Virus record (IMG/VR): IMGVR_UViG_3300027977_000008
Location: 64,001 to 128,000 of that record
DNA length: 64,000 nucleotides
DNA from: a virus
Strand: one strand, 5' to 3'
Both the position numbers and the translations under genes were made by a program. Shown here one piece after another: positions 1-64,000 of this stretch. The number at the start of each line of letters is the position of its first letter. Positions within the stretch are counted from its first letter, which is position 1. Below the pieces are notes generated by a model. That model was not told the DNA's origin, did no database searches, and saw only the letters and a list, made by a program, of their open reading frames with translations.

Positions 1-203
1 TTTCAAAAAAGTTTGATCCACAAGGTGTCACTGTCATTTCTTTACTTGCGGAAAGTCATATTAGCATTCACACTTGGCCAGAAGAAGGTAGAGCGGCAGT
101 AGATGTTTATACCTGTGGAAATTCTAATCCAAAAATAAGTTGCGATATTATTATTCATCAATTATACTCACAATCACACACACTATCTTATATTGAAAGA
201 TGA
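1..203 (+). CDS. speD: S-adenosylmethionine decarboxylase (3' part, truncated by window edge)
   Basis: Frame from nt 3 reads SKKFDPQGVTVISLLAESHISIHTWPEEGRAAVDVYTCG, containing the ESH autocleavage motif; stop TGA 201-203 overlaps the next ATG. Confidence 0.9.
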   Translation, partial: SKKFDPQGVTVISLLAESHISIHTWPEEGRAAVDVYTCGNSNPKISCDIIIHQLYSQSHTLSYIER

Positions 204-721
204 TTACTAATTTGAATTCTGACTTTAAGCCAGTCGTTCGTTATGGAAAAGTAATTCCTAATTATTATTGTAATCAAAATGGTGACGTTTATAGTACCAT
301 TGGTAAATCTGGAAGGTTCTTAAAAGCAAAAGTTAAATGGTCAGCTAGATTGACAATGGATCAAAGACGATTACGATGTCATTCATACACACTTTCTATA
401 CCAAAAGATTTATTCGATGATTATAATCATCGGGCAAGAGGTAAAGGACATTCACCAGCAATGTCAATAGATCGTCATCGTATTGTAATGGAGACATGGA
501 GACCAATTGATGAATATCCTCCCATTCAAGTTGTAACATGTTGGAATGAAATTCCAGAACCTGCTAAAGAATGGGTTAGAAGGACAGCATTTGTTGACCA
601 TATTGATGATAATCCTGCCAATAATCATGTAGATAATCTTAGGTGGGTAATGCCGATTGATAATCAATCACACAGAAAGAAGGCAAAACTGGATATTATG
701 ATAGTTGGAGTGAAGAATTGA
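200..721 (+). CDS. HNH homing endonuclease (NUMOD4-like N-terminus)
   Basis: C-terminal VDHIDDNPANNHVDNLRWV HNH motif; N-terminal YYCNQNGDVYS. Confidence 0.8.
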   Translation: MITNLNSDFKPVVRYGKVIPNYYCNQNGDVYSTIGKSGRFLKAKVKWSARLTMDQRRLRCHSYTLSIPKDLFDDYNHRARGKGHSPAMSIDRHRIVMETWRPIDEYPPIQVVTCWNEIPEPAKEWVRRTAFVDHIDDNPANNHVDNLRWVMPIDNQSHRKKAKLDIMIVGVKN

Positions 722-740
722 AAGATCGTATTCTAAATCG

Positions 741-1124
741 ATGATAGAACTAAAAGACTGGTTGAATAGTATTAATACTTCTAAGATCAATTTGATTGAT
801 GAAGATCCTACAATTGAAAATAAATATCTTCCATATATTATTAACAGATGTTTATCTGGACATGTTGATGCTGTGATGTTTGCTAACGAAATGAACATTA
901 ATCATCATCTTAATAAAAAGTTGCAGTATGATTTTTTACTAAATACTTTGAGATCAAAACGGAGATTTTCTCCGTGGATTAAAAAGGAAGAATTGAAAAA
1001 TCTTGAATGCGTCAAATCTTACTATGGTTATAGTAATGAAAAAGCCAGGCAAGTTCTTTCTCTTCTAACAGAAGATCAACTAACGTTTATTGGAAAAAAA
1101 CTTGATACTGGAGGAATAAAATGA
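741..1124 (+). CDS. gp62: Clamp loader small subunit gp62
   Basis: LKDWLNSIN...YLPYIINRCLS...QYDFLLN...KRRFSPW...YYGYS; position before regA. Confidence 0.9.
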   Translation: MIELKDWLNSINTSKINLIDEDPTIENKYLPYIINRCLSGHVDAVMFANEMNINHHLNKKLQYDFLLNTLRSKRRFSPWIKKEELKNLECVKSYYGYSNEKARQVLSLLTEDQLTFIGKKLDTGGIK

Positions 1125-1552
1125 GTGTTGTCGTTGAACCAGAATATCATTGGTCTCCTGATAAGATGGTTGAAGTTGTTCTTGCAGAACCTGATGATTT
1201 TCTCAAGGTTCGTGAGACACTAACAAGGATCGGTGTTGCATCAAGAAAGGAAAAAAAATTATATCAATCTTGCCATATTCTGCATAAACAGGGTAAGTAT
1301 TATATTGTTCATTTCAAAGAACTTTTTGCACTAGATGGTAAAAGCACAAATCTTAGCATCAATGATGTGCATAGAAGAAATAGAATTATTCAACTCCTTG
1401 CTGACTGGGGATTGGTTGAAGTGATTAAACCAGATACTATTTCTGATATTGCACCATTAAATCAAATCAAAGTGATTCCATATAAGGTAAAAAGTGAATG
1501 GGTGTTGGAAACCAAATACAATATTGGTAAAAAACGAACTGAACCAGGATAA
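1121..1552 (+). CDS. regA: Translational repressor RegA
   Basis: EPDDFLKVRETLTRIGVASRKEKKLYQSCHILHKQGKYYIVHFKELFALDG. Confidence 0.97.
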   Translation: MSVVVEPEYHWSPDKMVEVVLAEPDDFLKVRETLTRIGVASRKEKKLYQSCHILHKQGKYYIVHFKELFALDGKSTNLSINDVHRRNRIIQLLADWGLVEVIKPDTISDIAPLNQIKVIPYKVKSEWVLETKYNIGKKRTEPG

Positions 1553-1563
1553 CCGAATATAAC

Positions 1564-1590
1564 AAGCGGGTTTTTACGACCTGCTTTTTT
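1564..1590 (+). terminator. Rho-independent terminator after regA
   Basis: AAGCGGGT-loop-ACCTGCTT followed by a T run. Confidence 0.7.
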
Positions 1591-1659
1591 ATTGATTAGT
1601 ATATAATTAGTAATGTCGCCGTAAGGGACATTTAACACTAGACGCTCAAAGAGGTCACT

Positions 1660-2040
1660 ATGTTTGGTTCACATTCAATTACACTTAGCGTGCCTGAAAC
1701 CAGGACGTATCTAGACGCAATTACAAATAAAAGTTATCCACCACATAATATTCTTAAGACCAAGGAAGGATACTGTCTTGAACTAGCAGTAGCAGGTTTC
1801 AAAAAAGAAGAGATCAAAGTTTACACTGAAGAGGATACTCTTTACGTTGAAGGATTGCGTGAAGACATTCATGATGAAACTGAATACATTTATCGTGGAT
1901 TAGCATTCCGTCGCTTCAGTCGTGTATGGAAAATGCCAAATAACTTAGAAGTTGACAAGGTTACTCATAGTGATGGATTGGTTTCTGTTAACTTTAAGAA
2001 GATTATTCCTGAAGCACAAAGGAGAAAAGATTACCTCTAA
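1660..2040 (+). CDS. hsp20: Small heat shock protein Hsp20
   Basis: SYPPHNI...LELAVAGFKKEEI...YIYRGLAFRRFSRVW...DGLV alpha-crystallin domain. Confidence 0.9.
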   Translation: MFGSHSITLSVPETRTYLDAITNKSYPPHNILKTKEGYCLELAVAGFKKEEIKVYTEEDTLYVEGLREDIHDETEYIYRGLAFRRFSRVWKMPNNLEVDKVTHSDGLVSVNFKKIIPEAQRRKDYL

Positions 2041-2063
2041 ATACTTCAAACGAATGAAGTGTT

Positions 2064-2807
2064 TTGTATAGTCGGATAATAAAACATATTTCAGCGTCAG
2101 ATTTTAGACGACTAAATGAAAATCTGACGTTAAAATTTAGAGATCAACTCAATCCAACATTCTGGGAGGGCAACGTTCTGAAATCAAATATCAGAACTGC
2201 CCTTTTTAAATTTGCTGATGCTTTTGCGGAATACGTTGGGATTGATAGTAAGGCAATCAAAGATGTATTGATGCTTGGTGGTAATGCTGGATATAACTAT
2301 ACGACATATTCAGATGTTGATGTTCATTTAGTTATTGATCCAAAGTATCTTCCTCAGTGTGATCCTGAACTATTAGATGATTATTTCAAGGACAAAAAAA
2401 CTTTATGGTCATTAACGCATGACGTAAAAGTTTATGGTGCAGATGTAGAACCTTATATTGAAAAACCTGGTATTATCAGAAGAAAAAGTCAAGGAGTTTT
2501 TAGTATACTAAAAAACAAGTGGATGCAAAGTCCACAAAAGTTTGAAGGAGAACTTGACGAAGCAGAACTGCAAAAAAAATTAAACAACATTAAAAATAAA
2601 ATTGATACGTTGATCCAAGGTAATAATGAAACTGGACTTCGTGCAATTTTAAAGAAGTTAAATACCGCAAGAAATTCTTCTTTAGATAAATTTGGAGAAT
2701 ATGGATTTGAAAATCTTGTGTTTAAAGAACTACGTAACAGTGGATACATTGACAAAGTGCGTACATCAGTGGTAGAATTAAAGACGAAAAAGTTGTCTTT
2801 GCCATGA
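2064..2807 (+). CDS. Pol-beta-superfamily nucleotidyltransferase
   Basis: LGGNAGYNYTTYSDVDVHL matches hG[GS]x(9-13)DhD, with a downstream DVEPY acidic strand; TTG start after late promoter TAAATA. Confidence 0.7.
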   Translation: MYSRIIKHISASDFRRLNENLTLKFRDQLNPTFWEGNVLKSNIRTALFKFADAFAEYVGIDSKAIKDVLMLGGNAGYNYTTYSDVDVHLVIDPKYLPQCDPELLDDYFKDKKTLWSLTHDVKVYGADVEPYIEKPGIIRRKSQGVFSILKNKWMQSPQKFEGELDEAELQKKLNNIKNKIDTLIQGNNETGLRAILKKLNTARNSSLDKFGEYGFENLVFKELRNSGYIDKVRTSVVELKTKKLSLP

Positions 2808-3052
2808 TCAAAATTTTGTTTTTGAAGACTAATATTATTTTGATTGCTAGAGTTGATGAAGTATCATCAGAACTTGGAGAGCCTGATTGTAAACTAATTA
2901 AACCATTTATAGTTTCTCAGAATGGTTTGATTCCATGGATGAATGAGTTTACTAATCAACCTGAAATTATGATTCATTCTGATAGCATTCTAACTATTGT
3001 AGATCCTAATAAGGAGTATTTGGACAAATATCAATCGTTGACTGCTGAATGA
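2804..3052 (+). CDS. Conserved small protein upstream of gp43
   Basis: ELGEPDCKLIKPF...PW motif; position typical of T4-like cyanophages. Confidence 0.7.
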   Translation: MIKILFLKTNIILIARVDEVSSELGEPDCKLIKPFIVSQNGLIPWMNEFTNQPEIMIHSDSILTIVDPNKEYLDKYQSLTAE

Positions 3053-5544
3053 GGTATTATACAAACGTTCAAATGGTAGGGAACGAATTTCTCGTTCGGG
3101 GATTTGAAAATGGTAAAAGTTTTATTACCCGTGAAAACTTTGAACCAACATTATTTGTTCCAAGTCAAAATAAAACTAAGTATAAAACATTAGAAGGAAA
3201 GTACGTACAGTCCATTCAACCTGGTAGTGTACGAGATTGTCGTGAGTTTATCAAAACACACCAGAACGTAGAAGGATTTGAGATCTACGGAAATACAAGA
3301 TATATCTATCAGTATATTTCTGAAAAGTATCCCGAAGATCATATTGAGTTTGATCTTAAAAAGATGAAACTTGTAACAATTGATATTGAAGTTGCATCTG
3401 AACGTGGATTTCCTACCGTTGCAAAATGTGATGAAGAAATGCTTTGCATTACTTTGCAAAATTATTCAAACAAAAGAATTATTACTTTTGGGCAAGGTAA
3501 ATTTAAAAACGATGATCCAGACGTTCAATATGTTGAATGTAAAGATGAATATGATCTTCTCAATAAATTTCTAGGTTATTGGCAAGTCAATAGTCCAGAA
3601 GTAATTACTGGTTGGAACTGTACATTATATGATATTCCATATCTTGCAAAACGTATTGCAAGAGTTCTTGGAGAAAAGTCGGTAAAAATTCTTTCTCCGT
3701 GGGGACTTGTTACAAATGAAGAAATTACTCTTGCTGGTCGTCATCATTTAGTCTATGATATTGGTGGTATTACTGTTCTAGATTATCTAGATCTTTATAA
3801 GAAATTTACTTATAAATCACAGGAAAGTTATCGTCTTGATTATATTGGTGAAGTAGAACTTGGTAAGAAAAAACTTGATCACTCAGAATTTGATACTTTC
3901 AAAGAGTTTTATACAAAAAATTGGCAAAAGTTTGTAGAATACAATATTCAAGACGTGCGACTTGTTGACGCACTTGAGGAAAAAATGAAGCTCGTTGAGT
4001 TAGCAGTTACTATGGCATTTGATGCTAAGGTAAATTTTCACGACGTTTTTTATCAAGTTCGCATGTGGGATATGATTATCTACAATGATTTGAAAAAGAA
4101 GGATATCGTTATTCCACCCAAAAAATCTGAAAGTAAAAATGAAAAATATGCTGGTGCTTATGTAAAGGAACCTATTCCTGGTATCTATGATTGGGTTGTA
4201 AGTTTTGACTTGAATAGTCTGTATCCACACCTAATCATGCAATATAATATTTCTCCAGAAACACTTCTCGATAAGAAGTTTGCTGGTGTTAGTGTTGATA
4301 AACTTTTAAAAAAAGAAGTTGATCTTAGTAGTCTTGACGGTGTAACTGTATGTCCAAACGGAGCGCAGTTTACAACAAAGAAGCGTGGGTTCCTTCCAGT
4401 ATTGATGGAAAGGATTTATAATGAACGTGTAGTCTTCAAAAATAAGATGTTGGAGGCAAAAAAAGAATATGAGAAGAAAAAAACTAAAGTACTGGAACGC
4501 GAAATTGCGCGATGTAACAACATCCAGATGGCAAAAAAGATCCAGCTTAATAGTGCTTATGGTGCTATTGGGAATAATTATTTCCGTTACTATAAGTTAG
4601 ATAATGCTGAAGCAATTACTCTTGGGGGTCAACTTAGTATACGATGGATTGAAGCAAAGATGAATTTATATATAAACAACATTCTTAAAACTAACAATAT
4701 CGATTATGTGATTGCTTCTGATACCGATAGCATATATCTCAATCTTGGTCCTTTGGTCAAAAGTGTATACATAGGAAGAGAGAAAACTACTGAAGAGATT
4801 GTTTCGTTTCTTGATAAAGTATGTAAGGTGGAACTTGAAAAATATATTCAAAATTCTTATGAAGAACTAGCAGAATATGTAAATGCTTATGATCAGAAGA
4901 TGATTATGAAGCGAGAAACAATTGCTGACCGTGGAATTTGGACTGCTAAGAAACGTTATATTTTGAATGCATGGGACGTTGAAGGAGTTCGGTACAGTGA
5001 ACCAAAACTCAAGATCATGGGTATCGAAGCAGTAAAATCTTCAACTCCGGCACCATGTCGATCCATGATCAAGGAGGCACTTAAATTGATGATGAATGGG
5101 ACTGAAAATGATGTTATAGATTTTATTGAAAAATCTAGAATTCAATTTAAAAAATTATCTCCAAATGAGATTGCATTTCCGCGTTCAGTATCTGATGTAG
5201 ATAAGTATAAAAGTAATCTTTCAATTTATGCAAAAGGAACTCCAATTCATGTAAGAGGAGCACTTTTATTTAACCATCATATAAAAGATAAGAAACTTAC
5301 TGAAAAGTATAATACCATTAACAATGGTGAAAAAATTAAATTTTGCTATTTAAAAAAACCAAATCCAATACATGAAAATATTATTTCATTTATCAATGAA
5401 TTCCCAATAGAACTTGGACTAATGAATTACATTGACTATGATTTACAATTTAATAAAGCATTCTTAGATCCATTGAAGACACTTCTTGATAGTATTAAAT
5501 GGTCGGTAGAAAAAATTTCTACACTTGATAGTTTTTTTATATAA
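3049..5544 (+). CDS. gp43: Family B DNA polymerase gp43
   Basis: Exo motif IDIE; SFDLNSLYPH; KIQLNSAYG; ASDTDS; no intein visible. Confidence 0.98.
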   Translation: MRYYTNVQMVGNEFLVRGFENGKSFITRENFEPTLFVPSQNKTKYKTLEGKYVQSIQPGSVRDCREFIKTHQNVEGFEIYGNTRYIYQYISEKYPEDHIEFDLKKMKLVTIDIEVASERGFPTVAKCDEEMLCITLQNYSNKRIITFGQGKFKNDDPDVQYVECKDEYDLLNKFLGYWQVNSPEVITGWNCTLYDIPYLAKRIARVLGEKSVKILSPWGLVTNEEITLAGRHHLVYDIGGITVLDYLDLYKKFTYKSQESYRLDYIGEVELGKKKLDHSEFDTFKEFYTKNWQKFVEYNIQDVRLVDALEEKMKLVELAVTMAFDAKVNFHDVFYQVRMWDMIIYNDLKKKDIVIPPKKSESKNEKYAGAYVKEPIPGIYDWVVSFDLNSLYPHLIMQYNISPETLLDKKFAGVSVDKLLKKEVDLSSLDGVTVCPNGAQFTTKKRGFLPVLMERIYNERVVFKNKMLEAKKEYEKKKTKVLEREIARCNNIQMAKKIQLNSAYGAIGNNYFRYYKLDNAEAITLGGQLSIRWIEAKMNLYINNILKTNNIDYVIASDTDSIYLNLGPLVKSVYIGREKTTEEIVSFLDKVCKVELEKYIQNSYEELAEYVNAYDQKMIMKRETIADRGIWTAKKRYILNAWDVEGVRYSEPKLKIMGIEAVKSSTPAPCRSMIKEALKLMMNGTENDVIDFIEKSRIQFKKLSPNEIAFPRSVSDVDKYKSNLSIYAKGTPIHVRGALLFNHHIKDKKLTEKYNTINNGEKIKFCYLKKPNPIHENIISFINEFPIELGLMNYIDYDLQFNKAFLDPLKTLLDSIKWSVEKISTLDSFFI

Positions 5545-5553
5545 TGCTATAAT
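5525..5553 (+). promoter_or_regulatory. Sigma70-type promoter for uvsX
   Basis: TTGATA-N17-TATAAT with an extended -10 TG. Confidence 0.6.
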
Positions 5554-5573
5554 ATGTAAAACAAACTTGTGCT

Positions 5574-6617
5574 ATGGACTTTTTAAAAGACATTTTAAAG
5601 GAAATTAAAGATGAATACACAAATCTTGCTTCAGATATAAATGAAGAAGAAACGTATGTAGATACTGGATCCTATATTTTTAATGGTTTAGTTAGTGGAT
5701 CTATTTACGGTGGTGTATCTGGAAACAGAATTACAGCAATTGCTGGTGAAACCTCAACAGGTAAAACATTCTTTAGTCTTGCTGTAGTTAAAAACTTTTT
5801 GGATACTAATCCTGATAGTTATGTTCTTTATTTTGATACTGAAGCAGCAATTACTAAATCACTTTTAGAAAGTCGTGGTGTTCCTACTAATAGGTTAGTT
5901 GTTATCAACGTTGTAACCGTTGAAGAGTTTCGTAATAAAGCACTTAAAGCTGTAGATATATTCTTAAAAAAACCTGCAGATCAACGCAAACCATGTATGT
6001 TTGTGTTAGACTCATTGGGAATGCTTTCAACCAACAAGGAAATTAATGATGTTTTAAACGATAAAGATGTAAAGGATATGACCAAATCTTCACTAATTAA
6101 AGGTGCATTTAGAATGCTAACTTTAAAACTTGGTCAAGCAAATATTCCTCTTATTGTTACTAATCATACCTATGATGTCATTGGATCTTATTTTCCCACA
6201 AAAGAAATGGGCGGCGGTAGTGGTCTTAAGTATGCTGCTTCTACAATTATATATCTCAGTAAATCAAAAGAAAAGGAAGGAACAGAAGTCGTTGGAAATA
6301 TTGTCAAAGCAAAGACTAATAAATCACGTTTAACTAAAGAAAATAAGCAAGTTGAAGTTCGTCTTTTTTATGATGAACGTGGATTGGATCGTTATTATGG
6401 TCTACTTGATCTTGCTGAAAAACATGAAATTGTTAAGAAGATTGGTACTAGATATGAAATTAATGGTGTTACAGCATATGCTAAGTCAATTTATGCCAAT
6501 CCAGAAAAATATTTTACTAAAGAATTAATGCAGTATTTGGATGCTGCAGCAAAAATGGAGTTTACTTATGGCGGAGAAAGTTGCACTGACGATACTGAAG
6601 AACTTGCTAAATCGTGA
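5574..6617 (+). CDS. uvsX: RecA-like recombinase UvsX
   Basis: Walker A GETSTGKT; YFDTE; VLDSLGML; MGGGSGLKYAAS. Confidence 0.95.
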   Translation: MDFLKDILKEIKDEYTNLASDINEEETYVDTGSYIFNGLVSGSIYGGVSGNRITAIAGETSTGKTFFSLAVVKNFLDTNPDSYVLYFDTEAAITKSLLESRGVPTNRLVVINVVTVEEFRNKALKAVDIFLKKPADQRKPCMFVLDSLGMLSTNKEINDVLNDKDVKDMTKSSLIKGAFRMLTLKLGQANIPLIVTNHTYDVIGSYFPTKEMGGGSGLKYAASTIIYLSKSKEKEGTEVVGNIVKAKTNKSRLTKENKQVEVRLFYDERGLDRYYGLLDLAEKHEIVKKIGTRYEINGVTAYAKSIYANPEKYFTKELMQYLDAAAKMEFTYGGESCTDDTEELAKS

Positions 6618-7953
6618 AGAGTATACTCGTAAAGTATTACCCTTTATTAAAACAGAATACTTTGAAGAACGAACTGACAAGGTAATTTTTGAAGAGATTA
6701 GTTCTTTTATAACAAAGTATGATAGTCTTCCATTGAAGGAAGTTTTGTTTATTGAAATTGAAAAGAGAACAGACATAACTCAAGATGAATTTAAGTTATG
6801 TGAACAACTTATTGTTGCATTAGAACCATCTGATGTAGACTTTCAATGGGCAATTGATACTACTGAAGAGTGGTGTAAGGAACGTGCCATTTATTTGGCA
6901 CTGATGGAAAGTATCAAGATTGCTGATGGGCAAGATGATAAAAAGGGAAGAGATGCTATTCCTTCTATTTTGTCTGATGCATTAGCAGTGAGTTTTGATA
7001 ATCATGTTGGGCACGATTACATAGATGATTACCAAGATCGCTATGCATATTATCATAAGGTTGAAAGTAAAATCCCATTTGATCTTGAATACTTCAATAA
7101 GATTACTGCTGGTGGTATTTCTAACAAAACTCTTAATATCGCGCTTGCTGGTACTGGTGTAGGTAAGTCTCTTTTTATGTGCCATTTTGCTTCCAGCGTT
7201 CTTGTTGCAGGAAAAAATGTTTTATACATTACACTTGAAATGGCAGAAGAAAAGATTGCAGAAAGAATTGACGCAAATCTTCTCAATACTAACATTGGGG
7301 AAATTAGTCAATTGCCAAAAAACACATTCTTTAAAAAAATCAATGCACTCAGTTCACGTACTAACGGGAAGTTGATCGTAAAAGAATATCCTACAGCATC
7401 TGCACATGTTGGACATTTTAGATCACTTCTAAATGAATTATCACTAAAGAAATCATTTAGACCAGATATTATTTTTGTTGACTATTTAAATATTTGTTCT
7501 TCTTCTAGGTATCGTTCTGCAGTCAATGTCAATTCTTATTCTTATATCAAAGCGATTGCTGAAGAATTACGGGGTTTGGCAGTTGAATTTAATTTGCCTA
7601 TTGTCTCTGCTACTCAAACCACTAGAAGTGGATCTACAAGTTCCGATCCAAATCTAACGGATACTTCAGAAAGTTTTGGTCTTCCTGCTACTGCTGACTT
7701 GATGTTTGCTTTGATTAGTAGTGAAGAATTGGAGCAGTTGGGACAGATTATGGTGAAACAATTGAAGAATAGATATAATGATCCTACTATTAACAAGAGA
7801 TTTGTTGTTGGTATTGATCGTGCTAAGATGCGTCTTTACGATTGCGAACAAAAAGCTCAAGATAATATTCTTGACAAAGGAGATGATGCGGAGTATAATA
7901 ATACGGGTGATGATAAATCATCTAAAGCTAAATTCAATGATTTTAAATTCTAA
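6568..7953 (+). CDS. gp41: Replicative helicase gp41
   Basis: LAGTGVGKS; ITLEMAEE; FVDYL; SATQTTR; SESFGLPATAD; start placed at ATG 6568 after GGAG. Confidence 0.96.
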   Translation: MAEKVALTILKNLLNREEYTRKVLPFIKTEYFEERTDKVIFEEISSFITKYDSLPLKEVLFIEIEKRTDITQDEFKLCEQLIVALEPSDVDFQWAIDTTEEWCKERAIYLALMESIKIADGQDDKKGRDAIPSILSDALAVSFDNHVGHDYIDDYQDRYAYYHKVESKIPFDLEYFNKITAGGISNKTLNIALAGTGVGKSLFMCHFASSVLVAGKNVLYITLEMAEEKIAERIDANLLNTNIGEISQLPKNTFFKKINALSSRTNGKLIVKEYPTASAHVGHFRSLLNELSLKKSFRPDIIFVDYLNICSSSRYRSAVNVNSYSYIKAIAEELRGLAVEFNLPIVSATQTTRSGSTSSDPNLTDTSESFGLPATADLMFALISSEELEQLGQIMVKQLKNRYNDPTINKRFVVGIDRAKMRLYDCEQKAQDNILDKGDDAEYNNTGDDKSSKAKFNDFKF

Positions 7954-8351
7954 TGGCATTTGAAAAATATAAAAAGTTTGTTTCTGAAGTAACTAGTCCT
8001 GCTTCTAGTAATAAAGATGCATTTGTTGCTCGTATTCAAGAACTTGAAGATGGTGGTTTAGAAATTCATCGTCTTCTTACTGGTGCAGTTGGAATTTCAG
8101 CAGAAGCAGGAGAGTTTATGGAAATTGTAAAAAAAATTATTTTTCAAGGCAAACCTGCTAATGAAGATAATCTTGAGTATTTGAAGATTGAACTTGGTGA
8201 TATTATTTGGTATGTTGCTCAAGCATGTCTTGCTCTTGATATTTCATTGGAAGAATTGACTGATATGAATATCAAAAAACTTTCAAAGCGTTATCCTGAA
8301 GGAACCTTTGATGCTTACTATTCGGAAAATCGAACAGCAGATGATCGATAA
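7953..8351 (+). CDS. mazG: MazG nucleotide pyrophosphohydrolase
   Basis: GISAEAGEFMEIVKK...IELGDIIWY...NIKKLSKRYP. Confidence 0.93.
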   Translation: MAFEKYKKFVSEVTSPASSNKDAFVARIQELEDGGLEIHRLLTGAVGISAEAGEFMEIVKKIIFQGKPANEDNLEYLKIELGDIIWYVAQACLALDISLEELTDMNIKKLSKRYPEGTFDAYYSENRTADDR

Positions 8352-9045
8352 TTATTGTATTACATGTCTAAAAATTGGCGATAAGTTTGGTTCAGATTAT
8401 GTAAACAAACTTTATACTATGGTGCGTCACCAAACTGATGCACCATTTTTCTGTTTTACAGATAATGTTGATGGAATTATTGATGGTATTGATATAGTTT
8501 TTATTGACGTATCTGAATACTTAACATGGCAAAATTGGTGGGCAGCATGGTATAAACTATGTTTGTTTGTTGCTCCAGAACTAAGTGAATTTGATAGAAA
8601 AATATTCTTTGATCTTGATGTTATTATTCATGGAGATATAAGTTCTATTTTAAATTGCAATGATAAATTTTCATTAATTTATTCTAAGTGGAAAGGAGTT
8701 ATGCATAAAGCAAAATATCCTACCAAATCCATGTTCAATTCTAGTGTTATGATGTGGAAAAATAACACTTCAATTTATGAATATTGGATGAAAGATCCAA
8801 AAACATACGTTAAAAAGTATCATGGTACAGATGATTTTTATCACAATGAAAGAATAGAAAGAACTCATATACCAAGTATTTGTTATTCTTATCGAGATGG
8901 ATGTAAAACCAATCAGGAAAATAGTTTAGTATTACGAGAAGATCATGCTCTAGCAATACTTCATCAACAACCAAAAAATCATGAGTTGAATGTATCACAG
9001 CATCCTATTGTTGAATACTGGAATGGAAAGAAACCCCTTCTCTAA
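8341..9045 (+). CDS. GT-A fold glycosyltransferase-like protein
   Basis: CLKIGDKFGSDYVNKLYTMV...FCFTD...WYKL...FFDLDVII (DxD)...FNSSVM. Confidence 0.7.
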   Translation: MIDNYCITCLKIGDKFGSDYVNKLYTMVRHQTDAPFFCFTDNVDGIIDGIDIVFIDVSEYLTWQNWWAAWYKLCLFVAPELSEFDRKIFFDLDVIIHGDISSILNCNDKFSLIYSKWKGVMHKAKYPTKSMFNSSVMMWKNNTSIYEYWMKDPKTYVKKYHGTDDFYHNERIERTHIPSICYSYRDGCKTNQENSLVLREDHALAILHQQPKNHELNVSQHPIVEYWNGKKPLL

Positions 9046-9068
9046 ATATCTGGAGAAGGGGGATTTTT

Positions 9069-9881
9069 ATGGCAATCGACAGGGGAAAGCAATTTGAATA
9101 TGCTATTATGCTTGCAGCATATAATAGGATTATTAATCCTACCCTTGGCGAACAAAATGAAATTCGTAAATTATCATTTCAACCAATAGAAGGGGCAGTT
9201 CAATCAGCTGCTAATGTAATGATTGATAAAATTGAACCATATAATCCTCAACAATTTTATAAATCATTTAGACAACTTGGTGGTTCTAGTCCAGAACCAA
9301 AAACAGATGTCTTGTGTATAAAAAATGGAATGAAACTTAAGTGTTCATTAAAATGGGGTGATGCATATCAACTTTCTAGTTCTGGAATTCAAGGAACAGT
9401 AAATGTATTAAACAATGTTTTATTTAAAGTTGCAATAGCAGGAGGGATGGGTGCAGCAGAAGTAAAAAAAGTTGCTATGGTTCTTGATGAATTATCTCAA
9501 ACTTTAGGTGAAGGTCCAAAGAAACAACCTCAACCAGTAATTAAAGCAATTCTTGATCAAGCAAAAAGATCAGGTGGTTTAAATGAACGACTTCAAGGTA
9601 TTTTAGGTTCAAGAAAAAATCCTGAAGGAGATAAATTATTTTTAGTATTTAAACGAGAACTTGTAAGAGAATCCTTGACTGGTGAATCGCTTTTTGGAAA
9701 ATCTAATGATAAAACTGCAAACTATATTTTAAATGAACGGGAGTTAAAACCAATAGATGATAAATTGGTGAATGAAATTGCTGATAAAACTTATGTCGAT
9801 ATTAGATTAAAAGGTCGTGGAACAGATCCTTCAGGTGTTAGATTGAACGAAGCAGTTATTAGAATTGAACCAGTATCATGA
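9069..9881 (+). CDS. Putative PD-(D/E)XK nuclease
   Basis: GKQFEYAI...PEPKTDV...KCSLK pattern of restriction-endonuclease-like folds. Confidence 0.45.
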   Translation: MAIDRGKQFEYAIMLAAYNRIINPTLGEQNEIRKLSFQPIEGAVQSAANVMIDKIEPYNPQQFYKSFRQLGGSSPEPKTDVLCIKNGMKLKCSLKWGDAYQLSSSGIQGTVNVLNNVLFKVAIAGGMGAAEVKKVAMVLDELSQTLGEGPKKQPQPVIKAILDQAKRSGGLNERLQGILGSRKNPEGDKLFLVFKRELVRESLTGESLFGKSNDKTANYILNERELKPIDDKLVNEIADKTYVDIRLKGRGTDPSGVRLNEAVIRIEPVS

Positions 9882-10180
9882 ACCAACTTATAGATGAACT
9901 AATTACTTCATATAAATCTTTAAGAAGACGGAAGCAAATTATGAAGCGTGAAATTGAAGATTTTATGCGATTTTATTTAGCGTCTATTGAAAACTACAAA
10001 GAAAACAAAACTAAATATTTACAACATAAAACGCTAGGACTAGCGTTTATTGAGAAGAATAAAACTCAAATCTATCAAAAAATTAGTGAAGCAGTTCAAC
10101 CAATTCATTCTAGAAGCACGAAACACCCAAGCATCGCAGCAAGCAAAGCGTTTGGGGTTGGTAGGAAACGGGCACGGTGA
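9878..10180 (+). CDS. Hypothetical protein
   Basis: ORF with ATGA coupling to the upstream gene; its 3' end overlaps the next gene. Confidence 0.5.
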   Translation: MNQLIDELITSYKSLRRRKQIMKREIEDFMRFYLASIENYKENKTKYLQHKTLGLAFIEKNKTQIYQKISEAVQPIHSRSTKHPSIAASKAFGVGRKRAR

Positions 10181-10976
10181 TTGGTACGATAAACAAGGAG
10201 CGTTAAAAGCTAAAACTGTAAGGGGTCAACTTAAGATGCTCACCCCAAGACAGGGTGATGATAAAGATGGAGAAAAATCTTCCCAATCGGCAGCAAATTC
10301 TGGAAGTGGCAAAGCGAATAAAACGAATGGATCTGAAACTTCTACAACTTCTACAACTACTGCACGAACAGCAGACTATGAAAAACTGCAGAAAGTAGTT
10401 CAAAATCAACAAGATAGACAAGAATTTGATGCAATGGCACGTAAGGAGCCATTAACAATTGCTTTTGATAAGTTTGACAGTGATGAAGTTACTAATAATA
10501 TCTTAGCAGCTGTAGAAGAAACTGCTCAAGGTTCTCCTTATTATATCTTCCCAAGTAGAGATGCAGATATCGCCAAACTAAAAGAAACTTTTGGTGATAT
10601 TATTATTGACGATGTTAATGCAGAAACAATTTATGATGTCCTACAGTCCATTTATGAAAGTGGATACAATGCAATCAATATTATAGTACGAAAAAGTAGA
10701 GCACAAGAGATTGCCAAACTTGCATTAGAGCAGAATGGGGAATTATATCGTTATGTGATGATGAATATTATTCCTGTAGATGAAAGATCTATTAGAGAAC
10801 AATATATTGCTGGTGATATTTTTAGAGAAGGTAAACTTGTAGAAACTAAAAAATCTTCTGGTGTTATTATAAGGCGTGGAGCAAATCATATCATTTGTCT
10901 TGATGAGAATAATAATACTTTTAGATCTTGGATTACTGAAGTAAAACTTGATTACGATACTTACTTGTTACAATAA
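10086..10976 (+). CDS. Degenerate cytidylyltransferase-like protein with capsid-targeting-like N-terminus
   Basis: GTG start, MKQFNQFILE; QAKRLGLVGNGHGDWYD; LTIAF...YYIFPSR; IREQYIAGDIF...GVIIRRGANHII...FRSWI; HIGH-like motif missing. Confidence 0.65.
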   Translation: MKQFNQFILEARNTQASQQAKRLGLVGNGHGDWYDKQGALKAKTVRGQLKMLTPRQGDDKDGEKSSQSAANSGSGKANKTNGSETSTTSTTTARTADYEKLQKVVQNQQDRQEFDAMARKEPLTIAFDKFDSDEVTNNILAAVEETAQGSPYYIFPSRDADIAKLKETFGDIIIDDVNAETIYDVLQSIYESGYNAINIIVRKSRAQEIAKLALEQNGELYRYVMMNIIPVDERSIREQYIAGDIFREGKLVETKKSSGVIIRRGANHIICLDENNNTFRSWITEVKLDYDTYLLQ

Positions 10977-11005
10977 ATAAATACAGAAAAGTATAAATTT
11001 ATCCA

Positions 11006-11890
11006 ATGAACATTTGGGAGCAGTCTTTTGAAGATCTTCGTCGTCCTCATCTTGAGGAAAAGAAAGGCGACGGAAATCTAGCAAACAATTATCCTCCTTA
11101 TGGTAAAGTTACTAGAGGAGATGTAATTGCTGGTGCAACTGGTAAGGACCAGATGGGTGGAAAAAAACTTGTTACTGCAAAACGTTACAAAGAAATGAAA
11201 AAGGAACACTCCAGTTGGAGATCCGATTTTAAAATTCTTGATGAAGAAGGATGTGAATCTGATAATTCTATAAAACCTAAAAGAGGTATTAAAAATAAAA
11301 TCACGATTAATCCAGAGTTAAAGACTGAGCAAATTACAACTGGTCCAGTAATGAAACCTGGATCTGGATTGGGTGGTGGTAAATTAGTATATCCAAAAGG
11401 TCAAGAACCAAAAACGACTGGAGCAAAACTGCCAACTCTTCAGCAAGCACATTATGAACCAGAAGGTGGAGAGATTTCTGAAAGAGAAATGACTTCTAGT
11501 GATATGCAGAAGGAAAAAAATCTAAAAAAAAGGTATGATCCTTCTGGCATGAAATCTTCTATGAAGAAGCAATATGGCACTGAGAAGGGTAAGGAAGTTT
11601 ACTTTGCTACAATTCGTAAAAAAGCGAAAGAAGCAAATACCAATATAACCAACGAAGGCGCTTTGGGTTGGGCAGCTCTTGCCGCCGGAGCTTCTGCATT
11701 ACCATATCTTGCCAAAAAGTTCATTGGACCAACAATCAATAAGGCGCTTGATAATGCATCAAGTCCAACTGGTGCTGCACAAAGGGCAGTAACAGATATC
11801 AATAAAAAAAATCAAAGTACCGTAGATGCTGTAAATCAAGTAATGCCTGGTAGTGCTTCTATTACATATCCTGGTCGGAAAAAAATCTAA
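11006..11890 (+). CDS. Putative virion (head-internal) modular protein
   Basis: Late promoter ATAAATA upstream; low-complexity K/E/G-rich modules. Confidence 0.55.
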   Translation: MNIWEQSFEDLRRPHLEEKKGDGNLANNYPPYGKVTRGDVIAGATGKDQMGGKKLVTAKRYKEMKKEHSSWRSDFKILDEEGCESDNSIKPKRGIKNKITINPELKTEQITTGPVMKPGSGLGGGKLVYPKGQEPKTTGAKLPTLQQAHYEPEGGEISEREMTSSDMQKEKNLKKRYDPSGMKSSMKKQYGTEKGKEVYFATIRKKAKEANTNITNEGALGWAALAAGASALPYLAKKFIGPTINKALDNASSPTGAAQRAVTDINKKNQSTVDAVNQVMPGSASITYPGRKKI

Positions 11891-11962
11891 AAAATGATCC
11901 CAGGTATGGATCTGTAAAAGATAAATAATTTAGAATTATATTTCAAACTATAAGAGGGTATC

Positions 11963-12136
11963 ATGAACGTAATAGTTGCAGTGGTAAAACCACTACTAAT
12001 CACAATCGCAACACATCCTGCTGTAAAGCAGTTGGTTGTTGATCTTCTAACCAAGTATGTAAGAACAACCGACAACTCGATTGACGATTTTGTTCTTACA
12101 TTAGTTAAAGAGAAACTATTCTCACCACAAGCATGA
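11963..12136 (+). CDS. Small hypothetical protein (57 aa, not in ORF track)
   Basis: SD GAGGG; MNVIVAVVKPLL...VKQLVVDLLTKYVRTTDNSIDD...; late promoter upstream. Confidence 0.7.
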   Translation: MNVIVAVVKPLLITIATHPAVKQLVVDLLTKYVRTTDNSIDDFVLTLVKEKLFSPQA

Positions 12137-12288
12137 TTACTTGCCTAGTTACAAACTGGGGATTTACGATCATATTTGGTCTATTGTTGTCATTTTCTGA
12201 ATGGTTAGCAAAAACAAAGCGGTTTAAAGAAAATGGAATAATAGATTTTATTTCACATTACTTAAAAATTATATTAAAAAGTAAATAA
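12133..12288 (+). CDS. Small membrane protein, possibly holin-like (51 aa, not in ORF track)
   Basis: ATGA overlap; MITCLVTNWGFTIIFGLLLSFSEWLAKTKRFKENGIIDFI..., one hydrophobic segment. Confidence 0.55.
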   Translation: MITCLVTNWGFTIIFGLLLSFSEWLAKTKRFKENGIIDFISHYLKIILKSK

Positions 12289-12306
12289 ATAAACAAACCA
12301 ACTTTG

Positions 12307-12338
12307 CCACAACTTCGGTTGTGGTATTTTTATAAATA
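12307..12338 (+). terminator. UUCG terminator followed by late promoter TATAAATA
   Basis: GCCACAAC-TTCG-GTTGTGGT-ATTTT then TATAAATA at 12331-12338. Confidence 0.8.
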
Positions 12339-12369
12339 TTTCAAGCAAAACCGATAGGGAAAACAGAAG

Positions 12370-13218
12370 ATGGCAATTTGGGGAATTTCAACTCAAGGTG
12401 AATATGCTGCTAATTATTATAATGTTCCTAAGCATCTAATTGATGTGGATAGAAATAGAACACCTCATAATTGTTTTGCAGATGAAAGAGGATGGGTATA
12501 TAGACATTATGGTGATAAAATATATTCTGGACTTTCTACTTCATATTATGATGAAGTTTTAGTTCATGTTTCGGGACTTTGCACTACAAGAAATCCAAAC
12601 GGAAGCAGAATTACTGGACTAGGTGCTGCTACACCGGTTGCTGTCTTCTTTGAAGATCCAAACGTTGCATCACCAATCAGCATCGGTGCTGGTGGCACTG
12701 ATAGAATTGTTAGAGCTGGTGGAGCATCAACTACAGGAATTAGTACTGGATTTGTCCATGTTGTTTGGAATGAACCAGTATTCTGTTCTGCTGGTGCTAC
12801 TGTAAACATTAGAGCAACAACTGGTGCAGGAACTTCGTTTGCTGTTGGTACTGCTGTATCGATGACACCAAACGTTGAAATTCCAGTTTATTTCGGAACT
12901 CGTACATCAGGTTCTGATACTGGTTATGGTTATACCATGATGAAGAACTTCAATGGTCAAATTGGTAATATAATTGCTTTCAGATTTACAACCAATCTAG
13001 GTATTGGAACTATTTTAAACATCCATGTTGCAGGTAACGTGGTAGGAACAATCACAGACTTCCAAAACACAACTGCAGAAAAAACTTTCACTTCTAACAT
13101 GATTAGAAATGTTGGCGGTGCAGGAACATTCTTTGGCGGTGGTATTGCTGGAGTTAGCACATATCCTAATGCTGTAAGAGGCGTAGGCATCGGAACAACC
13201 ACACTAACACTTAAATAA
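12370..13218 (+). CDS. Putative virion structural protein
   Basis: Late promoter; MAIWG...FADERGWVYRH; G/T-rich beta-strand C-terminus. Confidence 0.6.
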   Translation: MAIWGISTQGEYAANYYNVPKHLIDVDRNRTPHNCFADERGWVYRHYGDKIYSGLSTSYYDEVLVHVSGLCTTRNPNGSRITGLGAATPVAVFFEDPNVASPISIGAGGTDRIVRAGGASTTGISTGFVHVVWNEPVFCSAGATVNIRATTGAGTSFAVGTAVSMTPNVEIPVYFGTRTSGSDTGYGYTMMKNFNGQIGNIIAFRFTTNLGIGTILNIHVAGNVVGTITDFQNTTAEKTFTSNMIRNVGGAGTFFGGGIAGVSTYPNAVRGVGIGTTTLTLK

Positions 13219-13224
13219 TTTTAG

Positions 13225-13596
13225 ATGATATTTGATGAATTGAATGAAGATAACCATCTTCTATTCGCCATAAAGCATTATGAAAACCCTCATACTTCCA
13301 CTATGGAAGAGTTTGAAGAGGATTTGAAACGCTTCAAATATATCAAGAGATTGCTAAAGAAATATCTTGAGCAGAATGAACTGAGGCACCATTTGATTTT
13401 AAACCACTTGATAATTTGCTTCAATGTTTTTGGTGAAGCAACGGTTCCTCTTTTGTTTTTTAAAATTGAAAAGGAATACTGGTCTATTATAAAAACATTT
13501 TTAATTTTTTTAAATAAAATCCCAGATTACCCTAAATCAGGATTAGATGATATTTTAATTCATGATGAATGTCACAGAATACTTAGTTCAATCTAA
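13225..13596 (+). CDS. Conserved T4-like phage hypothetical protein
   Basis: FDELNEDNHLLFAIKHYENP...EFEEDLKRFKYIKRLL...LILNHLIICFNVFG. Confidence 0.75.
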   Translation: MIFDELNEDNHLLFAIKHYENPHTSTMEEFEEDLKRFKYIKRLLKKYLEQNELRHHLILNHLIICFNVFGEATVPLLFFKIEKEYWSIIKTFLIFLNKIPDYPKSGLDDILIHDECHRILSSI

Positions 13597-13826
13597 TGGA
13601 TTTTTCTAAATTGAACCGTATCATAAATATTATTAGAGAAGATATTATGTCTACCGATCCTGGTGGCACTAGCAAACCAGGATTTAGTTCATCTGCGGAA
13701 AAACCTGTTGCAGGTTTCGATCCTGTTATGGATTTGCGACGTAAGTATGGTAAAAAATTGAATCTTTTTTATCGCAAACGTCTAGGAGAACTAAGAGATG
13801 TTAACAAACAACGACACAAAAACTAG
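13596..13826 (+). CDS. Hypothetical protein
   Basis: Coupled ORF with GFSSSA..PVAGFDPVM motif. Confidence 0.6.
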   Translation: MDFSKLNRIINIIREDIMSTDPGGTSKPGFSSSAEKPVAGFDPVMDLRRKYGKKLNLFYRKRLGELRDVNKQRHKN

Positions 13827-14238
13827 AATAGCTGTCTTGGAACAAAAAAGTATAACCCAAGAAAGATTGATTGAAAAAGTTGAAGATGCCATCCAAGTAA
13901 TGAAGGATGTTGTTGAAAACGTTTCAAAAATGCTTGCCGTTCATGATGAAAGAATAGAGCAGGCATCAAAGAGTGATAGTATTATTATTTCTATGCTAAA
14001 AGAAATGAAGCATGATCTTGACGCAGAAGATATTGATCTAAGTGCTAGAATTGATGAGATTAGTATAAAGGTTGAAGAGATCAAAAAAATTAAATGGATG
14101 ACCATTGGTATCGGAGTTTTTGGTGCTGTATTGGTTGGAGCAATTTCAACTGTTGCTTCTGGGTGGTTGACACCAGGCGAATTGGAGTATAGAATGGAAC
14201 CTAGGTATGTTCCAAATCCTGAAAACATTAAAAAATGA
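13798..14238 (+). CDS. Coiled-coil protein with C-terminal transmembrane helix
   Basis: IAVLEQK...VSKMLAVHDERIEQ...KWMTIGIGVFGAVLVG. Confidence 0.65.
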   Translation: MLTNNDTKTRIAVLEQKSITQERLIEKVEDAIQVMKDVVENVSKMLAVHDERIEQASKSDSIIISMLKEMKHDLDAEDIDLSARIDEISIKVEEIKKIKWMTIGIGVFGAVLVGAISTVASGWLTPGELEYRMEPRYVPNPENIKK

Positions 14239-15254
14239 GTTATGTTGATGTCAAGTACATCTGTTTGATTTCTTCAAGATTACAAAAATTTACTAAGAAA
14301 AAGGAAAATTTATACAACTTTAGATGTCCTTATTGTGGAGATTCTCAAAGGAATACAAATAAGACAAGGGGGTATTTCTATCAGTGTAAATCGGATTACA
14401 ACTTTAAGTGTCATAATTGTGGAGTTTCAAAATCTTTTACATATTTTCTAAAAGATATTGATCAGTCTTTATACGACCAATATCTTTTAGAAAGATATAA
14501 AGAAGGATTAACTGGCAGATCCACTAACACACCAGAACCAAAGTTTGAGTTTAAACAACCAGTCTTTATAAAGAAGACAAAAGTAAATCTACCACAAGCA
14601 TCCGAAAATCCAAGATCAAGTGATTACCTAAAAAAAAGAAAAATCAATCCTACAAAATTTTTCTACGCAGAAAAATTTAAAGAGTTTACAAATAAACTCA
14701 AACACACATTTAATGATATTCGTAATGATCATGCGAGAATTATCATTCCCCTTTATAATGAAGAAAAGCAACTTATAGGTTTTCAGGGTAGAAGTCTTGA
14801 TCCTTGGGCACAACCCAAATATCTTACTGTTATGCTTGATGAAGATGCTCCCAAAGCTTATGGACTTGATACTGTAAATAAAGATGAGACAGTTTATATT
14901 ACGGAAGGTCCATTTGACAGCACGTTTATCGAAAATTCAATTGCAATGTGTGGAGCTGATGCTAATCCTGTATTGTGGGGTATCAGTGATTGTGTTTACA
15001 TATATGATAACGAACCACGCAATACAGAAATTGTATCAAGAATTTCCCACACTATTGAAACTGGACAAAAGATTGTTATTTGGCCATCATCAATAAGTGA
15101 AAAGGACATAAACGATATGGTTCTGTCTGGACATAATATTCAAGACGTGGTAAAATTAAATACTTACTCAGGTCTAGAAGCAAAACTAAAATTCACTAAC
15201 TGGAAGAAGAATGAGCAACGGAATAACAGTCAAAAAACGAGACGGTTCTATTGA
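14235..15254 (+). CDS. gp61: DNA primase gp61
   Basis: NFRCPYCGDS...FKCHNCG zinc finger; TOPRIM EGPFDS and YDNEPRN. Confidence 0.95.
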   Translation: MSYVDVKYICLISSRLQKFTKKKENLYNFRCPYCGDSQRNTNKTRGYFYQCKSDYNFKCHNCGVSKSFTYFLKDIDQSLYDQYLLERYKEGLTGRSTNTPEPKFEFKQPVFIKKTKVNLPQASENPRSSDYLKKRKINPTKFFYAEKFKEFTNKLKHTFNDIRNDHARIIIPLYNEEKQLIGFQGRSLDPWAQPKYLTVMLDEDAPKAYGLDTVNKDETVYITEGPFDSTFIENSIAMCGADANPVLWGISDCVYIYDNEPRNTEIVSRISHTIETGQKIVIWPSSISEKDINDMVLSGHNIQDVVKLNTYSGLEAKLKFTNWKKNEQRNNSQKTRRFY

Positions 15255-17502
15255 AGGTCTGAACCTCGATAAACTACATGTGATGGTAGAAGAAGCCTGC
15301 AAAGACATTGCAGGTGTTTCTGCATCGCAAGTAGAAATTAATTCCGGTATTCAGTTCTACGATGGCATTACTACGGGAGAAGTTCAAGAAATCTTGATTC
15401 GTAGTGCTTCAGATTTGATTGATTTGGAAACTCCAAACTATCAATTTGTAGCAGCAAGATTGCTTCTATTTGCGATTAGAAAGCAGTTTTGTGGAAGAAT
15501 AAAGGAAATTATTTCTTTAAAAGATCATATCCACAAATGTGTTGCTTCTGGCGTATATGATAAAGAAATTCTTTCTAAATATACCAAAGCAGAAATAGAT
15601 AAGATTGATACTTTTATCAATCATGATCGTGATTATTTGTTTACATATGCTGGACTACGACAGGTTGTTGATAAGTATCTTGTACAGGATAGAAATTCTG
15701 GTAAGATTTTTGAACTACCACAGTTCATGTATATGTTAATTTCAATGACGATCTTTGCAGAATATCCTTATGAAACAAGATTGTCATATGTCAAACGATA
15801 CTACGACGCAATCAGCAAACACAGAATCAACATTCCTACCCCCATTATGGCAGGAGTTAGGACGCCACTTAGACAATTCGCTAGCTGTGTTCTTATTGAT
15901 GTTGATGACACCCTCAATAGCATCTTTAGCAGTGATATGGCTATTGGGAGATATGTTTCTCAAAGAGCGGGTATCGGTATCAACGCAGGTCGCATCCGTG
16001 GCATCAACAGTAAGATCCGAGGCGGAGAAGTTCAGCATACTGGCGTTGTTCCGTTTCTCAAAAAGTTTGAGTCAACTGTGCGATGCTGTACGCAAAACGG
16101 CATACGAGGCGGAAGCGCGACAGTCCACTTCCCAATTTGGCACCAAGAAATCCAAGACATCTTAGTATTAAAAAATAACAAGGGAACTGAAGACAATCGT
16201 GTCCGTAAACTAGATTATAGTATTCAACTTAGTAAACTTTTTTATGAAAGATTTATTCAAGATGGTGAGATCACGCTTTTCTCCCCACACAATGTTCCTG
16301 GTTTGTATGATGCTTTCGGAACAGACAAGTTTGACGAGTTATATGTCCAATACGAGAACAATTCGTATATTCCGTCGAAAACTGTTAAGGCACAGGAACT
16401 CATTCTTAGTCTCCTGAAAGAACGTGCTGAGACAGGTCGTATCTATATCATGAATATTGATCATTGCAATTCACATTCTTCTTTTAAGGATAAAATTGAG
16501 ATGAGTAATTTGTGTCAAGAAATTACTCTTCCTACTAAACCACTTCAACACATTGATGGTGAAGGTGAAATTGCACTTTGTATTCTTTCTGCAATTAATG
16601 TTGGTAAAATAAAATCCGATGAAGAGTTAGAAAATCTTTGTGACTTGTCTGTACGTGCTCTTGAAGAATTAATTGATTATCAACAGTATCCAATTATTGC
16701 TGCTGAAAAAGGAACCAAAGCACGTAGATCTCTTGGTATTGGATTTATTGGTCTAGCACATTATTTGGCTAAACTTGGATACAAGTATGACAGTCAAGAA
16801 GCATGGAATGCTATTCATGGACTTTCCGAAAGTTTCCAATACTTTTTATTGAAATCTTCTAATCAATTATCAAAAGAAAAGGGTCCATGTTCGCTATTCA
16901 CAAATACCAAATATGCTGATGGAATGTTACCAATTGATACATATAAAAAAAATGTAGATGAAATTGCTTGTATTCCTTACAACCATGATTGGGAATCTCT
17001 TAGGGCATCTATTTTGGAACACGGTCTCCGGCACTCAACATTGTCGGCACAAATGCCTTCGGAGAGCAGTTCCGTTGTGTCAAATGCAACAAATGGAATT
17101 GAACCACCTAGAGGATTCTTGTCCATTAAGAAATCCAAGAAAGGTCCACTTAAGCAAATTGTTCCACAGTATCAAACTCTTAAAAACAACTATACGCTTC
17201 TTTGGGATATGCCTAGCAATCGTGGTTATATCAATACTGTTGCTGTTATGCAAAAATTCTTTGATCAGGCAATCTCGGGTAACTGGTCATATAATCCAGA
17301 GCATTATGCCGATAATGAAGTACCTGTGTCGGTAATGGCACAAGATTTTCTGACTACATACAAATATGGTTGGAAAACTAGTTACTATCAAAATACTTAT
17401 GATAGTAAAGGTGATGAAATGGATAATAAATCTGATATCAATTCACTAATATTTGAACTTTTAAATGAAAATGAAGAAGACTGCGAAACGTGTAAAATCT
17501 AA
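15211..17502 (+). CDS. nrdA: Class Ia ribonucleotide reductase alpha subunit
   Basis: ATP cone VKKRDG; RQFASCVLI; SNLCQEI; MPSESSS; KTSYY; C-terminal CETCKI. Confidence 0.97.
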   Translation: MSNGITVKKRDGSIEGLNLDKLHVMVEEACKDIAGVSASQVEINSGIQFYDGITTGEVQEILIRSASDLIDLETPNYQFVAARLLLFAIRKQFCGRIKEIISLKDHIHKCVASGVYDKEILSKYTKAEIDKIDTFINHDRDYLFTYAGLRQVVDKYLVQDRNSGKIFELPQFMYMLISMTIFAEYPYETRLSYVKRYYDAISKHRINIPTPIMAGVRTPLRQFASCVLIDVDDTLNSIFSSDMAIGRYVSQRAGIGINAGRIRGINSKIRGGEVQHTGVVPFLKKFESTVRCCTQNGIRGGSATVHFPIWHQEIQDILVLKNNKGTEDNRVRKLDYSIQLSKLFYERFIQDGEITLFSPHNVPGLYDAFGTDKFDELYVQYENNSYIPSKTVKAQELILSLLKERAETGRIYIMNIDHCNSHSSFKDKIEMSNLCQEITLPTKPLQHIDGEGEIALCILSAINVGKIKSDEELENLCDLSVRALEELIDYQQYPIIAAEKGTKARRSLGIGFIGLAHYLAKLGYKYDSQEAWNAIHGLSESFQYFLLKSSNQLSKEKGPCSLFTNTKYADGMLPIDTYKKNVDEIACIPYNHDWESLRASILEHGLRHSTLSAQMPSESSSVVSNATNGIEPPRGFLSIKKSKKGPLKQIVPQYQTLKNNYTLLWDMPSNRGYINTVAVMQKFFDQAISGNWSYNPEHYADNEVPVSVMAQDFLTTYKYGWKTSYYQNTYDSKGDEMDNKSDINSLIFELLNENEEDCETCKI

Positions 17503-18682
17503 TAACTTTAGAATTAACCCACCGCAAACGAAAAAAATGGCCATCAACGGAATGACCGTTTTTAATGATGCTCAAGTTGACATAAAAAAGGAACCAATGT
17601 TCTTTGGACAACCATTAGGTATTCAAAGATATGATACTTATAAGTATCCAGTATTTGAAAAACTAACTAATCAACAACTTAGTTATTTTTGGCGTCCAGA
17701 AGAAATATCCTTACAAAAAGATCGTAGTGACTACCAGACACTACGACAAGAACAAAAACATATTTTTACTTCCAATTTAAAGTATCAAGTTCTTCTTGAT
17801 AGTATTCAAGGTCGTGGACCTAGTATGGCATTTGCTCCATACTGTTCACTACCAGAACTGGAAGGTGCTATGAAAGTATGGGAGTTTATGGAGATGATCC
17901 ATAGTCGTTCTTATACTTACATCATAAAAAATATATATGCAAATCCTTCTGAAGTTTTTGACACAATTTTAAATGATCAAAAGATCTTAGATCGTGCTAG
18001 GTCTGTAACTGAAGCGTATGATGATTTCATCAATGCTGCTCATGCATATGATAGTAGTAATCAATGGAAGTTTGTAAATGAAGGAGTTCCTTCTGCTACG
18101 GATGAATTGTATGAACTAAAGCGTAAACTTTATAGAGCAGTTGCTAACGTTAACATTCTTGAGGGTATTCGTTTTTATGTTTCTTTTGCATGTTCTTTTG
18201 CTTTTGGTGAACTGAAAGTAATGGAAGGATCTGCAAAGATAATCTCACTTATTGCTCGTGACGAAAATCAACATCTTGTTCTTACTCAGAATATTTTGAA
18301 CAAGTGGAAAGAAGGTGATGATCCTGATATGGAAAGGATTGTTGAAGAGGAAGAAGAAAATATTGTTGCAATGTTTAGGAAAGCAGTTGATCAAGAAAAA
18401 GAATGGGCAGAATATTTGTTCCAGGATGGATCAATGATTGGATTGAATCAAAAACTTCTCAGTTCTTATGTTGAATGGATTGCCAATCGTCGTATGAAAG
18501 CGATTGGATTGAAATCAATTTATGATATTTCTTCTAAAAATAATCCACTTCCTTGGACTGAACATTGGATCTCTTCTAAAGGTCTTCAAGTTGCTCCACA
18601 AGAAACGGAAGTTGAAAGTTATTTGGTTGGTGGCATCAAACAAGATATGAAGAACAATACCTTTGCTGGATTTCAGTTGTAA
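17465..18682 (+). CDS. nrdB: Ribonucleotide reductase beta subunit (true start may be ATG 17537)
   Basis: FWRPEEI; LDSIQGR; EMIHSRSY; LEGIRFYVSFACSF; IARDENQH; VAPQETEVESY. Confidence 0.96.
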   Translation: MKMKKTAKRVKSNNFRINPPQTKKMAINGMTVFNDAQVDIKKEPMFFGQPLGIQRYDTYKYPVFEKLTNQQLSYFWRPEEISLQKDRSDYQTLRQEQKHIFTSNLKYQVLLDSIQGRGPSMAFAPYCSLPELEGAMKVWEFMEMIHSRSYTYIIKNIYANPSEVFDTILNDQKILDRARSVTEAYDDFINAAHAYDSSNQWKFVNEGVPSATDELYELKRKLYRAVANVNILEGIRFYVSFACSFAFGELKVMEGSAKIISLIARDENQHLVLTQNILNKWKEGDDPDMERIVEEEEENIVAMFRKAVDQEKEWAEYLFQDGSMIGLNQKLLSSYVEWIANRRMKAIGLKSIYDISSKNNPLPWTEHWISSKGLQVAPQETEVESYLVGGIKQDMKNNTFAGFQL

Positions 18683-18831
18683 TGGAAGAGTGGAAAGAGA
18701 AGGCACTGAAATACAAAAAACTCTTGGAGTACAACAAACGAATTCTTCGGGAGGGACCAAGAGATCTGTCGGAAGCGTGGTTTCTGGGAGCAATGAAACA
18801 AAAATACTACCAACCCCCCTGGTTTAACTGA
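18682..18831 (+). CDS. Small hypothetical protein (49 aa, not in ORF track)
   Basis: MEEWKEKALK...ILREGPRDLSEAWFLGAMKQKY; coupled to nrdB stop. Confidence 0.6.
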   Translation: MEEWKEKALKYKKLLEYNKRILREGPRDLSEAWFLGAMKQKYYQPPWFN

Positions 18832-18865
18832 ATAGATAAATACCTCCATATGGAGGTATTTTATT

Positions 18866-19204
18866 ATGAACCCAAGTTCGGCTAAAGCTAAAGGCAGAAG
18901 ATTGCAACAATGGGTTCGTGATCAATTGATTGAGCACCTTGAAGTACATCCTGAAGATATTGAAAGTCGTAGTATGGGTGCTGGTGGAGAAGATCTTATC
19001 ATGGCTCGTGCTGCCAGATCTAAGTTTCCTCATAGTATAGAATGTAAAAATGTCGAGAAGCTAAATATCTGGGATGCTTACTCTCAAGCATGTGCAAATT
19101 GTGGCGAGTATGAGCCCGTTTTGTTTATAAAAAAGAATAACAAAAACCCATTAGTGGTTGTGGATGCAGAGTATTACATAAACTTATTTGGAGATAAAAA
19201 ATGA
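18866..19204 (+). CDS. Holliday-junction-resolvase-like PD-(D/E)XK nuclease
   Basis: SAKAKGRRLQQWV...SMGAGGEDL...SIECKN. Confidence 0.7.
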   Translation: MNPSSAKAKGRRLQQWVRDQLIEHLEVHPEDIESRSMGAGGEDLIMARAARSKFPHSIECKNVEKLNIWDAYSQACANCGEYEPVLFIKKNNKNPLVVVDAEYYINLFGDKK

Positions 19205-19896
19205 AAATTGATTTACATAACTTCTTTAAGCATTACGATGAAAAAAATCCTAAGCATGTTGCTGGTGTAGAGCAACTGGAAAAGGATCTAACAGATTCTC
19301 TATTGATTGATGACACCTCAAATTGGGTTAGGATTTATAGAACTAAACCAAGCAAACCAGTAAATCCATCTATTCTTGATGTGCCTTACTATCCACAGAC
19401 AGATAACTATACAAATGCAGAACGCACTTGTAATTCCTCTGCCTGTGCGATGTGTCTTGAGTATTTCAAACCCGGAACTCTTAAAGGAGCACAAGGAGAT
19501 GATGCCTATATTAGAAAAGTATTTGCCATCGGTGATACAACTGACCATTCTGTGCAGACAAAAGTTCTCGCAAGTTATGGAATTCAGTCAAGTTTTAGTT
19601 ATAATCTTTCTTTTGCTGATCTTGATAAAAGTCTTAGTGCTGGCAAACCTGTTGTTATTGGCATCCTACATCGTGGTTCTTTGTCTTATCCTACGGGCGG
19701 CCACATGGTTGTAGTGATTGGTAAGACACAGAGTGGTGACTATGTTGTAAATGATCCTTATGGGTCACTCAATGATGGTTATACGGGTGATGTTTATAAT
19801 GGCAAAGGTGCTATCTATAAGAAATCAGATCTATCTGCTCGCTGGTGTCCTAATGGTAATGACGGATGGGGCAGAATCTTTGATGTAAAAAAGTAG
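19201..19896 (+). CDS. Peptidase C39-like endolysin (0-frame product)
   Basis: PYYPQ...RTCNSSACAM (catalytic Cys); GGHMVVVIG (His); VNDPYG (Asp). Confidence 0.85.
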   Translation: MKIDLHNFFKHYDEKNPKHVAGVEQLEKDLTDSLLIDDTSNWVRIYRTKPSKPVNPSILDVPYYPQTDNYTNAERTCNSSACAMCLEYFKPGTLKGAQGDDAYIRKVFAIGDTTDHSVQTKVLASYGIQSSFSYNLSFADLDKSLSAGKPVVIGILHRGSLSYPTGGHMVVVIGKTQSGDYVVNDPYGSLNDGYTGDVYNGKGAIYKKSDLSARWCPNGNDGWGRIFDVKK

Positions 19897-20715
19897 AAAA
19901 CTCTACTCCTTCTGGAAGCAAGTATGATGTACCTGCAAAAGGAGTAGATCTTATTAAAGAGTTTGAAGGTTGTCATTTGCAGGCATATCCAGATCCTCTG
20001 TCTGGACATCTTCCGATTACTATTGGTTGGGGAAGCACTAGAGATTTGAATGGAAAACCATTTAAACTGGGTCAAAAGATATCACAAAAAGTTGCTGATG
20101 ATCTTTTGATAAATCAAATTAAAAATGAGTTTCTTCCTACACTTTCAAAAATACCTTATTGGAGTGAGATGACAGATGGAAAACGTGGTGCTCTTCTTAG
20201 TTTTGCTTACAATCTTGGAGCTGGTTTTTATGGATCTGGAAATTTTAGTTCAATCACTGCGAGATTAAAAAATAAAGAATGGGATAAAGTTCCTGATGCT
20301 CTTTATCTTTATCGTAATCCTGGTTCAAATGCAGAAGCAGGTCTGGCACGTAGAAGAAAGGCAGAGGGAAAACTCTGGAATTCTTAAAGGAGCACAAGGA
20401 GATGATGCCTATATTAGAAAAGTATTTGCCATCGGTGATACAACTGACCATTCGGTTCAAACTAATGTGTTGAATTCATATGGGGTTAAATCACACTTTA
20501 GTTACAATCTTTCTTTTGCTGATCTTGATCGTGAAATAGCAAATCAAAGACCAGTAGTGATTGGCATTCTACATCGTGGTTCTTTATCTAATCCTACGGG
20601 CGGCCACATGGTTGTAGTGATTGGTAAGACACAGAGTGGTGACTATGTTGTAAATGATCCTTATGGGTCACTCAATGATGGTTATACGGGTGATGTTTAT
20701 AATGGCAAAGGTGCT
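19479..20715 (+). repeat. Direct repeat pair (offset 903 nt) flanking the lysozyme domain
   Basis: 19479-19550 = 20382-20453 (72 nt identical); 19688-19812 = 20591-20715 (125 nt identical); diverged between the blocks. Confidence 0.9.
19887..20387 (+). CDS. GH24 lysozyme domain in the -1 frame, probably reached by frameshift from the C39 ORF
   Basis: -1 frame reads KKVENSTPSGSKYDVPAKGVDLIKEFEGCHLQAYPDP...TIGWG...ALLSFAYNLG...GLARRRKAE; no ATG/GTG/TTG upstream of the catalytic Glu. Confidence 0.8.
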   Translation, partial: KKVENSTPSGSKYDVPAKGVDLIKEFEGCHLQAYPDPLSGHLPITIGWGSTRDLNGKPFKLGQKISQKVADDLLINQIKNEFLPTLSKIPYWSEMTDGKRGALLSFAYNLGAGFYGSGNFSSITARLKNKEWDKVPDALYLYRNPGSNAEAGLARRRKAEGKLWNS

Positions 20716-20796
20716 GTATATAAGAAGTCTGACTTAACTTATAGATGGTTAGAGAATGGTAAGGATAAGACTGGTTGGGGAAGAATTTTTAAATAA
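20378..20796 (+). pseudogene. 5'-truncated second copy of the C39 peptidase (lacks catalytic Cys, different C-terminus)
   Basis: Same reading frame, 903 nt downstream of copy 1; starts at GILKGAQGDDAY; ends RWLENGKDKTGWGRIFK. Confidence 0.75.
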
Positions 20797-20812
20797 AGTT
20801 TAAAACAGTAAA

Positions 20813-21007
20813 ATGTTACGCGAATGGAATACTCCCTTTAGAGAACCATGGAACCCTGTTATAAAAAAATGCTTAGATGCAATAGATTTGCACACTAAAT
20901 TGTATTTAGAAACTAAAAATTCTTTTCATTTATCTCAATCAAATCTTCTTAGAGAATATATTACCAATTTAAAAAATTGGATTATTGAAAATGAACCAGA
21001 AGGTTGA
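20813..21007 (+). CDS. Hypothetical protein
   Basis: 64-aa ORF REWNTPFREPWNPVIKKCLDAIDLH. Confidence 0.6.
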   Translation: MLREWNTPFREPWNPVIKKCLDAIDLHTKLYLETKNSFHLSQSNLLREYITNLKNWIIENEPEG

Positions 21008-21017
21008 CATAGAAGTC

Positions 21018-21046
21018 TTGACAAAAGATAAATAATCACTTATAAT
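21018..21046 (+). promoter_or_regulatory. Consensus sigma70 early promoter with embedded late promoter
   Basis: TTGACA-N17-TATAAT; ATAAATA within the spacer. Confidence 0.8.
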
Positions 21047-21170
21047 GAAACATCGCCTTACAGCGGTTACATCATGAGATTTTGATGTGAAAATTAGAGC
21101 CCAGGAGATTGCCCTTTGAAAAAAGGGAAGTGTGCTTTCTCTATTGGGATGTAGAATTCTATTAAACTTA

Positions 21171-21830
21171 ATGCTACTATCAACAATTGCTACCCTTTCA
21201 GTCTTAACTGCGTTTCAGTCACCACTCTTAATACCAGTGAGTGCTCCACCAGTTCCTGAGAAAGAAAGTTTAGAACTCACAGTTCAAGACTTCTCAAATC
21301 AGAAAGACACCAAATCTGAAAAACTAAACATTACAGAAACGAAGGTCGAAAATAAAGAAAAGATTTGGAAATGTAAAGGGTGTAATCAAACAGAAACTTA
21401 TGCTTTGAGTTACTTACAAAAACAAGGAATCAAAGATAAGAATGCTCTAGCAACAATCATGGGCAATATCAAACAGGAATCAGATTTTGTTCCTAATATC
21501 TGTGAGGGTGGGTCTAGAGTTTCCTACCAAGGATGTGGAAGCGGTGGTTACGGATTAATTCAGTGGACCGATTCTGCAAGATATAATGGTTTAGGAAGAC
21601 ATGCTGCCCGTATGGGTGCCAGTGCTTCCACACTTGACACTCAACTCAACTATATGTTGTATGAGGGTGACTGGAAAATGATTGAACCAAGAATGAAAAC
21701 TCCTGGTAAATCTATTGACCAGTACATGTATTATGCTAGTAAGTGGATTCGTTGGGGACATCATGGAGCAAGAACTGACTTTGCATATAACTATGCAAAG
21801 AAAATGGTTCTTACTGAAGTAGATGCCTAA
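21171..21830 (+). CDS. Secreted phage tail-lysozyme-family (Phage_lysozyme2-like) hydrolase
   Basis: Hydrophobic signal; ALATIMGNIKQESDF.P..CEGG...GYGLIQWT..R; start moved to ATG 21171. Confidence 0.7.
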   Translation: MLLSTIATLSVLTAFQSPLLIPVSAPPVPEKESLELTVQDFSNQKDTKSEKLNITETKVENKEKIWKCKGCNQTETYALSYLQKQGIKDKNALATIMGNIKQESDFVPNICEGGSRVSYQGCGSGGYGLIQWTDSARYNGLGRHAARMGASASTLDTQLNYMLYEGDWKMIEPRMKTPGKSIDQYMYYASKWIRWGHHGARTDFAYNYAKKMVLTEVDA

Positions 21831-21865
21831 CTGAATAAATATGGGGGAATATATCTTCCCCCTTT

Positions 21866-22273
21866 GTGGTTAACTTTAATTTTGGCAAGAAGAAACCAGA
21901 TATAAAACAGTATGCTATCATCGGAGTTGTATTGACAGCAGTGATAGCAACCCTCTCGCAATGCACTAAGATATCTGAAAATAATCTATGGGATATTTTA
22001 GATGAGATACAAAGAAAATATTTTCCTCAAACCATATTGAATGAGTTTATAATCAAAGATGATGAAAAACTTCAGAGAAGAATTGGTAGAGATGTAGATC
22101 GAGCAATAAATGATATAACTCCGGAGTATGATCGTATTATTTCTGATTATGACAGGAAATACAAACCCAGATACAGCGAAAAACCGGTTGACGAAAATGT
22201 GTGCTATACTAAAGACTGTAAGGCATTGGGAGGTGAGATTAGACTAACTGCTCCATGGTACGTGTCTCAGTAA
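21866..22273 (+). CDS. Hypothetical membrane-anchored protein
   Basis: GTG start after late promoter; N-terminal TM segment; 3' end overlaps tRNA-Arg. Confidence 0.6.
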   Translation: MVNFNFGKKKPDIKQYAIIGVVLTAVIATLSQCTKISENNLWDILDEIQRKYFPQTILNEFIIKDDEKLQRRIGRDVDRAINDITPEYDRIISDYDRKYKPRYSEKPVDENVCYTKDCKALGGEIRLTAPWYVSQ

Positions 22274-22337
22274 CTCAGTGGACTAGAGTAACGCTCTTCT
22301 AAAGCGTGAGTCGTAGGTTCGAATCCTACCTGAGACG
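22264..22337 (+). tRNA. tRNA-Arg(TCT)
   Basis: Acceptor GTCTCAG/CTGAGAC; anticodon arm ACGCT-CTTCTAA-AGCGT; GTTCGAATC T-loop. Confidence 0.93.
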
Positions 22338-22396
22338 TTCCTTTACTAAGGAAAATTATATCAGTACTATACCACCCAGTTGCTATTGTAACTCAG

Positions 22397-22921
22397 ATGG
22401 ATATTTTAGAAATCCAAATGAAACTTATAAAGAACTCCCTTAGAAAAGAATTGATTTCATTATGCAACGATGAAATAGATAAGTTGCTTCCTAGTCGTGC
22501 ATGGTCCATTAATCAAACCACATGGAATAAAGAATTACTTGGAGATGATTTTCATGGAGTTTGTCTTTCTGCTGATGTTTCTTCCTTTACAGAAAGAAAA
22601 ATAAAAACTGAATTGTTGAAGTTGCTTCCAGAAGCAGACAAAATTACCATGAATTATAATGTGTTTCTTAAAAATTCTGGCATCCGATGGCATAGTGATG
22701 CTAATTATAAATTTGGTGCAACATTATATTTGAATGAATGGAATAATAAGTGGGGTGGATTATTTCTATGGGAAGACAAAGAGGAAAACTTACACGTTAT
22801 TTGTCCTGAACCAGGCACATTAGTAATAAATACAGAAGAAGAAAACCATTCTATAACTCATTTGTCTTCTATTGCACCATATCCAAGAAGGTCTTTACAG
22901 ATTTGGGGAACCATGCTATAA
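22397..22921 (+). CDS. 2OG-Fe(II) oxygenase (prolyl-hydroxylase-like)
   Basis: WHSD (HxD)...ATLYLN.W...WGG.F...NHSIT...RRSLQ. Confidence 0.8.
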   Translation: MDILEIQMKLIKNSLRKELISLCNDEIDKLLPSRAWSINQTTWNKELLGDDFHGVCLSADVSSFTERKIKTELLKLLPEADKITMNYNVFLKNSGIRWHSDANYKFGATLYLNEWNNKWGGLFLWEDKEENLHVICPEPGTLVINTEEENHSITHLSSIAPYPRRSLQIWGTML

Positions 22922-22976
22922 TGTTCAAGTGTGAAGGAAGTGCAACAGGCATGAGAAATTTGTAAGTCCCTTTTTT

Positions 22977-23056
22977 GTCGGTGTGGCGGAATGGTAGACG
23001 CGCTGGGTTTAGGTTCCAGTGACTAGTTCGTGGAGGTTCAAGTCCTCTCACCGACA
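22977..23056 (+). tRNA. tRNA-Leu(TAG)
   Basis: GTCGGTG/CACCGAC acceptor; CTGGG-TTTAGGT-TCCAG; variable arm; GTTCAAGTC. Confidence 0.92.
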
Positions 23057-23059
23057 TTT

Positions 23060-23131
23060 GCGAAATTAATTCAGCGGTAGAATGTCTGCCTTCCAAGCAG
23101 AACGTCAGGAGTTCAAATCTCCTATTTCGCT
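23060..23131 (+). tRNA. tRNA-Gly(TCC)
   Basis: GCGAAAT/ATTTCGC acceptor; TCTGC-CTTCCAA-GCAGA; GTTCAAATC. Confidence 0.9.
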
Positions 23132-23189
23132 TGCCCAAAAAATTGGGCACTAAATAAATCTTGTATTTGTAATTTTTTAATACATTCTT

Positions 23190-24065
23190 ATGAAAATCAA
23201 ATCTATTGTTGCTAGTGCAGTTGCTGTTTCTGCAATGACTGTTCCTGCATTTGCTGGACAATTCTCTGATGTTTCCCCCACTAACTGGGCATATCAGGCA
23301 ATTACCAATCTAAATGCTCGTTACGGTTGTCTTGTTGGATATCCTAATGGTACTTTAAAGCCTGCTCAGGATGCTACTCGTGCTGAGCTGGCTGCTCTGA
23401 CGAATGCTTGCCTGGATCGCATTTCCGAGTTCTCCAGTGCTGAAGATGCCCGCACTGCTGCTGCTCTTCGTGCTGAGTTCTCTAAGCAACTTGCTGCTAC
23501 TAATGTTCGTGTAAGGACTCTTGAAGTTGCTGCCGCTCGTAAGGCACAAGGAGTTGGTCAGTATGTTGGTGTTGGTGTTCTTGTAAATAAGCAAGGTACT
23601 GATGGTAATGGTTATGGTGCTAACCGAACTGTTTCTGGTGCTACTGTTCAAGCGCGTTTCCCTGTGGCGACTGTTTGGAGTAATGATGTTTCAGTTCGTC
23701 CTTATGCTAACTTTGTCGGTAGTCCTGCTGGACAGATTGGTGCTGCTGGTGGAGCACTTGCTACTTATGATTACTCCATCTCACGCAAGACTCTTGCTAA
23801 TGGAACTAAAGTAAGTCGTGCAAATGTTTATGGTGGTGTTGGTTATCAAGTTCCTTTCGTAAACAATACTTCTTCTAACTATCAGTCTGCTGTTGGTTCA
23901 CAGGGTCAAGTTGTGTTTGCTCTGGGTGTTGAAAGTCGCATTACAGATTCTCTGGTTGGTTTTGCTGATGTTAAGTTTCCCACTACCAATGCTACCAATA
24001 GCTATGGTGGTTCCAATGGAACTTATAGTCCAGTATTTACAACTGGTCTAGGTATCAAGTTCTGA
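23190..24065 (+). CDS. SLH-domain outer-membrane beta-barrel protein (cyanobacterial porin-like)
   Basis: Signal peptide ending AFA; FSDVSPTNWAYQAI...YGCLVGYPNGT...TRAELAALTNACLD (SomA/B-type SLH); amphipathic strands; terminal Phe. Confidence 0.8.
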   Translation: MKIKSIVASAVAVSAMTVPAFAGQFSDVSPTNWAYQAITNLNARYGCLVGYPNGTLKPAQDATRAELAALTNACLDRISEFSSAEDARTAAALRAEFSKQLAATNVRVRTLEVAAARKAQGVGQYVGVGVLVNKQGTDGNGYGANRTVSGATVQARFPVATVWSNDVSVRPYANFVGSPAGQIGAAGGALATYDYSISRKTLANGTKVSRANVYGGVGYQVPFVNNTSSNYQSAVGSQGQVVFALGVESRITDSLVGFADVKFPTTNATNSYGGSNGTYSPVFTTGLGIKF

Positions 24066-24117
24066 TAAACTACTCATAGGTTGAGTTAGATCACTCATTT
24101 TTTGAGTGGTCTTTGAA

Positions 24118-24189
24118 AGGAAGTTAAGTCAAAGAATCAAGACAAGCAGATAATGCCCTCGTAACTGGTGTAAGTCCAGTAACTTTCTT
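24118..24189 (+). ncRNA. Degenerate tRNA-like element
   Basis: AGGAAGTT/AACTTTCT closing stem; GTC/GAC D-like arm; ACTGG-TGTAAGT-CCAGT T-like arm; non-canonical anticodon arm. Confidence 0.45.
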
Positions 24190-24192
24190 TAT

Positions 24193-24264
24193 TCCACAAT
24201 AGCTCAGCGGTAGAGTCGGTGACTGTTAATCACTTTGTCCCTGGTTCGAATCCAGGTTGTGGAG
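24193..24264 (+). tRNA. tRNA-Asn(GTT)
   Basis: TCCACAA/TTGTGGA; GGTGA-CTGTTAA-TCACT; GTTCGAATC. Confidence 0.93.
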
Positions 24265-24267
24265 CTT

Positions 24268-24339
24268 GGGCGATTAACTCAGCGGTAGAGTGCCTCGTTT
24301 ACACCGAGTATGTAGGCGGTTCAATCCCGTCATCGCCCA
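24268..24339 (+). tRNA. tRNA-Val(TAC)
   Basis: GGGCGAT/ATCGCCC; CTCG-TTTACAC-CGAG; GTTCAATCC. Confidence 0.92.
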
Positions 24340-24378
24340 TATAAATAAATAAAATTGGTGTATAAGCATTAGTAATAA

Positions 24379-24891
24379 ATGAAAAATTTTGCTGAGTTTA
24401 TGCTAGAATGTCAGTGTATTCAAGAGACTTCACTCAATCGTGTAAAATCTAAATCAGACAAAGGTGGCATGGCAATCATGTCTGCCGAAAGAGGTGATAA
24501 GTCTAAGTCTCAAAACAAAGCACGATCCAAGCAATTAACAAAAGACATTCGTGGTGCTGGTCTTCCTGGTCCAACAAAAGTAAAAGGAAGATATACAGAA
24601 AATCCTGGCACTAAAGATGAGAAAAAAGTTTCTGAAAAGTCTTATGTAATTTCATCTGGAAAGAAAAGTAAAAAAAAGTTTAAAAAGGCAGTTGCTAAAC
24701 TTGGTGCTAAGTATGATCAAGATTCCGTTTTAGTTCAAAAAAAAGGAAAGGGTGGTGCAAGTCTTACTGGAACTTCTAAAACATCTTGGCCAGGGAAAGG
24801 AAAAAATGTTAAGGTTGGCAAAATGAAACCTGGACGTACTGGTGAATTTGACACTAAAGTGAAAAACAAAACATTTACTTATGAAAACTAA
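24379..24891 (+). CDS. Basic protein with capsid-targeting-like N-terminus
   Basis: Late promoter TATAAATA; MKNFAEFMLE; K-rich body. Confidence 0.6.
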   Translation: MKNFAEFMLECQCIQETSLNRVKSKSDKGGMAIMSAERGDKSKSQNKARSKQLTKDIRGAGLPGPTKVKGRYTENPGTKDEKKVSEKSYVISSGKKSKKKFKKAVAKLGAKYDQDSVLVQKKGKGGASLTGTSKTSWPGKGKNVKVGKMKPGRTGEFDTKVKNKTFTYEN

Positions 24892-25087
24892 ATTTCCTCT
24901 TCCACATGTAGTGGACACTAATGAAAAAACTGTATGGGTACTTTGTGATAGTGCCATTACTACAATGGGTATTGGTAGTATTGTAAAAAAATTCTATCCT
25001 GGATATACTCTTAAAATTGCAAGTAAAGAATATTTTAAAACCTTAAATGAATTTAAACACACTGACAATACGTTGCAAAACTTGTAA
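24881..25087 (+). CDS. Hypothetical protein
   Basis: 68-aa coupled ORF. Confidence 0.55.
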   Translation: MKTKFPLPHVVDTNEKTVWVLCDSAITTMGIGSIVKKFYPGYTLKIASKEYFKTLNEFKHTDNTLQNL

Positions 25088-25307
25088 CAAGGAGTTAACA
25101 AACTCCTCAAAATGGATCGTTTGTGGATGTCCAAATCAAGCAACAATTTATAATGATAAAATTTCTGCAGTAGATCTTTCGCAGATTGTTATCATAGAAG
25201 GGTTGACAAAGAAAAAAAATTCTGGTATACTGAGTCAAGATGACCTCGCTTTTCAAGAGGCAAAACGTCAACGAAAAGTTAAAAAACTTGAATTTGAAAT
25301 TCGTTAA
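25047..25307 (+). CDS. Small Zn-binding hypothetical protein
   Basis: CKTC...CGCPN. Confidence 0.65.
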   Translation: MNLNTLTIRCKTCNKELTNSSKWIVCGCPNQATIYNDKISAVDLSQIVIIEGLTKKKNSGILSQDDLAFQEAKRQRKVKKLEFEIR

Positions 25308-25503
25308 TGTGGAAACTTTGGTGTAAAGCATTAGGTGAAAAATCTTCTGATAACAATCATGAAGCAGATCGCATAGCAATTATTCGTACCATAATCTTTC
25401 TGAAATTGCAAGATTTAGATCTTGGAAGAATGTTCTAAAAGAACTTAGTAAATGCGAAGTCTTATGTTCTAACTGTCATAGAATAGAACACTTCAAAGAA
25501 TAA
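25307..25503 (+). pseudogene. Deletion-fused remnants: small ORF 5' half (25307-25438) plus HNH endonuclease 3' end (~25399-25503)
   Basis: MWKLWCKALGEKSSDNNHEADRIAIIRTIIF then, in another frame, EIARFRSWKNVLKELSKCEVLCSNCHRIEHFKE*. Confidence 0.6.
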
Positions 25504-25579
25504 CCGAACGTCGCCTAACTTGGTCATGGCACCGCTTTTGGGAAGCGGAATAATCTGAGTTCAAATCTCAGCGTTCGGA
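25504..25579 (+). tRNA. tRNA-Pro(TGG)
   Basis: CCGAACG/CGTTCGG; CCGCT-TTTGGGA-AGCGG; GTTCAAATC. Confidence 0.9.
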
Positions 25580-25587
25580 CTCGGCAC

Positions 25588-25616
25588 TTGACAAAAGTGC
25601 CTTTTCATTCTATACT
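25588..25616 (+). promoter_or_regulatory. Sigma70 promoter overlapping a terminator-like hairpin
   Basis: TTGACA-N17-TATACT; GGCACT/AGTGCC hairpin plus T run. Confidence 0.7.
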
Positions 25617-25640
25617 AAAACAGTAAACTTACAACAACAA

Positions 25641-25868
25641 ATGTCTCGCAGTCCATTTTTTTCTAAGTTCAAAACAGACATCAAAAAACTTACTTCTGCT
25701 GTAAAAGGAAGTGTTTATCTTGATGAAATGTATCCTAAACTTTATGAAAAACTTTGTAAATACTACAAATCTCGCAATGTTTATTTTTATGACGATGCGG
25801 AAAAGGATTACAACGTAATTCTTGATAATCTAGAATATGATCTAATGGACGCGGGCGTTTTAGTCTAA
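25641..25868 (+). CDS. Hypothetical protein
   Basis: 75-aa ORF downstream of the promoter. Confidence 0.65.
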   Translation: MSRSPFFSKFKTDIKKLTSAVKGSVYLDEMYPKLYEKLCKYYKSRNVYFYDDAEKDYNVILDNLEYDLMDAGVLV

Positions 25869-26266
25869 GTCATGGAGAGACTATAAAAACCCTGGTCGGG
25901 AGCAACCCAATGCCTAAATCTAGTATTTTACGATACCTAGGCAACATTCTCCTCATACTTGGGTATCAACTTATGTTATGGGGAGATTTTCGTTATGGAT
26001 TACTTATCAAGTGTATTGGTGGTATTCTAATAATACCGTTTGCAATTAAACTTAAACTTTATGACGTTTTAACCTTATGTGGATTTTTCTCCATAAACGA
26101 AATTGCAAAACTGGTAAATTTGTTTTCTTAATTTTTTAAAAAAATAAGTGGTGGAGTCAATTATGACCCTATTGTTTTCTTGCTTTTTTCAAGAGCAAGT
26201 GGTGCGGATGGGGAATTCTTTCTCCGCCTGGTTTCCAATTTCCAGTTAAAGAATTGGTGGCGAGCT
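25868..26266 (+). ncRNA. manA-like modular structured RNA interrupted by an ORF
   Basis: AGTC/GACT hairpin, then repeated modules of GTTT(T)C-hairpin-TGGT(G/C)GG; lies directly upstream of a mannose-6-P isomerase cupin; family assignment from memory. Confidence 0.6.
25910..26131 (+). CDS. Small membrane protein nested in the manA-like RNA
   Basis: 73 aa, several hydrophobic segments. Confidence 0.6.
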   Translation: MPKSSILRYLGNILLILGYQLMLWGDFRYGLLIKCIGGILIIPFAIKLKLYDVLTLCGFFSINEIAKLVNLFS

Positions 26267-26287
26267 TGAGAATTTACTTATACGAAA

Positions 26288-26656
26288 ATGGATTGTACAT
26301 GTGTACGTAGGAAAAGACCTTGGGGTTGGTATGAAACTATTGACAAAGGACTAACACATAAAGTCAAACGAATTTATGTAAATCCAAATCAAAGGTTTTC
26401 ACTTCAGTATCATAATTATCGAATAGAGCACTGGATTATTGTCCAGGGTTCTGGTATTGTTCAATTAAACGAATATACTGAATGGGTTTATCCTGGAAAA
26501 CATTTTCATATTGCAATTAACTCCCGTCACCGCATGACTGCTGGTGACAATGGAGTTCTTTTTATTGAAGTTCAACATGGGCAATGCCAGGAGAACGATG
26601 TTGTAAGATTGGAAGATGATTATGGTAGAATTGATAACGTGTATTATAACGACTGA
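26288..26656 (+). CDS. Mannose-6-phosphate isomerase, type II cupin
   Basis: RPWGWY...KVKRIYVNP...SLQYH..R.EHWIIVQG...HR...IEVQHG...DVVRLEDDYGR. Confidence 0.9.
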   Translation: MDCTCVRRKRPWGWYETIDKGLTHKVKRIYVNPNQRFSLQYHNYRIEHWIIVQGSGIVQLNEYTEWVYPGKHFHIAINSRHRMTAGDNGVLFIEVQHGQCQENDVVRLEDDYGRIDNVYYND

Positions 26657-27588
26657 TGTTTTTAGTTACTGGCGGCGCAGGTTTTATCGGCAGTAACTTC
26701 CTTCACTATATGAAGGAAGTTACGAATGAAAAAGTTATTGTGCTGGACAACTTAACTTACGCTGCGGATCTTCGGTTTATTCCTGAAGATCCGCAGTTTG
26801 AGTTTGTTTGGTGCGATATCACAAATGAAAATCATGTAAATTATATCTTCAAAAAATATAAACCACGCAAAGTTTTTCACTTTGCTGCAGAAAGTCATGT
26901 TGATAATTCAATCAGAAACTATAGACCATTTTTAGAAACAAATGTAATTGGAACAGTCAATCTTTTAAATGCAAGTTTAACAATTGATATACAGAAGTTT
27001 CATCATATTTCCACAGATGAAGTCTATGGATCATTAGAATACGAAGATACAGAATTATTCACAGAAGAAACTCCTTATGATCCCAGGAATCCATACAGTG
27101 CCAGTAAAGCAGCTTCCGATCATTATGTCAGAACATGGCACAACACTTACGGATTACCTTATCTCATTACTAACTGTAGCAATAATTATGGTCCTCATCA
27201 GCACATTGAAAAACTTATTCCAAAGGTAATTTTCAATACACTAAAGGATGAAGTGACTTATATGTATGGTGGTGGGCAACAGATTAGAGACTGGTTATAT
27301 GTTTACGATCATTGCCGCGCTATTTGGATGCTTGAAGATCAGCGTGTTATGAATGATCGTTTTAATATTGGTGGGGACTGTGAATTAAAAAACATTGATG
27401 TTACCAAAAAGATTTTAAAAATTCTTGGTAAACCAGAAAATTTAATTAAAGTATCTCAAGATCGTCCTGGACAAGATAAACGTTATGGTATGAGTTTTGA
27501 AAAACTTACACAACACACTGGTTGGATCCCACATTTTGATTTTGATCAAGCACTTAAAATGACTGTTGATTGGTATTTGAAACAATGA
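26656..27588 (+). CDS. rfbB: dTDP-glucose 4,6-dehydratase
   Basis: LVTGGAGFIGSNF; HFAAESHVD; HISTDEVYG; PYSASKA; NCSNNYGP. Confidence 0.93.
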   Translation: MFLVTGGAGFIGSNFLHYMKEVTNEKVIVLDNLTYAADLRFIPEDPQFEFVWCDITNENHVNYIFKKYKPRKVFHFAAESHVDNSIRNYRPFLETNVIGTVNLLNASLTIDIQKFHHISTDEVYGSLEYEDTELFTEETPYDPRNPYSASKAASDHYVRTWHNTYGLPYLITNCSNNYGPHQHIEKLIPKVIFNTLKDEVTYMYGGGQQIRDWLYVYDHCRAIWMLEDQRVMNDRFNIGGDCELKNIDVTKKILKILGKPENLIKVSQDRPGQDKRYGMSFEKLTQHTGWIPHFDFDQALKMTVDWYLKQ

Positions 27589-28400
27589 TTTCTCTATACG
27601 GTGGTACTGGGTTTGTAGGTGGTAATTTTAAAAAAATGTATGATGGTTGCATAGAAATGCAACGTGATGAACGCAAACCCAAGACAAAGAATATTTTATA
27701 TTTTATCTCCACAGTTGACAATTATAATGTTCATGATAGAATTACTCTAGACGTAGATACTAATTTAAAAGTTCTATGTGAAGTATTAGATCATTGTAGA
27801 TCTGAAGACATTACTTTCAATTTTATTAGTTCTTGGTTTGTGTATGGTAAAACACCATATATTCCAGCAAAAGAAGATGCACGTTGTGAACCAACAGGAT
27901 TTTATTCCATTACTAAACGCTGTGCAGAACAACTAATCATGTCGTTCGCAGAGACATACGGAATAAAATATCGCATTCTTCGCCTTTGTAATGTTCTTGG
28001 TGTTGGGGATCAAAAAGCATCTAGAAAAAAGAATGCTATTACTTGGTTGATTGATGAACTCAAACTTCATCATGACATCAAACTTTATAATCACGGATCA
28101 CATTGTCGTGATATTATGCACGTTCAAGATGTTTGTCGTGCAATTAAACTTGTAATTGATGGTGGTAATTTAAACGAAATCTATAATATTGGATCTGGTA
28201 AACCAACATCAGTTGGTGAAATCATTCATCTTGCTAACCACTATATAAAGTCGAAAGGTAAGATTGAGAATATGGAACCGCCAGCGTTTCATAAAAATGT
28301 TCAGACAGAAAACTTCTGGATGGACACAAGGAAACTTCAAATGCTTGGGTTTGAACCAAAACTTTCATTAGAATTTATCGTCAAAGATTTATGTCTGTAA
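27585..28400 (+). CDS. NAD-dependent epimerase/reductase (extended SDR)
   Basis: GGTGFVG; FISSWFVYG; YSITK; RLCNVLG. Confidence 0.85.
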   Translation: MISLYGGTGFVGGNFKKMYDGCIEMQRDERKPKTKNILYFISTVDNYNVHDRITLDVDTNLKVLCEVLDHCRSEDITFNFISSWFVYGKTPYIPAKEDARCEPTGFYSITKRCAEQLIMSFAETYGIKYRILRLCNVLGVGDQKASRKKNAITWLIDELKLHHDIKLYNHGSHCRDIMHVQDVCRAIKLVIDGGNLNEIYNIGSGKPTSVGEIIHLANHYIKSKGKIENMEPPAFHKNVQTENFWMDTRKLQMLGFEPKLSLEFIVKDLCL

Positions 28401-29707
28401 ACGGAAAAGTAACAAATTTTATTTCGCAACTGCAACGTGAAGGTGAAAACCTTTTTCCTTATCTTGCTAATAAGAATTGGAAGAAGGGGGATCAGATTTT
28501 TTACTCTGGTCCTTACTGGGATGAACGTGAAGTTGCTGCAGCAATTACAACTCTTCTAGAAGGTAAGTGGTTGCCTGCTGGTGAAGAAGTCGATAAGTTT
28601 GAACGAGCATTTTCTAAGATGTTTGATTTCAAACATTCTTTGATGGTTAACTCAGGTTCTTCTGCAAACCTGGTGATGATCGCTGCACTAAAAAAATACT
28701 TTGACTGGCAAGATGGTGATGAGATCATCGTTTGTGCTTGTGGATTCCCAACTACAATTAATCCTATCATTCAGAATGGTTTGAAACCAATCTTTGTAGA
28801 TATTGATTACAGTGATTTGAATTGGGATCTAAAACAGATTCGTGAAAAGATTATGACTAGAACAAAAGCAGTATTCTCTTCACCTGTCTTGGGAAATCCC
28901 TACGACTTTGATAAGTTTTTTGATATTATCAAGCAGTATAATCTTCATTACATCGCTGATAACTGTGATAGTCTTGGTAGTAAGTGGAGAGGTGATCTTC
29001 TTACCAAACATGCCGTCGCAGCGTCGTGTTCGTTTTACCCAGCTCACCATATCAGCACTATCGAAGGAGGAATGGTTTCCTCTAACAATGAAGAGATTGT
29101 TCAGATTGCTAGATCTTTTGCCTGGTGGGGTCGTGGATGTTATTGTGTAGGATCCCAAAATAAACTGCCTAACGGTGTTTGTGGTAATCGCTTCGACCGC
29201 TGGTTAGAAGGGTACGATAAGGATATTGATCATAAGTATGTCTTTGGCGTTCAAGGATACAACCTCAAACCTGCAGACTTGCAAGGGTCTATTGGTCTTG
29301 TGCAGTTGGAAAAACAAATAGATATCCATGATATTCGTCGTATCAACAAATCTCGACTTCATGAGATCTTCTCTAAGATCCCTGGTGTAAGAGTTATTGA
29401 AGAAAAAGAACATGCCGAAACCTCCTGGTTTGGAGTTCCTATTGTATATGATGACGGTAAACCACAACTTGTTAAATATTTGGAGGGTTGTGGTATTCAA
29501 ACAAGAAATTATTTTGCTGGTAATATTCTTGCACATCCTGGATATCGTCACATCGAACCAGCATCAAACTATCCTAACGCATCTAAAGTGTTAGATAATG
29601 TATTTTTCCTTGGATGTAGTCCAGTTATTACCAGTGAAATGATCGACTACATAGAAGAGGTTGTCCAAAACTATACAAAAGAAACTTTATTCTATCATTC
29701 AGTATGA
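28391..29707 (+). CDS. rfbH: NDP-4-keto-6-deoxyglucose 3-dehydratase (RfbH/DdhC, E1)
   Basis: NSGSSANL; DNCDSLG; SFYPAHHI (His replaces the Schiff-base Lys); WGRGCYC...CG.RF Fe-S motif. Confidence 0.85.
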   Translation: MSVNGKVTNFISQLQREGENLFPYLANKNWKKGDQIFYSGPYWDEREVAAAITTLLEGKWLPAGEEVDKFERAFSKMFDFKHSLMVNSGSSANLVMIAALKKYFDWQDGDEIIVCACGFPTTINPIIQNGLKPIFVDIDYSDLNWDLKQIREKIMTRTKAVFSSPVLGNPYDFDKFFDIIKQYNLHYIADNCDSLGSKWRGDLLTKHAVAASCSFYPAHHISTIEGGMVSSNNEEIVQIARSFAWWGRGCYCVGSQNKLPNGVCGNRFDRWLEGYDKDIDHKYVFGVQGYNLKPADLQGSIGLVQLEKQIDIHDIRRINKSRLHEIFSKIPGVRVIEEKEHAETSWFGVPIVYDDGKPQLVKYLEGCGIQTRNYFAGNILAHPGYRHIEPASNYPNASKVLDNVFFLGCSPVITSEMIDYIEEVVQNYTKETLFYHSV

Positions 29708-30765
29708 CTCAATATATTAAAAAAGCACTAGTTCTTGGTGCAGGTGGCTTTATTGGAAGTCATATGGTTAAAAGACTACGATCCGAAGGATATTGGGTTC
29801 GTGGTGTAGATCTAAAGAACCCTGAGTATTCTCCTACTGAAGCACATGAATTTGTTCATGGGGATCTTCGTGATGTAGATTTTGTTCGTCGTGTTCTGGA
29901 ATATAAAGGTGATAGAGGAAACTTCTATCAGTCAGTTCCCTATCGTTATATTCAGGCATTTGATGAGATCTATCAGTTTGCTGCTGATATGGGAGGCGCA
30001 GGATTTGTTTTCACTGGTGAAAATGATGCAAACATTATGCATAATTCTGTAACAATTAACTTAAACGTTCTTGAGATGCAGCATCAAATGAATGAAAGAC
30101 TTGGTATTAATAAGACCAAGATCTTTTATTCTGGTTCTGCATGTATGTACCCAGAGCATAATCAACTTGATCCTGACAATCCTGACTGCCGTGAAGAATC
30201 CGCTTATCCTGCTGCACCAGATTCTGAATATGGTTGGGAGAAACTTTTTTCGGAACGTCTTTACTTTGCGTACCATAGGAATCATGGCATACCTGTTAGG
30301 GTATCTCGTTATCATAATATATTTGGTCCAGAGGGAACCTGGGAAGGTGGACGTGAAAAAGCACCAGCAGCAATCTGTCGTAAGGTAGCATATCTTCCTG
30401 CAGAAGGTGGAACTATTGATGTATGGGGAGATGGTGAACAAACTCGTTCATTCCTTTATATCGATGAATGTATTGAGGCAACTCGTCGCATGATGGATTC
30501 GGATTTTATTGGACCAGTAAATATTGGTTCTGAAGAAATGGTAACTATCAATCAGTTGGTAGATACTGCTGCCAAAATTGCTAATAAACAAGTAGAAAAA
30601 AATCATATTGATGGTCCTCTTGGTGTTCGTGGACGTAATTCTAACAACGATCTTGTCCGTGAGAAACTTGGTTGGGAGTATTCTATGACATTGGAAGATG
30701 GAATTTTAAAAACTTATAAATGGATTACTAATCAAATTTTAAAAAAAATTTATAGTGTTGACTGA
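29704..30765 (+). CDS. GDP-mannose 3,5-epimerase-like SDR
   Basis: GAGGFIGSH; FAADMGGAGF; SACMYP; YGWEK; REKAPAAICRKV; GPLGVRGRNS. Confidence 0.88.
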   Translation: MTQYIKKALVLGAGGFIGSHMVKRLRSEGYWVRGVDLKNPEYSPTEAHEFVHGDLRDVDFVRRVLEYKGDRGNFYQSVPYRYIQAFDEIYQFAADMGGAGFVFTGENDANIMHNSVTINLNVLEMQHQMNERLGINKTKIFYSGSACMYPEHNQLDPDNPDCREESAYPAAPDSEYGWEKLFSERLYFAYHRNHGIPVRVSRYHNIFGPEGTWEGGREKAPAAICRKVAYLPAEGGTIDVWGDGEQTRSFLYIDECIEATRRMMDSDFIGPVNIGSEEMVTINQLVDTAAKIANKQVEKNHIDGPLGVRGRNSNNDLVREKLGWEYSMTLEDGILKTYKWITNQILKKIYSVD

Positions 30766-31424
30766 TGAATACAAATTACAATGTGGATTGTGATATCCTA
30801 ATTAACAACTTCCCTGGGGTTGAAAAAATTAAAAGAAATTTTTCTCAAGCATATCAAGATTTATTTGTTTTGACTATGCTTCAAGGAAAACGTAGTGGTA
30901 AGTATCTTGAAGTTGGTGCTAATCATCCAGTAGAATTTAATAATACTTTTCTTTTAGAAGATATGTTTATGTGGAAAGGAATTTCTGTTGAAATCAACAA
31001 AGAAATGGTTGAACTATTCAATACCATTCGTCATAACAAATGTGAATATGCAGATGGTACTGTCTTTGAGTTTTTAAAGAAACTGGATGGTCGTAGGTGG
31101 AAAGATAAAACGATTGATTATCTTTCACTTGACTGTGAACCTGCGATGACAACTTATAAAATTCTTACTAGAATTCCTTTTGATGAATATAAAGTTTCTG
31201 TCATTACATACGAAACAGATGTCTATAAAGATGGTCCTCAAGCAAGAGAACTATCAAGAGAATTTTTGAAATCTAAAGGATTTGAATTGGTTGCTGCTGA
31301 TGTTTGTAATGGTGACAATCCTTATGAAGATTGGTATGTAGATCCAACAGTCATTCCAGAAACAATCTGGGGACCATTTATTTCTAAAGGTGCTGAAGCA
31401 AGAAATTTGTTTGTATGTCAGTAA
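30765..31424 (+). CDS. FkbM-like SAM methyltransferase
   Basis: SQAYQDLFV...YLEVGA...NNTFLLE...WKGISVE...IDYLSLDCE. Confidence 0.75.
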   Translation: MNTNYNVDCDILINNFPGVEKIKRNFSQAYQDLFVLTMLQGKRSGKYLEVGANHPVEFNNTFLLEDMFMWKGISVEINKEMVELFNTIRHNKCEYADGTVFEFLKKLDGRRWKDKTIDYLSLDCEPAMTTYKILTRIPFDEYKVSVITYETDVYKDGPQARELSREFLKSKGFELVAADVCNGDNPYEDWYVDPTVIPETIWGPFISKGAEARNLFVCQ

Positions 31425-32194
31425 AAATTTCACATTGGTATGGAAGACTTGGTAATAACATTCAGCAGTGTGCTGTTGGATGTATGGTTGCTGAAGTATT
31501 GATGACACAATTTGAAAGTATTGATCATGAAATTATCTCAAAATATCAAACTTCATTTGGATATGGCACTCAAGAACTATCATCAAAGTTCTTCTACTGG
31601 GAAGGTATATATAAAGAAGTTGATCTTCCTAGGGATCATATCTATCGCAACATGCGTAGGATTTGTAAAGAATACATTGCACCACATCTAAAATTGCCAC
31701 CCAAGAAAATTATATCTGACGATACTGTTGTTATTCACCTTAGGAGTGGAGATATTTTTGACCAAGTTCATCCTAACGGTCATCAGTATACTCCTAATCC
31801 TCTTGATTTTTACAACAAATTACTTTCTAATTTTGAAAAAGCGATTGTTGTTACCGAACCCGATAAAAACAATCCCATTGTTGAAGTTCTTAGACAAAAT
31901 CCAAAAGTAACTATTCAATCTTCTTCTGTTGCTGAAGATTTTGTAACCCTAATGTCAGCAAAAAATTTAGCAAATTCTGGTGTGGGAACATTTTGTGTAG
32001 CTGCTGCACTGTGTAGTGATAAAGTTCAAAATTTTTACTGTACAGATTTAATGTTGACAGAGCATCTAAATTATAGTATGCTTGTGGGTACAGATATTAA
32101 AGTCTGTCAAGTGAAATTAAATGAATATCTTCAAGTTGGTGAGTGGACAAATGTGGAAGATCAACGCAAGTTTATTCTTGAATATGTTTTATGA
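31415..32194 (+). CDS. GT11-like glycosyltransferase
   Basis: GRLGNNIQQ; VIHLRSGD; SGVGTF. Confidence 0.65.
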   Translation: MSVKISHWYGRLGNNIQQCAVGCMVAEVLMTQFESIDHEIISKYQTSFGYGTQELSSKFFYWEGIYKEVDLPRDHIYRNMRRICKEYIAPHLKLPPKKIISDDTVVIHLRSGDIFDQVHPNGHQYTPNPLDFYNKLLSNFEKAIVVTEPDKNNPIVEVLRQNPKVTIQSSSVAEDFVTLMSAKNLANSGVGTFCVAAALCSDKVQNFYCTDLMLTEHLNYSMLVGTDIKVCQVKLNEYLQVGEWTNVEDQRKFILEYVL

Positions 32195-33030
32195 AAATTT
32201 TTGATACATTTACTTTTTATAATGAACTTGATCTGCTAGAACTTAGGATGAATATCCTAGGGGATGTAGTGGATTATTTTGTTATCAATGAAGCTACGAT
32301 TACATTTACTGGAAAGGAAAAGCCATTATACTTTGCAGAGAATAAAGATCGTTTTAAAAAGTGGAAAGATAAAATTATCCACTATGTTACAGTTGATGAT
32401 AATAAAACCTTAGAAAAGTATTGGAAAGATATTCCATATCATCGCAACATGATGGAAGATGATATATACAAACTTCCATTGCATTATCAACGTGCTTGCT
32501 TTCATAAAGATAGTGCAATTTATGCTCTGTTAGATCATGCACAAGACGATGATATTATTTTGTCAAGTGATGCTGATGAGATTGCTAATCCAGAAGTAAT
32601 CAAAGCAATTGATGAATGGTTTAAACCAAGTAATCACTATGTTCTCAAGGGTCCAGTTTATTATTATTATCTAAATCTTCTATGTGAGAAAGAGTGGATG
32701 GGGACAAGAGTTTCTACCATGAAGATGCTAAAAACTATGAGTGTAGATAAACTCAGACAGTCACATCAAGATGCATGGAAAGTTGAAGATGGATCTTGGC
32801 ATTGGAGTTTCTTTGGTGATGCTGATACTGTTCGTGCAAAAATGGATGCATATGAACACCAGGAAAACAATCTTCCACAATTTAGAAATACTATGGAAGA
32901 ACGTATTGAAAAAGGTATGGATCCTTTTGGTAGAGATTATCTTTACACTCCACAAGTTGTTCCTATTGATGATACCTTTCCCGAATATATTATTAAAAAT
33001 TCAAGTAAGTTTGCAAAGTTTATCAAGTGA
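32191..33030 (+). CDS. GT17 (beta-1,4-GlcNAc-transferase-like)
   Basis: DTFTFYNELDLLELR...TFTGKEKP...SDADEI...WHWSF. Confidence 0.85.
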   Translation: MKIFDTFTFYNELDLLELRMNILGDVVDYFVINEATITFTGKEKPLYFAENKDRFKKWKDKIIHYVTVDDNKTLEKYWKDIPYHRNMMEDDIYKLPLHYQRACFHKDSAIYALLDHAQDDDIILSSDADEIANPEVIKAIDEWFKPSNHYVLKGPVYYYYLNLLCEKEWMGTRVSTMKMLKTMSVDKLRQSHQDAWKVEDGSWHWSFFGDADTVRAKMDAYEHQENNLPQFRNTMEERIEKGMDPFGRDYLYTPQVVPIDDTFPEYIIKNSSKFAKFIK

Positions 33031-33947
33031 ATATTATTGAAGGCGTAGCAGTTTCTAATCACTGTGATTATTCTTTTGGTGATCAGTCTGGATGCATTGG
33101 ACGTGTACCCGGATCGTTCATGAAACAAGCAGATCCATCTAACTCAGAATTCTCTGAACTTGTAAAGGGAAAAGAATGGATGACAATTTTTATTGATAAC
33201 ATTCGCCTTTATAATCGACAGATCAAATGCACCAATGACGAAGATCAGAAGTGGGTTGATACTTTGCTTGAGACAAATAATATATTGGAGACATGTGCAT
33301 CATTTCCAGAGACAAAATTTATCATCTTTACTAATCTAGAAGATACTCCTATCAACGATGATATTCATGATTTAATTCCTGATAACGTAAAGTCAATTTA
33401 TGGTGTTAATGCTATTGGATTTGGTGGTAAAGTTCACCCATTTCCATATGGTGTTCAACGTATTATTCATTCCTCTGATAATCGAATTGCTATCTTACAC
33501 AATGCAATACAGCAAGATGTAACTCCAACAAAACTTCTTTACATCAACCATGCTGAGCACACAAATATTAGTGAGCGTGGTAATATTCGAGAAAAATTTG
33601 CAAAATTAAAGTATGCTACTGTCGATAATCGAATATCCTATGATATCTACTGCAGACAAATTCAAAACCATAAATTCATGATTTGTCCCCAGGGTAATGG
33701 TGTTGACTGCCATAGAAACTGGGAAGTTCTTTACCTCAAAAGAGTTCCTATCATGAAAAGAACTCCATACTTACAAGAACTATACAAAGAATATCCTGTG
33801 CTTTGGGTAGATGATTATGCAGAAGTGACCAAGACACTTCTTACAAACAACGAAGATCTTTATGATCGGTCTAGACATTTAGACAACAATCTGCTAGACT
33901 TATATTCAGTATTCAATCGAGATGTGAAACGTGCTAAAAATTCCTGA
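33027..33947 (+). CDS. Exostosin/GT47-like glycosyltransferase
   Basis: KFMICPQGNGVDCHRNWEVLYLKRVPI. Confidence 0.7.
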   Translation: MNIIEGVAVSNHCDYSFGDQSGCIGRVPGSFMKQADPSNSEFSELVKGKEWMTIFIDNIRLYNRQIKCTNDEDQKWVDTLLETNNILETCASFPETKFIIFTNLEDTPINDDIHDLIPDNVKSIYGVNAIGFGGKVHPFPYGVQRIIHSSDNRIAILHNAIQQDVTPTKLLYINHAEHTNISERGNIREKFAKLKYATVDNRISYDIYCRQIQNHKFMICPQGNGVDCHRNWEVLYLKRVPIMKRTPYLQELYKEYPVLWVDDYAEVTKTLLTNNEDLYDRSRHLDNNLLDLYSVFNRDVKRAKNS

Positions 33948-34599
33948 TGTAACATTATTGATGTTGGCAGATATTGATATACCGGATGCGGTATATGCTG
34001 TTAATAAATCTTGTGAAGAGATTGAATGGGGTGCTGTAAAGTTTCTTGGTAGTAATGGTAAACCAGAAGGACTTTGTGATCAAGCAACTTTTGAGTTGAC
34101 ATATCCAATCCAAAGCATTAACGATTTCAACTTCTATTGCATTTATAATCTTGGTAAACATGTAGAAACATCTCATGTATTGTTGATCCATCCTGATGGA
34201 TATGTTATTCGCCCTTGGTTGTGGGATAACGACTGGCTTCAATATGATTATATTGGAGCCCCATGGAGAGATGATCCTACAGCATACTTAGATCCTTGGG
34301 GTAAAAATCATCGTGTAGGTAATGGTGGATTTTCATTGAGGAGTAAGAAATTATTGGATCTTCCAAGCATAGTAGAAGTGCCTTGGGAAGTAAATGCTAG
34401 TAATTTTTATCACCACATGAATGCTGGGCTATATAATGAAGACGGCAACATTTGTGTTCATAACAGACACATTTTTGAAGAAAACGGATATAAATTCGCA
34501 CCCGTAGAAGTTGCATCTAAATTCTCCAGAGAAGAAACTTTGCCTGATAGCGAAGAGGAAACCTTTGGATTTCATTATCATTTTCAAGAGATCAGATGA
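33931..34599 (+). CDS. DUF5672-like glycan-associated protein
   Basis: HPDGYVI...YDYIGAPW...VGNGGFSLRSK...NED...FGFH. Confidence 0.75.
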   Translation: MLKIPDVTLLMLADIDIPDAVYAVNKSCEEIEWGAVKFLGSNGKPEGLCDQATFELTYPIQSINDFNFYCIYNLGKHVETSHVLLIHPDGYVIRPWLWDNDWLQYDYIGAPWRDDPTAYLDPWGKNHRVGNGGFSLRSKKLLDLPSIVEVPWEVNASNFYHHMNAGLYNEDGNICVHNRHIFEENGYKFAPVEVASKFSREETLPDSEEETFGFHYHFQEIR

Positions 34600-35405
34600 A
34601 GGCAAACATATTTCCATTATGGTGGAACCCTTGGGGTGAAAATGGACTTGATCTAGGAAATACTGTAGTTAGTATTTCGATTGATAACTTATCTTTTAAT
34701 CCAGACGCAGACTACAGAATTCTATTTCTTGCAGAACCTTATGCTATTGCACCGACTGTCAATGAAGGTGCTCTAAAAAACGCTCATGCGTTTGATAAGA
34801 TATATACGTTTGGACAAGCAATCTTAGATAATTATAAGACTGCAGAACTTTTCCCTTGGGGGTCTTCTTGGTTAGATTTTAAAGATCTTAAAGTCAATAA
34901 GAAACCACATATTACTTTTGTTACTAGTAGTAAAAGTCAAGCACCAGGACATGGACTAAGGTTAGCAATTCATGCTACACTTGCTAGACTAGATGAAGTC
35001 AATAGACTGGAAATCTATCAACACAAATCACCACCGTTCCACGAAAGGCGGAATGATTTTTTTGAAACTGCAATGTTCCATATTGCAGCAGAAAATTCTC
35101 AGCAAAAAAATTATTTTACTGAAAAAATTATTGATTGTTTTGCAAGTAAAACTATTCCCATTTATTATGGATGTCCAAACATCGGTGACTGGTTCAACAT
35201 GGATGGCATCATTACCTTCAATGATATTAAGGATTTAGAAAATATCTTTGACTATATTGATGAAAACTACTATAATAGTAGGCAGTCAGCTATTGAAGAG
35301 AACTATGAGATTGCTAAACATTTTCATAGTGACAACGATGTTGTTCCCAGATTAACCAGACAAATTATTCAGGACGTGAAAAACAATGCCACTCAACGGA
35401 TCTAA
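34596..35405 (+). CDS. GT10 (alpha-1,3-fucosyltransferase-like)
   Basis: FHIAAENSQQKNYFTEKIIDCF...PIYYG. Confidence 0.8.
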   Translation: MKANIFPLWWNPWGENGLDLGNTVVSISIDNLSFNPDADYRILFLAEPYAIAPTVNEGALKNAHAFDKIYTFGQAILDNYKTAELFPWGSSWLDFKDLKVNKKPHITFVTSSKSQAPGHGLRLAIHATLARLDEVNRLEIYQHKSPPFHERRNDFFETAMFHIAAENSQQKNYFTEKIIDCFASKTIPIYYGCPNIGDWFNMDGIITFNDIKDLENIFDYIDENYYNSRQSAIEENYEIAKHFHSDNDVVPRLTRQIIQDVKNNATQRI

Positions 35406-36063
35406 TCAAACCAATTATATTCAAAAAGACTACAATTTTCTTCGGGTTAGACCTGAGGGGATGAAAGAATTAAAGAAAAACCATTCTCAAGTATGGCAAG
35501 ATATTTTTGCTTTGGTTGTCAACGATGCCAAACAAAATGGAACATTCATTGAGATTGGTGGAGCACAACCTTGTATTGGTAATAATACATGGTTGCTTGA
35601 AGAACAATATGGATGGAAAGGATTTTCTATTGAATTAGAAAAAGATCTCTGTGATATGTGGACACCTGGATTGAGACCTAATACACAACTTTTTTGTACA
35701 GATGCATTGGAGTTTGATTACGTTGGAACAGTAGATACTCTTGGTCTACCACGTCATATGGATTATCTTTCATTTGATCTTGAACCACCTGCGATCACAT
35801 TAGAAGCACTGAAGAAGTTCCCTTTAGATAAGTTATCGTTCAATGCAGTTACTTATGAACATGACGCCTATCGTGGATGGGGAGATATCTATGCTCATCG
35901 AGAAATTTTTGTCCAGCACGGTTACGATCTTGTAGGAGAAAATTTACGTAACAATTCATGTACTATGGAAGAGTGGTTTATTCATGAAAGTGTAGACAAG
36001 GAAGTTCGTGATGTATTGCGTCATGGTAACTGTGAAGCATATCAACTTCTTCTAGATCTATGA
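35386..36063 (+). CDS. FkbM-like SAM methyltransferase (paralog of 30765)
   Basis: SQVWQDIF...FIEIGG...NNTWLLE..GWKGFSIE...DYLSFDLE...YEHD. Confidence 0.75.
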   Translation: MPLNGSNQTNYIQKDYNFLRVRPEGMKELKKNHSQVWQDIFALVVNDAKQNGTFIEIGGAQPCIGNNTWLLEEQYGWKGFSIELEKDLCDMWTPGLRPNTQLFCTDALEFDYVGTVDTLGLPRHMDYLSFDLEPPAITLEALKKFPLDKLSFNAVTYEHDAYRGWGDIYAHREIFVQHGYDLVGENLRNNSCTMEEWFIHESVDKEVRDVLRHGNCEAYQLLLDL

Positions 36064-36743
36064 GAGTAAGTTTTTGTATTCCGTGCTATGAAAGTCATGG
36101 TAGATCCAAACAGTATTTGTTTGAAATTTTTCATGCACTAACTCAACAAACATGTAAAGATTTCAATGTATGGATTTCAGATCATAGTCAAAATGATGAC
36201 GTTTTAGAAGCATGTCATGAGTATGCTGATTTATTTGAAATCAATTATGTAAAAAATAATAATTCCTTAGGAAATATGTCTGCTAATACCAATTGTGTTT
36301 TAGGACATGCTGATGGGGAAATTTTAAAAATCATGTTCCAAGATGATTTTATTTTAACTAAAACTTTAGTAGAAGAGCTTGACAAAGTATTTCATAATGA
36401 TGTATTATGGGCAGTAACTGGGTTTGCACATACTATTGATAATGGGCATACACATTACAATCCAAAACTACCCCAATATAATGATCGTCTTTTAGAAGGA
36501 GTAAATACATTGAGTTCTCCTTCTATTCTTGCTATAAGAAATGGTCTCAATGAGTTTTTTGATGAAAAACTTACCATGCTTATGGATTGTGATATGTACT
36601 ATCGTCTCTATAAATATCACGGTGAACCTGCAGTTTTAACTGATTATCACATTTCTAATAGAGAACATAAAAACCAAACACAACGTTCTCACGAACATCT
36701 TTTACCATCTGAAATTAAGTATTTGAAGGAGAAGTATAAATGA
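36060..36743 (+). CDS. GT2 glycosyltransferase
   Basis: VSFCIPCYE...ISDHS...MFQDD. Confidence 0.8.
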   Translation: MRVSFCIPCYESHGRSKQYLFEIFHALTQQTCKDFNVWISDHSQNDDVLEACHEYADLFEINYVKNNNSLGNMSANTNCVLGHADGEILKIMFQDDFILTKTLVEELDKVFHNDVLWAVTGFAHTIDNGHTHYNPKLPQYNDRLLEGVNTLSSPSILAIRNGLNEFFDEKLTMLMDCDMYYRLYKYHGEPAVLTDYHISNREHKNQTQRSHEHLLPSEIKYLKEKYK

Positions 36744-37522
36744 TAGGTTTCAATCATCTAGGTCGTCATGGTCGCCTAGGCAATCAAATGTTCCAGTATG
36801 CTGGACTTCGTGGTATTGCTGCACATCGTGGATTTGATTTTGCTATTCCCCCCAGTGATTTCAAAGATCCTTGGACAGACCATCAACTATTTGAAGCATT
36901 CAAATTGGTTGGTCTAACAAATATTTCGGTTATTCCTGGACCATATGTTCAGGAAGCATCGTTTAAGTTTGATGAAAACCTATTCCTCAATATGCCGGAT
37001 GGACATAATGTATATGGATATCTTCAGACAACAAAATATTTTTCGAATATTGAAAAAGAAATTCGTGAAGATTTTCAATTCAAAAATGATATCTACGGAC
37101 CATGTAAAGAACTAATTGATAGTGTTAATGCTCCTATCGCATTACATGTTCGTCGTGGAGATTATCTTGTAAACTCAGATAATCATCCTCCATGCCCAAA
37201 AGAATATTATGATGAAGCATTATTGAAATTTGATCCTTCTCGTAATGTTATTGTTTTTTCTGACGATCCTGAATGGTGTGGGACTGTATTTACTGATGAC
37301 AGGTTCCTTATCTCTGAAGGTGGGGATAACTTAGCAGATTTGTGTATGATGACACTATGCACAGACTTTATTATTGCAAACTCATCATTCTCTTGGTGGG
37401 GATCGTGGTTATGTGAAAATAAAGATAAACGTATTATTACACCTAAGAAATGGTTTGGAACTGGTTATACTGCAGCACACGACACATCTGATTTATATTG
37501 TTTAAATTGGGAAATAATTTAA
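36740..37522 (+). CDS. GT11 alpha-1,2-fucosyltransferase
   Basis: GRLGNQMFQYA; HVRRGDY; FSDD; IANSSFSWWG. Confidence 0.9.
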   Translation: MIGFNHLGRHGRLGNQMFQYAGLRGIAAHRGFDFAIPPSDFKDPWTDHQLFEAFKLVGLTNISVIPGPYVQEASFKFDENLFLNMPDGHNVYGYLQTTKYFSNIEKEIREDFQFKNDIYGPCKELIDSVNAPIALHVRRGDYLVNSDNHPPCPKEYYDEALLKFDPSRNVIVFSDDPEWCGTVFTDDRFLISEGGDNLADLCMMTLCTDFIIANSSFSWWGSWLCENKDKRIITPKKWFGTGYTAAHDTSDLYCLNWEII

Positions 37523-38424
37523 TGGAAGAACTAGAATTTGTAAAACAAGAATATGTACCACTGAAAGAAGCAACATTTATTATTCCGTTGAGAATTGAAA
37601 CAGATGATCGAATGCGTAATATTATTACGACGTTGATATATCTTCTTCGTGGTTTTGACACTAATATTATTGTAAAAGAATTTGATAGTGTATCTACCTT
37701 TGAGCAGTCTGTTTTGCCTCAACTGCAACAAGCGTTAACTAAAGACCAATTAAAAAATCTTGTTCATGTATTTGAACAGACTAATGACTATACCTTTCAT
37801 AGAACAAAACTACTCAATGATATGACAATGATGGCAACAACGCCAATTGTTGTCAACTATGATAGTGATATTATTCTACCTAAACATGTCTATAAGCAAG
37901 CGGTAGATTTAATCATGAATGGATTTACTAATCCAGAATTTCCTAATACAGAACCAGAACCAATCAAGGTAGTTTATCCTTATGGGTATGGTGAATATCA
38001 ACGTCAGATTTTCTTTGATGATGAGCAAGCGAGTAACTTTGTCAATTCTAATTTTAACTTTTTAACATTTACTAATACTAGACCTTGGGATGCTAAGTTT
38101 GGGTTCTGTCAATTCTTTGATAGAGAAGAATATATTCGTTTAGGTATGGAAAACGAAAACTTTGTTTCTTATGGATACGAAGATGATGAAAGATATAATC
38201 GCTTCAATCAACTATCTCATGTAGCACGAATTGATGATGTTGTTTATCATCTAGAGCACAAAAGAACTTCTAATTCTTGGTTCAACAATCCTCACATTGA
38301 AGAGAATAGAAGTTTGTTTGGATACTTATCTAGAATGTCTCCAGAAAATATTTTGAAGTATTATACAAATCAACCATACATGGCAAATAGAGGTATCGTT
38401 CACGGGAAGAAGATTGGTGGATAA
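37522..38424 (+). CDS. GT2/GT7-like glycosyltransferase
   Basis: TFIIPLR; NYDSD; GMENENFVSYGYEDDE; YHLEH. Confidence 0.75.
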   Translation: MEELEFVKQEYVPLKEATFIIPLRIETDDRMRNIITTLIYLLRGFDTNIIVKEFDSVSTFEQSVLPQLQQALTKDQLKNLVHVFEQTNDYTFHRTKLLNDMTMMATTPIVVNYDSDIILPKHVYKQAVDLIMNGFTNPEFPNTEPEPIKVVYPYGYGEYQRQIFFDDEQASNFVNSNFNFLTFTNTRPWDAKFGFCQFFDREEYIRLGMENENFVSYGYEDDERYNRFNQLSHVARIDDVVYHLEHKRTSNSWFNNPHIEENRSLFGYLSRMSPENILKYYTNQPYMANRGIVHGKKIGG

Positions 38425-39214
38425 GAATAAGTCTGCATATAAACTGAAAGAATTTCCAAAGTGCTTGTGGATTAACCTCGATAGATTTCCTGATCGTAGG
38501 AAATATATGGAAGATCAATTTTCTTATTGGGAAATTGAAAATCATCATCGCATTTCTGGCATTGATGGTAAAGAAGATGATCCAACTTCATATTTAAAAG
38601 GAACTATTCCGCATAATATGAACCAAGGTGAGATTGCTTGTGTGCTTTCTCATTTAAATGCAATCAAATATTTTTTATATGAAACAGATCTTCCTGAAAT
38701 TATGATTATGGAAGATGATGTTGATCTTTCTACTGCGAAGTATTGGAACTTTACTTGGAAAGAAGTTAGGAAAAGATTTCCTATCAATTTTGATACCTGT
38801 CAGTTTACGATTATCAATCCAAATGGTATCACTCTAAAATTACATCATAGATTTATCAATGATTTTTCTGCTGCATGTTATATAATTACTAGACATCATG
38901 CAGAAAAAATTTTTAAACTTCATAACAGAGGATCTTGTTGGAAGATCGATCAAAATATCAAACCAAGAGCTGTGTCTGAAGATTTAATCCTTGATAGTGG
39001 TAAAGGATATTCTACTCCAATATTCAATTATAGGATTGATCTTGGTTCTGCAATTCATGAAGAACATATTGATGTCTTTCATAAGGATAGCAGAAATGCT
39101 CTTGCTGAATTTTGGGAACTTCAAGGTCCAGACCAAAATGTAGATCAAATTATGGAACTTGATGAATATTGTGGTAGAATTCCACCACAGGTATATTTAA
39201 ATCAACAACAATGA
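38417..39214 (+). CDS. GT25 glycosyltransferase
   Basis: INLDRFPDRR...GIDG...GEIACVLSH...IMEDD. Confidence 0.85.
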   Translation: MDKNKSAYKLKEFPKCLWINLDRFPDRRKYMEDQFSYWEIENHHRISGIDGKEDDPTSYLKGTIPHNMNQGEIACVLSHLNAIKYFLYETDLPEIMIMEDDVDLSTAKYWNFTWKEVRKRFPINFDTCQFTIINPNGITLKLHHRFINDFSAACYIITRHHAEKIFKLHNRGSCWKIDQNIKPRAVSEDLILDSGKGYSTPIFNYRIDLGSAIHEEHIDVFHKDSRNALAEFWELQGPDQNVDQIMELDEYCGRIPPQVYLNQQQ

Positions 39215-39840
39215 AACTTATAGATCATATTGGTATTTTTGATAATGCTGTCCCAGATGATATGTGCGACAGCATTATTCTTGCATTTGATAATTGGACG
39301 GATAAAAAATTTACTCCTGAAGTTGGAGAATGGATTTCTTCTGGACAAGATCAATTTCAAGATAAAATTTTGAGTAGAAGCGATCATCAATTATATCTTG
39401 AATATGTTGATCTAAAAATGGCAATGCAACTCAATACATTTATTGGGCAGTGTTTTGAGCAGTATGCAAAACACTATCAGGGAATTGTTCAAGATAGTGA
39501 TCCTGTATCATCCTGGACAACTAAAGTTCAAAAAACTGTGGCGGGTGGTGGTTATCATAAGTGGCATTGTGAAAATGGTGTTTTTATGTATCGTGATCGT
39601 GTTTTGACTTGGATGGTATATCTGAATGACATTTCATCTGAGAATGGAGGTGCTACAGAATTTCTTTATCAGAAACTAGCACTGCATCCAAAGAAAGGAA
39701 CAGTAGTTCTTTGGCCAGCAGCATACACTCATATGCATCGCGGAGGATTTTTGACTGGTCCTATTGATAAATACATTGCAACAGGTTGGTTTCTGAGAGA
39801 ACCTGGAAACGTCAGTAGTAAAGTTCTTTCTGAATTGTGA
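39211..39840 (+). CDS. 2OG-Fe(II) oxygenase
   Basis: GGYHKWHCE...WMVYLND...GGATEF...WPA.YTH.HRG...KYIATGW. Confidence 0.88.
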   Translation: MKLIDHIGIFDNAVPDDMCDSIILAFDNWTDKKFTPEVGEWISSGQDQFQDKILSRSDHQLYLEYVDLKMAMQLNTFIGQCFEQYAKHYQGIVQDSDPVSSWTTKVQKTVAGGGYHKWHCENGVFMYRDRVLTWMVYLNDISSENGGATEFLYQKLALHPKKGTVVLWPAAYTHMHRGGFLTGPIDKYIATGWFLREPGNVSSKVLSEL

Positions 39841-41471
39841 TCATTTACACTTGTATTACAAATGGATATGATAGTATCTCTGATGATAATTATTATGATC
39901 CAGATGTTAGATACGTATGTTTTTATGATGACAAATTAAAAAAGAAAGGTCCTTGGGAATTCATTAAACTTGATTTAAAAATTGAGTGCCCTGTAAGAAG
40001 ATCTTATCATCCAAAGCATCTCCCCAATCATTATTTTGATGAGGGAGAATTGACAGTATGGATAGATGGATGTTATCTTCTCACAAAAGAATTTACAAAT
40101 TTTTCAAAAGATATTTTTTTAGAACATGATTTTTGCTTACAAAAGCATCCAGATCAGAGATCTTTATTAGCTGAATTTTCTAAACTTTATTTTCAAGGAT
40201 TTTCTACTTTAGAAGAAATTCTTGAAATGTCTAGAAATATAAAAGATATTGGTTATACTTTGTTAGACTATCATCAAACAATCAATTGTGCTATTTGGAG
40301 AAAGATTTGTCCCACAGTCAATGATTGGAATGATCTTTGGCGTGAATGGTATGATACTGGTGTAAATCGAGATCAAATTTCTAGCTCGATTGCAGAATTT
40401 TTAATTTCTAAAAAATATAAATCACCGCTTAGATATGTTGTAAACAAAGTTACTCCACAATTAAACTTTAAACTTAGCATTACTAGAAAAAAGGAGTATA
40501 AACAAGCGTATAAACTCCACAAAATTCCAGGAATGAAAGAAAGAATTGGATTACTAGATAAACTAAAAGAAATTTTTGGAGAACCCGTTGATACATTTAC
40601 CGTCAATAGAATGTATGCTTGTGTTAGATACACTCCGTTTGAACTTAATGATTATGTTGAAAAAAAAGATATGGTTGTCTACACATGCATTACAAATGGG
40701 TATGATGAATTTGTTCCACTAAATCATTATGATTCAGATGTAAGGTATGTTTGTTTTCATGACGGAACAATCAATACTTCAATAGAACCATGGGAATATA
40801 TTGATATCAGAGACTATCATCAAGAAGAATGTCCTCGTAGATTATCTTTTTTCCCTAAAGCTAATCCTCATATTTGGTTTCCTAATGGAACAAATACAAT
40901 TTGGATCGATGGTTGTTATCAACATACTAGAGAGTTTATTAATAGAAGCCAAGGATGTTTTCCTTTTACCATGCTAAGACATGCATCAAGATTTTCATAC
41001 TTTGATGAAATGTTAGAAGGATTTACTTGTGCATTTTTTTCTTATGAGGATGCAATTCGTCTTACAGAGGAATTGAAAAAAATAAATTATAATTTTAGAA
41101 CTTATGGAAGTCCTTTAGGTACTATTGTATGGAGAACTATGAGTGATCAAATGACAGAATTTAATAAACTTTGGTATAAATGGTCTCTTATTGGTTGCAA
41201 TAGAGATCAAATATCTTTTGATGTTGCATTGAGACTTTCTAATGTGGATTTACCATCAGTGTATGAACAAAGAGAACACTCTGGCATTCCTTTAGGATAC
41301 TTCAATAAAAAAGGAAGAAAAGGAATGCATCCACAAAAAGGAGATAAAAGTCAATATTTAAGACAAGATGAATTTTTGAGTGACTTAGAAAAACTAACTG
41401 GGTTAAATCCTAAATTATACACAGGATATCCAGCTCACGATTTTTACATGAAAGTTTACGGGATTATATAA
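39837..41471 (+). CDS. Tandem DUF616 (TOD1/MUCI70-like) glycosyltransferase
   Basis: Two repeats of IYTCITNGYD...YVCF.D...WIDG...RDQIS. Confidence 0.75.
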   Translation: MIIYTCITNGYDSISDDNYYDPDVRYVCFYDDKLKKKGPWEFIKLDLKIECPVRRSYHPKHLPNHYFDEGELTVWIDGCYLLTKEFTNFSKDIFLEHDFCLQKHPDQRSLLAEFSKLYFQGFSTLEEILEMSRNIKDIGYTLLDYHQTINCAIWRKICPTVNDWNDLWREWYDTGVNRDQISSSIAEFLISKKYKSPLRYVVNKVTPQLNFKLSITRKKEYKQAYKLHKIPGMKERIGLLDKLKEIFGEPVDTFTVNRMYACVRYTPFELNDYVEKKDMVVYTCITNGYDEFVPLNHYDSDVRYVCFHDGTINTSIEPWEYIDIRDYHQEECPRRLSFFPKANPHIWFPNGTNTIWIDGCYQHTREFINRSQGCFPFTMLRHASRFSYFDEMLEGFTCAFFSYEDAIRLTEELKKINYNFRTYGSPLGTIVWRTMSDQMTEFNKLWYKWSLIGCNRDQISFDVALRLSNVDLPSVYEQREHSGIPLGYFNKKGRKGMHPQKGDKSQYLRQDEFLSDLEKLTGLNPKLYTGYPAHDFYMKVYGII

Positions 41472-43399
41472 TGATTATTTACACTTGCATTACAAATAAC
41501 TATTGTGAACTTCCTGAGATTGAAGATCTTGGGCATCAGTATATTTGTTTTCACGATGGCACTGTGGAACCAAAATCTCCTTGGGAACTAAGGGATATTA
41601 AATATCAACATAAGGATCCTGTTGTATTATCCAGGCATCCAAAAATCATGTTTCATGAATATTTTGATGACCCCTGTGTTTATGTTGATGCTTCTCGATT
41701 ACATTTAATTAATAATAAACAATTTTTTGATATTTCTAAAATAATTTTAGAAGAAGAACTGCTTGTGATGGATCATCCAGAACATCATAATTATTTTGAA
41801 GAATGTTTAGAATATTATTTAAGATCGTGGGTAAATGAAAGTGATATTTTTAAATTAACAAATTATTTGCGCAAAGAAAATTATGATTTCAATAATCATA
41901 ATACAATTTTTGCATGTATATTATGGAGAACTCCAAATGTAGAAACAATACAGTGGTCAAAACTTTGGTGGGATCTATACTTGGATTGTGGTCCTAGAGA
42001 TCAGTTGTCTGGTTCAGCATCTTTGAAATTATCTAATATAGATTATATTAGAGAGCATCCAGTTTCTATCATTTCTAAGTTTACTTATTATAGAGATTGG
42101 TGGAACGATCTCATAGGAAAATCTGGTGAGTATACTTTAAATAAAACTAATGAATGGAATTGGAAAAGTTTTATTGATGAATTATCAAAGATTTCTGGAC
42201 TAGATTGTAAATCCAAAATATCTTTGGAACATCTTAGATATCTGTCTGATCTTAAGAATGGTAATATTTTTAATCAAATTGTTAATTCGTTTGATTATAA
42301 AATTTATAATGACATAGAAAAATCTGAGGAACAGAAGGAAGCATATCGAATTCATTTAGAAGAATTAACTAAACAAAACGAGGTAAGGTTTACTGTATAT
42401 AGTTGCATTACCAACAATTATGATAACATACCTGAAGAAAATTATTATGATCCAAATGTGAGATACGTCATGTTCCATGATGGAACAATTGACACCACAA
42501 AGGGTCCGTGGGAATATATTGATGTTAGAAATTATTGTGATTTAGAATGTTCAAGAAGACTATCTGCTTTTCCAAAAATAAATCCTCATAGATTATTTGA
42601 ACCAGGTGAGCACACAGTGTGGATAGATGCTTGTTATATACAAACAAAAGAGTTTATAAAATTTTCAAAGACAGTTTTTCCTACAAAAGGAGTAACAACC
42701 TTAGAGCATTGTTATCGATTTAGTTATTATGATGAAATGCTTGAAGGATTTATGTGTGAATTTTTCTCTTACGATGATGGTATAGAATTGACAAAAAAAT
42801 TATCAGAAACAAACTATAATTTTAAAAATTACATTAGTCCTTGTTGTACTATAATTTGGAGAACTGTAAAAAATACAAAACAGTTTAGTGATTTTTGTAA
42901 TCTTTGGTGGAAATGGTCTTTGATTGGATCTAACAGAGACCAGCATTCATTTGATGCTGCAAGACAATTCACTGAAATACATATTACTCGTGTTCAGAAC
43001 AAACCACCATCGACAATTGCTGGGGGAATTGACTTAAAATTTGATTTAAAAAATAAAAATAGAAAAGGAAAACACCCTAAAAGAGGACAAAATTCTCAGT
43101 GGAAACGTATGGATGAATTTTTAAAAGAAATGCAATTATATGCAGGGTTAAGTCCGAGAATTTATGCAAAACATGAACATATAACAATGATGGATTGGAA
43201 TAATGTTTTTGAAGATGACATGGATAGACAAAAGTATACAATCCAATCTTCAACTATGAGAAATTTATCTCATCAACGCAGTTTGTGGGGGAGTACAAAA
43301 TCTTTAAATGATGCTATATGGTCTGATCATAAATCATCTCATATTAAACGCCTTGATGCTGATAGACTTAAAAAAATTAAAGCACTTCAAAAAAAATGA
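41471..43399 (+). CDS. Tandem DUF616-like glycosyltransferase (second)
   Basis: Two repeats of YTCITNNY...FHDG...RDQ(L/H)S. Confidence 0.75.
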   Translation: MIIYTCITNNYCELPEIEDLGHQYICFHDGTVEPKSPWELRDIKYQHKDPVVLSRHPKIMFHEYFDDPCVYVDASRLHLINNKQFFDISKIILEEELLVMDHPEHHNYFEECLEYYLRSWVNESDIFKLTNYLRKENYDFNNHNTIFACILWRTPNVETIQWSKLWWDLYLDCGPRDQLSGSASLKLSNIDYIREHPVSIISKFTYYRDWWNDLIGKSGEYTLNKTNEWNWKSFIDELSKISGLDCKSKISLEHLRYLSDLKNGNIFNQIVNSFDYKIYNDIEKSEEQKEAYRIHLEELTKQNEVRFTVYSCITNNYDNIPEENYYDPNVRYVMFHDGTIDTTKGPWEYIDVRNYCDLECSRRLSAFPKINPHRLFEPGEHTVWIDACYIQTKEFIKFSKTVFPTKGVTTLEHCYRFSYYDEMLEGFMCEFFSYDDGIELTKKLSETNYNFKNYISPCCTIIWRTVKNTKQFSDFCNLWWKWSLIGSNRDQHSFDAARQFTEIHITRVQNKPPSTIAGGIDLKFDLKNKNRKGKHPKRGQNSQWKRMDEFLKEMQLYAGLSPRIYAKHEHITMMDWNNVFEDDMDRQKYTIQSSTMRNLSHQRSLWGSTKSLNDAIWSDHKSSHIKRLDADRLKKIKALQKK

Positions 43400-43412
43400 G
43401 TATTTATACTGA

Positions 43413-43446
43413 TTGACTTTTTATTAAGATTGTATTATACTAAATA
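43413..43446 (+). promoter_or_regulatory. psbA promoter (sigma70 plus adjacent late motif)
   Basis: TTGACT-N17-TATACT followed by TAAATA. Confidence 0.7.
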
Positions 43447-43485
43447 AGTTAGGAAATGAAGACAAAACTTTACGATTCCTCACAT

Positions 43486-43590
43486 TCCCGCTAACCAAGA
43501 CCTATGGGAATTGAAATACGTCTTTCTACCTACACTGGAGGGTGGTGTAGGAATACTGCCAACAGTTCGTTCCCCCGAACTCATAACTAC
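43486..43590 (+). ncRNA. PhotoRC-II-like structured psbA leader
   Basis: CTAACCAAGAC...ACGTCTT; CCTACAC-TGGAGGGTG-GTGTAGG hairpin; GTTCG/CGAAC hairpin; position upstream of phage psbA (family from memory). Confidence 0.6.
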
Positions 43591-43602
43591 CCTTTTAATT
43601 CA

Positions 43603-44688
43603 ATGACTACTGCTACAATTGCTACACGCTCTAATACTACTAACTTATGGAACGATTTCTGTGAATGGGTAACCTCAACTAACAACCGTTTATATGTTGG
43701 TTGGTTTGGTGTATTGGGAATTCCAACTTTATTAGTTGCTACAACTTGCTTTATTATTGCCTTCATCGGTGCTCCTCCTGTGGACATAGATGGTATTCGT
43801 GAACCTGTCGCTGGATCTTTACTCTATGGAAACAACATTATCTCGGGAGCGGTCGTACCAAGCTCCAACGCAATCGGATTACATTTCTACCCAATTTGGG
43901 AAGCTGCTTCTGTTGACGAATGGCTCTACAATGGTGGACCGTTCCAACTTGTTGTCTTCCACTTCCTCATTGGCATCTATGCTTACATGGGACGAGAATG
44001 GGAACTTAGTTATAGACTAGGTATGCGTCCTTGGATCTGTATTGCTTACAGTGCTCCTGTTGCTGCTGCCTCTGCTGTATTCTTAGTGTATCCTTTTGGT
44101 CAAGGTTCTTTTAGTGATGCGATGCCTTTGGGTATCTCAGGCACCTTTAACTATATGCTTGTATTCCAGGCAGAACATAACATCTTAATGCACCCCTTCC
44201 ATATGCTTGGAGTTGCTGGTGTCTTTGGAGGAAGTCTATTTTCTGCGATGCATGGATCTTTGGTAACCTCATCATTGGTTCGTGAAACCACAGAAACCGA
44301 AAGTCAGAACTACGGATATAAGTTTGGTCAAGAAGAAGAGACCTATAATATTGTTGCTGCTCACGGATACTTTGGAAGACTTATTTTCCAATATGCTTCG
44401 TTCAACAACTCTCGTTCACTTCACTTCTTCCTTGCTGCCTGGCCTGTTGTAGGCATCTGGTTCACCGCTCTTGGTGTTTCAACCATGGCTTTTAACCTTA
44501 ACGGCCTAAATTTCAACCAGAGTATTCTGGATAATCAAGGACACGTTATTAATACGTGGGCTGATGTTCTTAACCGTGCTGGACTCGGTTTAGAAGTGAT
44601 GCATGAACGTAATGCCCACAACTTTCCCCTAGATCTTGCTGCTGCTGAAGCAACTCCTGTTGCTTTGACTGCACCTGCTATCGGTTGA
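43603..44688 (+). CDS. psbA: Photosystem II D1 protein, intronless
   Basis: MTTATIA...NRLYVGWFG...[11 protein letters not shown]...[13 protein letters not shown]; start is ATG 43603, not 43504. Confidence 0.98.
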
Positions 44689-44708
44689 TAAATAAATCAT
44701 TGTCGTGC

Positions 44709-44743
44709 AAAGGATCCTTCGGGATCCTTTTTTTTTATAAATA
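44709..44743 (+). terminator. psbA terminator plus late promoter
   Basis: AAAGGATCC-TTCG-GGATCCTTT, T run, then TATAAATA. Confidence 0.9.
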
Positions 44744-44769
44744 ATAATGCACGACAATGCACGAATACT

Positions 44770-45219
44770 ATGACTAAAACAACTCAAACATCTGGGACTA
44801 AAACTTGTACTAAATGTGGTGCAAGTAAAGACATCGCAGAATTTTATAAGAGAGGTGGTAAAACATCACCTGAAACTAGGCATAATCACTGTAAAGAATG
44901 TACTAAATCTAGAGTAACTTCAAAGTATAAAGAAGATCCTTCTCTTTATAGAGAACAGCATTTACAGAGAAGTTATGGAATTGGTAGAGATGAGTACAAC
45001 AATATGTTGCAAGAGCAAAATAATCAATGTGATATTTGCAAATCATTAGATCCAAAGGGCAAACATAACAATAATTATTTTCCCGTTGATCATTGTCATT
45101 CTACAAATAAAGTTAGGGGATTACTATGCCATAACTGCAACACCGCATTAGGACTTGTGGGGGACAATATTAGCACACTACAAACAATGATTGAATACCT
45201 GAGTAAAAACACCTATTGA
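44770..45219 (+). CDS. Endonuclease VII-family free-standing homing endonuclease (F-CphI-like)
   Basis: CTKC...CKEC zinc finger; YGI...QNNQCDIC...VDHCH...VRGLLCHNCNTALG; directly downstream of psbA. Confidence 0.85.
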   Translation: MTKTTQTSGTKTCTKCGASKDIAEFYKRGGKTSPETRHNHCKECTKSRVTSKYKEDPSLYREQHLQRSYGIGRDEYNNMLQEQNNQCDICKSLDPKGKHNNNYFPVDHCHSTNKVRGLLCHNCNTALGLVGDNISTLQTMIEYLSKNTY

Positions 45220-45249
45220 CTTTTTTATTAACAAATGTTAAGATAAATA
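45216..45249 (+). promoter_or_regulatory. Promoter of the psbD operon with HLR1-like direct repeat
   Basis: TTGACT-N17-TAAGAT then ATAAATA; TTAACAAA-TG-TTAAGATA. Confidence 0.55.
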
Positions 45250-45258
45250 TGAGAAATA

Positions 45259-45504
45259 ATGAAGGTGCTTATGGTTGGAAAGTTAGATCCTGAGGAAAAT
45301 GTTCTTCAGTGGTTTGAACAAACTTCTAATGAACCTTATAATCGTCATGATTATAAACTAGTATACACTAATGGTAATATAAAAGTATTTGAGGATTATC
45401 AAGAGTTTATGGCAGCATGGTTTCAATATCCAAAACAACTTCTAAGTCACGGAGAAGTTTTGAATAAAAAAGTAAAAAAAATTAAATCTGGAGGATTTAT
45501 GTAA
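45259..45504 (+). CDS. Hypothetical protein upstream of psbD
   Basis: [18 protein letters not shown]...; coupled to psbD. Confidence 0.65.
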
Positions 45505-46562
45505 TGGTTTCTTCAACATTTACTCAACAAACTCAGAGAGGATGGTTCGATGTCTTGGACGACTGGCTTAAACGAGATCGCTTTATCTTTGTGGGGTGGT
45601 CTGGACTACTTCTTTTTCCCACTGCTTATTTGGCAATTGGTGGCTGGCTTACTGGGACAACGTTTGTTACAAGTTGGTACACCCACGGGTTGGCGTCTAG
45701 TTACCTTGAGGGTGCTAATTTCCTCACGGCAGCTGTGTCAACGCCTGCTGATGCTATGGGTCATTCTCTTCTTCTACTTTGGGGTCCTGAGTCTCAAGGG
45801 GATATTATCAGGTGGTTCCAACTTGGGGGACTCTGGGCTTTTGTGGCACTCCACGGGGCTTTCGCTCTGATTGGATTTATGCTTCGTCAGTTTGAGATTG
45901 CTCGTTTAGTAGGGATTAGACCGTACAATGCTATTGCGTTTTCTGGACCGATTGCAGTATTCGTTTCGGTATTCTTAATGTATCCTCTGGGTCAATCCAG
46001 CTGGTTCTTTGCTCCTTCTTTTGGTGTTGCTGCTATCTTCAGGTTCCTGCTATTCCTACAAGGTTTTCATAACTGGACACTCAATCCCTTTCACATGATG
46101 GGAGTTGCTGGTATACTGGGAGGAGCATTGCTCTGTGCGATTCACGGAGCAACTGTAGAAAACACTTTATTTGAGGACAGTGGACAAGCAAACACATTCA
46201 AAGCATTTGAACCTACGCAAGAAGAAGAGACTTATTCAATGGTTACTGCGAACCGTTTCTGGTCGCAGATATTTGGTATCGCGTTTAGCAATAAGCGTTG
46301 GTTGCATTTCTTTATGCTATTTGTTCCTGTCATGGGTCTTTGGACCGCTTCTATTGGTATTATTGGTCTTGCTTTTAATTTGAGAGCATATGACTTTGTA
46401 AGTCAGGAGATTAGAGCTGCTGAAGATCCTGAATTTGAAACATTCTATACAAAGAATATTCTTTTGAATGAAGGACTTCGTGCTTGGATGGCACCAGCAG
46501 ATCAACCTCACGAGAACTTTGTATTTCCAGAGGAAGTACTACCACGAGGAAATGCTCTTTGA
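45504..46562 (+). CDS. psbD: Photosystem II D2 protein
   Basis: [16 protein letters not shown]...[12 protein letters not shown]. Confidence 0.98.
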
Positions 46563-46568
46563 TTATCC

Positions 46569-46597
46569 AGGGACCTTCTTGTAGGGTCTCTTTTTTT
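46569..46597 (+). terminator. psbD terminator
   Basis: AGGGACC-loop-GGTCTCT plus T run. Confidence 0.7.
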
Positions 46598-46623
46598 ATA
46601 AATCTCCCAAGTAATATTAAAAA

Positions 46624-47247
46624 ATGTCTTATTTAAATCATAACTTACCTGATTGGAGTTGTTATATTCGTAATGAGTTTCTATACAATCACAAAAAAGG
46701 ACACGGAGAAATTACAAAATGTGATGTTCATTCTGTCGCAAGTATGGAGAAACGAGTTCCATTGTTTGAATGTTTTCTGGAGAATGGTGTAAACTGGACC
46801 CGAAGACCATTACATTCACTCTGCTGGAAACCTGATGCAGAAATAGAACCTCTCAATCAAATTATGTATTGGGATTGCTTCTCTTCTTATGTGGATGTGC
46901 AACGAAGAAATCGTCTTGCTGGATTGAAAGCAGAACTTATTCGTCCTGATAATACTAAAGTTCATGGTGAGTATATGTTTACTCTTGACTGGGGATTTGA
47001 GAATAAGGGAATGACGGATTTTAATTACTCAGAAACTCCAGAACATAAATGTGCTCATTTGTTCAAGGTGGAAACTGGTAACTACTATGCATACCCAAAT
47101 AATAGAATTATATGGTATGATAGTGCCTGGACATTCAATCGCATCAAGTCAAATCCAGGATATGAGATTGATACGAATTTGTATTCTGTAGAAAATACAA
47201 GAACCTTTGAGACTTCTGATCATTACATTTATCAAATTGAGGAATGA
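46624..47247 (+). CDS. Conserved phage hypothetical protein
   Basis: YLNHNLP...RNEFLY...WDCFS...YMFTLDW...EHKCAH...YPNNRI. Confidence 0.75.
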   Translation: MSYLNHNLPDWSCYIRNEFLYNHKKGHGEITKCDVHSVASMEKRVPLFECFLENGVNWTRRPLHSLCWKPDAEIEPLNQIMYWDCFSSYVDVQRRNRLAGLKAELIRPDNTKVHGEYMFTLDWGFENKGMTDFNYSETPEHKCAHLFKVETGNYYAYPNNRIIWYDSAWTFNRIKSNPGYEIDTNLYSVENTRTFETSDHYIYQIEE

Positions 47248-47256
47248 ATTTAGGTT

Positions 47257-47382
47257 ATGATTTCGTCTACAACTCCATACAAACTCACAGAAATTATTCG
47301 GGATACTTGGCCCAATCTTTATAGACCACCAGCAGATTTCAAACCACCATCACTTTATAAATCAATAGATATAAATAACTAA
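47257..47382 (+). CDS. Small hypothetical protein (41 aa, not in ORF track)
   Basis: MISSTTPYKLTEIIRDTWPNLYRPP... Confidence 0.55.
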   Translation: MISSTTPYKLTEIIRDTWPNLYRPPADFKPPSLYKSIDINN

Positions 47383-47396
47383 AAAGTAGTTATAAG

Positions 47397-48185
47397 ATGA
47401 GCCCACAAGAACTTCGTGCCCTTCAAGAAGCATATTTAAGTGTTTATGAACTTGATGAAGCAACTGCCATGGCAAAGAGGGGCAAGGATGAGACTGAAAT
47501 TCGTAACCAAATTGCATCAAAAACTCGTGGTGGGGAATTTGCAGACAAAGCAGGTAAGTTAGCAGATCGTGAAACTTATGGTAATAAGGAAATGAAAGCA
47601 GGTAGAGAGAAACTTGCAAGAAAGCAAAGAGGTGATTTCCGTGATACAAATTCTTCAAGTCCTGGTCTTCGTGGATATGGTCATCAATCAAGTGACCCTG
47701 CTGTAAAAGCAAAACAAGACGCAAGAGGTAATCAGAGAGCTCGTGCTGCATTAACTCCTAATGAGAGAAAGCAATTAAATATGGAGTTTGATCTCTATGA
47801 TGTAATCCTTGCACACTTACTTGCTGAAGGTTATGCTGATACTAATGAAAATGCACTAGTGATTATGGCAAATATGAGTGAAGGTTGGAAGGATAATATT
47901 CTTGAGGCAAGAGTAGATGATAGTCTTTCTGATGAGGAAAAGCAAGATGCAAGAAATAAAAGATCTGGTGGACAATCTGATTTTACTAGAAGAAATTTAA
48001 CTAAGGCAGGAAGAGGTAAATCTCCAAAAGGACTGAAACCTGTAGAAACAACACCAGCAATGACTTCGGTGAGAAAATTTGAAATGTCACTCAATCAACC
48101 AAGAACATCTGTCGGAAAAAGAGTTCGAGGTGAGATTGAAATGAATAAGGCAGAAAGAGGACCCTCAGGTCGTCGTGGATCTTAA
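47397..48185 (+). CDS. Modular late (putative head-internal) protein, paralog A
   Basis: MSPQELRALQEAYLSVYELDE; DLYDVILAHLLAEGYADT...IMANMSEGW module. Confidence 0.65.
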   Translation: MSPQELRALQEAYLSVYELDEATAMAKRGKDETEIRNQIASKTRGGEFADKAGKLADRETYGNKEMKAGREKLARKQRGDFRDTNSSSPGLRGYGHQSSDPAVKAKQDARGNQRARAALTPNERKQLNMEFDLYDVILAHLLAEGYADTNENALVIMANMSEGWKDNILEARVDDSLSDEEKQDARNKRSGGQSDFTRRNLTKAGRGKSPKGLKPVETTPAMTSVRKFEMSLNQPRTSVGKRVRGEIEMNKAERGPSGRRGS

Positions 48186-48197
48186 ACACTAAAAATA

Positions 48198-48266
48198 GTG
48201 TTTAACTTTGGAAAGAAGAAACTAGATATAAAACAATATGCCATAATTGTTGTGGTTTTTTTATAA
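48198..48266 (+). pseudogene. Truncated copy of the 5' end of ORF 21866
   Basis: (M)FNFGKKKLDIKQYAIIVVVFL* vs MVNFNFGKKKPDIKQYAIIGVVL. Confidence 0.7.
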
Positions 48267-48288
48267 ATAACTAAAAAGCAGTTATAAG

Positions 48289-48993
48289 ATGAGCCCACAA
48301 GAACTTCGTGCCCTTCAAGAAGCATATTTAAGTGTTTATGAACTTGATGAAGAAAAGGTAGAACTCAAAGATAGAAACAAAAATGAAATGCAACGCAAGG
48401 CAGGCAACCTTGGTCGTGAAGTAGTTTCTACTCCTAACACGAAGAAGAATGCAGTAAAGAGAACTGCTGCAATGGATAGAATGGGTAAATTGGTAAGTGC
48501 AATTGCTAGTGATGATGAAGATAAAAGATTTGATAGGATGCCTACTAGAGAAGAGTTTGTTGATGAAGCAAAGAAAAAACCAATGATAAAGGTTGGGGTT
48601 CCCAAGGAAAAACTTGGATATAAAGTTGCTGATATTGGACCTGGTGGTAAAGAGTATAATGTAAAAACTTATGGTGCCTATAATGAACAAGCAGACCTCT
48701 ACGACATCATTCTCTCACATCTTTTAGATGAAGGTTATGCTGATACTCAAGAAGCAGCAATCTATATTATGGCGAATATGAGTGAGGATTGGAGAGAGAG
48801 TATTCTTAGTGAAGACCCAGTTCAAGATTATAGAGATATGAAAAGAGCAGATCAAAATAGAAGTGGTATTAGAGGTCGTGAATTGAGTCACGATACAACT
48901 CTCGGACTTAAAGGCAAACCACAACCAGGAAGCGGATCTGTTACTCAAAAACTTACAGTTAGAGGAAGAGAATTTACTATTCCCCCATCCTGA
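48289..48993 (+). CDS. Modular late (putative head-internal) protein, paralog B
   Basis: Same N-terminus as 47397; DLYDIILSHLLDEGYADT...IMANMSEDW module. Confidence 0.65.
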   Translation: MSPQELRALQEAYLSVYELDEEKVELKDRNKNEMQRKAGNLGREVVSTPNTKKNAVKRTAAMDRMGKLVSAIASDDEDKRFDRMPTREEFVDEAKKKPMIKVGVPKEKLGYKVADIGPGGKEYNVKTYGAYNEQADLYDIILSHLLDEGYADTQEAAIYIMANMSEDWRESILSEDPVQDYRDMKRADQNRSGIRGRELSHDTTLGLKGKPQPGSGSVTQKLTVRGREFTIPPS

Positions 48994-49020
48994 TCCCAAA
49001 ACCACTTTCTGAACTGACAC

Positions 49021-49047
49021 AGAGACCTCTTCCAAGGGGTCTTTTTT
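49021..49047 (+). terminator. Terminator
   Basis: AGACCTCTT-CC-AAGGGGTCT plus T run. Confidence 0.65.
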
Positions 49048-49069
49048 ATGCTATAATAAAGAAGTAAAT

Positions 49070-49276
49070 TTGAAAAGATCTCAAGTGTTAAAAAGCACTC
49101 AGTTCACTTACATTTTTCTTGGTGTCATTGCTATTCTTGGATGGAATATTTGGGCAATGCAAAAAGATGCTAAACTTATCAGAGCATATGATGATCAAAG
49201 AGCAAAAATAGAGTTCTGTAGTTCGCAGGCAGGATGGCATCCCGATTGTAATGATGATAAAATATACAAAAGATAA
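49070..49276 (+). CDS. Small membrane protein
   Basis: One TM segment; C-terminal C...WHPDC. Confidence 0.5.
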   Translation: MKRSQVLKSTQFTYIFLGVIAILGWNIWAMQKDAKLIRAYDDQRAKIEFCSSQAGWHPDCNDDKIYKR

Positions 49277-49322
49277 AAACTTTGATGTATTATTATAAAA
49301 AAGAAGGAAGTAATTATTTTTT

Positions 49323-49457
49323 ATGAAATATGTTTCTGTAATGCTGTTATTAGAAAATAAAAAAATTGAATGGATAGATATTCCTTGGGGTAAAAAATAC
49401 TTAGATGTGATTAGAAAATTTGGCACAATTATTATGACAGTTGTAAAATATCAATGA
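49323..49457 (+). CDS. Small hypothetical protein (44 aa, not in ORF track)
   Basis: MKYVSVMLLLENKKIEWIDIPWGKKYLDVIRKFG...; ATGA-coupled to the glutaredoxin. Confidence 0.45.
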   Translation: MKYVSVMLLLENKKIEWIDIPWGKKYLDVIRKFGTIIMTVVKYQ

Positions 49458-49702
49458 AAGCAATAGTTTATAGCAAACTAGAATGTCCATATTGTGAAAA
49501 AGTAAAAACCATACTATTTCATTGTAATATTGAGTACATAGAATATGTGTATGGAAAAGATTTTATCAGAGATCAATTTTATGCAAAATTTGGAAATGGA
49601 TCTACTTTTCCCCAAGTAATATTGGATGATAAACATGTTGGAGGATGCACAGACACAGTAAAATACTTGAAAGAACAGAACCTCTTTCGAATTATACAAT
49701 AA
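49454..49702 (+). CDS. nrdC: Glutaredoxin
   Basis: CPYC; TFPQV; VGGCTD. Confidence 0.92.
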   Translation: MKAIVYSKLECPYCEKVKTILFHCNIEYIEYVYGKDFIRDQFYAKFGNGSTFPQVILDDKHVGGCTDTVKYLKEQNLFRIIQ

Positions 49703-49843
49703 ATAAAGATGTATAACTTCTACTTAGGAGTAAGAAACCAAAAATAAAAATCATAAGATTTGGAAAGTGGTTTCTTCCTTTTACAAATAAGGAATTTACC
49801 ATTTGCTTAGAGATAAGAGAACGGTAATCCCAGGAGAACAAAA

Positions 49844-50062
49844 ATGTTAGCAGCTATTATTGGTTTAGCAACTTTATGTTGCTTGTTGACATTAGGTTTT
49901 GGGGTTGTTATTGGATATTTGGTTAGACTATATTTACAAGATGTGACACCACAGTATTCACATCCTGAAATGTTTGACCCTAATGGCAACCCACTTCCAG
50001 ACGAAATTATTGCTTTCAGGTTTGAAGGTAACACAGAACACTTAGACGAATTTAATGACTAA
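49844..50062 (+). CDS. Membrane-anchored hypothetical protein
   Basis: TM segment; HPEMFD.NG..LPDEIIAFRFE. Confidence 0.7.
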   Translation: MLAAIIGLATLCCLLTLGFGVVIGYLVRLYLQDVTPQYSHPEMFDPNGNPLPDEIIAFRFEGNTEHLDEFND

Positions 50063-50064
50063 TT

Positions 50065-50514
50065 ATGACAAAACTACCAAATAACCCTTTAGTTTCTGAA
50101 GTTTTTAAAGCTGCACACGGCGGTAAAACTATAGAACGAAAGATTGAAATCTTACAAGAACACAGAAGTAATCATATCAAATCACTTTTGATTTGGAACT
50201 TTGATAAAGGAATTGAAACTATTCTTCCACCTGGTGAAGTTCCTTATAGAAAGAATGAAGCACCTGCAGGAACACCAGGACATACAAGACTTGCCCATGA
50301 ATGGAAGGTGCTTTATAACTTTATCAAAGGTGGCAATGACAAGATCTCACATATGAAACGTGAGCAAATGTTTATTCAACTTCTTGAATCACTTCATGCT
50401 GATGAAGCAGAGATTGTTACTCTAGTAAAAGATAAGGAATTGCAGTCTAAGTATCGCATCACCAGGAGTGTTGTTGAGCAAGCATATCCAGAAATTGTTT
50501 GGCTAGATAAGTGA
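50065..50514 (+). CDS. Conserved T4-like hypothetical protein
   Basis: LIWNFD...LPPGEVPY...LYNFIKGG...KREQMFIQLLESLH..EAE. Confidence 0.75.
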   Translation: MTKLPNNPLVSEVFKAAHGGKTIERKIEILQEHRSNHIKSLLIWNFDKGIETILPPGEVPYRKNEAPAGTPGHTRLAHEWKVLYNFIKGGNDKISHMKREQMFIQLLESLHADEAEIVTLVKDKELQSKYRITRSVVEQAYPEIVWLDK

Positions 50515-51626
50515 TTGGAATTTTCATTGATATAACAGATCATTGCAATTCTAAATGTCCTCTTTGCACTAGACACAAAGTTTCTAAATTTACAAATGTT
50601 GTAGATTTAGTTCCTACAACATTTGTAAATAGATCATCAGTGTCTATTGAAACTTGGAAAACTTGGTTTTCCCCAAAAGTTCTTGAGAATATTTCTTTTA
50701 TAAACTTTCAAGGATCATTTGGGGAACCAAGTTTATGTGAAGATTTACTAAAAATAATTAAGTATTCAAGATTTATCAATAAAAATATTAATATTTTGAT
50801 GAGTACTAATGGAGGAACAAGGGATAAAAATTTTTGGAAGTCTCTTGGTAGACTTTTATTTTTTTCAACTCCCAACTCTAGAGTAATTTTTTCTATTGAT
50901 GGGTTAGACGATACACTAGCAGAATATAGAGTTGGGGTTGATTACAATAAAGTTATAGATAATGCCACTGCTTTCATTTCTGGTGGTGGTAATGCAGAAT
51001 GGAGGATGCTTGTCTTTAAGCATAATGAACATCAGATTGAAATCTGTAAACAAATATCCAAACAACTTGGATTTAAAAAGTTTTCCCACCAAACGGTGAA
51101 TGGGTTTTGGGATACTTCTGGCATGGGAAGTGGATCTTATAGTTACGTGTATAATGGTAAATTAAAAACTTTACAAGAAGCTTCTGACCCTAAGTATACA
51201 ACTAATCGAGGAAAGACAGAGAAAAATTCAGATATTCATTGTGACTTCAATCACAAAATAAATTCTATAGGAAATCTCAGAATAGATAGCATGGGGATAG
51301 TTCATGCTTGCTGCTATCATCAATCTAGACTAAGGTATTTTTATCCCGATTATTATATCAATAAAAATCCAGACGCAAAACCAGTTTATGATGAAAGTAT
51401 TGATAATCCTAATATGGGATCTGGTGTAAAATATTTGCATAAAATTTTTTACGATAGTATTATACCTTTGATAGAAGAGCAGGGTGGATTAAAAAGTATT
51501 AATTTAAATTACTTTTCTTTAGATGAAATTATTAACACTCCATTTTTTCAGCATAGTTTAATTTCATCGTGGAAAAATCCTGTACATATGTGCAGAGAAA
51601 ATTGTGGTATTTCTAGAATAAAATAA
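50511..51626 (+). CDS. Radical SAM protein
   Basis: CNSKCPLC; GSFGEP; STNG; FSIDG; C-terminal CC...CRENC auxiliary cluster. Confidence 0.88.
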   Translation: MIGIFIDITDHCNSKCPLCTRHKVSKFTNVVDLVPTTFVNRSSVSIETWKTWFSPKVLENISFINFQGSFGEPSLCEDLLKIIKYSRFINKNINILMSTNGGTRDKNFWKSLGRLLFFSTPNSRVIFSIDGLDDTLAEYRVGVDYNKVIDNATAFISGGGNAEWRMLVFKHNEHQIEICKQISKQLGFKKFSHQTVNGFWDTSGMGSGSYSYVYNGKLKTLQEASDPKYTTNRGKTEKNSDIHCDFNHKINSIGNLRIDSMGIVHACCYHQSRLRYFYPDYYINKNPDAKPVYDESIDNPNMGSGVKYLHKIFYDSIIPLIEEQGGLKSINLNYFSLDEIINTPFFQHSLISSWKNPVHMCRENCGISRIK

Positions 51627-51677
51627 GTAACAAACTATACAAAATTACTTGCATAGATAGTGTATAGACGCTATAAT
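51627..51677 (+). promoter_or_regulatory. NtcA-type box plus sigma70 promoter
   Basis: GTA-ACAAACTA-TAC (51627-51640); TTGCAT(51649)-N17-TATAAT(51672). Confidence 0.6.
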
Positions 51678-51684
51678 GTGTCTA

Positions 51685-51895
51685 CGTTCATTCGCAAATA
51701 GCGAACGCAAGTAAGTCGCGGAACGGAGCGTTCATCTATGGAAGCAGTTCTTATTACTTGTTTGCAACTTGGACAATTAGTTGGCAGGGTTAATCAATCT
51801 TATGCTCCTGCCATAGTGAAGAGGTAAATTATAGAGGAACTCGTAAGAGTTTCGCCAAAGAAGTGCAGCATAAATGCAAACGGATGAAGGAACGG
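51685..51895 (+). ncRNA. Tandem glutamine (glnA/Downstream-peptide-like) riboswitch
   Basis: Aptamer 1 CGTTC-A-TTCGC/GCGAA-CGCAAGTAAG-TCGC-GGAACG (51685-51725); aptamer 2 CGTTCATC(51729)...GCAAACGGATGAAGGAACG(51894). Confidence 0.65.
51738..51887 (+). pseudogene. Small ORF nested in the second aptamer, with in-frame TAA at 51825
   Basis: MEAVLITCLQLGQLVGRVNQSYAPAIVKR*IIEELVRVSPKKCSINANG*; SD GGAG upstream. Confidence 0.55.
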
Positions 51896-51926
51896 ACCTA
51901 AAAATCCATTCATTCAGGAGAAACAA

Positions 51927-52058
51927 ATGACTACTGCAACGTATAGAGGAGTAAAGTATGACGTTGAAGAGCGTAAATTAAATGTTCTTCAACTTCTTAA
52001 AGATCAAATTGAAAAAGCAGAGCGCCTTAAGCAAGCACAAATGCAACTAAAAGGATGA
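51927..52058 (+). CDS. DUF4278-like small protein (43 aa, not in ORF track)
   Basis: SD AGGAG; MTTATYRGVKYDVEERK... with YRGVxY motif. Confidence 0.75.
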   Translation: MTTATYRGVKYDVEERKLNVLQLLKDQIEKAERLKQAQMQLKG

Positions 52059-52064
52059 TTGATT

Positions 52065-52100
52065 GGGAGAATTGACTTTCCCCTTTTTTATTGGTATAAT
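52065..52100 (+). terminator. Terminator overlapping a sigma70 promoter
   Basis: GGGAGA/TTTCCC plus T run; TTGACT-N17-TATAAT. Confidence 0.65.
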
Positions 52101-52123
52101 TATTATACGGGAGGTACTATCTA

Positions 52124-52306
52124 ATGCGGTACAAGGAAACAATCCGCCTAGTCAAAAAAGCACTAGAGCAACCTTGGAAATATTCTGATGCTGAACTCTT
52201 GTACATGAGAAAGGCTTTAGATGATGCTACCTTAGGATTAGCAACAAAGAAATTTAACAAGAAAAAGAAAAAAGGATTTGGTTATCATGACAGTGCGATT
52301 GATTAG
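52124..52306 (+). CDS. Hypothetical protein
   Basis: SD GGAGG; 60-aa ORF. Confidence 0.6.
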   Translation: MRYKETIRLVKKALEQPWKYSDAELLYMRKALDDATLGLATKKFNKKKKKGFGYHDSAID

Positions 52307-52919
52307 TGCGACATCAGATGCAGAAAAAACAATGGCATATATTGCTAGAGTTTCTAATCCTGCAAATCAAGATAATGAAAACTATACAGGTTTGTTACGT
52401 TATTGTATCAAGCACAATCATTGGTCTGTGTTTGAGCACGCTTTTATGACTTTGGAAATTGAAACGAACCGTGGTATAGCGGCTCAAGTGCTCCGACATA
52501 GAAGTTTTACATTCCAAGAATTCTCACAACGTTATGCTGATACAAATCTTTTAGCAGAAGAAATACCATTACCAGAACTTCGTAGACAAGATACTAAAAA
52601 TCGTCAGAATTCTATTGATGATATTGATGAGGAGAAAGTATTCGTAATGAATAAGATGATTAGAGACCTGTTTAAGGACGCTCAAGACACGTACAACTTT
52701 CTTTTGGAACAAGGAGTAGCAAAAGAATGCGCTCGTTTTGTGCTTCCTTTGGCAGTAAAAACAAAAATTTATATGACTGGATCTGTCAGGTCATGGATTC
52801 ATTATATTAATCTTCGTTCTGCAAATGGAACTCAGAAGGAGCATATGGATATTGCAAATGAGTGTAAAAAAGTATTTGTGGAACAGTTTCCTGCGGTATC
52901 CGAATCACTTGAGTGGTGA
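52287..52919 (+). CDS. thyX: Flavin-dependent thymidylate synthase ThyX
   Basis: HWSVFEH; QVLRHRSFTFQEFSQRY; ECARFVLP; RSWIHYINLR...TQKEH. Confidence 0.95.
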   Translation: MTVRLISATSDAEKTMAYIARVSNPANQDNENYTGLLRYCIKHNHWSVFEHAFMTLEIETNRGIAAQVLRHRSFTFQEFSQRYADTNLLAEEIPLPELRRQDTKNRQNSIDDIDEEKVFVMNKMIRDLFKDAQDTYNFLLEQGVAKECARFVLPLAVKTKIYMTGSVRSWIHYINLRSANGTQKEHMDIANECKKVFVEQFPAVSESLEW

Positions 52920-54505
52920 TGAAAGTATTAGGAATAAACTTAGCAAAGAATGGATCTATTGCAATAGTCAATGATGGTAATCTAGAATTTTATCTTGAAG
53001 AGGAAAGAGTTACTAGGAAAAAACGTGACGTTGGTGCATATGCACTATGTGAAAAGTTTGTTGATAGCACTGTTGATGTTGCAGTTTATTCTGATTGTTT
53101 TACGCGATATTCATTTAAAAACAATCTAGAAAGAGTTACTGCTAGAAAAAAACTAGAACAACTTTTACATTCTAGGGGTGTAAAAGAAGTCTTAGATTTT
53201 TCTGATCATCATCATGAGTGTCATGCAGCATCTGCTTTTTATGGATCTGGATTTGATGATGCCGTTTGTGTTGTGATGGATGGGAAAGGATCTGTAATCC
53301 GAAAAAATGGGACTTTATTTTGTGAAACAGAAAGCATTTATAACTATGTAAATGGAAAATTTGTTTCACTATTCAAACACTATTCTTGTTTTTATAATCG
53401 TGCATTATGTGAAAAAATTGACAAACCTTTTTGGGACGGCAACAACTTATTCAGCAATCGAGTAAGTATTGGGCAAGCATTTAGATGTGTTTCTGGATAT
53501 TGTGGATTTGATGAAATTGAAGCTGGTAAAACCATGGGATTATCTTCTTATGGTTCTGGTCCAGTCAATCTTTTCAACGAAGAATACGGACATAGTTTTT
53601 GTAGTAAAGATATCTATCCTAGAGATAATACTGGATGGACAAAATATTATGGTGAAGAAACTACAAATGAAAATTTAGCATACAATCTACAGAAATCTGC
53701 TGAAAAACATGCAATCTATATGATCAAAAAGGCAGTTGAACTTTCTGGAAAAAAGAATGTTGTAGTTTCTGGTGGGTTTTTTTTGAATTGTGTTTCCAAC
53801 TATAATGTGTTAAAATCTTTAGACATAAATTTATATGCTGATCCGCTGTCATATGATGGAGGACATGCATTTGGATCTGCAATGCTAGTTTCTGATAAAA
53901 AGACAACTATGAAAACACTATACTTAGGACCAACTTATGATCTTTCTCACATTGAAGGAAAGGATACTTCGTATAGTGAAGTTGCACGACTAATTTCTGA
54001 GAAGAATATTGTTGCAATGTTTCAAGGAAGATCTGAAGCTGGTCCTAGAGCATTGGGGAACAGATCTATTCTCTATGATCCTAGAGATCCAAATGGAAAA
54101 GATCACGTCAACACAATTAAAAAACGTGAGACATTTAGACCTTTTGCGGGAACAGTTCTAAATGAATATGTTCATGAGTGGTTTGACATGGCAGGTATGG
54201 AAGAAAGTCCTTTTATGATGTATGCTGTTGATGCACATCTTGATGCTTGGGAACATATTCCTGCAATTCTTCATGTAGATAAAACCTGCAGAATTCAAAC
54301 GCTAACTAAGGAACAGAATGAACATTACTATAATTTGATTGAAGCATTTTATGAAAAGACAAGAGTTCCTATTTTATTCAATACATCTTTCAATCTTGCA
54401 GGCGAACCACTTGTAGAGACACCAGAAGATGCATTGAAAACTTTTTATAATAGTGATATCAAGTATCTTTATTTTCCCGAAGTTCAGAAACTTATAATCA
54501 AATGA
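52919..54505 (+). CDS. Carbamoyltransferase (NodU/CmcH/TobZ family), full-length
   Basis: EEERVTRKK; HHECHAASAF; DG.G; GKTMGLSSYG; SGGFFLNC; GRSEAGPRALGNRS; KKRETFRPFA; RIQT; NTSFN. Confidence 0.92.
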   Translation: MKVLGINLAKNGSIAIVNDGNLEFYLEEERVTRKKRDVGAYALCEKFVDSTVDVAVYSDCFTRYSFKNNLERVTARKKLEQLLHSRGVKEVLDFSDHHHECHAASAFYGSGFDDAVCVVMDGKGSVIRKNGTLFCETESIYNYVNGKFVSLFKHYSCFYNRALCEKIDKPFWDGNNLFSNRVSIGQAFRCVSGYCGFDEIEAGKTMGLSSYGSGPVNLFNEEYGHSFCSKDIYPRDNTGWTKYYGEETTNENLAYNLQKSAEKHAIYMIKKAVELSGKKNVVVSGGFFLNCVSNYNVLKSLDINLYADPLSYDGGHAFGSAMLVSDKKTTMKTLYLGPTYDLSHIEGKDTSYSEVARLISEKNIVAMFQGRSEAGPRALGNRSILYDPRDPNGKDHVNTIKKRETFRPFAGTVLNEYVHEWFDMAGMEESPFMMYAVDAHLDAWEHIPAILHVDKTCRIQTLTKEQNEHYYNLIEAFYEKTRVPILFNTSFNLAGEPLVETPEDALKTFYNSDIKYLYFPEVQKLIIK

Positions 54506-55353
54506 ATATCTTAGGAATAAATCTTTCCAATAATGGATCTATTTGCTTACTCAAAGATGGGCAAGTAGATTTTTATTTGGAAGCAGAAAGAATTACAAGA
54601 AAAAAACTTGATTATATTGTCAAAGATCTTGTAGATTATGTATCTGATGTTGATGTGATTGCAACAGTTGATGCTCATTGGGTTGGAGCTGAAAAAAATA
54701 TGCTTAGCGCAAGAGATATCGCACGGTTCAGACGTGCATTTCCCAATGCTAAACACGTTGATTACAAGAAGTCTCATCATCTAGCACATGCTGCAGGAGC
54801 ATTTTATAGTTCTAGATTTGATGAGGCAGTTTGTATTGTAGTTGATAGTAATGGATCTAGTATCGCAGATAAACTAGAAATTGAAACCATCTTTCATGCA
54901 AAGACTGACAACAGATTTCAATGGAAAACTATACATAAAAAATATTGGGATCCACCTGAAAATGGTATAGGAAAACTATTTGAATATGTGTCTAAGTTTT
55001 GTGGATTTGGTCGAGATGATGCTGGTAAAGTTATGGGATTGTCATCTTACGGATTTAATAAAGTGGATCTAAGTAATCTTGCACTTAAATCAAAAGAAGA
55101 CGCTGCATATACAATTCAAATTCTTTGGGAAGAACGTGCATTAGAACTTGCTAATCTTGCAATCAAAAAAACAAAGTGTAAGAACCTTGTATTATCTGGT
55201 GGATGTTTCTTGAACTGTGTTGTTAATTACAAACTTCGCAAACAATTACCAAAAGATGTTAAAATGTATGTTGAACCAGTTGCACATGATGGTGGAACTT
55301 CTATAGGAGCTGCTTACCTTGCCTATTACAATCCCAAAATTAAAAATTCTTGA
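54502..55353 (+). CDS. Carbamoyltransferase, N-terminal (Kae1-like) domain only
   Basis: EAERITRKK; HHLAHAAGAF; GKVMGLSSYG; SGGCFLNC; DGGTSIGAA; no GPRALG/NTSFN domain. Confidence 0.85.
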   Translation: MNILGINLSNNGSICLLKDGQVDFYLEAERITRKKLDYIVKDLVDYVSDVDVIATVDAHWVGAEKNMLSARDIARFRRAFPNAKHVDYKKSHHLAHAAGAFYSSRFDEAVCIVVDSNGSSIADKLEIETIFHAKTDNRFQWKTIHKKYWDPPENGIGKLFEYVSKFCGFGRDDAGKVMGLSSYGFNKVDLSNLALKSKEDAAYTIQILWEERALELANLAIKKTKCKNLVLSGGCFLNCVVNYKLRKQLPKDVKMYVEPVAHDGGTSIGAAYLAYYNPKIKNS

Positions 55354-56125
55354 TATCAGTGCAACGATTGGATGCAATCTAAGTTGTAAAGGATGTAATC
55401 ATTTCAGTAATTATTTTGCCCCCGGTAGCAAATTAGATACAGATAAACTCATTCAAGATATCCACACCATCCTGCCCAGGATAGACGTAGAACGTGTCTC
55501 AGTCATTGGCGGGGAACCATTGCTCAATGTACGCTGCCGAGACATCTTACACGCTTGTCTAGAGCATACAGAGACAGTCTATCTGTATACAAATGGCATA
55601 CTTCTTAATGAAGAAAACCGAGAATGGATTGAAGAAGACTTAGAAAAATATCCTGGCATGTCTTTACGTGTTAGTATTCATACTCCAGATGTTATTGATA
55701 ACATCAACAAGGTAAAGAGTAGCAAAGTTTTTGTTACAGAACACCATGATGGCAAAGATCGATGGTTCAGTTCTATCAAACAATCTAACGGTAAAGTATA
55801 CCCTTATGTTCATAATAACATAAAACAAAGTTATGAGTTGTGCTCTTGTCCCAATACACAACTATTCGATGGTAAACTTTGGAAGTGTCCTAATGCAGCA
55901 TTTTTAAAAGAACTTCTTTATGTTACTGAACAATTAGAAGAAGATTTTTGGAAACCTTTTATTGGTGATGGATTACCAGTTGACTGTAGTGATGAGGATC
56001 TGGTAAAATTATGTGATAACTCTAGTAAACCTGAACAAATATGTAACATGTGTACTGCTAGACCATTGAAGTTTAGCGCAGCATTACAAACCAATAATCA
56101 TAAAAAGATTATTACAACACAATAA
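55319..56125 (+). CDS. Radical SAM protein
   Basis: CNLSCKGC; GGEPLL; YTNG; CSC...WKCP...ICNMC; TTG start after GGAG. Confidence 0.88.
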   Translation: MPITIPKLKILDISATIGCNLSCKGCNHFSNYFAPGSKLDTDKLIQDIHTILPRIDVERVSVIGGEPLLNVRCRDILHACLEHTETVYLYTNGILLNEENREWIEEDLEKYPGMSLRVSIHTPDVIDNINKVKSSKVFVTEHHDGKDRWFSSIKQSNGKVYPYVHNNIKQSYELCSCPNTQLFDGKLWKCPNAAFLKELLYVTEQLEEDFWKPFIGDGLPVDCSDEDLVKLCDNSSKPEQICNMCTARPLKFSAALQTNNHKKIITTQ

Positions 56126-56147
56126 ATATTTACGAATTGAAATAATT

Positions 56148-56399
56148 ATGCCCATATATCCTGTAAGACATTTAGAAACTGGGGAAACACAGGAACTTGC
56201 TATGTCTATCTCTAATTACGATCAGTGGAGAAAAGACAATCCCGAATGGGATAAAGATTGGTCTGCTGGTGTCGCTTCTGCTGTGAGTGCTGTAGGTGAC
56301 GTTTATAGTAGAACTGATGGTGGATGGAATGAAATCCTTCACAAAGTCAGCAAAATGCCTGGTTCAAAAGTAAAACCTCAAAAAACAACGCACTTCTAA
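56148..56399 (+). CDS. Conserved small protein (FmdB-like)
   Basis: MPIYPVRHLETGE...DGGWNEILHKVSKMPGS; typical neighbour of phoH. Confidence 0.7.
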   Translation: MPIYPVRHLETGETQELAMSISNYDQWRKDNPEWDKDWSAGVASAVSAVGDVYSRTDGGWNEILHKVSKMPGSKVKPQKTTHF

Positions 56400-56400
56400 A

Positions 56401-57156
56401 ATGACCTCAAGGAAAAAAAGAACTCCTTCTCAAGTCGGCGCTGGCATGTCTGCAAAACAAATATCCAGAAAAAAACCTTTCAATATCGATATGGTGGTTG
56501 ATATTGAACCACTTACAGAAAATCAAACAAAAGTTTTTGATTCATATAAAGAAGATAAAAACTTATTTGTTTATGGTGCAGCAGGTACGGGTAAAACATT
56601 TATTACTCTTTACCTTGCATTGAAAGAAGTCCTTAATCCTTTGACTCCATACAATCGAGTTGTAATTGTACGATCATTAGTTGCAACTCGTGAAATTGGT
56701 TTCCTTCCTGGAGATCATGAAGATAAATCTTCTCTTTACCAAATTCCTTATAAGAATATGGTAAAATATATGTTTGAGTTACCCACTGACAATGACTTTG
56801 AAATGTTATGGGGTAATCTCAAGACGCAAGAAAGCATAAAGTTTTGGTCAACATCTTTCATTCGTGGTACTACTCTTGACGATTGTATTGTAATTGTTGA
56901 CGAATGCCAGAACTTGAATTTTCACGAATTAGATAGTATAATTACTAGAGTTGGTGAGAACTGCAAGATTCACTTCTGTGGTGATGCTTCGCAGTCAGAT
57001 CTTGTCAAAACAAATGAGCGACATGGAATTCTTGATTTCATGAAGATCATTCACGCAATGCCCGAATTTGATTCTTTTGAATTTGGACCTCAGGATATTG
57101 TTAGATCTGGTCTTGTCAAGAGTTACATTCTAAACAAAATTAATTTGGGTCTCTGA
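56401..57156 (+). CDS. phoH: PhoH-like ATPase
   Basis: GAAGTGKT; IGFLPG; FIRGTT; VDECQN; GDASQSD; DIVRSGLV. Confidence 0.95.
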   Translation: MTSRKKRTPSQVGAGMSAKQISRKKPFNIDMVVDIEPLTENQTKVFDSYKEDKNLFVYGAAGTGKTFITLYLALKEVLNPLTPYNRVVIVRSLVATREIGFLPGDHEDKSSLYQIPYKNMVKYMFELPTDNDFEMLWGNLKTQESIKFWSTSFIRGTTLDDCIVIVDECQNLNFHELDSIITRVGENCKIHFCGDASQSDLVKTNERHGILDFMKIIHAMPEFDSFEFGPQDIVRSGLVKSYILNKINLGL

Positions 57157-57836
57157 TGTTTCAACATGTTGATATTGAGTTTCCCGCACTTAAGCGGGAA
57201 ACAATTGATGGAGTTCGATATTATGATGTAGAAGGTAGACCGATGGTATCTATTACCTCGGTCACCTCGCATTACAACAAAGAAATTTTTGTCAAATGGC
57301 GAGCGAAGATTGGTGAAGAAGAAGCAAACCGTATTTCTAAACGCTCCACAAATCGTGGTACAAAAGTACACACTTGTATAGAAAACTTCCTTTGGAATAA
57401 GAACGTTCTAGATACAGATCCTTTGCCAATGATGTTATTTACCCAGGCAAAAAAAATTCTAGGAAATATAGATAACATTTACGCTCTTGAGAAATCTTTA
57501 TACAGTAAACATCTGGGTGTTGCTGGTACTGTAGATTGTATTGCTGAGTACACGGGAGAAAGTGGTGTTCCAGAACTTGCAATCATTGACTTCAAGACTG
57601 CAGAAAAACCAAAACCAAGGGCATGGATCGAAAATTATTTTGTACAAGCAGCAGCGTATGCTTGCATGTTTTACGAAATGACTAACATCCCAGTAAAGAA
57701 ACTTGTCATTTTGATGACTTGCGAAAACGGGGAAGTTGAGGTTTACGAAGAGTATGATAAAAAACAATACATAGAAAAACTAGTTAAATACATTCAAAAA
57801 TTTGTGGAAGACAAACTAAATGACTACAAAAACTGA
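57156..57836 (+). CDS. PD-(D/E)XK exonuclease
   Basis: SITSV; RGTKVH; AGTVDCIAE; IIDFKT; YFVQAAAY. Confidence 0.85.
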   Translation: MFQHVDIEFPALKRETIDGVRYYDVEGRPMVSITSVTSHYNKEIFVKWRAKIGEEEANRISKRSTNRGTKVHTCIENFLWNKNVLDTDPLPMMLFTQAKKILGNIDNIYALEKSLYSKHLGVAGTVDCIAEYTGESGVPELAIIDFKTAEKPKPRAWIENYFVQAAAYACMFYEMTNIPVKKLVILMTCENGEVEVYEEYDKKQYIEKLVKYIQKFVEDKLNDYKN

Positions 57837-58083
57837 AATCAAATCTGTCATAAAAAGTAAATTTTTATGTCAAGATAAGTTTACTAATGACATCGAAAAC
57901 ATTGTAAAAGATAATTCTGACATGAATTATATTGAAGCAATTTGTTTTTATTGTGAACAAAATACGATTGAACTTGAATCGATTATAAAACTTATTTCCA
58001 AACCACTAAAAGAAAAACTCAAGTGTAATGCAACTAATCTAAATTATTTAAATAGAACTTCTAATGCGAAATTTTTTATCTGA
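57820..58083 (+). CDS. gp33: Late transcription coactivator gp33
   Basis: MNYIEAICFYCEQN.IELE...KLISKPLKEKLK..A..LNYL. Confidence 0.85.
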   Translation: MTTKTEIKSVIKSKFLCQDKFTNDIENIVKDNSDMNYIEAICFYCEQNTIELESIIKLISKPLKEKLKCNATNLNYLNRTSNAKFFI

Positions 58084-59114
58084 TGGACAAAGAACTTAAA
58101 GCAAAAGTTGATTATGTAAGAGGTTTAAAAGGATTTTGGGTAGATAATTTTAAACAGATTACCGTTGAGCAAATTGCAGAATTAGAAAAACAAAGACCCA
58201 CTACAAGACTTCTTAGTATTCATACAATAAACGGTTGCAATCTTTCTTGTAGAGGTTGTAATCATAATAGTAGTTTGCTTTCAGGAAAAAGTACTGTAAA
58301 TATTGATCAACTGATAGAAGATATTGAAAATATTCTTCCTAAAATTTATGTTTGGAGCCATGTTAGTATTATTGGTGGAGAACCATTATTAGAACCGAGG
58401 ACAAAGGAAGTTACAAGAATTGTAAGAGAACTTTGTTACGGTGAACGTGGATCACAACCATGTAATGTAAAGTTATTCAGCAACGGATCTAGACTTCTTC
58501 AGGAAAAGGAATGGATTGCTGATGAGATGTTGAAAGGAGTTATTTTTAGACTTACTTTTCATCGTCCACCATATACACAAGCAGGTAAAAAAGATTGGGA
58601 GAATGGGTATGAGTTCACTCATTATCTAATTGAACGTGGGGTTGATATTGACAATAAGTTTGAGTTGAGTGAAGCGTATTTACAACCAGACAACACTCCA
58701 AGGGTATGGTTTGATCTAGTAAAGTATGAATTCAATGAAGATGGATCAGTAAAATATTACCCACATGAAGATGGTAATCCATCTTCTAGTTTTAAACATT
58801 GTACTTGTGCTAATTCACAATTATATAATGGACATCTATGGAAATGTCCGATGGTAGCATATCTAAGAGAATCTTTAGCAGCAACTGATCAGTTAGAAGA
58901 TCCTGAATGGCAAAAATATCTTGGATATAAACCAACTAATATCAATGACACTGAGGAAGCACTTAGAAGTTCATTCAAAGAAGTTGTAGAACCTGGTTGG
59001 ATCTGTAACATGTGCCCAAGCAGACCAAAAATTGAATATGCTGCTAAAATACAATTGAAAGGACAGAAGAGGACAGTTGAAATGTTCGATCCTAAAAATT
59101 ATGAACCCGTTTGA
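58083..59114 (+). CDS. Radical SAM protein (paralog of 55319)
   Basis: CNLSCRGC; GGEPLL; FSNG; CTC...WKCP...ICNMC. Confidence 0.88.
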   Translation: MDKELKAKVDYVRGLKGFWVDNFKQITVEQIAELEKQRPTTRLLSIHTINGCNLSCRGCNHNSSLLSGKSTVNIDQLIEDIENILPKIYVWSHVSIIGGEPLLEPRTKEVTRIVRELCYGERGSQPCNVKLFSNGSRLLQEKEWIADEMLKGVIFRLTFHRPPYTQAGKKDWENGYEFTHYLIERGVDIDNKFELSEAYLQPDNTPRVWFDLVKYEFNEDGSVKYYPHEDGNPSSSFKHCTCANSQLYNGHLWKCPMVAYLRESLAATDQLEDPEWQKYLGYKPTNINDTEEALRSSFKEVVEPGWICNMCPSRPKIEYAAKIQLKGQKRTVEMFDPKNYEPV

Positions 59115-59703
59115 TACTTATAAACAATATCTTGCATTCAAACAACATTTTACTAGAAAAAATTATGATTACTTTAGATATGGTGGTAAGTCTAGAGCAA
59201 GTTTGAATTCTTTTTACAAAAGAAAAGACAGATACTTCTTTGAAAAAATGTCGAGGAAGTATAATGATGATGAGATCAAGTTATTTTTTATTGCTAACTT
59301 CGTAGCGTGTGACAATCCAAATTCTTTATGGATTGGTGAGATTATTCGATCTGGTGAAAGTGTTTATTCTTCTTGGCAAGGAAGACAGCAAAGTTTGTTT
59401 TATCAGTTCAAGCAACACACAGAAGATTTGTTGTCTGAATACAACCTAGAAGAACTATTTGATGCTTCAAGGCAACATCCACCAGTTTTAAAAAATTTCT
59501 TGAGTGGGAATATTAGCATCGAAACCATTACAATATACGACAAAATATTCCTGTTTGGCAACAATCTTGATAAGAAATTGACTGACCCAATTTGGGAAGC
59601 GATTAGTTTAAAACTAAAAAAGTATGCACCGTTTCTAAATATTGATGCCGTCAAATACAAACAATATTTGCGGGAACGACTATTGGAGAAGACGCATGGG
59701 TAA
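59101..59703 (+). CDS. gp59: Helicase loader gp59
   Basis: YLAFKQHF...YDYFRYGGK...FYKRKDRYFFEK...ISIET. Confidence 0.88.
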   Translation: MNPFDTYKQYLAFKQHFTRKNYDYFRYGGKSRASLNSFYKRKDRYFFEKMSRKYNDDEIKLFFIANFVACDNPNSLWIGEIIRSGESVYSSWQGRQQSLFYQFKQHTEDLLSEYNLEELFDASRQHPPVLKNFLSGNISIETITIYDKIFLFGNNLDKKLTDPIWEAISLKLKKYAPFLNIDAVKYKQYLRERLLEKTHG

Positions 59704-60028
59704 GTTTTTTCAGTCTGAGATTATCCGTGAAGAGATGGAAGACATCTTTAGAATTCAAAAAGAATTATATGAAGTTATTATTCAGTTTAGTTCGTTTAGT
59801 GATAAAGAAAAGAATGAACACATTGAAAAACTAAAGACACTTTTAGATAAACAAGAAATCATGTGGACAAGACTTTCATTGTCCGATGATCGGGAAGCAT
59901 TAGAAATGAAAGAAAAAATCAAGATAACATCAGCAGCAATGGGGTTTAAAGATGTTGATATGTCAATCATCTTCAATAACATGAGAAGAACCTTGGAAGG
60001 TTTACAAAAACGCCTTGACACACCCTAA
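59696..60028 (+). CDS. DUF1825-like protein
   Basis: FFQSEIIREEMEDI...LLDKQ...TRLSLSDD.EA. Confidence 0.7.
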   Translation: MGKFFQSEIIREEMEDIFRIQKELYEVIIQFSSFSDKEKNEHIEKLKTLLDKQEIMWTRLSLSDDREALEMKEKIKITSAAMGFKDVDMSIIFNNMRRTLEGLQKRLDTP

Positions 60029-60043
60029 ATGGTATGTTATAAT
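60015..60043 (+). promoter_or_regulatory. Consensus sigma70 promoter for gp32
   Basis: TTGACA-N17-TATAAT. Confidence 0.8.
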
Positions 60044-60087
60044 ATAACAGGTAATCAATCCACCCAATCTAAAAATACAAAAATCTT

Positions 60088-61002
60088 ATGTCTTTTGCAG
60101 ATCTAAAAAAACAATCTCGCCTTGGCAGTTTGACTTCTAAACTGACAACAGAGATTGAAAAAATGAATAAGAGCACCACTGGTGGTGCTGATGATCGTGT
60201 ATGGAAACCTGAAGTAGATAAAGCAGGCAACGGTTATGCAGTAATTCGTTTTCTACCTGCACCACAAGGTGAAGAATTGCCTTGGGGAAAAGTGTGGTCA
60301 CATGCTTTTCAAGGTCCAGGAGGTTGGTATATTGAGAACAGTCTGACCACGCTTGGTGGTAAAGATCCTGTTTCGGAGTACAATCGTATTCTTTGGAACA
60401 GTGGTAGTGAAGTAGATAAAGAACAAGCACGTAAGCAGAAGCGTAAACTATCTTACATTAGCAACATCTATGTTGTGAAGGATCCTGCTAATCCCCAGAA
60501 CGAAGGCAAAGTTTTTCTATTCAAGTTTGGTAAGAAAATCTTTGATAAGATTACTGCTGCCATGCAACCTGAGTATGAAGATGAGCAAACGATTGATCCG
60601 TTTGACTTCTGGCAAGGTGCAAATTTCAAGATGAAAATCAAGAACGTTGCTAGTTATCGTAACTACGACAGTTCTGAGTTTGCAAAATCTGAACCACTTC
60701 TGGATGATGATGATGCACTTGAAGCAATTTGGAAAAAACAGTATTCTCTTGAAGAGTTTACTCGTCCTGATCAGTTCAAGTCCTACGAAGAACTTGAAAA
60801 GCGTATGAATATGGTTCTAAATCCTAACGCTTCTAGTCGTCGTGTTGATCCTGATACGTTCGATGAGGAAGAGCAAGTTGTGATGAAGTCTCGCCAACAA
60901 ATCAAGGAAGAAGAGCGTGTTGTTAAGTCATCTCCTGCTCCTGTAGCAGCAGATGATGATGACGATACACTGTCTTACTTCCAGCGACTTGCTGAAGAGT
61001 GA
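60088..61002 (+). CDS. gp32: Single-stranded DNA-binding protein gp32
   Basis: DDRVWKPEVDKAGNGYAVIRFLP; WYIENSL; GKKIFDKI; acidic tail. Confidence 0.96.
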   Translation: MSFADLKKQSRLGSLTSKLTTEIEKMNKSTTGGADDRVWKPEVDKAGNGYAVIRFLPAPQGEELPWGKVWSHAFQGPGGWYIENSLTTLGGKDPVSEYNRILWNSGSEVDKEQARKQKRKLSYISNIYVVKDPANPQNEGKVFLFKFGKKIFDKITAAMQPEYEDEQTIDPFDFWQGANFKMKIKNVASYRNYDSSEFAKSEPLLDDDDALEAIWKKQYSLEEFTRPDQFKSYEELEKRMNMVLNPNASSRRVDPDTFDEEEQVVMKSRQQIKEEERVVKSSPAPVAADDDDDTLSYFQRLAEE

Positions 61003-61078
61003 TTTCAAAATCAATTTTTGTTTTCAAAAAAGTCAATTAAAAAATTCTGGGTAAAAATTTCAAAATATGTTTTTGGAG

Positions 61079-61744
61079 TTATCTTGAGGATAAAATCCTT
61101 AAGTTAGCTCCTTTTTTTGTACGTTTATCAATATATTGAGAACTATCGGTATAAGTCATGATTTCACGCATATCATCAATTATGGTTTGGATGTAATTTT
61201 GTCTCAAAACGTAAATTGTGCGTTTTTCGTCGTTTTTCAAAACTTCGTAATCATAGTTACTGACTGAAGTTAGTATATTTGCCCCAGAAAGCACTTTATA
61301 CGTGCCAAAGTTAGAATACTTAAATTGGAAGTTTGCATCAACAAATAATCCTGCCTGTAAAAGCAAATTTCCTTCACTATTACGAACTTCTTTGGTTTCA
61401 TAATGATGAATTTCCTGTAAAAGTTCAGATCCATACTTATTCATCAAATAATTGTTTAGATCTGTTTGTGACATTGGCCATTCTTCTCTAACATTGATAA
61501 TATTGTTAGAAATTAGGATAATCCAGTCTAATTGTGGACTATTGTATAGTATTCCCGCAACATTATCTGGACGATTATCACCAACAATGGAGTATTTGTC
61601 AAATACTATAGCATTTTGAAAAAAATCATCTCTAATTTTAGCACGTTTGAAAAGATTTTTTACACGGACATAATCGTAACTGGAATTACGATTGTCTGAA
61701 AACGATGGTAATAATAGATCTGGAAATAAGTCAAAATATGCCAT
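61079..61744 (-). CDS. gp53: Baseplate wedge subunit gp53
   Basis: MAYF..FP...KNLFKR...RPDNVA..LY...WIIL..NNI...EWP...IHHYET. Confidence 0.85.
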   Translation of the reverse strand: MAYFDLFPDLLLPSFSDNRNSSYDYVRVKNLFKRAKIRDDFFQNAIVFDKYSIVGDNRPDNVAGILYNSPQLDWIILISNNIINVREEWPMSQTDLNNYLMNKYGSELLQEIHHYETKEVRNSEGNLLLQAGLFVDANFQFKYSNFGTYKVLSGANILTSVSNYDYEVLKNDEKRTIYVLRQNYIQTIIDDMREIMTYTDSSQYIDKRTKKGANLRILSSR

Positions 61745-61745
61745 T

Positions 61746-63332
61746 TTAGAAACCTATATCGTCGAATGTAATTGCATCTTGTGGAGCAAGTGTAGATACA
61801 GACTGTTCAAATACATCTATAACACTAGGATCATCTTGATTAATGTAATCTTGCTCAAAGATTGGAGTTAGTTCTGTGAATGATAATGTCATATTTGTTC
61901 TTACTGGCATTGATACGGCATTTGGATCATCATATGATTGATAAACTCCTTCTGGTGTATAATTTATTTCGCATGAAGTCAAAGCACATATTTTGAATTT
62001 ATTCAAACCTTTTATACTTTTATTACCACTTCCTCTATATGAAATTCTAAAAACGTTAGGCGATCCTATAAAAATAGAAGTGCTTTCAAATCTTTTTGCT
62101 GCCATTCCTTGCTTAAAAAATCTCATTACACGTCTTGCTGCTGTAGCATCATTTAATCCGATTGGAGCAAATTCAAAAGTAAATGAGAATGACCTAAGTT
62201 TAGGACCATTGAATAATAATTCGAGGTTTGGATTGATTGTTGTTCCTGTTCCTCTTGCAATGAATTGTGCAGGATCTACATTGATACCAACTTTACCCAA
62301 AGCATATTGTGCAATGAATGAAGATAATAGTAATCCTGCAGACGTGTTTGCACCAAAATTTCCTTGCCCAAATTGGTCCATGAATTGTCCAAATCCACTA
62401 AAAGTACCACCTAACAATCCGCCAACATTTCCACCTATTGCCTGCTGTGCAAGTGGAAGAGCACCAAAGAATGCAGCAGCTTCTATAGGATTAGCACGAT
62501 CTTCACCCCAACTTACACCATTTGAGATTGCTAACTGGTTTGGTATTGGTAATTTTACCATTCCTATGAAAAATCTAAGATTTGAATTTCTAGTTAATCC
62601 TTTAGTTACAATATCGGCAAAATTTGTAGTGAATTCATTTTGTCCAGTAATAAAAAGTTCTTCTTGAGGTGCTTTGTATGTAAATTGCTCTATAATAACG
62701 TGATCTTGTGTATTGGAAAAAGATGCATCGTTGGGATATGATATGATTAGTGGACCAGTTTCGTTTGGGGCAAGTAAGGATTTTATTGTTTCTTTAGAAC
62801 TATTCAAAAGTTCTTTGATTAATTCTGGATCAAGAGTTACGGCTTGTCCAGTTATAGGTGCAGACTGTGGAATTGCAGGTGCTTCTGGAGGTGGTGTTGG
62901 TTCTGGTGGTGCTAGTTGTTTTGTTTGCTTGGAAGCATCCCACACATCAACTGTTTTTGCATCTGCCAATGCTTGATCTATTTGAGCTTTTGTTGATCCC
63001 CCAGGCAGAGATGGGGTTTTATTTTGATTTTCGATGATAAGTTTTAATCTTCCTATCGCATCATAATATGAAGCTTTACCAGGATTACCATCTTCCATCA
63101 ATTTTTTGAAGTCAGATTTATCTGGAGTTGTAAATTCCCAAGGAAGCAGCCCAGTTTTTACTTGATATACTTTTAAGAAATCGCCATTTGCAGTATCTTT
63201 ACTGTAAAATGCAGTAAAGTTTTTCCCAGGATATCGTGGGTCGGTGAATTCAAACAGGCCGAAATGTATTCCAAGTTTTTCTGCTGGTCTTACTGGTTGT
63301 TTTTTTCCTGGAGGCTTATATGGATTTGCCAT
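61746..63332 (-). CDS. gp48: Baseplate tail-tube cap gp48 with N-terminal extension
   Basis: LPIP...INPNLELLFNGPKLRSFSFTF...P.VF.I.Y...CALTS..INYTP...LSFTEL.P. Confidence 0.8.
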   Translation of the reverse strand: MANPYKPPGKKQPVRPAEKLGIHFGLFEFTDPRYPGKNFTAFYSKDTANGDFLKVYQVKTGLLPWEFTTPDKSDFKKLMEDGNPGKASYYDAIGRLKLIIENQNKTPSLPGGSTKAQIDQALADAKTVDVWDASKQTKQLAPPEPTPPPEAPAIPQSAPITGQAVTLDPELIKELLNSSKETIKSLLAPNETGPLIISYPNDASFSNTQDHVIIEQFTYKAPQEELFITGQNEFTTNFADIVTKGLTRNSNLRFFIGMVKLPIPNQLAISNGVSWGEDRANPIEAAAFFGALPLAQQAIGGNVGGLLGGTFSGFGQFMDQFGQGNFGANTSAGLLLSSFIAQYALGKVGINVDPAQFIARGTGTTINPNLELLFNGPKLRSFSFTFEFAPIGLNDATAARRVMRFFKQGMAAKRFESTSIFIGSPNVFRISYRGSGNKSIKGLNKFKICALTSCEINYTPEGVYQSYDDPNAVSMPVRTNMTLSFTELTPIFEQDYINQDDPSVIDVFEQSVSTLAPQDAITFDDIGF

Positions 63333-63757
63333 TATCCTAAACTCCTAAGATTAACTGTAACTTCTGCACCACGAAAACTTCTAACAAACTCTTCTACAGT
63401 TAATAGTGATGCAGCTTGCCATTCTTCCATTGCTATATCTATGAAATTACTTTCTACTTCTAATTTCAAGTATTTATGGAACCCAGTGCTGCCAAATAAA
63501 AATTCTTCCCAGTTTTGAACATCACTTGATTGTGCTTCTTGAAGCATATTTACCACATCCATTCGTTGACTTTTTGGATAATAGTGTAAGTTCATGCCAT
63601 AGAACACTTCGTTCAAATCTAGAACAATGAAGCACAATGGATTTTTGTCATAAAATCGTTTTTCTGCAGTCACTGCACGATAACGAAATAACATTAAATG
63701 TCCTACTTGAGGAATACTTGTAACTGTTGATTTTGGAAATCGTGACTTATACTCCAA
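63332..63757 (-). CDS. gp2: DNA end protector gp2-like
   Basis: G.LMLFRY.A...YDKNPL...FYGMNLHY...HKYL. Confidence 0.7.
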   Translation of the reverse strand: MEYKSRFPKSTVTSIPQVGHLMLFRYRAVTAEKRFYDKNPLCFIVLDLNEVFYGMNLHYYPKSQRMDVVNMLQEAQSSDVQNWEEFLFGSTGFHKYLKLEVESNFIDIAMEEWQAASLLTVEEFVRSFRGAEVTVNLRSLG

Positions 63758-64000
63758 GATCGTGCTCCGTTAATATTTTAAATTCCCATTTTCGATCATC
63801 GCAATATTCTTTTGCTGCTTCCCATTTTGCCATATTTTTAGCATATTCATAAACTTCAGAAAGATATTTGTTAGATTTTAATTTCTGTGGTTTTGGACCT
63901 GCAACTTGTTTTGCTGGTTTTATTTCAATCAAACTTTCTATAATTTTTCCAGAAGTATTTTTATATTTGATATAAAAATCTGGAAAGTATTTGTGTAAAC
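63747..64000 (-). CDS. gp4: Head completion nuclease gp4 (3' part, truncated by window edge)
   Basis: HKYFPDFYIKY...LIEIKP..Q...N.AKWEAA..YC....EFKILTE..L. Confidence 0.88.
   Translation of the reverse strand, partial: LHKYFPDFYIKYKNTSGKIIESLIEIKPAKQVAGPKPQKLKSNKYLSEVYEYAKNMAKWEAAKEYCDDRKWEFKILTEHDLGV

Follow-up and report, generated by a model that had tools for sequence, protein, structure and literature searches.

The window, by which we mean the whole 64,000-nucleotide stretch analyzed here, belongs to a metagenome-assembled IMG/VR virus record of 171,943 bases (82% complete) from an uncultured T4-like cyanophage. At the locus considered below, a C39-type peptidase gene ends directly behind a slippery heptamer, and a lysozyme that has no usable start codon follows it in the -1 frame (table 1). 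The 3′ end of the peptidase gene reads GAT GTA AAA AAG TAG. The -1 frame, which opens at -78 nt relative to the FEG codons of the lysozyme, is free of stops from 19884 to 20387 (its TAA lies at 20385-20387). Because a TGA in the -1 frame and the stop codon of the 0 frame bracket the site, a productive shift is confined to the 13 nt from 19884 to 19896, and these are essentially the heptamer itself. The codon for the catalytic Glu of the lysozyme lies at 19965-19967, and the earliest ATG, GTG, or TTG in the -1 frame is a TTG at 19977, already 3′ of that codon. Translation predicts that the peptidase joined to the -1 frame would form a long product of 395 aa.

Table 1. Features of the peptidase-lysozyme junction (positions counted from the first base of the window)
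Feature	Position	Strand	Basis
C39 peptidase ORF, 231 aa, 0 frame (short product)	19201..19896	+	ORF list, Pfam, PHROG, and fold matches
TGA closing the -1 frame 5′ of the heptamer	19881..19883	+	Sequence
Slippery heptamer A_AAA_AAG, in phase with the peptidase frame	19887..19893	+	Sequence, conservation
-1 continuation: Ser/Thr/Pro/Gly linker, then complete GH24 lysozyme	19893..20387	+	Translation, Pfam, PHROG, fold
0-frame stop TAG adjoining the heptamer, ends the short product	19894..19896	+	Sequence
Stem-loop, likely 3′ frameshift stimulator	19902..19948	+	Folding, comparison with relatives

The arms of the outer stem (19902-19911 and 19939-19948) form a perfect 10-bp helix that is supplemented by inner pairs, and a spacer of 8 nt separates it from the heptamer. 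With a minimum free energy (MFE) of -17 kcal/mol and a z score of -2.57, the hairpin is moderately unusual: 2 of 200 dinucleotide shuffles fold equally well. The sequence of the window by itself is thus no more than suggestive. An initial annotation, made before any database search, had proposed the heptamer, the stop, the 10-bp stem, the open -1 frame, and the start-less GH24 lysozyme, and the sequence, the ORF list, and Pfam confirm the presence and position of each. Rfam contains no family that matches the junction, no internal promoter of the sigma-70 type was found between the peptidase and lysozyme ORFs, and comparison of the junctions revealed no conserved start codon between the two.

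The locus also carries a truncated second copy of the peptidase, which no relative has and which points to a recent rearrangement; its absence from all relatives led us to reject it as a part of the cassette.

Upstream of the heptamer, by 15 nt, lies a G-rich tract (GGATGGGG, at 19864-19871) that the initial annotation, placing it slightly differently, had considered a Shine-Dalgarno (SD)-like frameshift element. Such a stimulator, located ~10-14 nt before the slip site, is present in dnaX and is optional in this class of signals. The tract of the window is a poor match to GGAGG, and it consists of the codons of an invariant Gly-Trp-Gly, which fix its sequence; the G_GGA_AAG junctions described below have nothing comparable. 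We have consequently rejected it as evidence for a stimulator.

Protein Domains on Either Side of the Junction

The 0-frame ORF matches the Peptidase_C39_2 profile (PF13529) over residues 59-187 (E = 2.4e-15; 57.8 bits against a cut-off of 24), and the match spans the full profile, 1-143. A small N-terminal helical domain (approximately residues 1-50) is followed by a C39-like cysteine peptidase of papain fold, in which the regions of the Cys and His motifs are recognizable as a Cys-rich NSSACAMC and a GGHM. The fold matches (3erv, 7n87, and 2bu3) are C39-like and papain-like peptidases. The C39 identity is established by profile and fold; activity and bond specificity are only predicted.

In the -1 frame, Phage_lysozyme (PF00959) is matched with an E value of 3.8e-21 (76.1 bits; cut-off, 22.3), the translation contains the motifs EFEG, YPDP, and TIGWG, and the Foldseek matches include the GH24 muramidase 9kbq (TM 0.86) and the P22 lysozyme 2anv. 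The median pairwise dN/dS of this ORF is 0.15; it is under purifying selection. Together, the two ORFs of the window are collinear with the 405-position family phrog_3617, covering its positions 1-235 and 245-405. An AlphaFold model of a natural in-frame fusion (mean pLDDT 80) consists of the helical N-domain, the papain-like domain, a disordered linker (residues 232-242), and a GH24 muramidase fold whose helix 1 is formed by residues 246-256. The PHROG relatives carry the label endolysin. This role in lysis is an annotation-level inference, and the fixed ratio between two products that the initial annotation had envisaged is likewise inferred; neither has been demonstrated.

Conservation of the Heptamer and the Adjoining Stop

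The isolate nearest to the window is Synechococcus phage S-PM2 (~74% DNA identity), both records of which match over the same length (1281 nt). Its peptidase p156 ends GCA AAA AAG TAA and is followed by a hairpin, with the lysozyme again in the -1 frame; only the last 72 residues of this lysozyme have been annotated, as the "putative lysin" p157. A scan of IMG/VR with the -1 ORF yielded 80 loci, 28 of which have the order peptidase then lysozyme. With the window, these represent 22 distinct junctions, and the exclusion of S-SRM01 and of the contigs with an additional A (see below) leaves 20 junctions of the frameshift type. These related junctions are not phylogenetically independent samples.

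All 20 have the lysozyme in the -1 frame and keep A_AAA_AAG exactly (S-PM2 included), and in 19 a stop codon, TAG or TAA, adjoins the heptamer. The codon that precedes the Lys pair is GTA, GCA, or GAA (Val, Ala, or Glu), and its third base is A in 20 of 20 cases against a background of 38%. The Lys pair itself is always AAA AAG, whereas the rest of these genes uses that dicodon for just 1 of 15 Lys-Lys pairs, and the codons near the heptamer vary freely at synonymous sites. The comparative signal lies far beyond chance. The comparison with homologous loci that the initial annotation had put forward beforehand as its own test was thus positive for the heptamer (20/20), for the stop (19/20), and for a downstream hairpin (20/20).

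Four contigs (L007-L010) with identical junctions have one more A and encode an in-frame fusion, the junction of which is exactly the predicted one: DVKK and then VENSTPSGSKYD. Whether this seventh A is a true allele or was miscalled in the homopolymer, it reveals the form of the long product. An extra A had been named at the outset as an observation that would refute frameshifting, and such a form does occur. It is nevertheless the exception, since there are six A in the isolates and in the closest relatives of the window (L006, L011, and L016).

Conservation of the Downstream Hairpin

A hairpin begins 0-8 nt 3′ of the heptamer in each of the 20 distinct frameshift-type junctions, with MFE values of -9.4 to -32.4 kcal/mol and z scores of -2.6 to -11.8. 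The stems belong to four families of unrelated sequence: that of the window (TCTACTCC / GGAGTAGA), a second (GCCAACTAA / TTAGTTGGC), a third found in L027 and L081 with compensatory changes between them, and a fourth of the L069 type. Which portions of the linker and of lysozyme helix 1 contribute to the stem differs among them. Because the stems fall out of register when all the families are aligned jointly, we relied on folds of the individual sequences. No covariation was found in the window's own family; its core stem is invariant, and only G-U-compatible changes and differing outer extensions occur.

Junctions at which an ATG of the lysozyme overlaps the stop codon of the peptidase serve as a natural control. 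They have no such hairpin (-2.1 kcal/mol in S-SRM01 and -4.5 to -7.2 in L224, L226, and L228; z from +1.0 to -1.2), whereas the frameshift-type junctions have a median MFE of -16.3 in the same 55-nt interval. On the evidence of these predicted folds, the RNA structure expected ~5-9 nt 3′ of the heptamer in a cassette of this class is conserved as a structure.

Other Putative Slip Sites, Reversed Polarity, and Absence of the Device

Two further lineages arrive at the same lysozyme by way of different heptamers. In three isolates of S-CAM7 and in the contigs L215 and L216, the peptidase ends GTT TTT TTT CCA CAG TAG. This junction contains an in-phase T_TTT_TTT with the lysozyme behind it in the -1 frame, and a hairpin of 8 bp or more (-16.7 kcal/mol) lies 5 nt 3′ of the heptamer. 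In another set of seven contigs (group 3; four distinct sequences), the upstream ORF is short, consisting of a homologue of the first ~50 residues of the peptidase and then a Cys-x2-Cys motif, and it ends CTG GGA AAG plus a stop codon, which makes the heptamer G_GGA_AAG. Here, too, the lysozyme occupies the -1 frame, with a hairpin 5-6 nt beyond the heptamer. Between L033 and L035, this hairpin differs by two compensatory pairs (GGGCAGTA / TACTGCCC versus GGACAGCA / TGCTGTCC). Three canonical heptamers, each with its own predicted hairpin, are thus located exactly at the change of frame.

The ACG-2014f phages, of which there are dozens of isolate genomes, encode peptidase and lysozyme as one ORF of 405 aa. 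At its domain boundary an in-phase A_AAA_AAG is retained, and beyond it come a stop in the -1 frame, one codon on, and a hairpin, at a distance of 5 nt. A -1 slip would here yield the peptidase alone, a polarity reversed with respect to that of the window; the group 2 junctions share it. L217 has an in-frame fusion without a slippery site, and in other relatives the two are separate genes that start with ATG. Some relatives do without the device; hence, the two-form output would be a trait of certain lineages and not a necessity.

Interpretation and Alternatives

We consider it quite probable, from this sequence evidence, that the peptidase gene ends in a programmed -1 ribosomal frameshift of the dnaX / IS3 type. 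Ribosomes decoding GTA AAA AAG would as a rule terminate at the adjoining TAG, releasing the N-domain plus C39 peptidase as a 231-aa protein. Some, however, would stall at the stem-loop 8 nt 3′ of the heptamer; the two tRNA-Lys(UUU) could then re-pair one base back, onto AAA AAA, and translation in the -1 frame would cross the disordered linker into the GH24 lysozyme to give a 395-aa peptidase plus muramidase. In the window, in S-PM2, in S-CAM7, and in dozens of their relatives, a lysozyme that lacks a start codon can most likely be made only through this slip. The anatomy of the junction, its conservation, and the identities of the domains are observed directly, and from them the slip, its efficiency, and the part of the products in lysis are inferred. 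There are no protein, ribosome-profiling, or reporter data for any member of the family, and this limits the conclusion.

One could suppose instead that nothing is recoded and that the change of frame is merely an indel, caused by mutation or by an error of assembly or sequencing, behind which the lysozyme is silent or decaying, or that the true sequence is an in-frame A7. The window contig is indeed assembled from a metagenome, four contigs do have A7, and the truncated second peptidase copy betrays a recent rearrangement in the locus. Yet the same -1 layout recurs in S-PM2 (two records), in three S-CAM7 isolates, and at about 20 uncultured junctions, and the run of six A is that of the window's closest relatives; moreover, the lysozyme is intact with a dN/dS of ~0.15, and decay would neither generate nor maintain hairpins of unrelated sequence at a constant spacing. 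We consequently give this explanation very little credence. It is just as hard to believe that the lysozyme is translated independently, whether initiation were at an ATT (19953) that follows AAGGAG or were achieved by termination-reinitiation, in which case the hairpin would serve as a coupling lock on that SD-like arm. S-SRM01 and L224-L228 do show that the lysozyme can stand alone, and in the window and in S-PM2 the 3′ arm of the stem does supply AAGGAG 8 nt before the ATT, but an SD-like arm is missing from three of the four hairpin families. The codon in question is ATT, ATC, ATA, or GTC, depending on the relative, and it lies within lysozyme helix 1, four residues before the catalytic Glu; the initial annotation had recognized initiation at this ATT as a possible refutation, and we rejected it as a start on these two grounds. 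At ten of the 20 distinct junctions, no ATG, GTG, or TTG precedes the Glu, at the others such codons occur without a conserved position, and the exact conservation of the heptamer in three forms would be left unexplained.

A further possibility is that RNA polymerase adds an A in the A6 run and that a subset of the mRNA encodes the identical fusion. For bacterial RNA polymerase to slip efficiently, a run of six A is short. Still, the site of the shift is a homopolymer run, an A7 allele exists at the DNA level, S-CAM7 has a T8 run, and Thermus dnaX uses this route (PMC5009743). But the G_GGA_AAG of group 3 is not a homopolymer, and the A run always ends in G and is in phase with the codons. Transcriptional slippage needs no hairpin, yet the hairpin is universal and is lost only where an ATG exists. 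The decoding capacity of the host also favors the ribosomal route: the marine Synechococcus RCC307, a proxy and not the actual host, gave 41 tRNA matches that include a single tRNA-Lys (UUU) and no tRNA-Lys (CUU), and the phage window encodes no tRNA-Lys gene. It is the sole tRNA-Lys(UUU) that renders A_AAA_AAG shift-prone in E. coli (PMC5009743). Transcriptional slippage cannot be excluded from the sequence alone; we regard it as highly improbable.

A broader proposal goes beyond the ribosomal frameshift inferred for the window. The slip site and its hairpin might constitute a reversible recoding module, present family-wide before the lysozyme of cyanomyovirus lysins, with three heptamers and both polarities, that would set the ratio of a short form (the N-domain, alone or together with the peptidase) to a long form that includes the lysozyme. 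We put this forward only tentatively, as a possibility that has the balance of our judgment somewhat against it. Freshwater relatives, with their "N-domain-lysozyme" genes, would contribute a dnaX-like version that ends at a premature stop. The short and long forms, which share the N-domain, could on this proposal cooperate, for example as a complex or as a lysis timer.

The lysis machinery of the T4-like cyanophages is poorly known. If the proposed frameshift is real, these phages make both a bifunctional lysin and a peptidase-only form from a single locus. Existing annotations would have to be corrected, the "putative lysin" of S-PM2 (72 aa) and the "lysin" of S-CAM7 (72-90 aa) being truncated calls of the lysozyme. 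The family would also offer a natural series for the study of how recoding evolves, in which three heptamers and both polarities occur beside in-frame fusions and separate genes.

Comparison with Known Systems

Phage frameshifts are textbook examples in the tail chaperones and the capsid variants, as are those of dnaX and the IS elements. Our search of the literature found no report of frameshifting for a cyanophage lysin, for any other endolysin, or for a peptidoglycan hydrolase, and neither lysozyme nor endolysin is mentioned in the accessible portion of the 2016 recoding review (PMC5009743). The PRFect paper includes "lysins" among the genes known to contain frameshifts, with Shearman 1994, on a lactococcal phage lysin, as its reference (PMC10885494). 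The mechanism, a -1 frameshift cassette, is an already known one; we are fairly confident that it operates here, in a gene class for which, on this search, it would be new.

The closest mechanistic parallel is the tau/gamma frameshift of E. coli dnaX. It has the same A_AAA_AAG, which a stem-loop follows within a few nt, and it relies on tRNA-Lys(UUU) being the only tRNA-Lys; the products of the one gene are a short and a long protein with a common N-terminal region (PMC5009743). The E. coli shift makes the short product, however, whereas that of the window would make the long one, and the window has no convincing upstream SD stimulator and encodes phage peptidoglycan hydrolases rather than a replication subunit. 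Candidates for a dnaX of reversed polarity, in which the shift would yield the long product as in the window, are mentioned in the same review (PMC5009743).

The layout resembles that of OrfA/OrfAB in IS3 elements (IS911, IS150) and of lambda G/GT, in which a -1 shift at the end of the upstream ORF fuses it to a start-less downstream ORF, and in which the fused protein bears the extra activity; A_AAA_AAG is common in the IS3 elements (PMC5009743 and PMC4066793). G_GGA_AAG, too, is a known slippery motif (PMC4066793). The proteins of these systems and their biology are nonetheless unlike those of a lysin cassette. The level of the lambda G/GT shift is low, and this shift is not known to depend on a strong hairpin.

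Among lysis genes, LysA of mycobacteriophage Ms6 is comparable in that one lysis locus gives rise to two related cell-wall hydrolases; in Ms6 this is achieved by an internal in-frame start, whereas the two forms predicted for the window share their N-terminus and differ by frame (PMC3111421). With regard to the protein itself, the nearest counterpart is phrog_3617, the C39-lysozymes of the ACG-2014f type, which have the identical domain order and linker position; these are encoded in one frame, whereas the window would need a -1 shift to make the equivalent protein.

Domain architectures of the lysozyme

The peptidase, and in other lineages the lysozyme, begins with a small, ~50-residue helical domain that has no match in Pfam. 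In nearly every architecture, the lysozyme is covalently joined to this domain. In S-CREM1 the order is inverted, and the lysozyme is followed by a linker, the N-domain and then the C39 peptidase. The S-CRM01 gene changes frame near the C-terminal third of the lysozyme, around CTA AAA GAA AAA GAT GG, and past this point it runs into a YkuD-like domain (L,D-transpeptidase fold) annotated as a separate hypothetical protein. No canonical heptamer is present here, and the frame change could reflect either a miscounted homopolymer in an old assembly or a further instance of recoding. Public records give S-PM2 p157 as a 72-aa "putative lysin" and list a "lysin" of 72-90 aa for S-CAM7; these calls use internal codons as starts, and the N-terminal half of the lysozyme, which is the catalytic one, is missing from them.

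Coordinates of the features discussed
Feature	Location	Remarks
Helical N-domain, ~50 aa	window 19201-19350; L003:2540-2700; L233-L262	motif IDLHNFF..YD..NP.H
Second peptidase copy, 5'-truncated	window 20377-20796	begins at lysozyme stop
Second cell-wall hydrolase candidate, 232-aa ORF	window 21132-21830	shortly 3' of lysin locus
S-CRM01 lysozyme and YkuD-like domain	L088:1124-2433	frame change inside lysozyme
S-CREM1 single-ORF protein	L005:1459-2640	393 aa, one frame; matches phrog_10051
Short public lysin calls	L001:2564-2782; L087:1511-1783; L089:1165-1383	S-PM2 p157 and S-CAM7
Group 2 lysozyme gene (example)	L003:2540-3211

A truncated second peptidase copy

The second peptidase copy, which is 903 nt away from the first and in frame with it, covers residues ~92-228, without the catalytic Cys. 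Its identity to the first copy is mosaic, falling from 30/30 to 11/30 per 30-nt block; its C-terminal end (GWGRIFK-stop) resembles that of the L224/L226 lineage, relatives whose lysozyme has its own ATG, and no slippery site is found there. Since this copy is absent from every relative compared, it is either a recombination remnant or an assembly chimera. Nearby, the 232-aa ORF, a further cell-wall hydrolase candidate, contains a Phage tail lysozyme domain (PF18013, E 4.4e-18), and its N-terminus is hydrophobic.

A slippery site within the group 2 lysozyme gene

The lysozyme gene of the freshwater relatives of group 2 (L003, L004, L022-L085) opens, in frame, with a homologue of the peptidase's ~50 N-terminal residues. 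At the end of this domain (Arg-Gly-Lys-Lys), an in-phase A_AAA_AAG is kept in 33 of the 35 distinct sequences, and a -1 stop lies exactly one codon past it in 28/32, in nine different dicodon contexts. The four sequences of group 3, where a short N-domain ORF precedes a lysozyme in the -1 frame, encode the equivalent Lys-Lys by non-slippery codons and have their shift site further downstream. Judged from sequence alone, the group 2 site looks like a premature-stop frameshift, which would yield the small domain by itself, as the shift in dnaX yields a short product.
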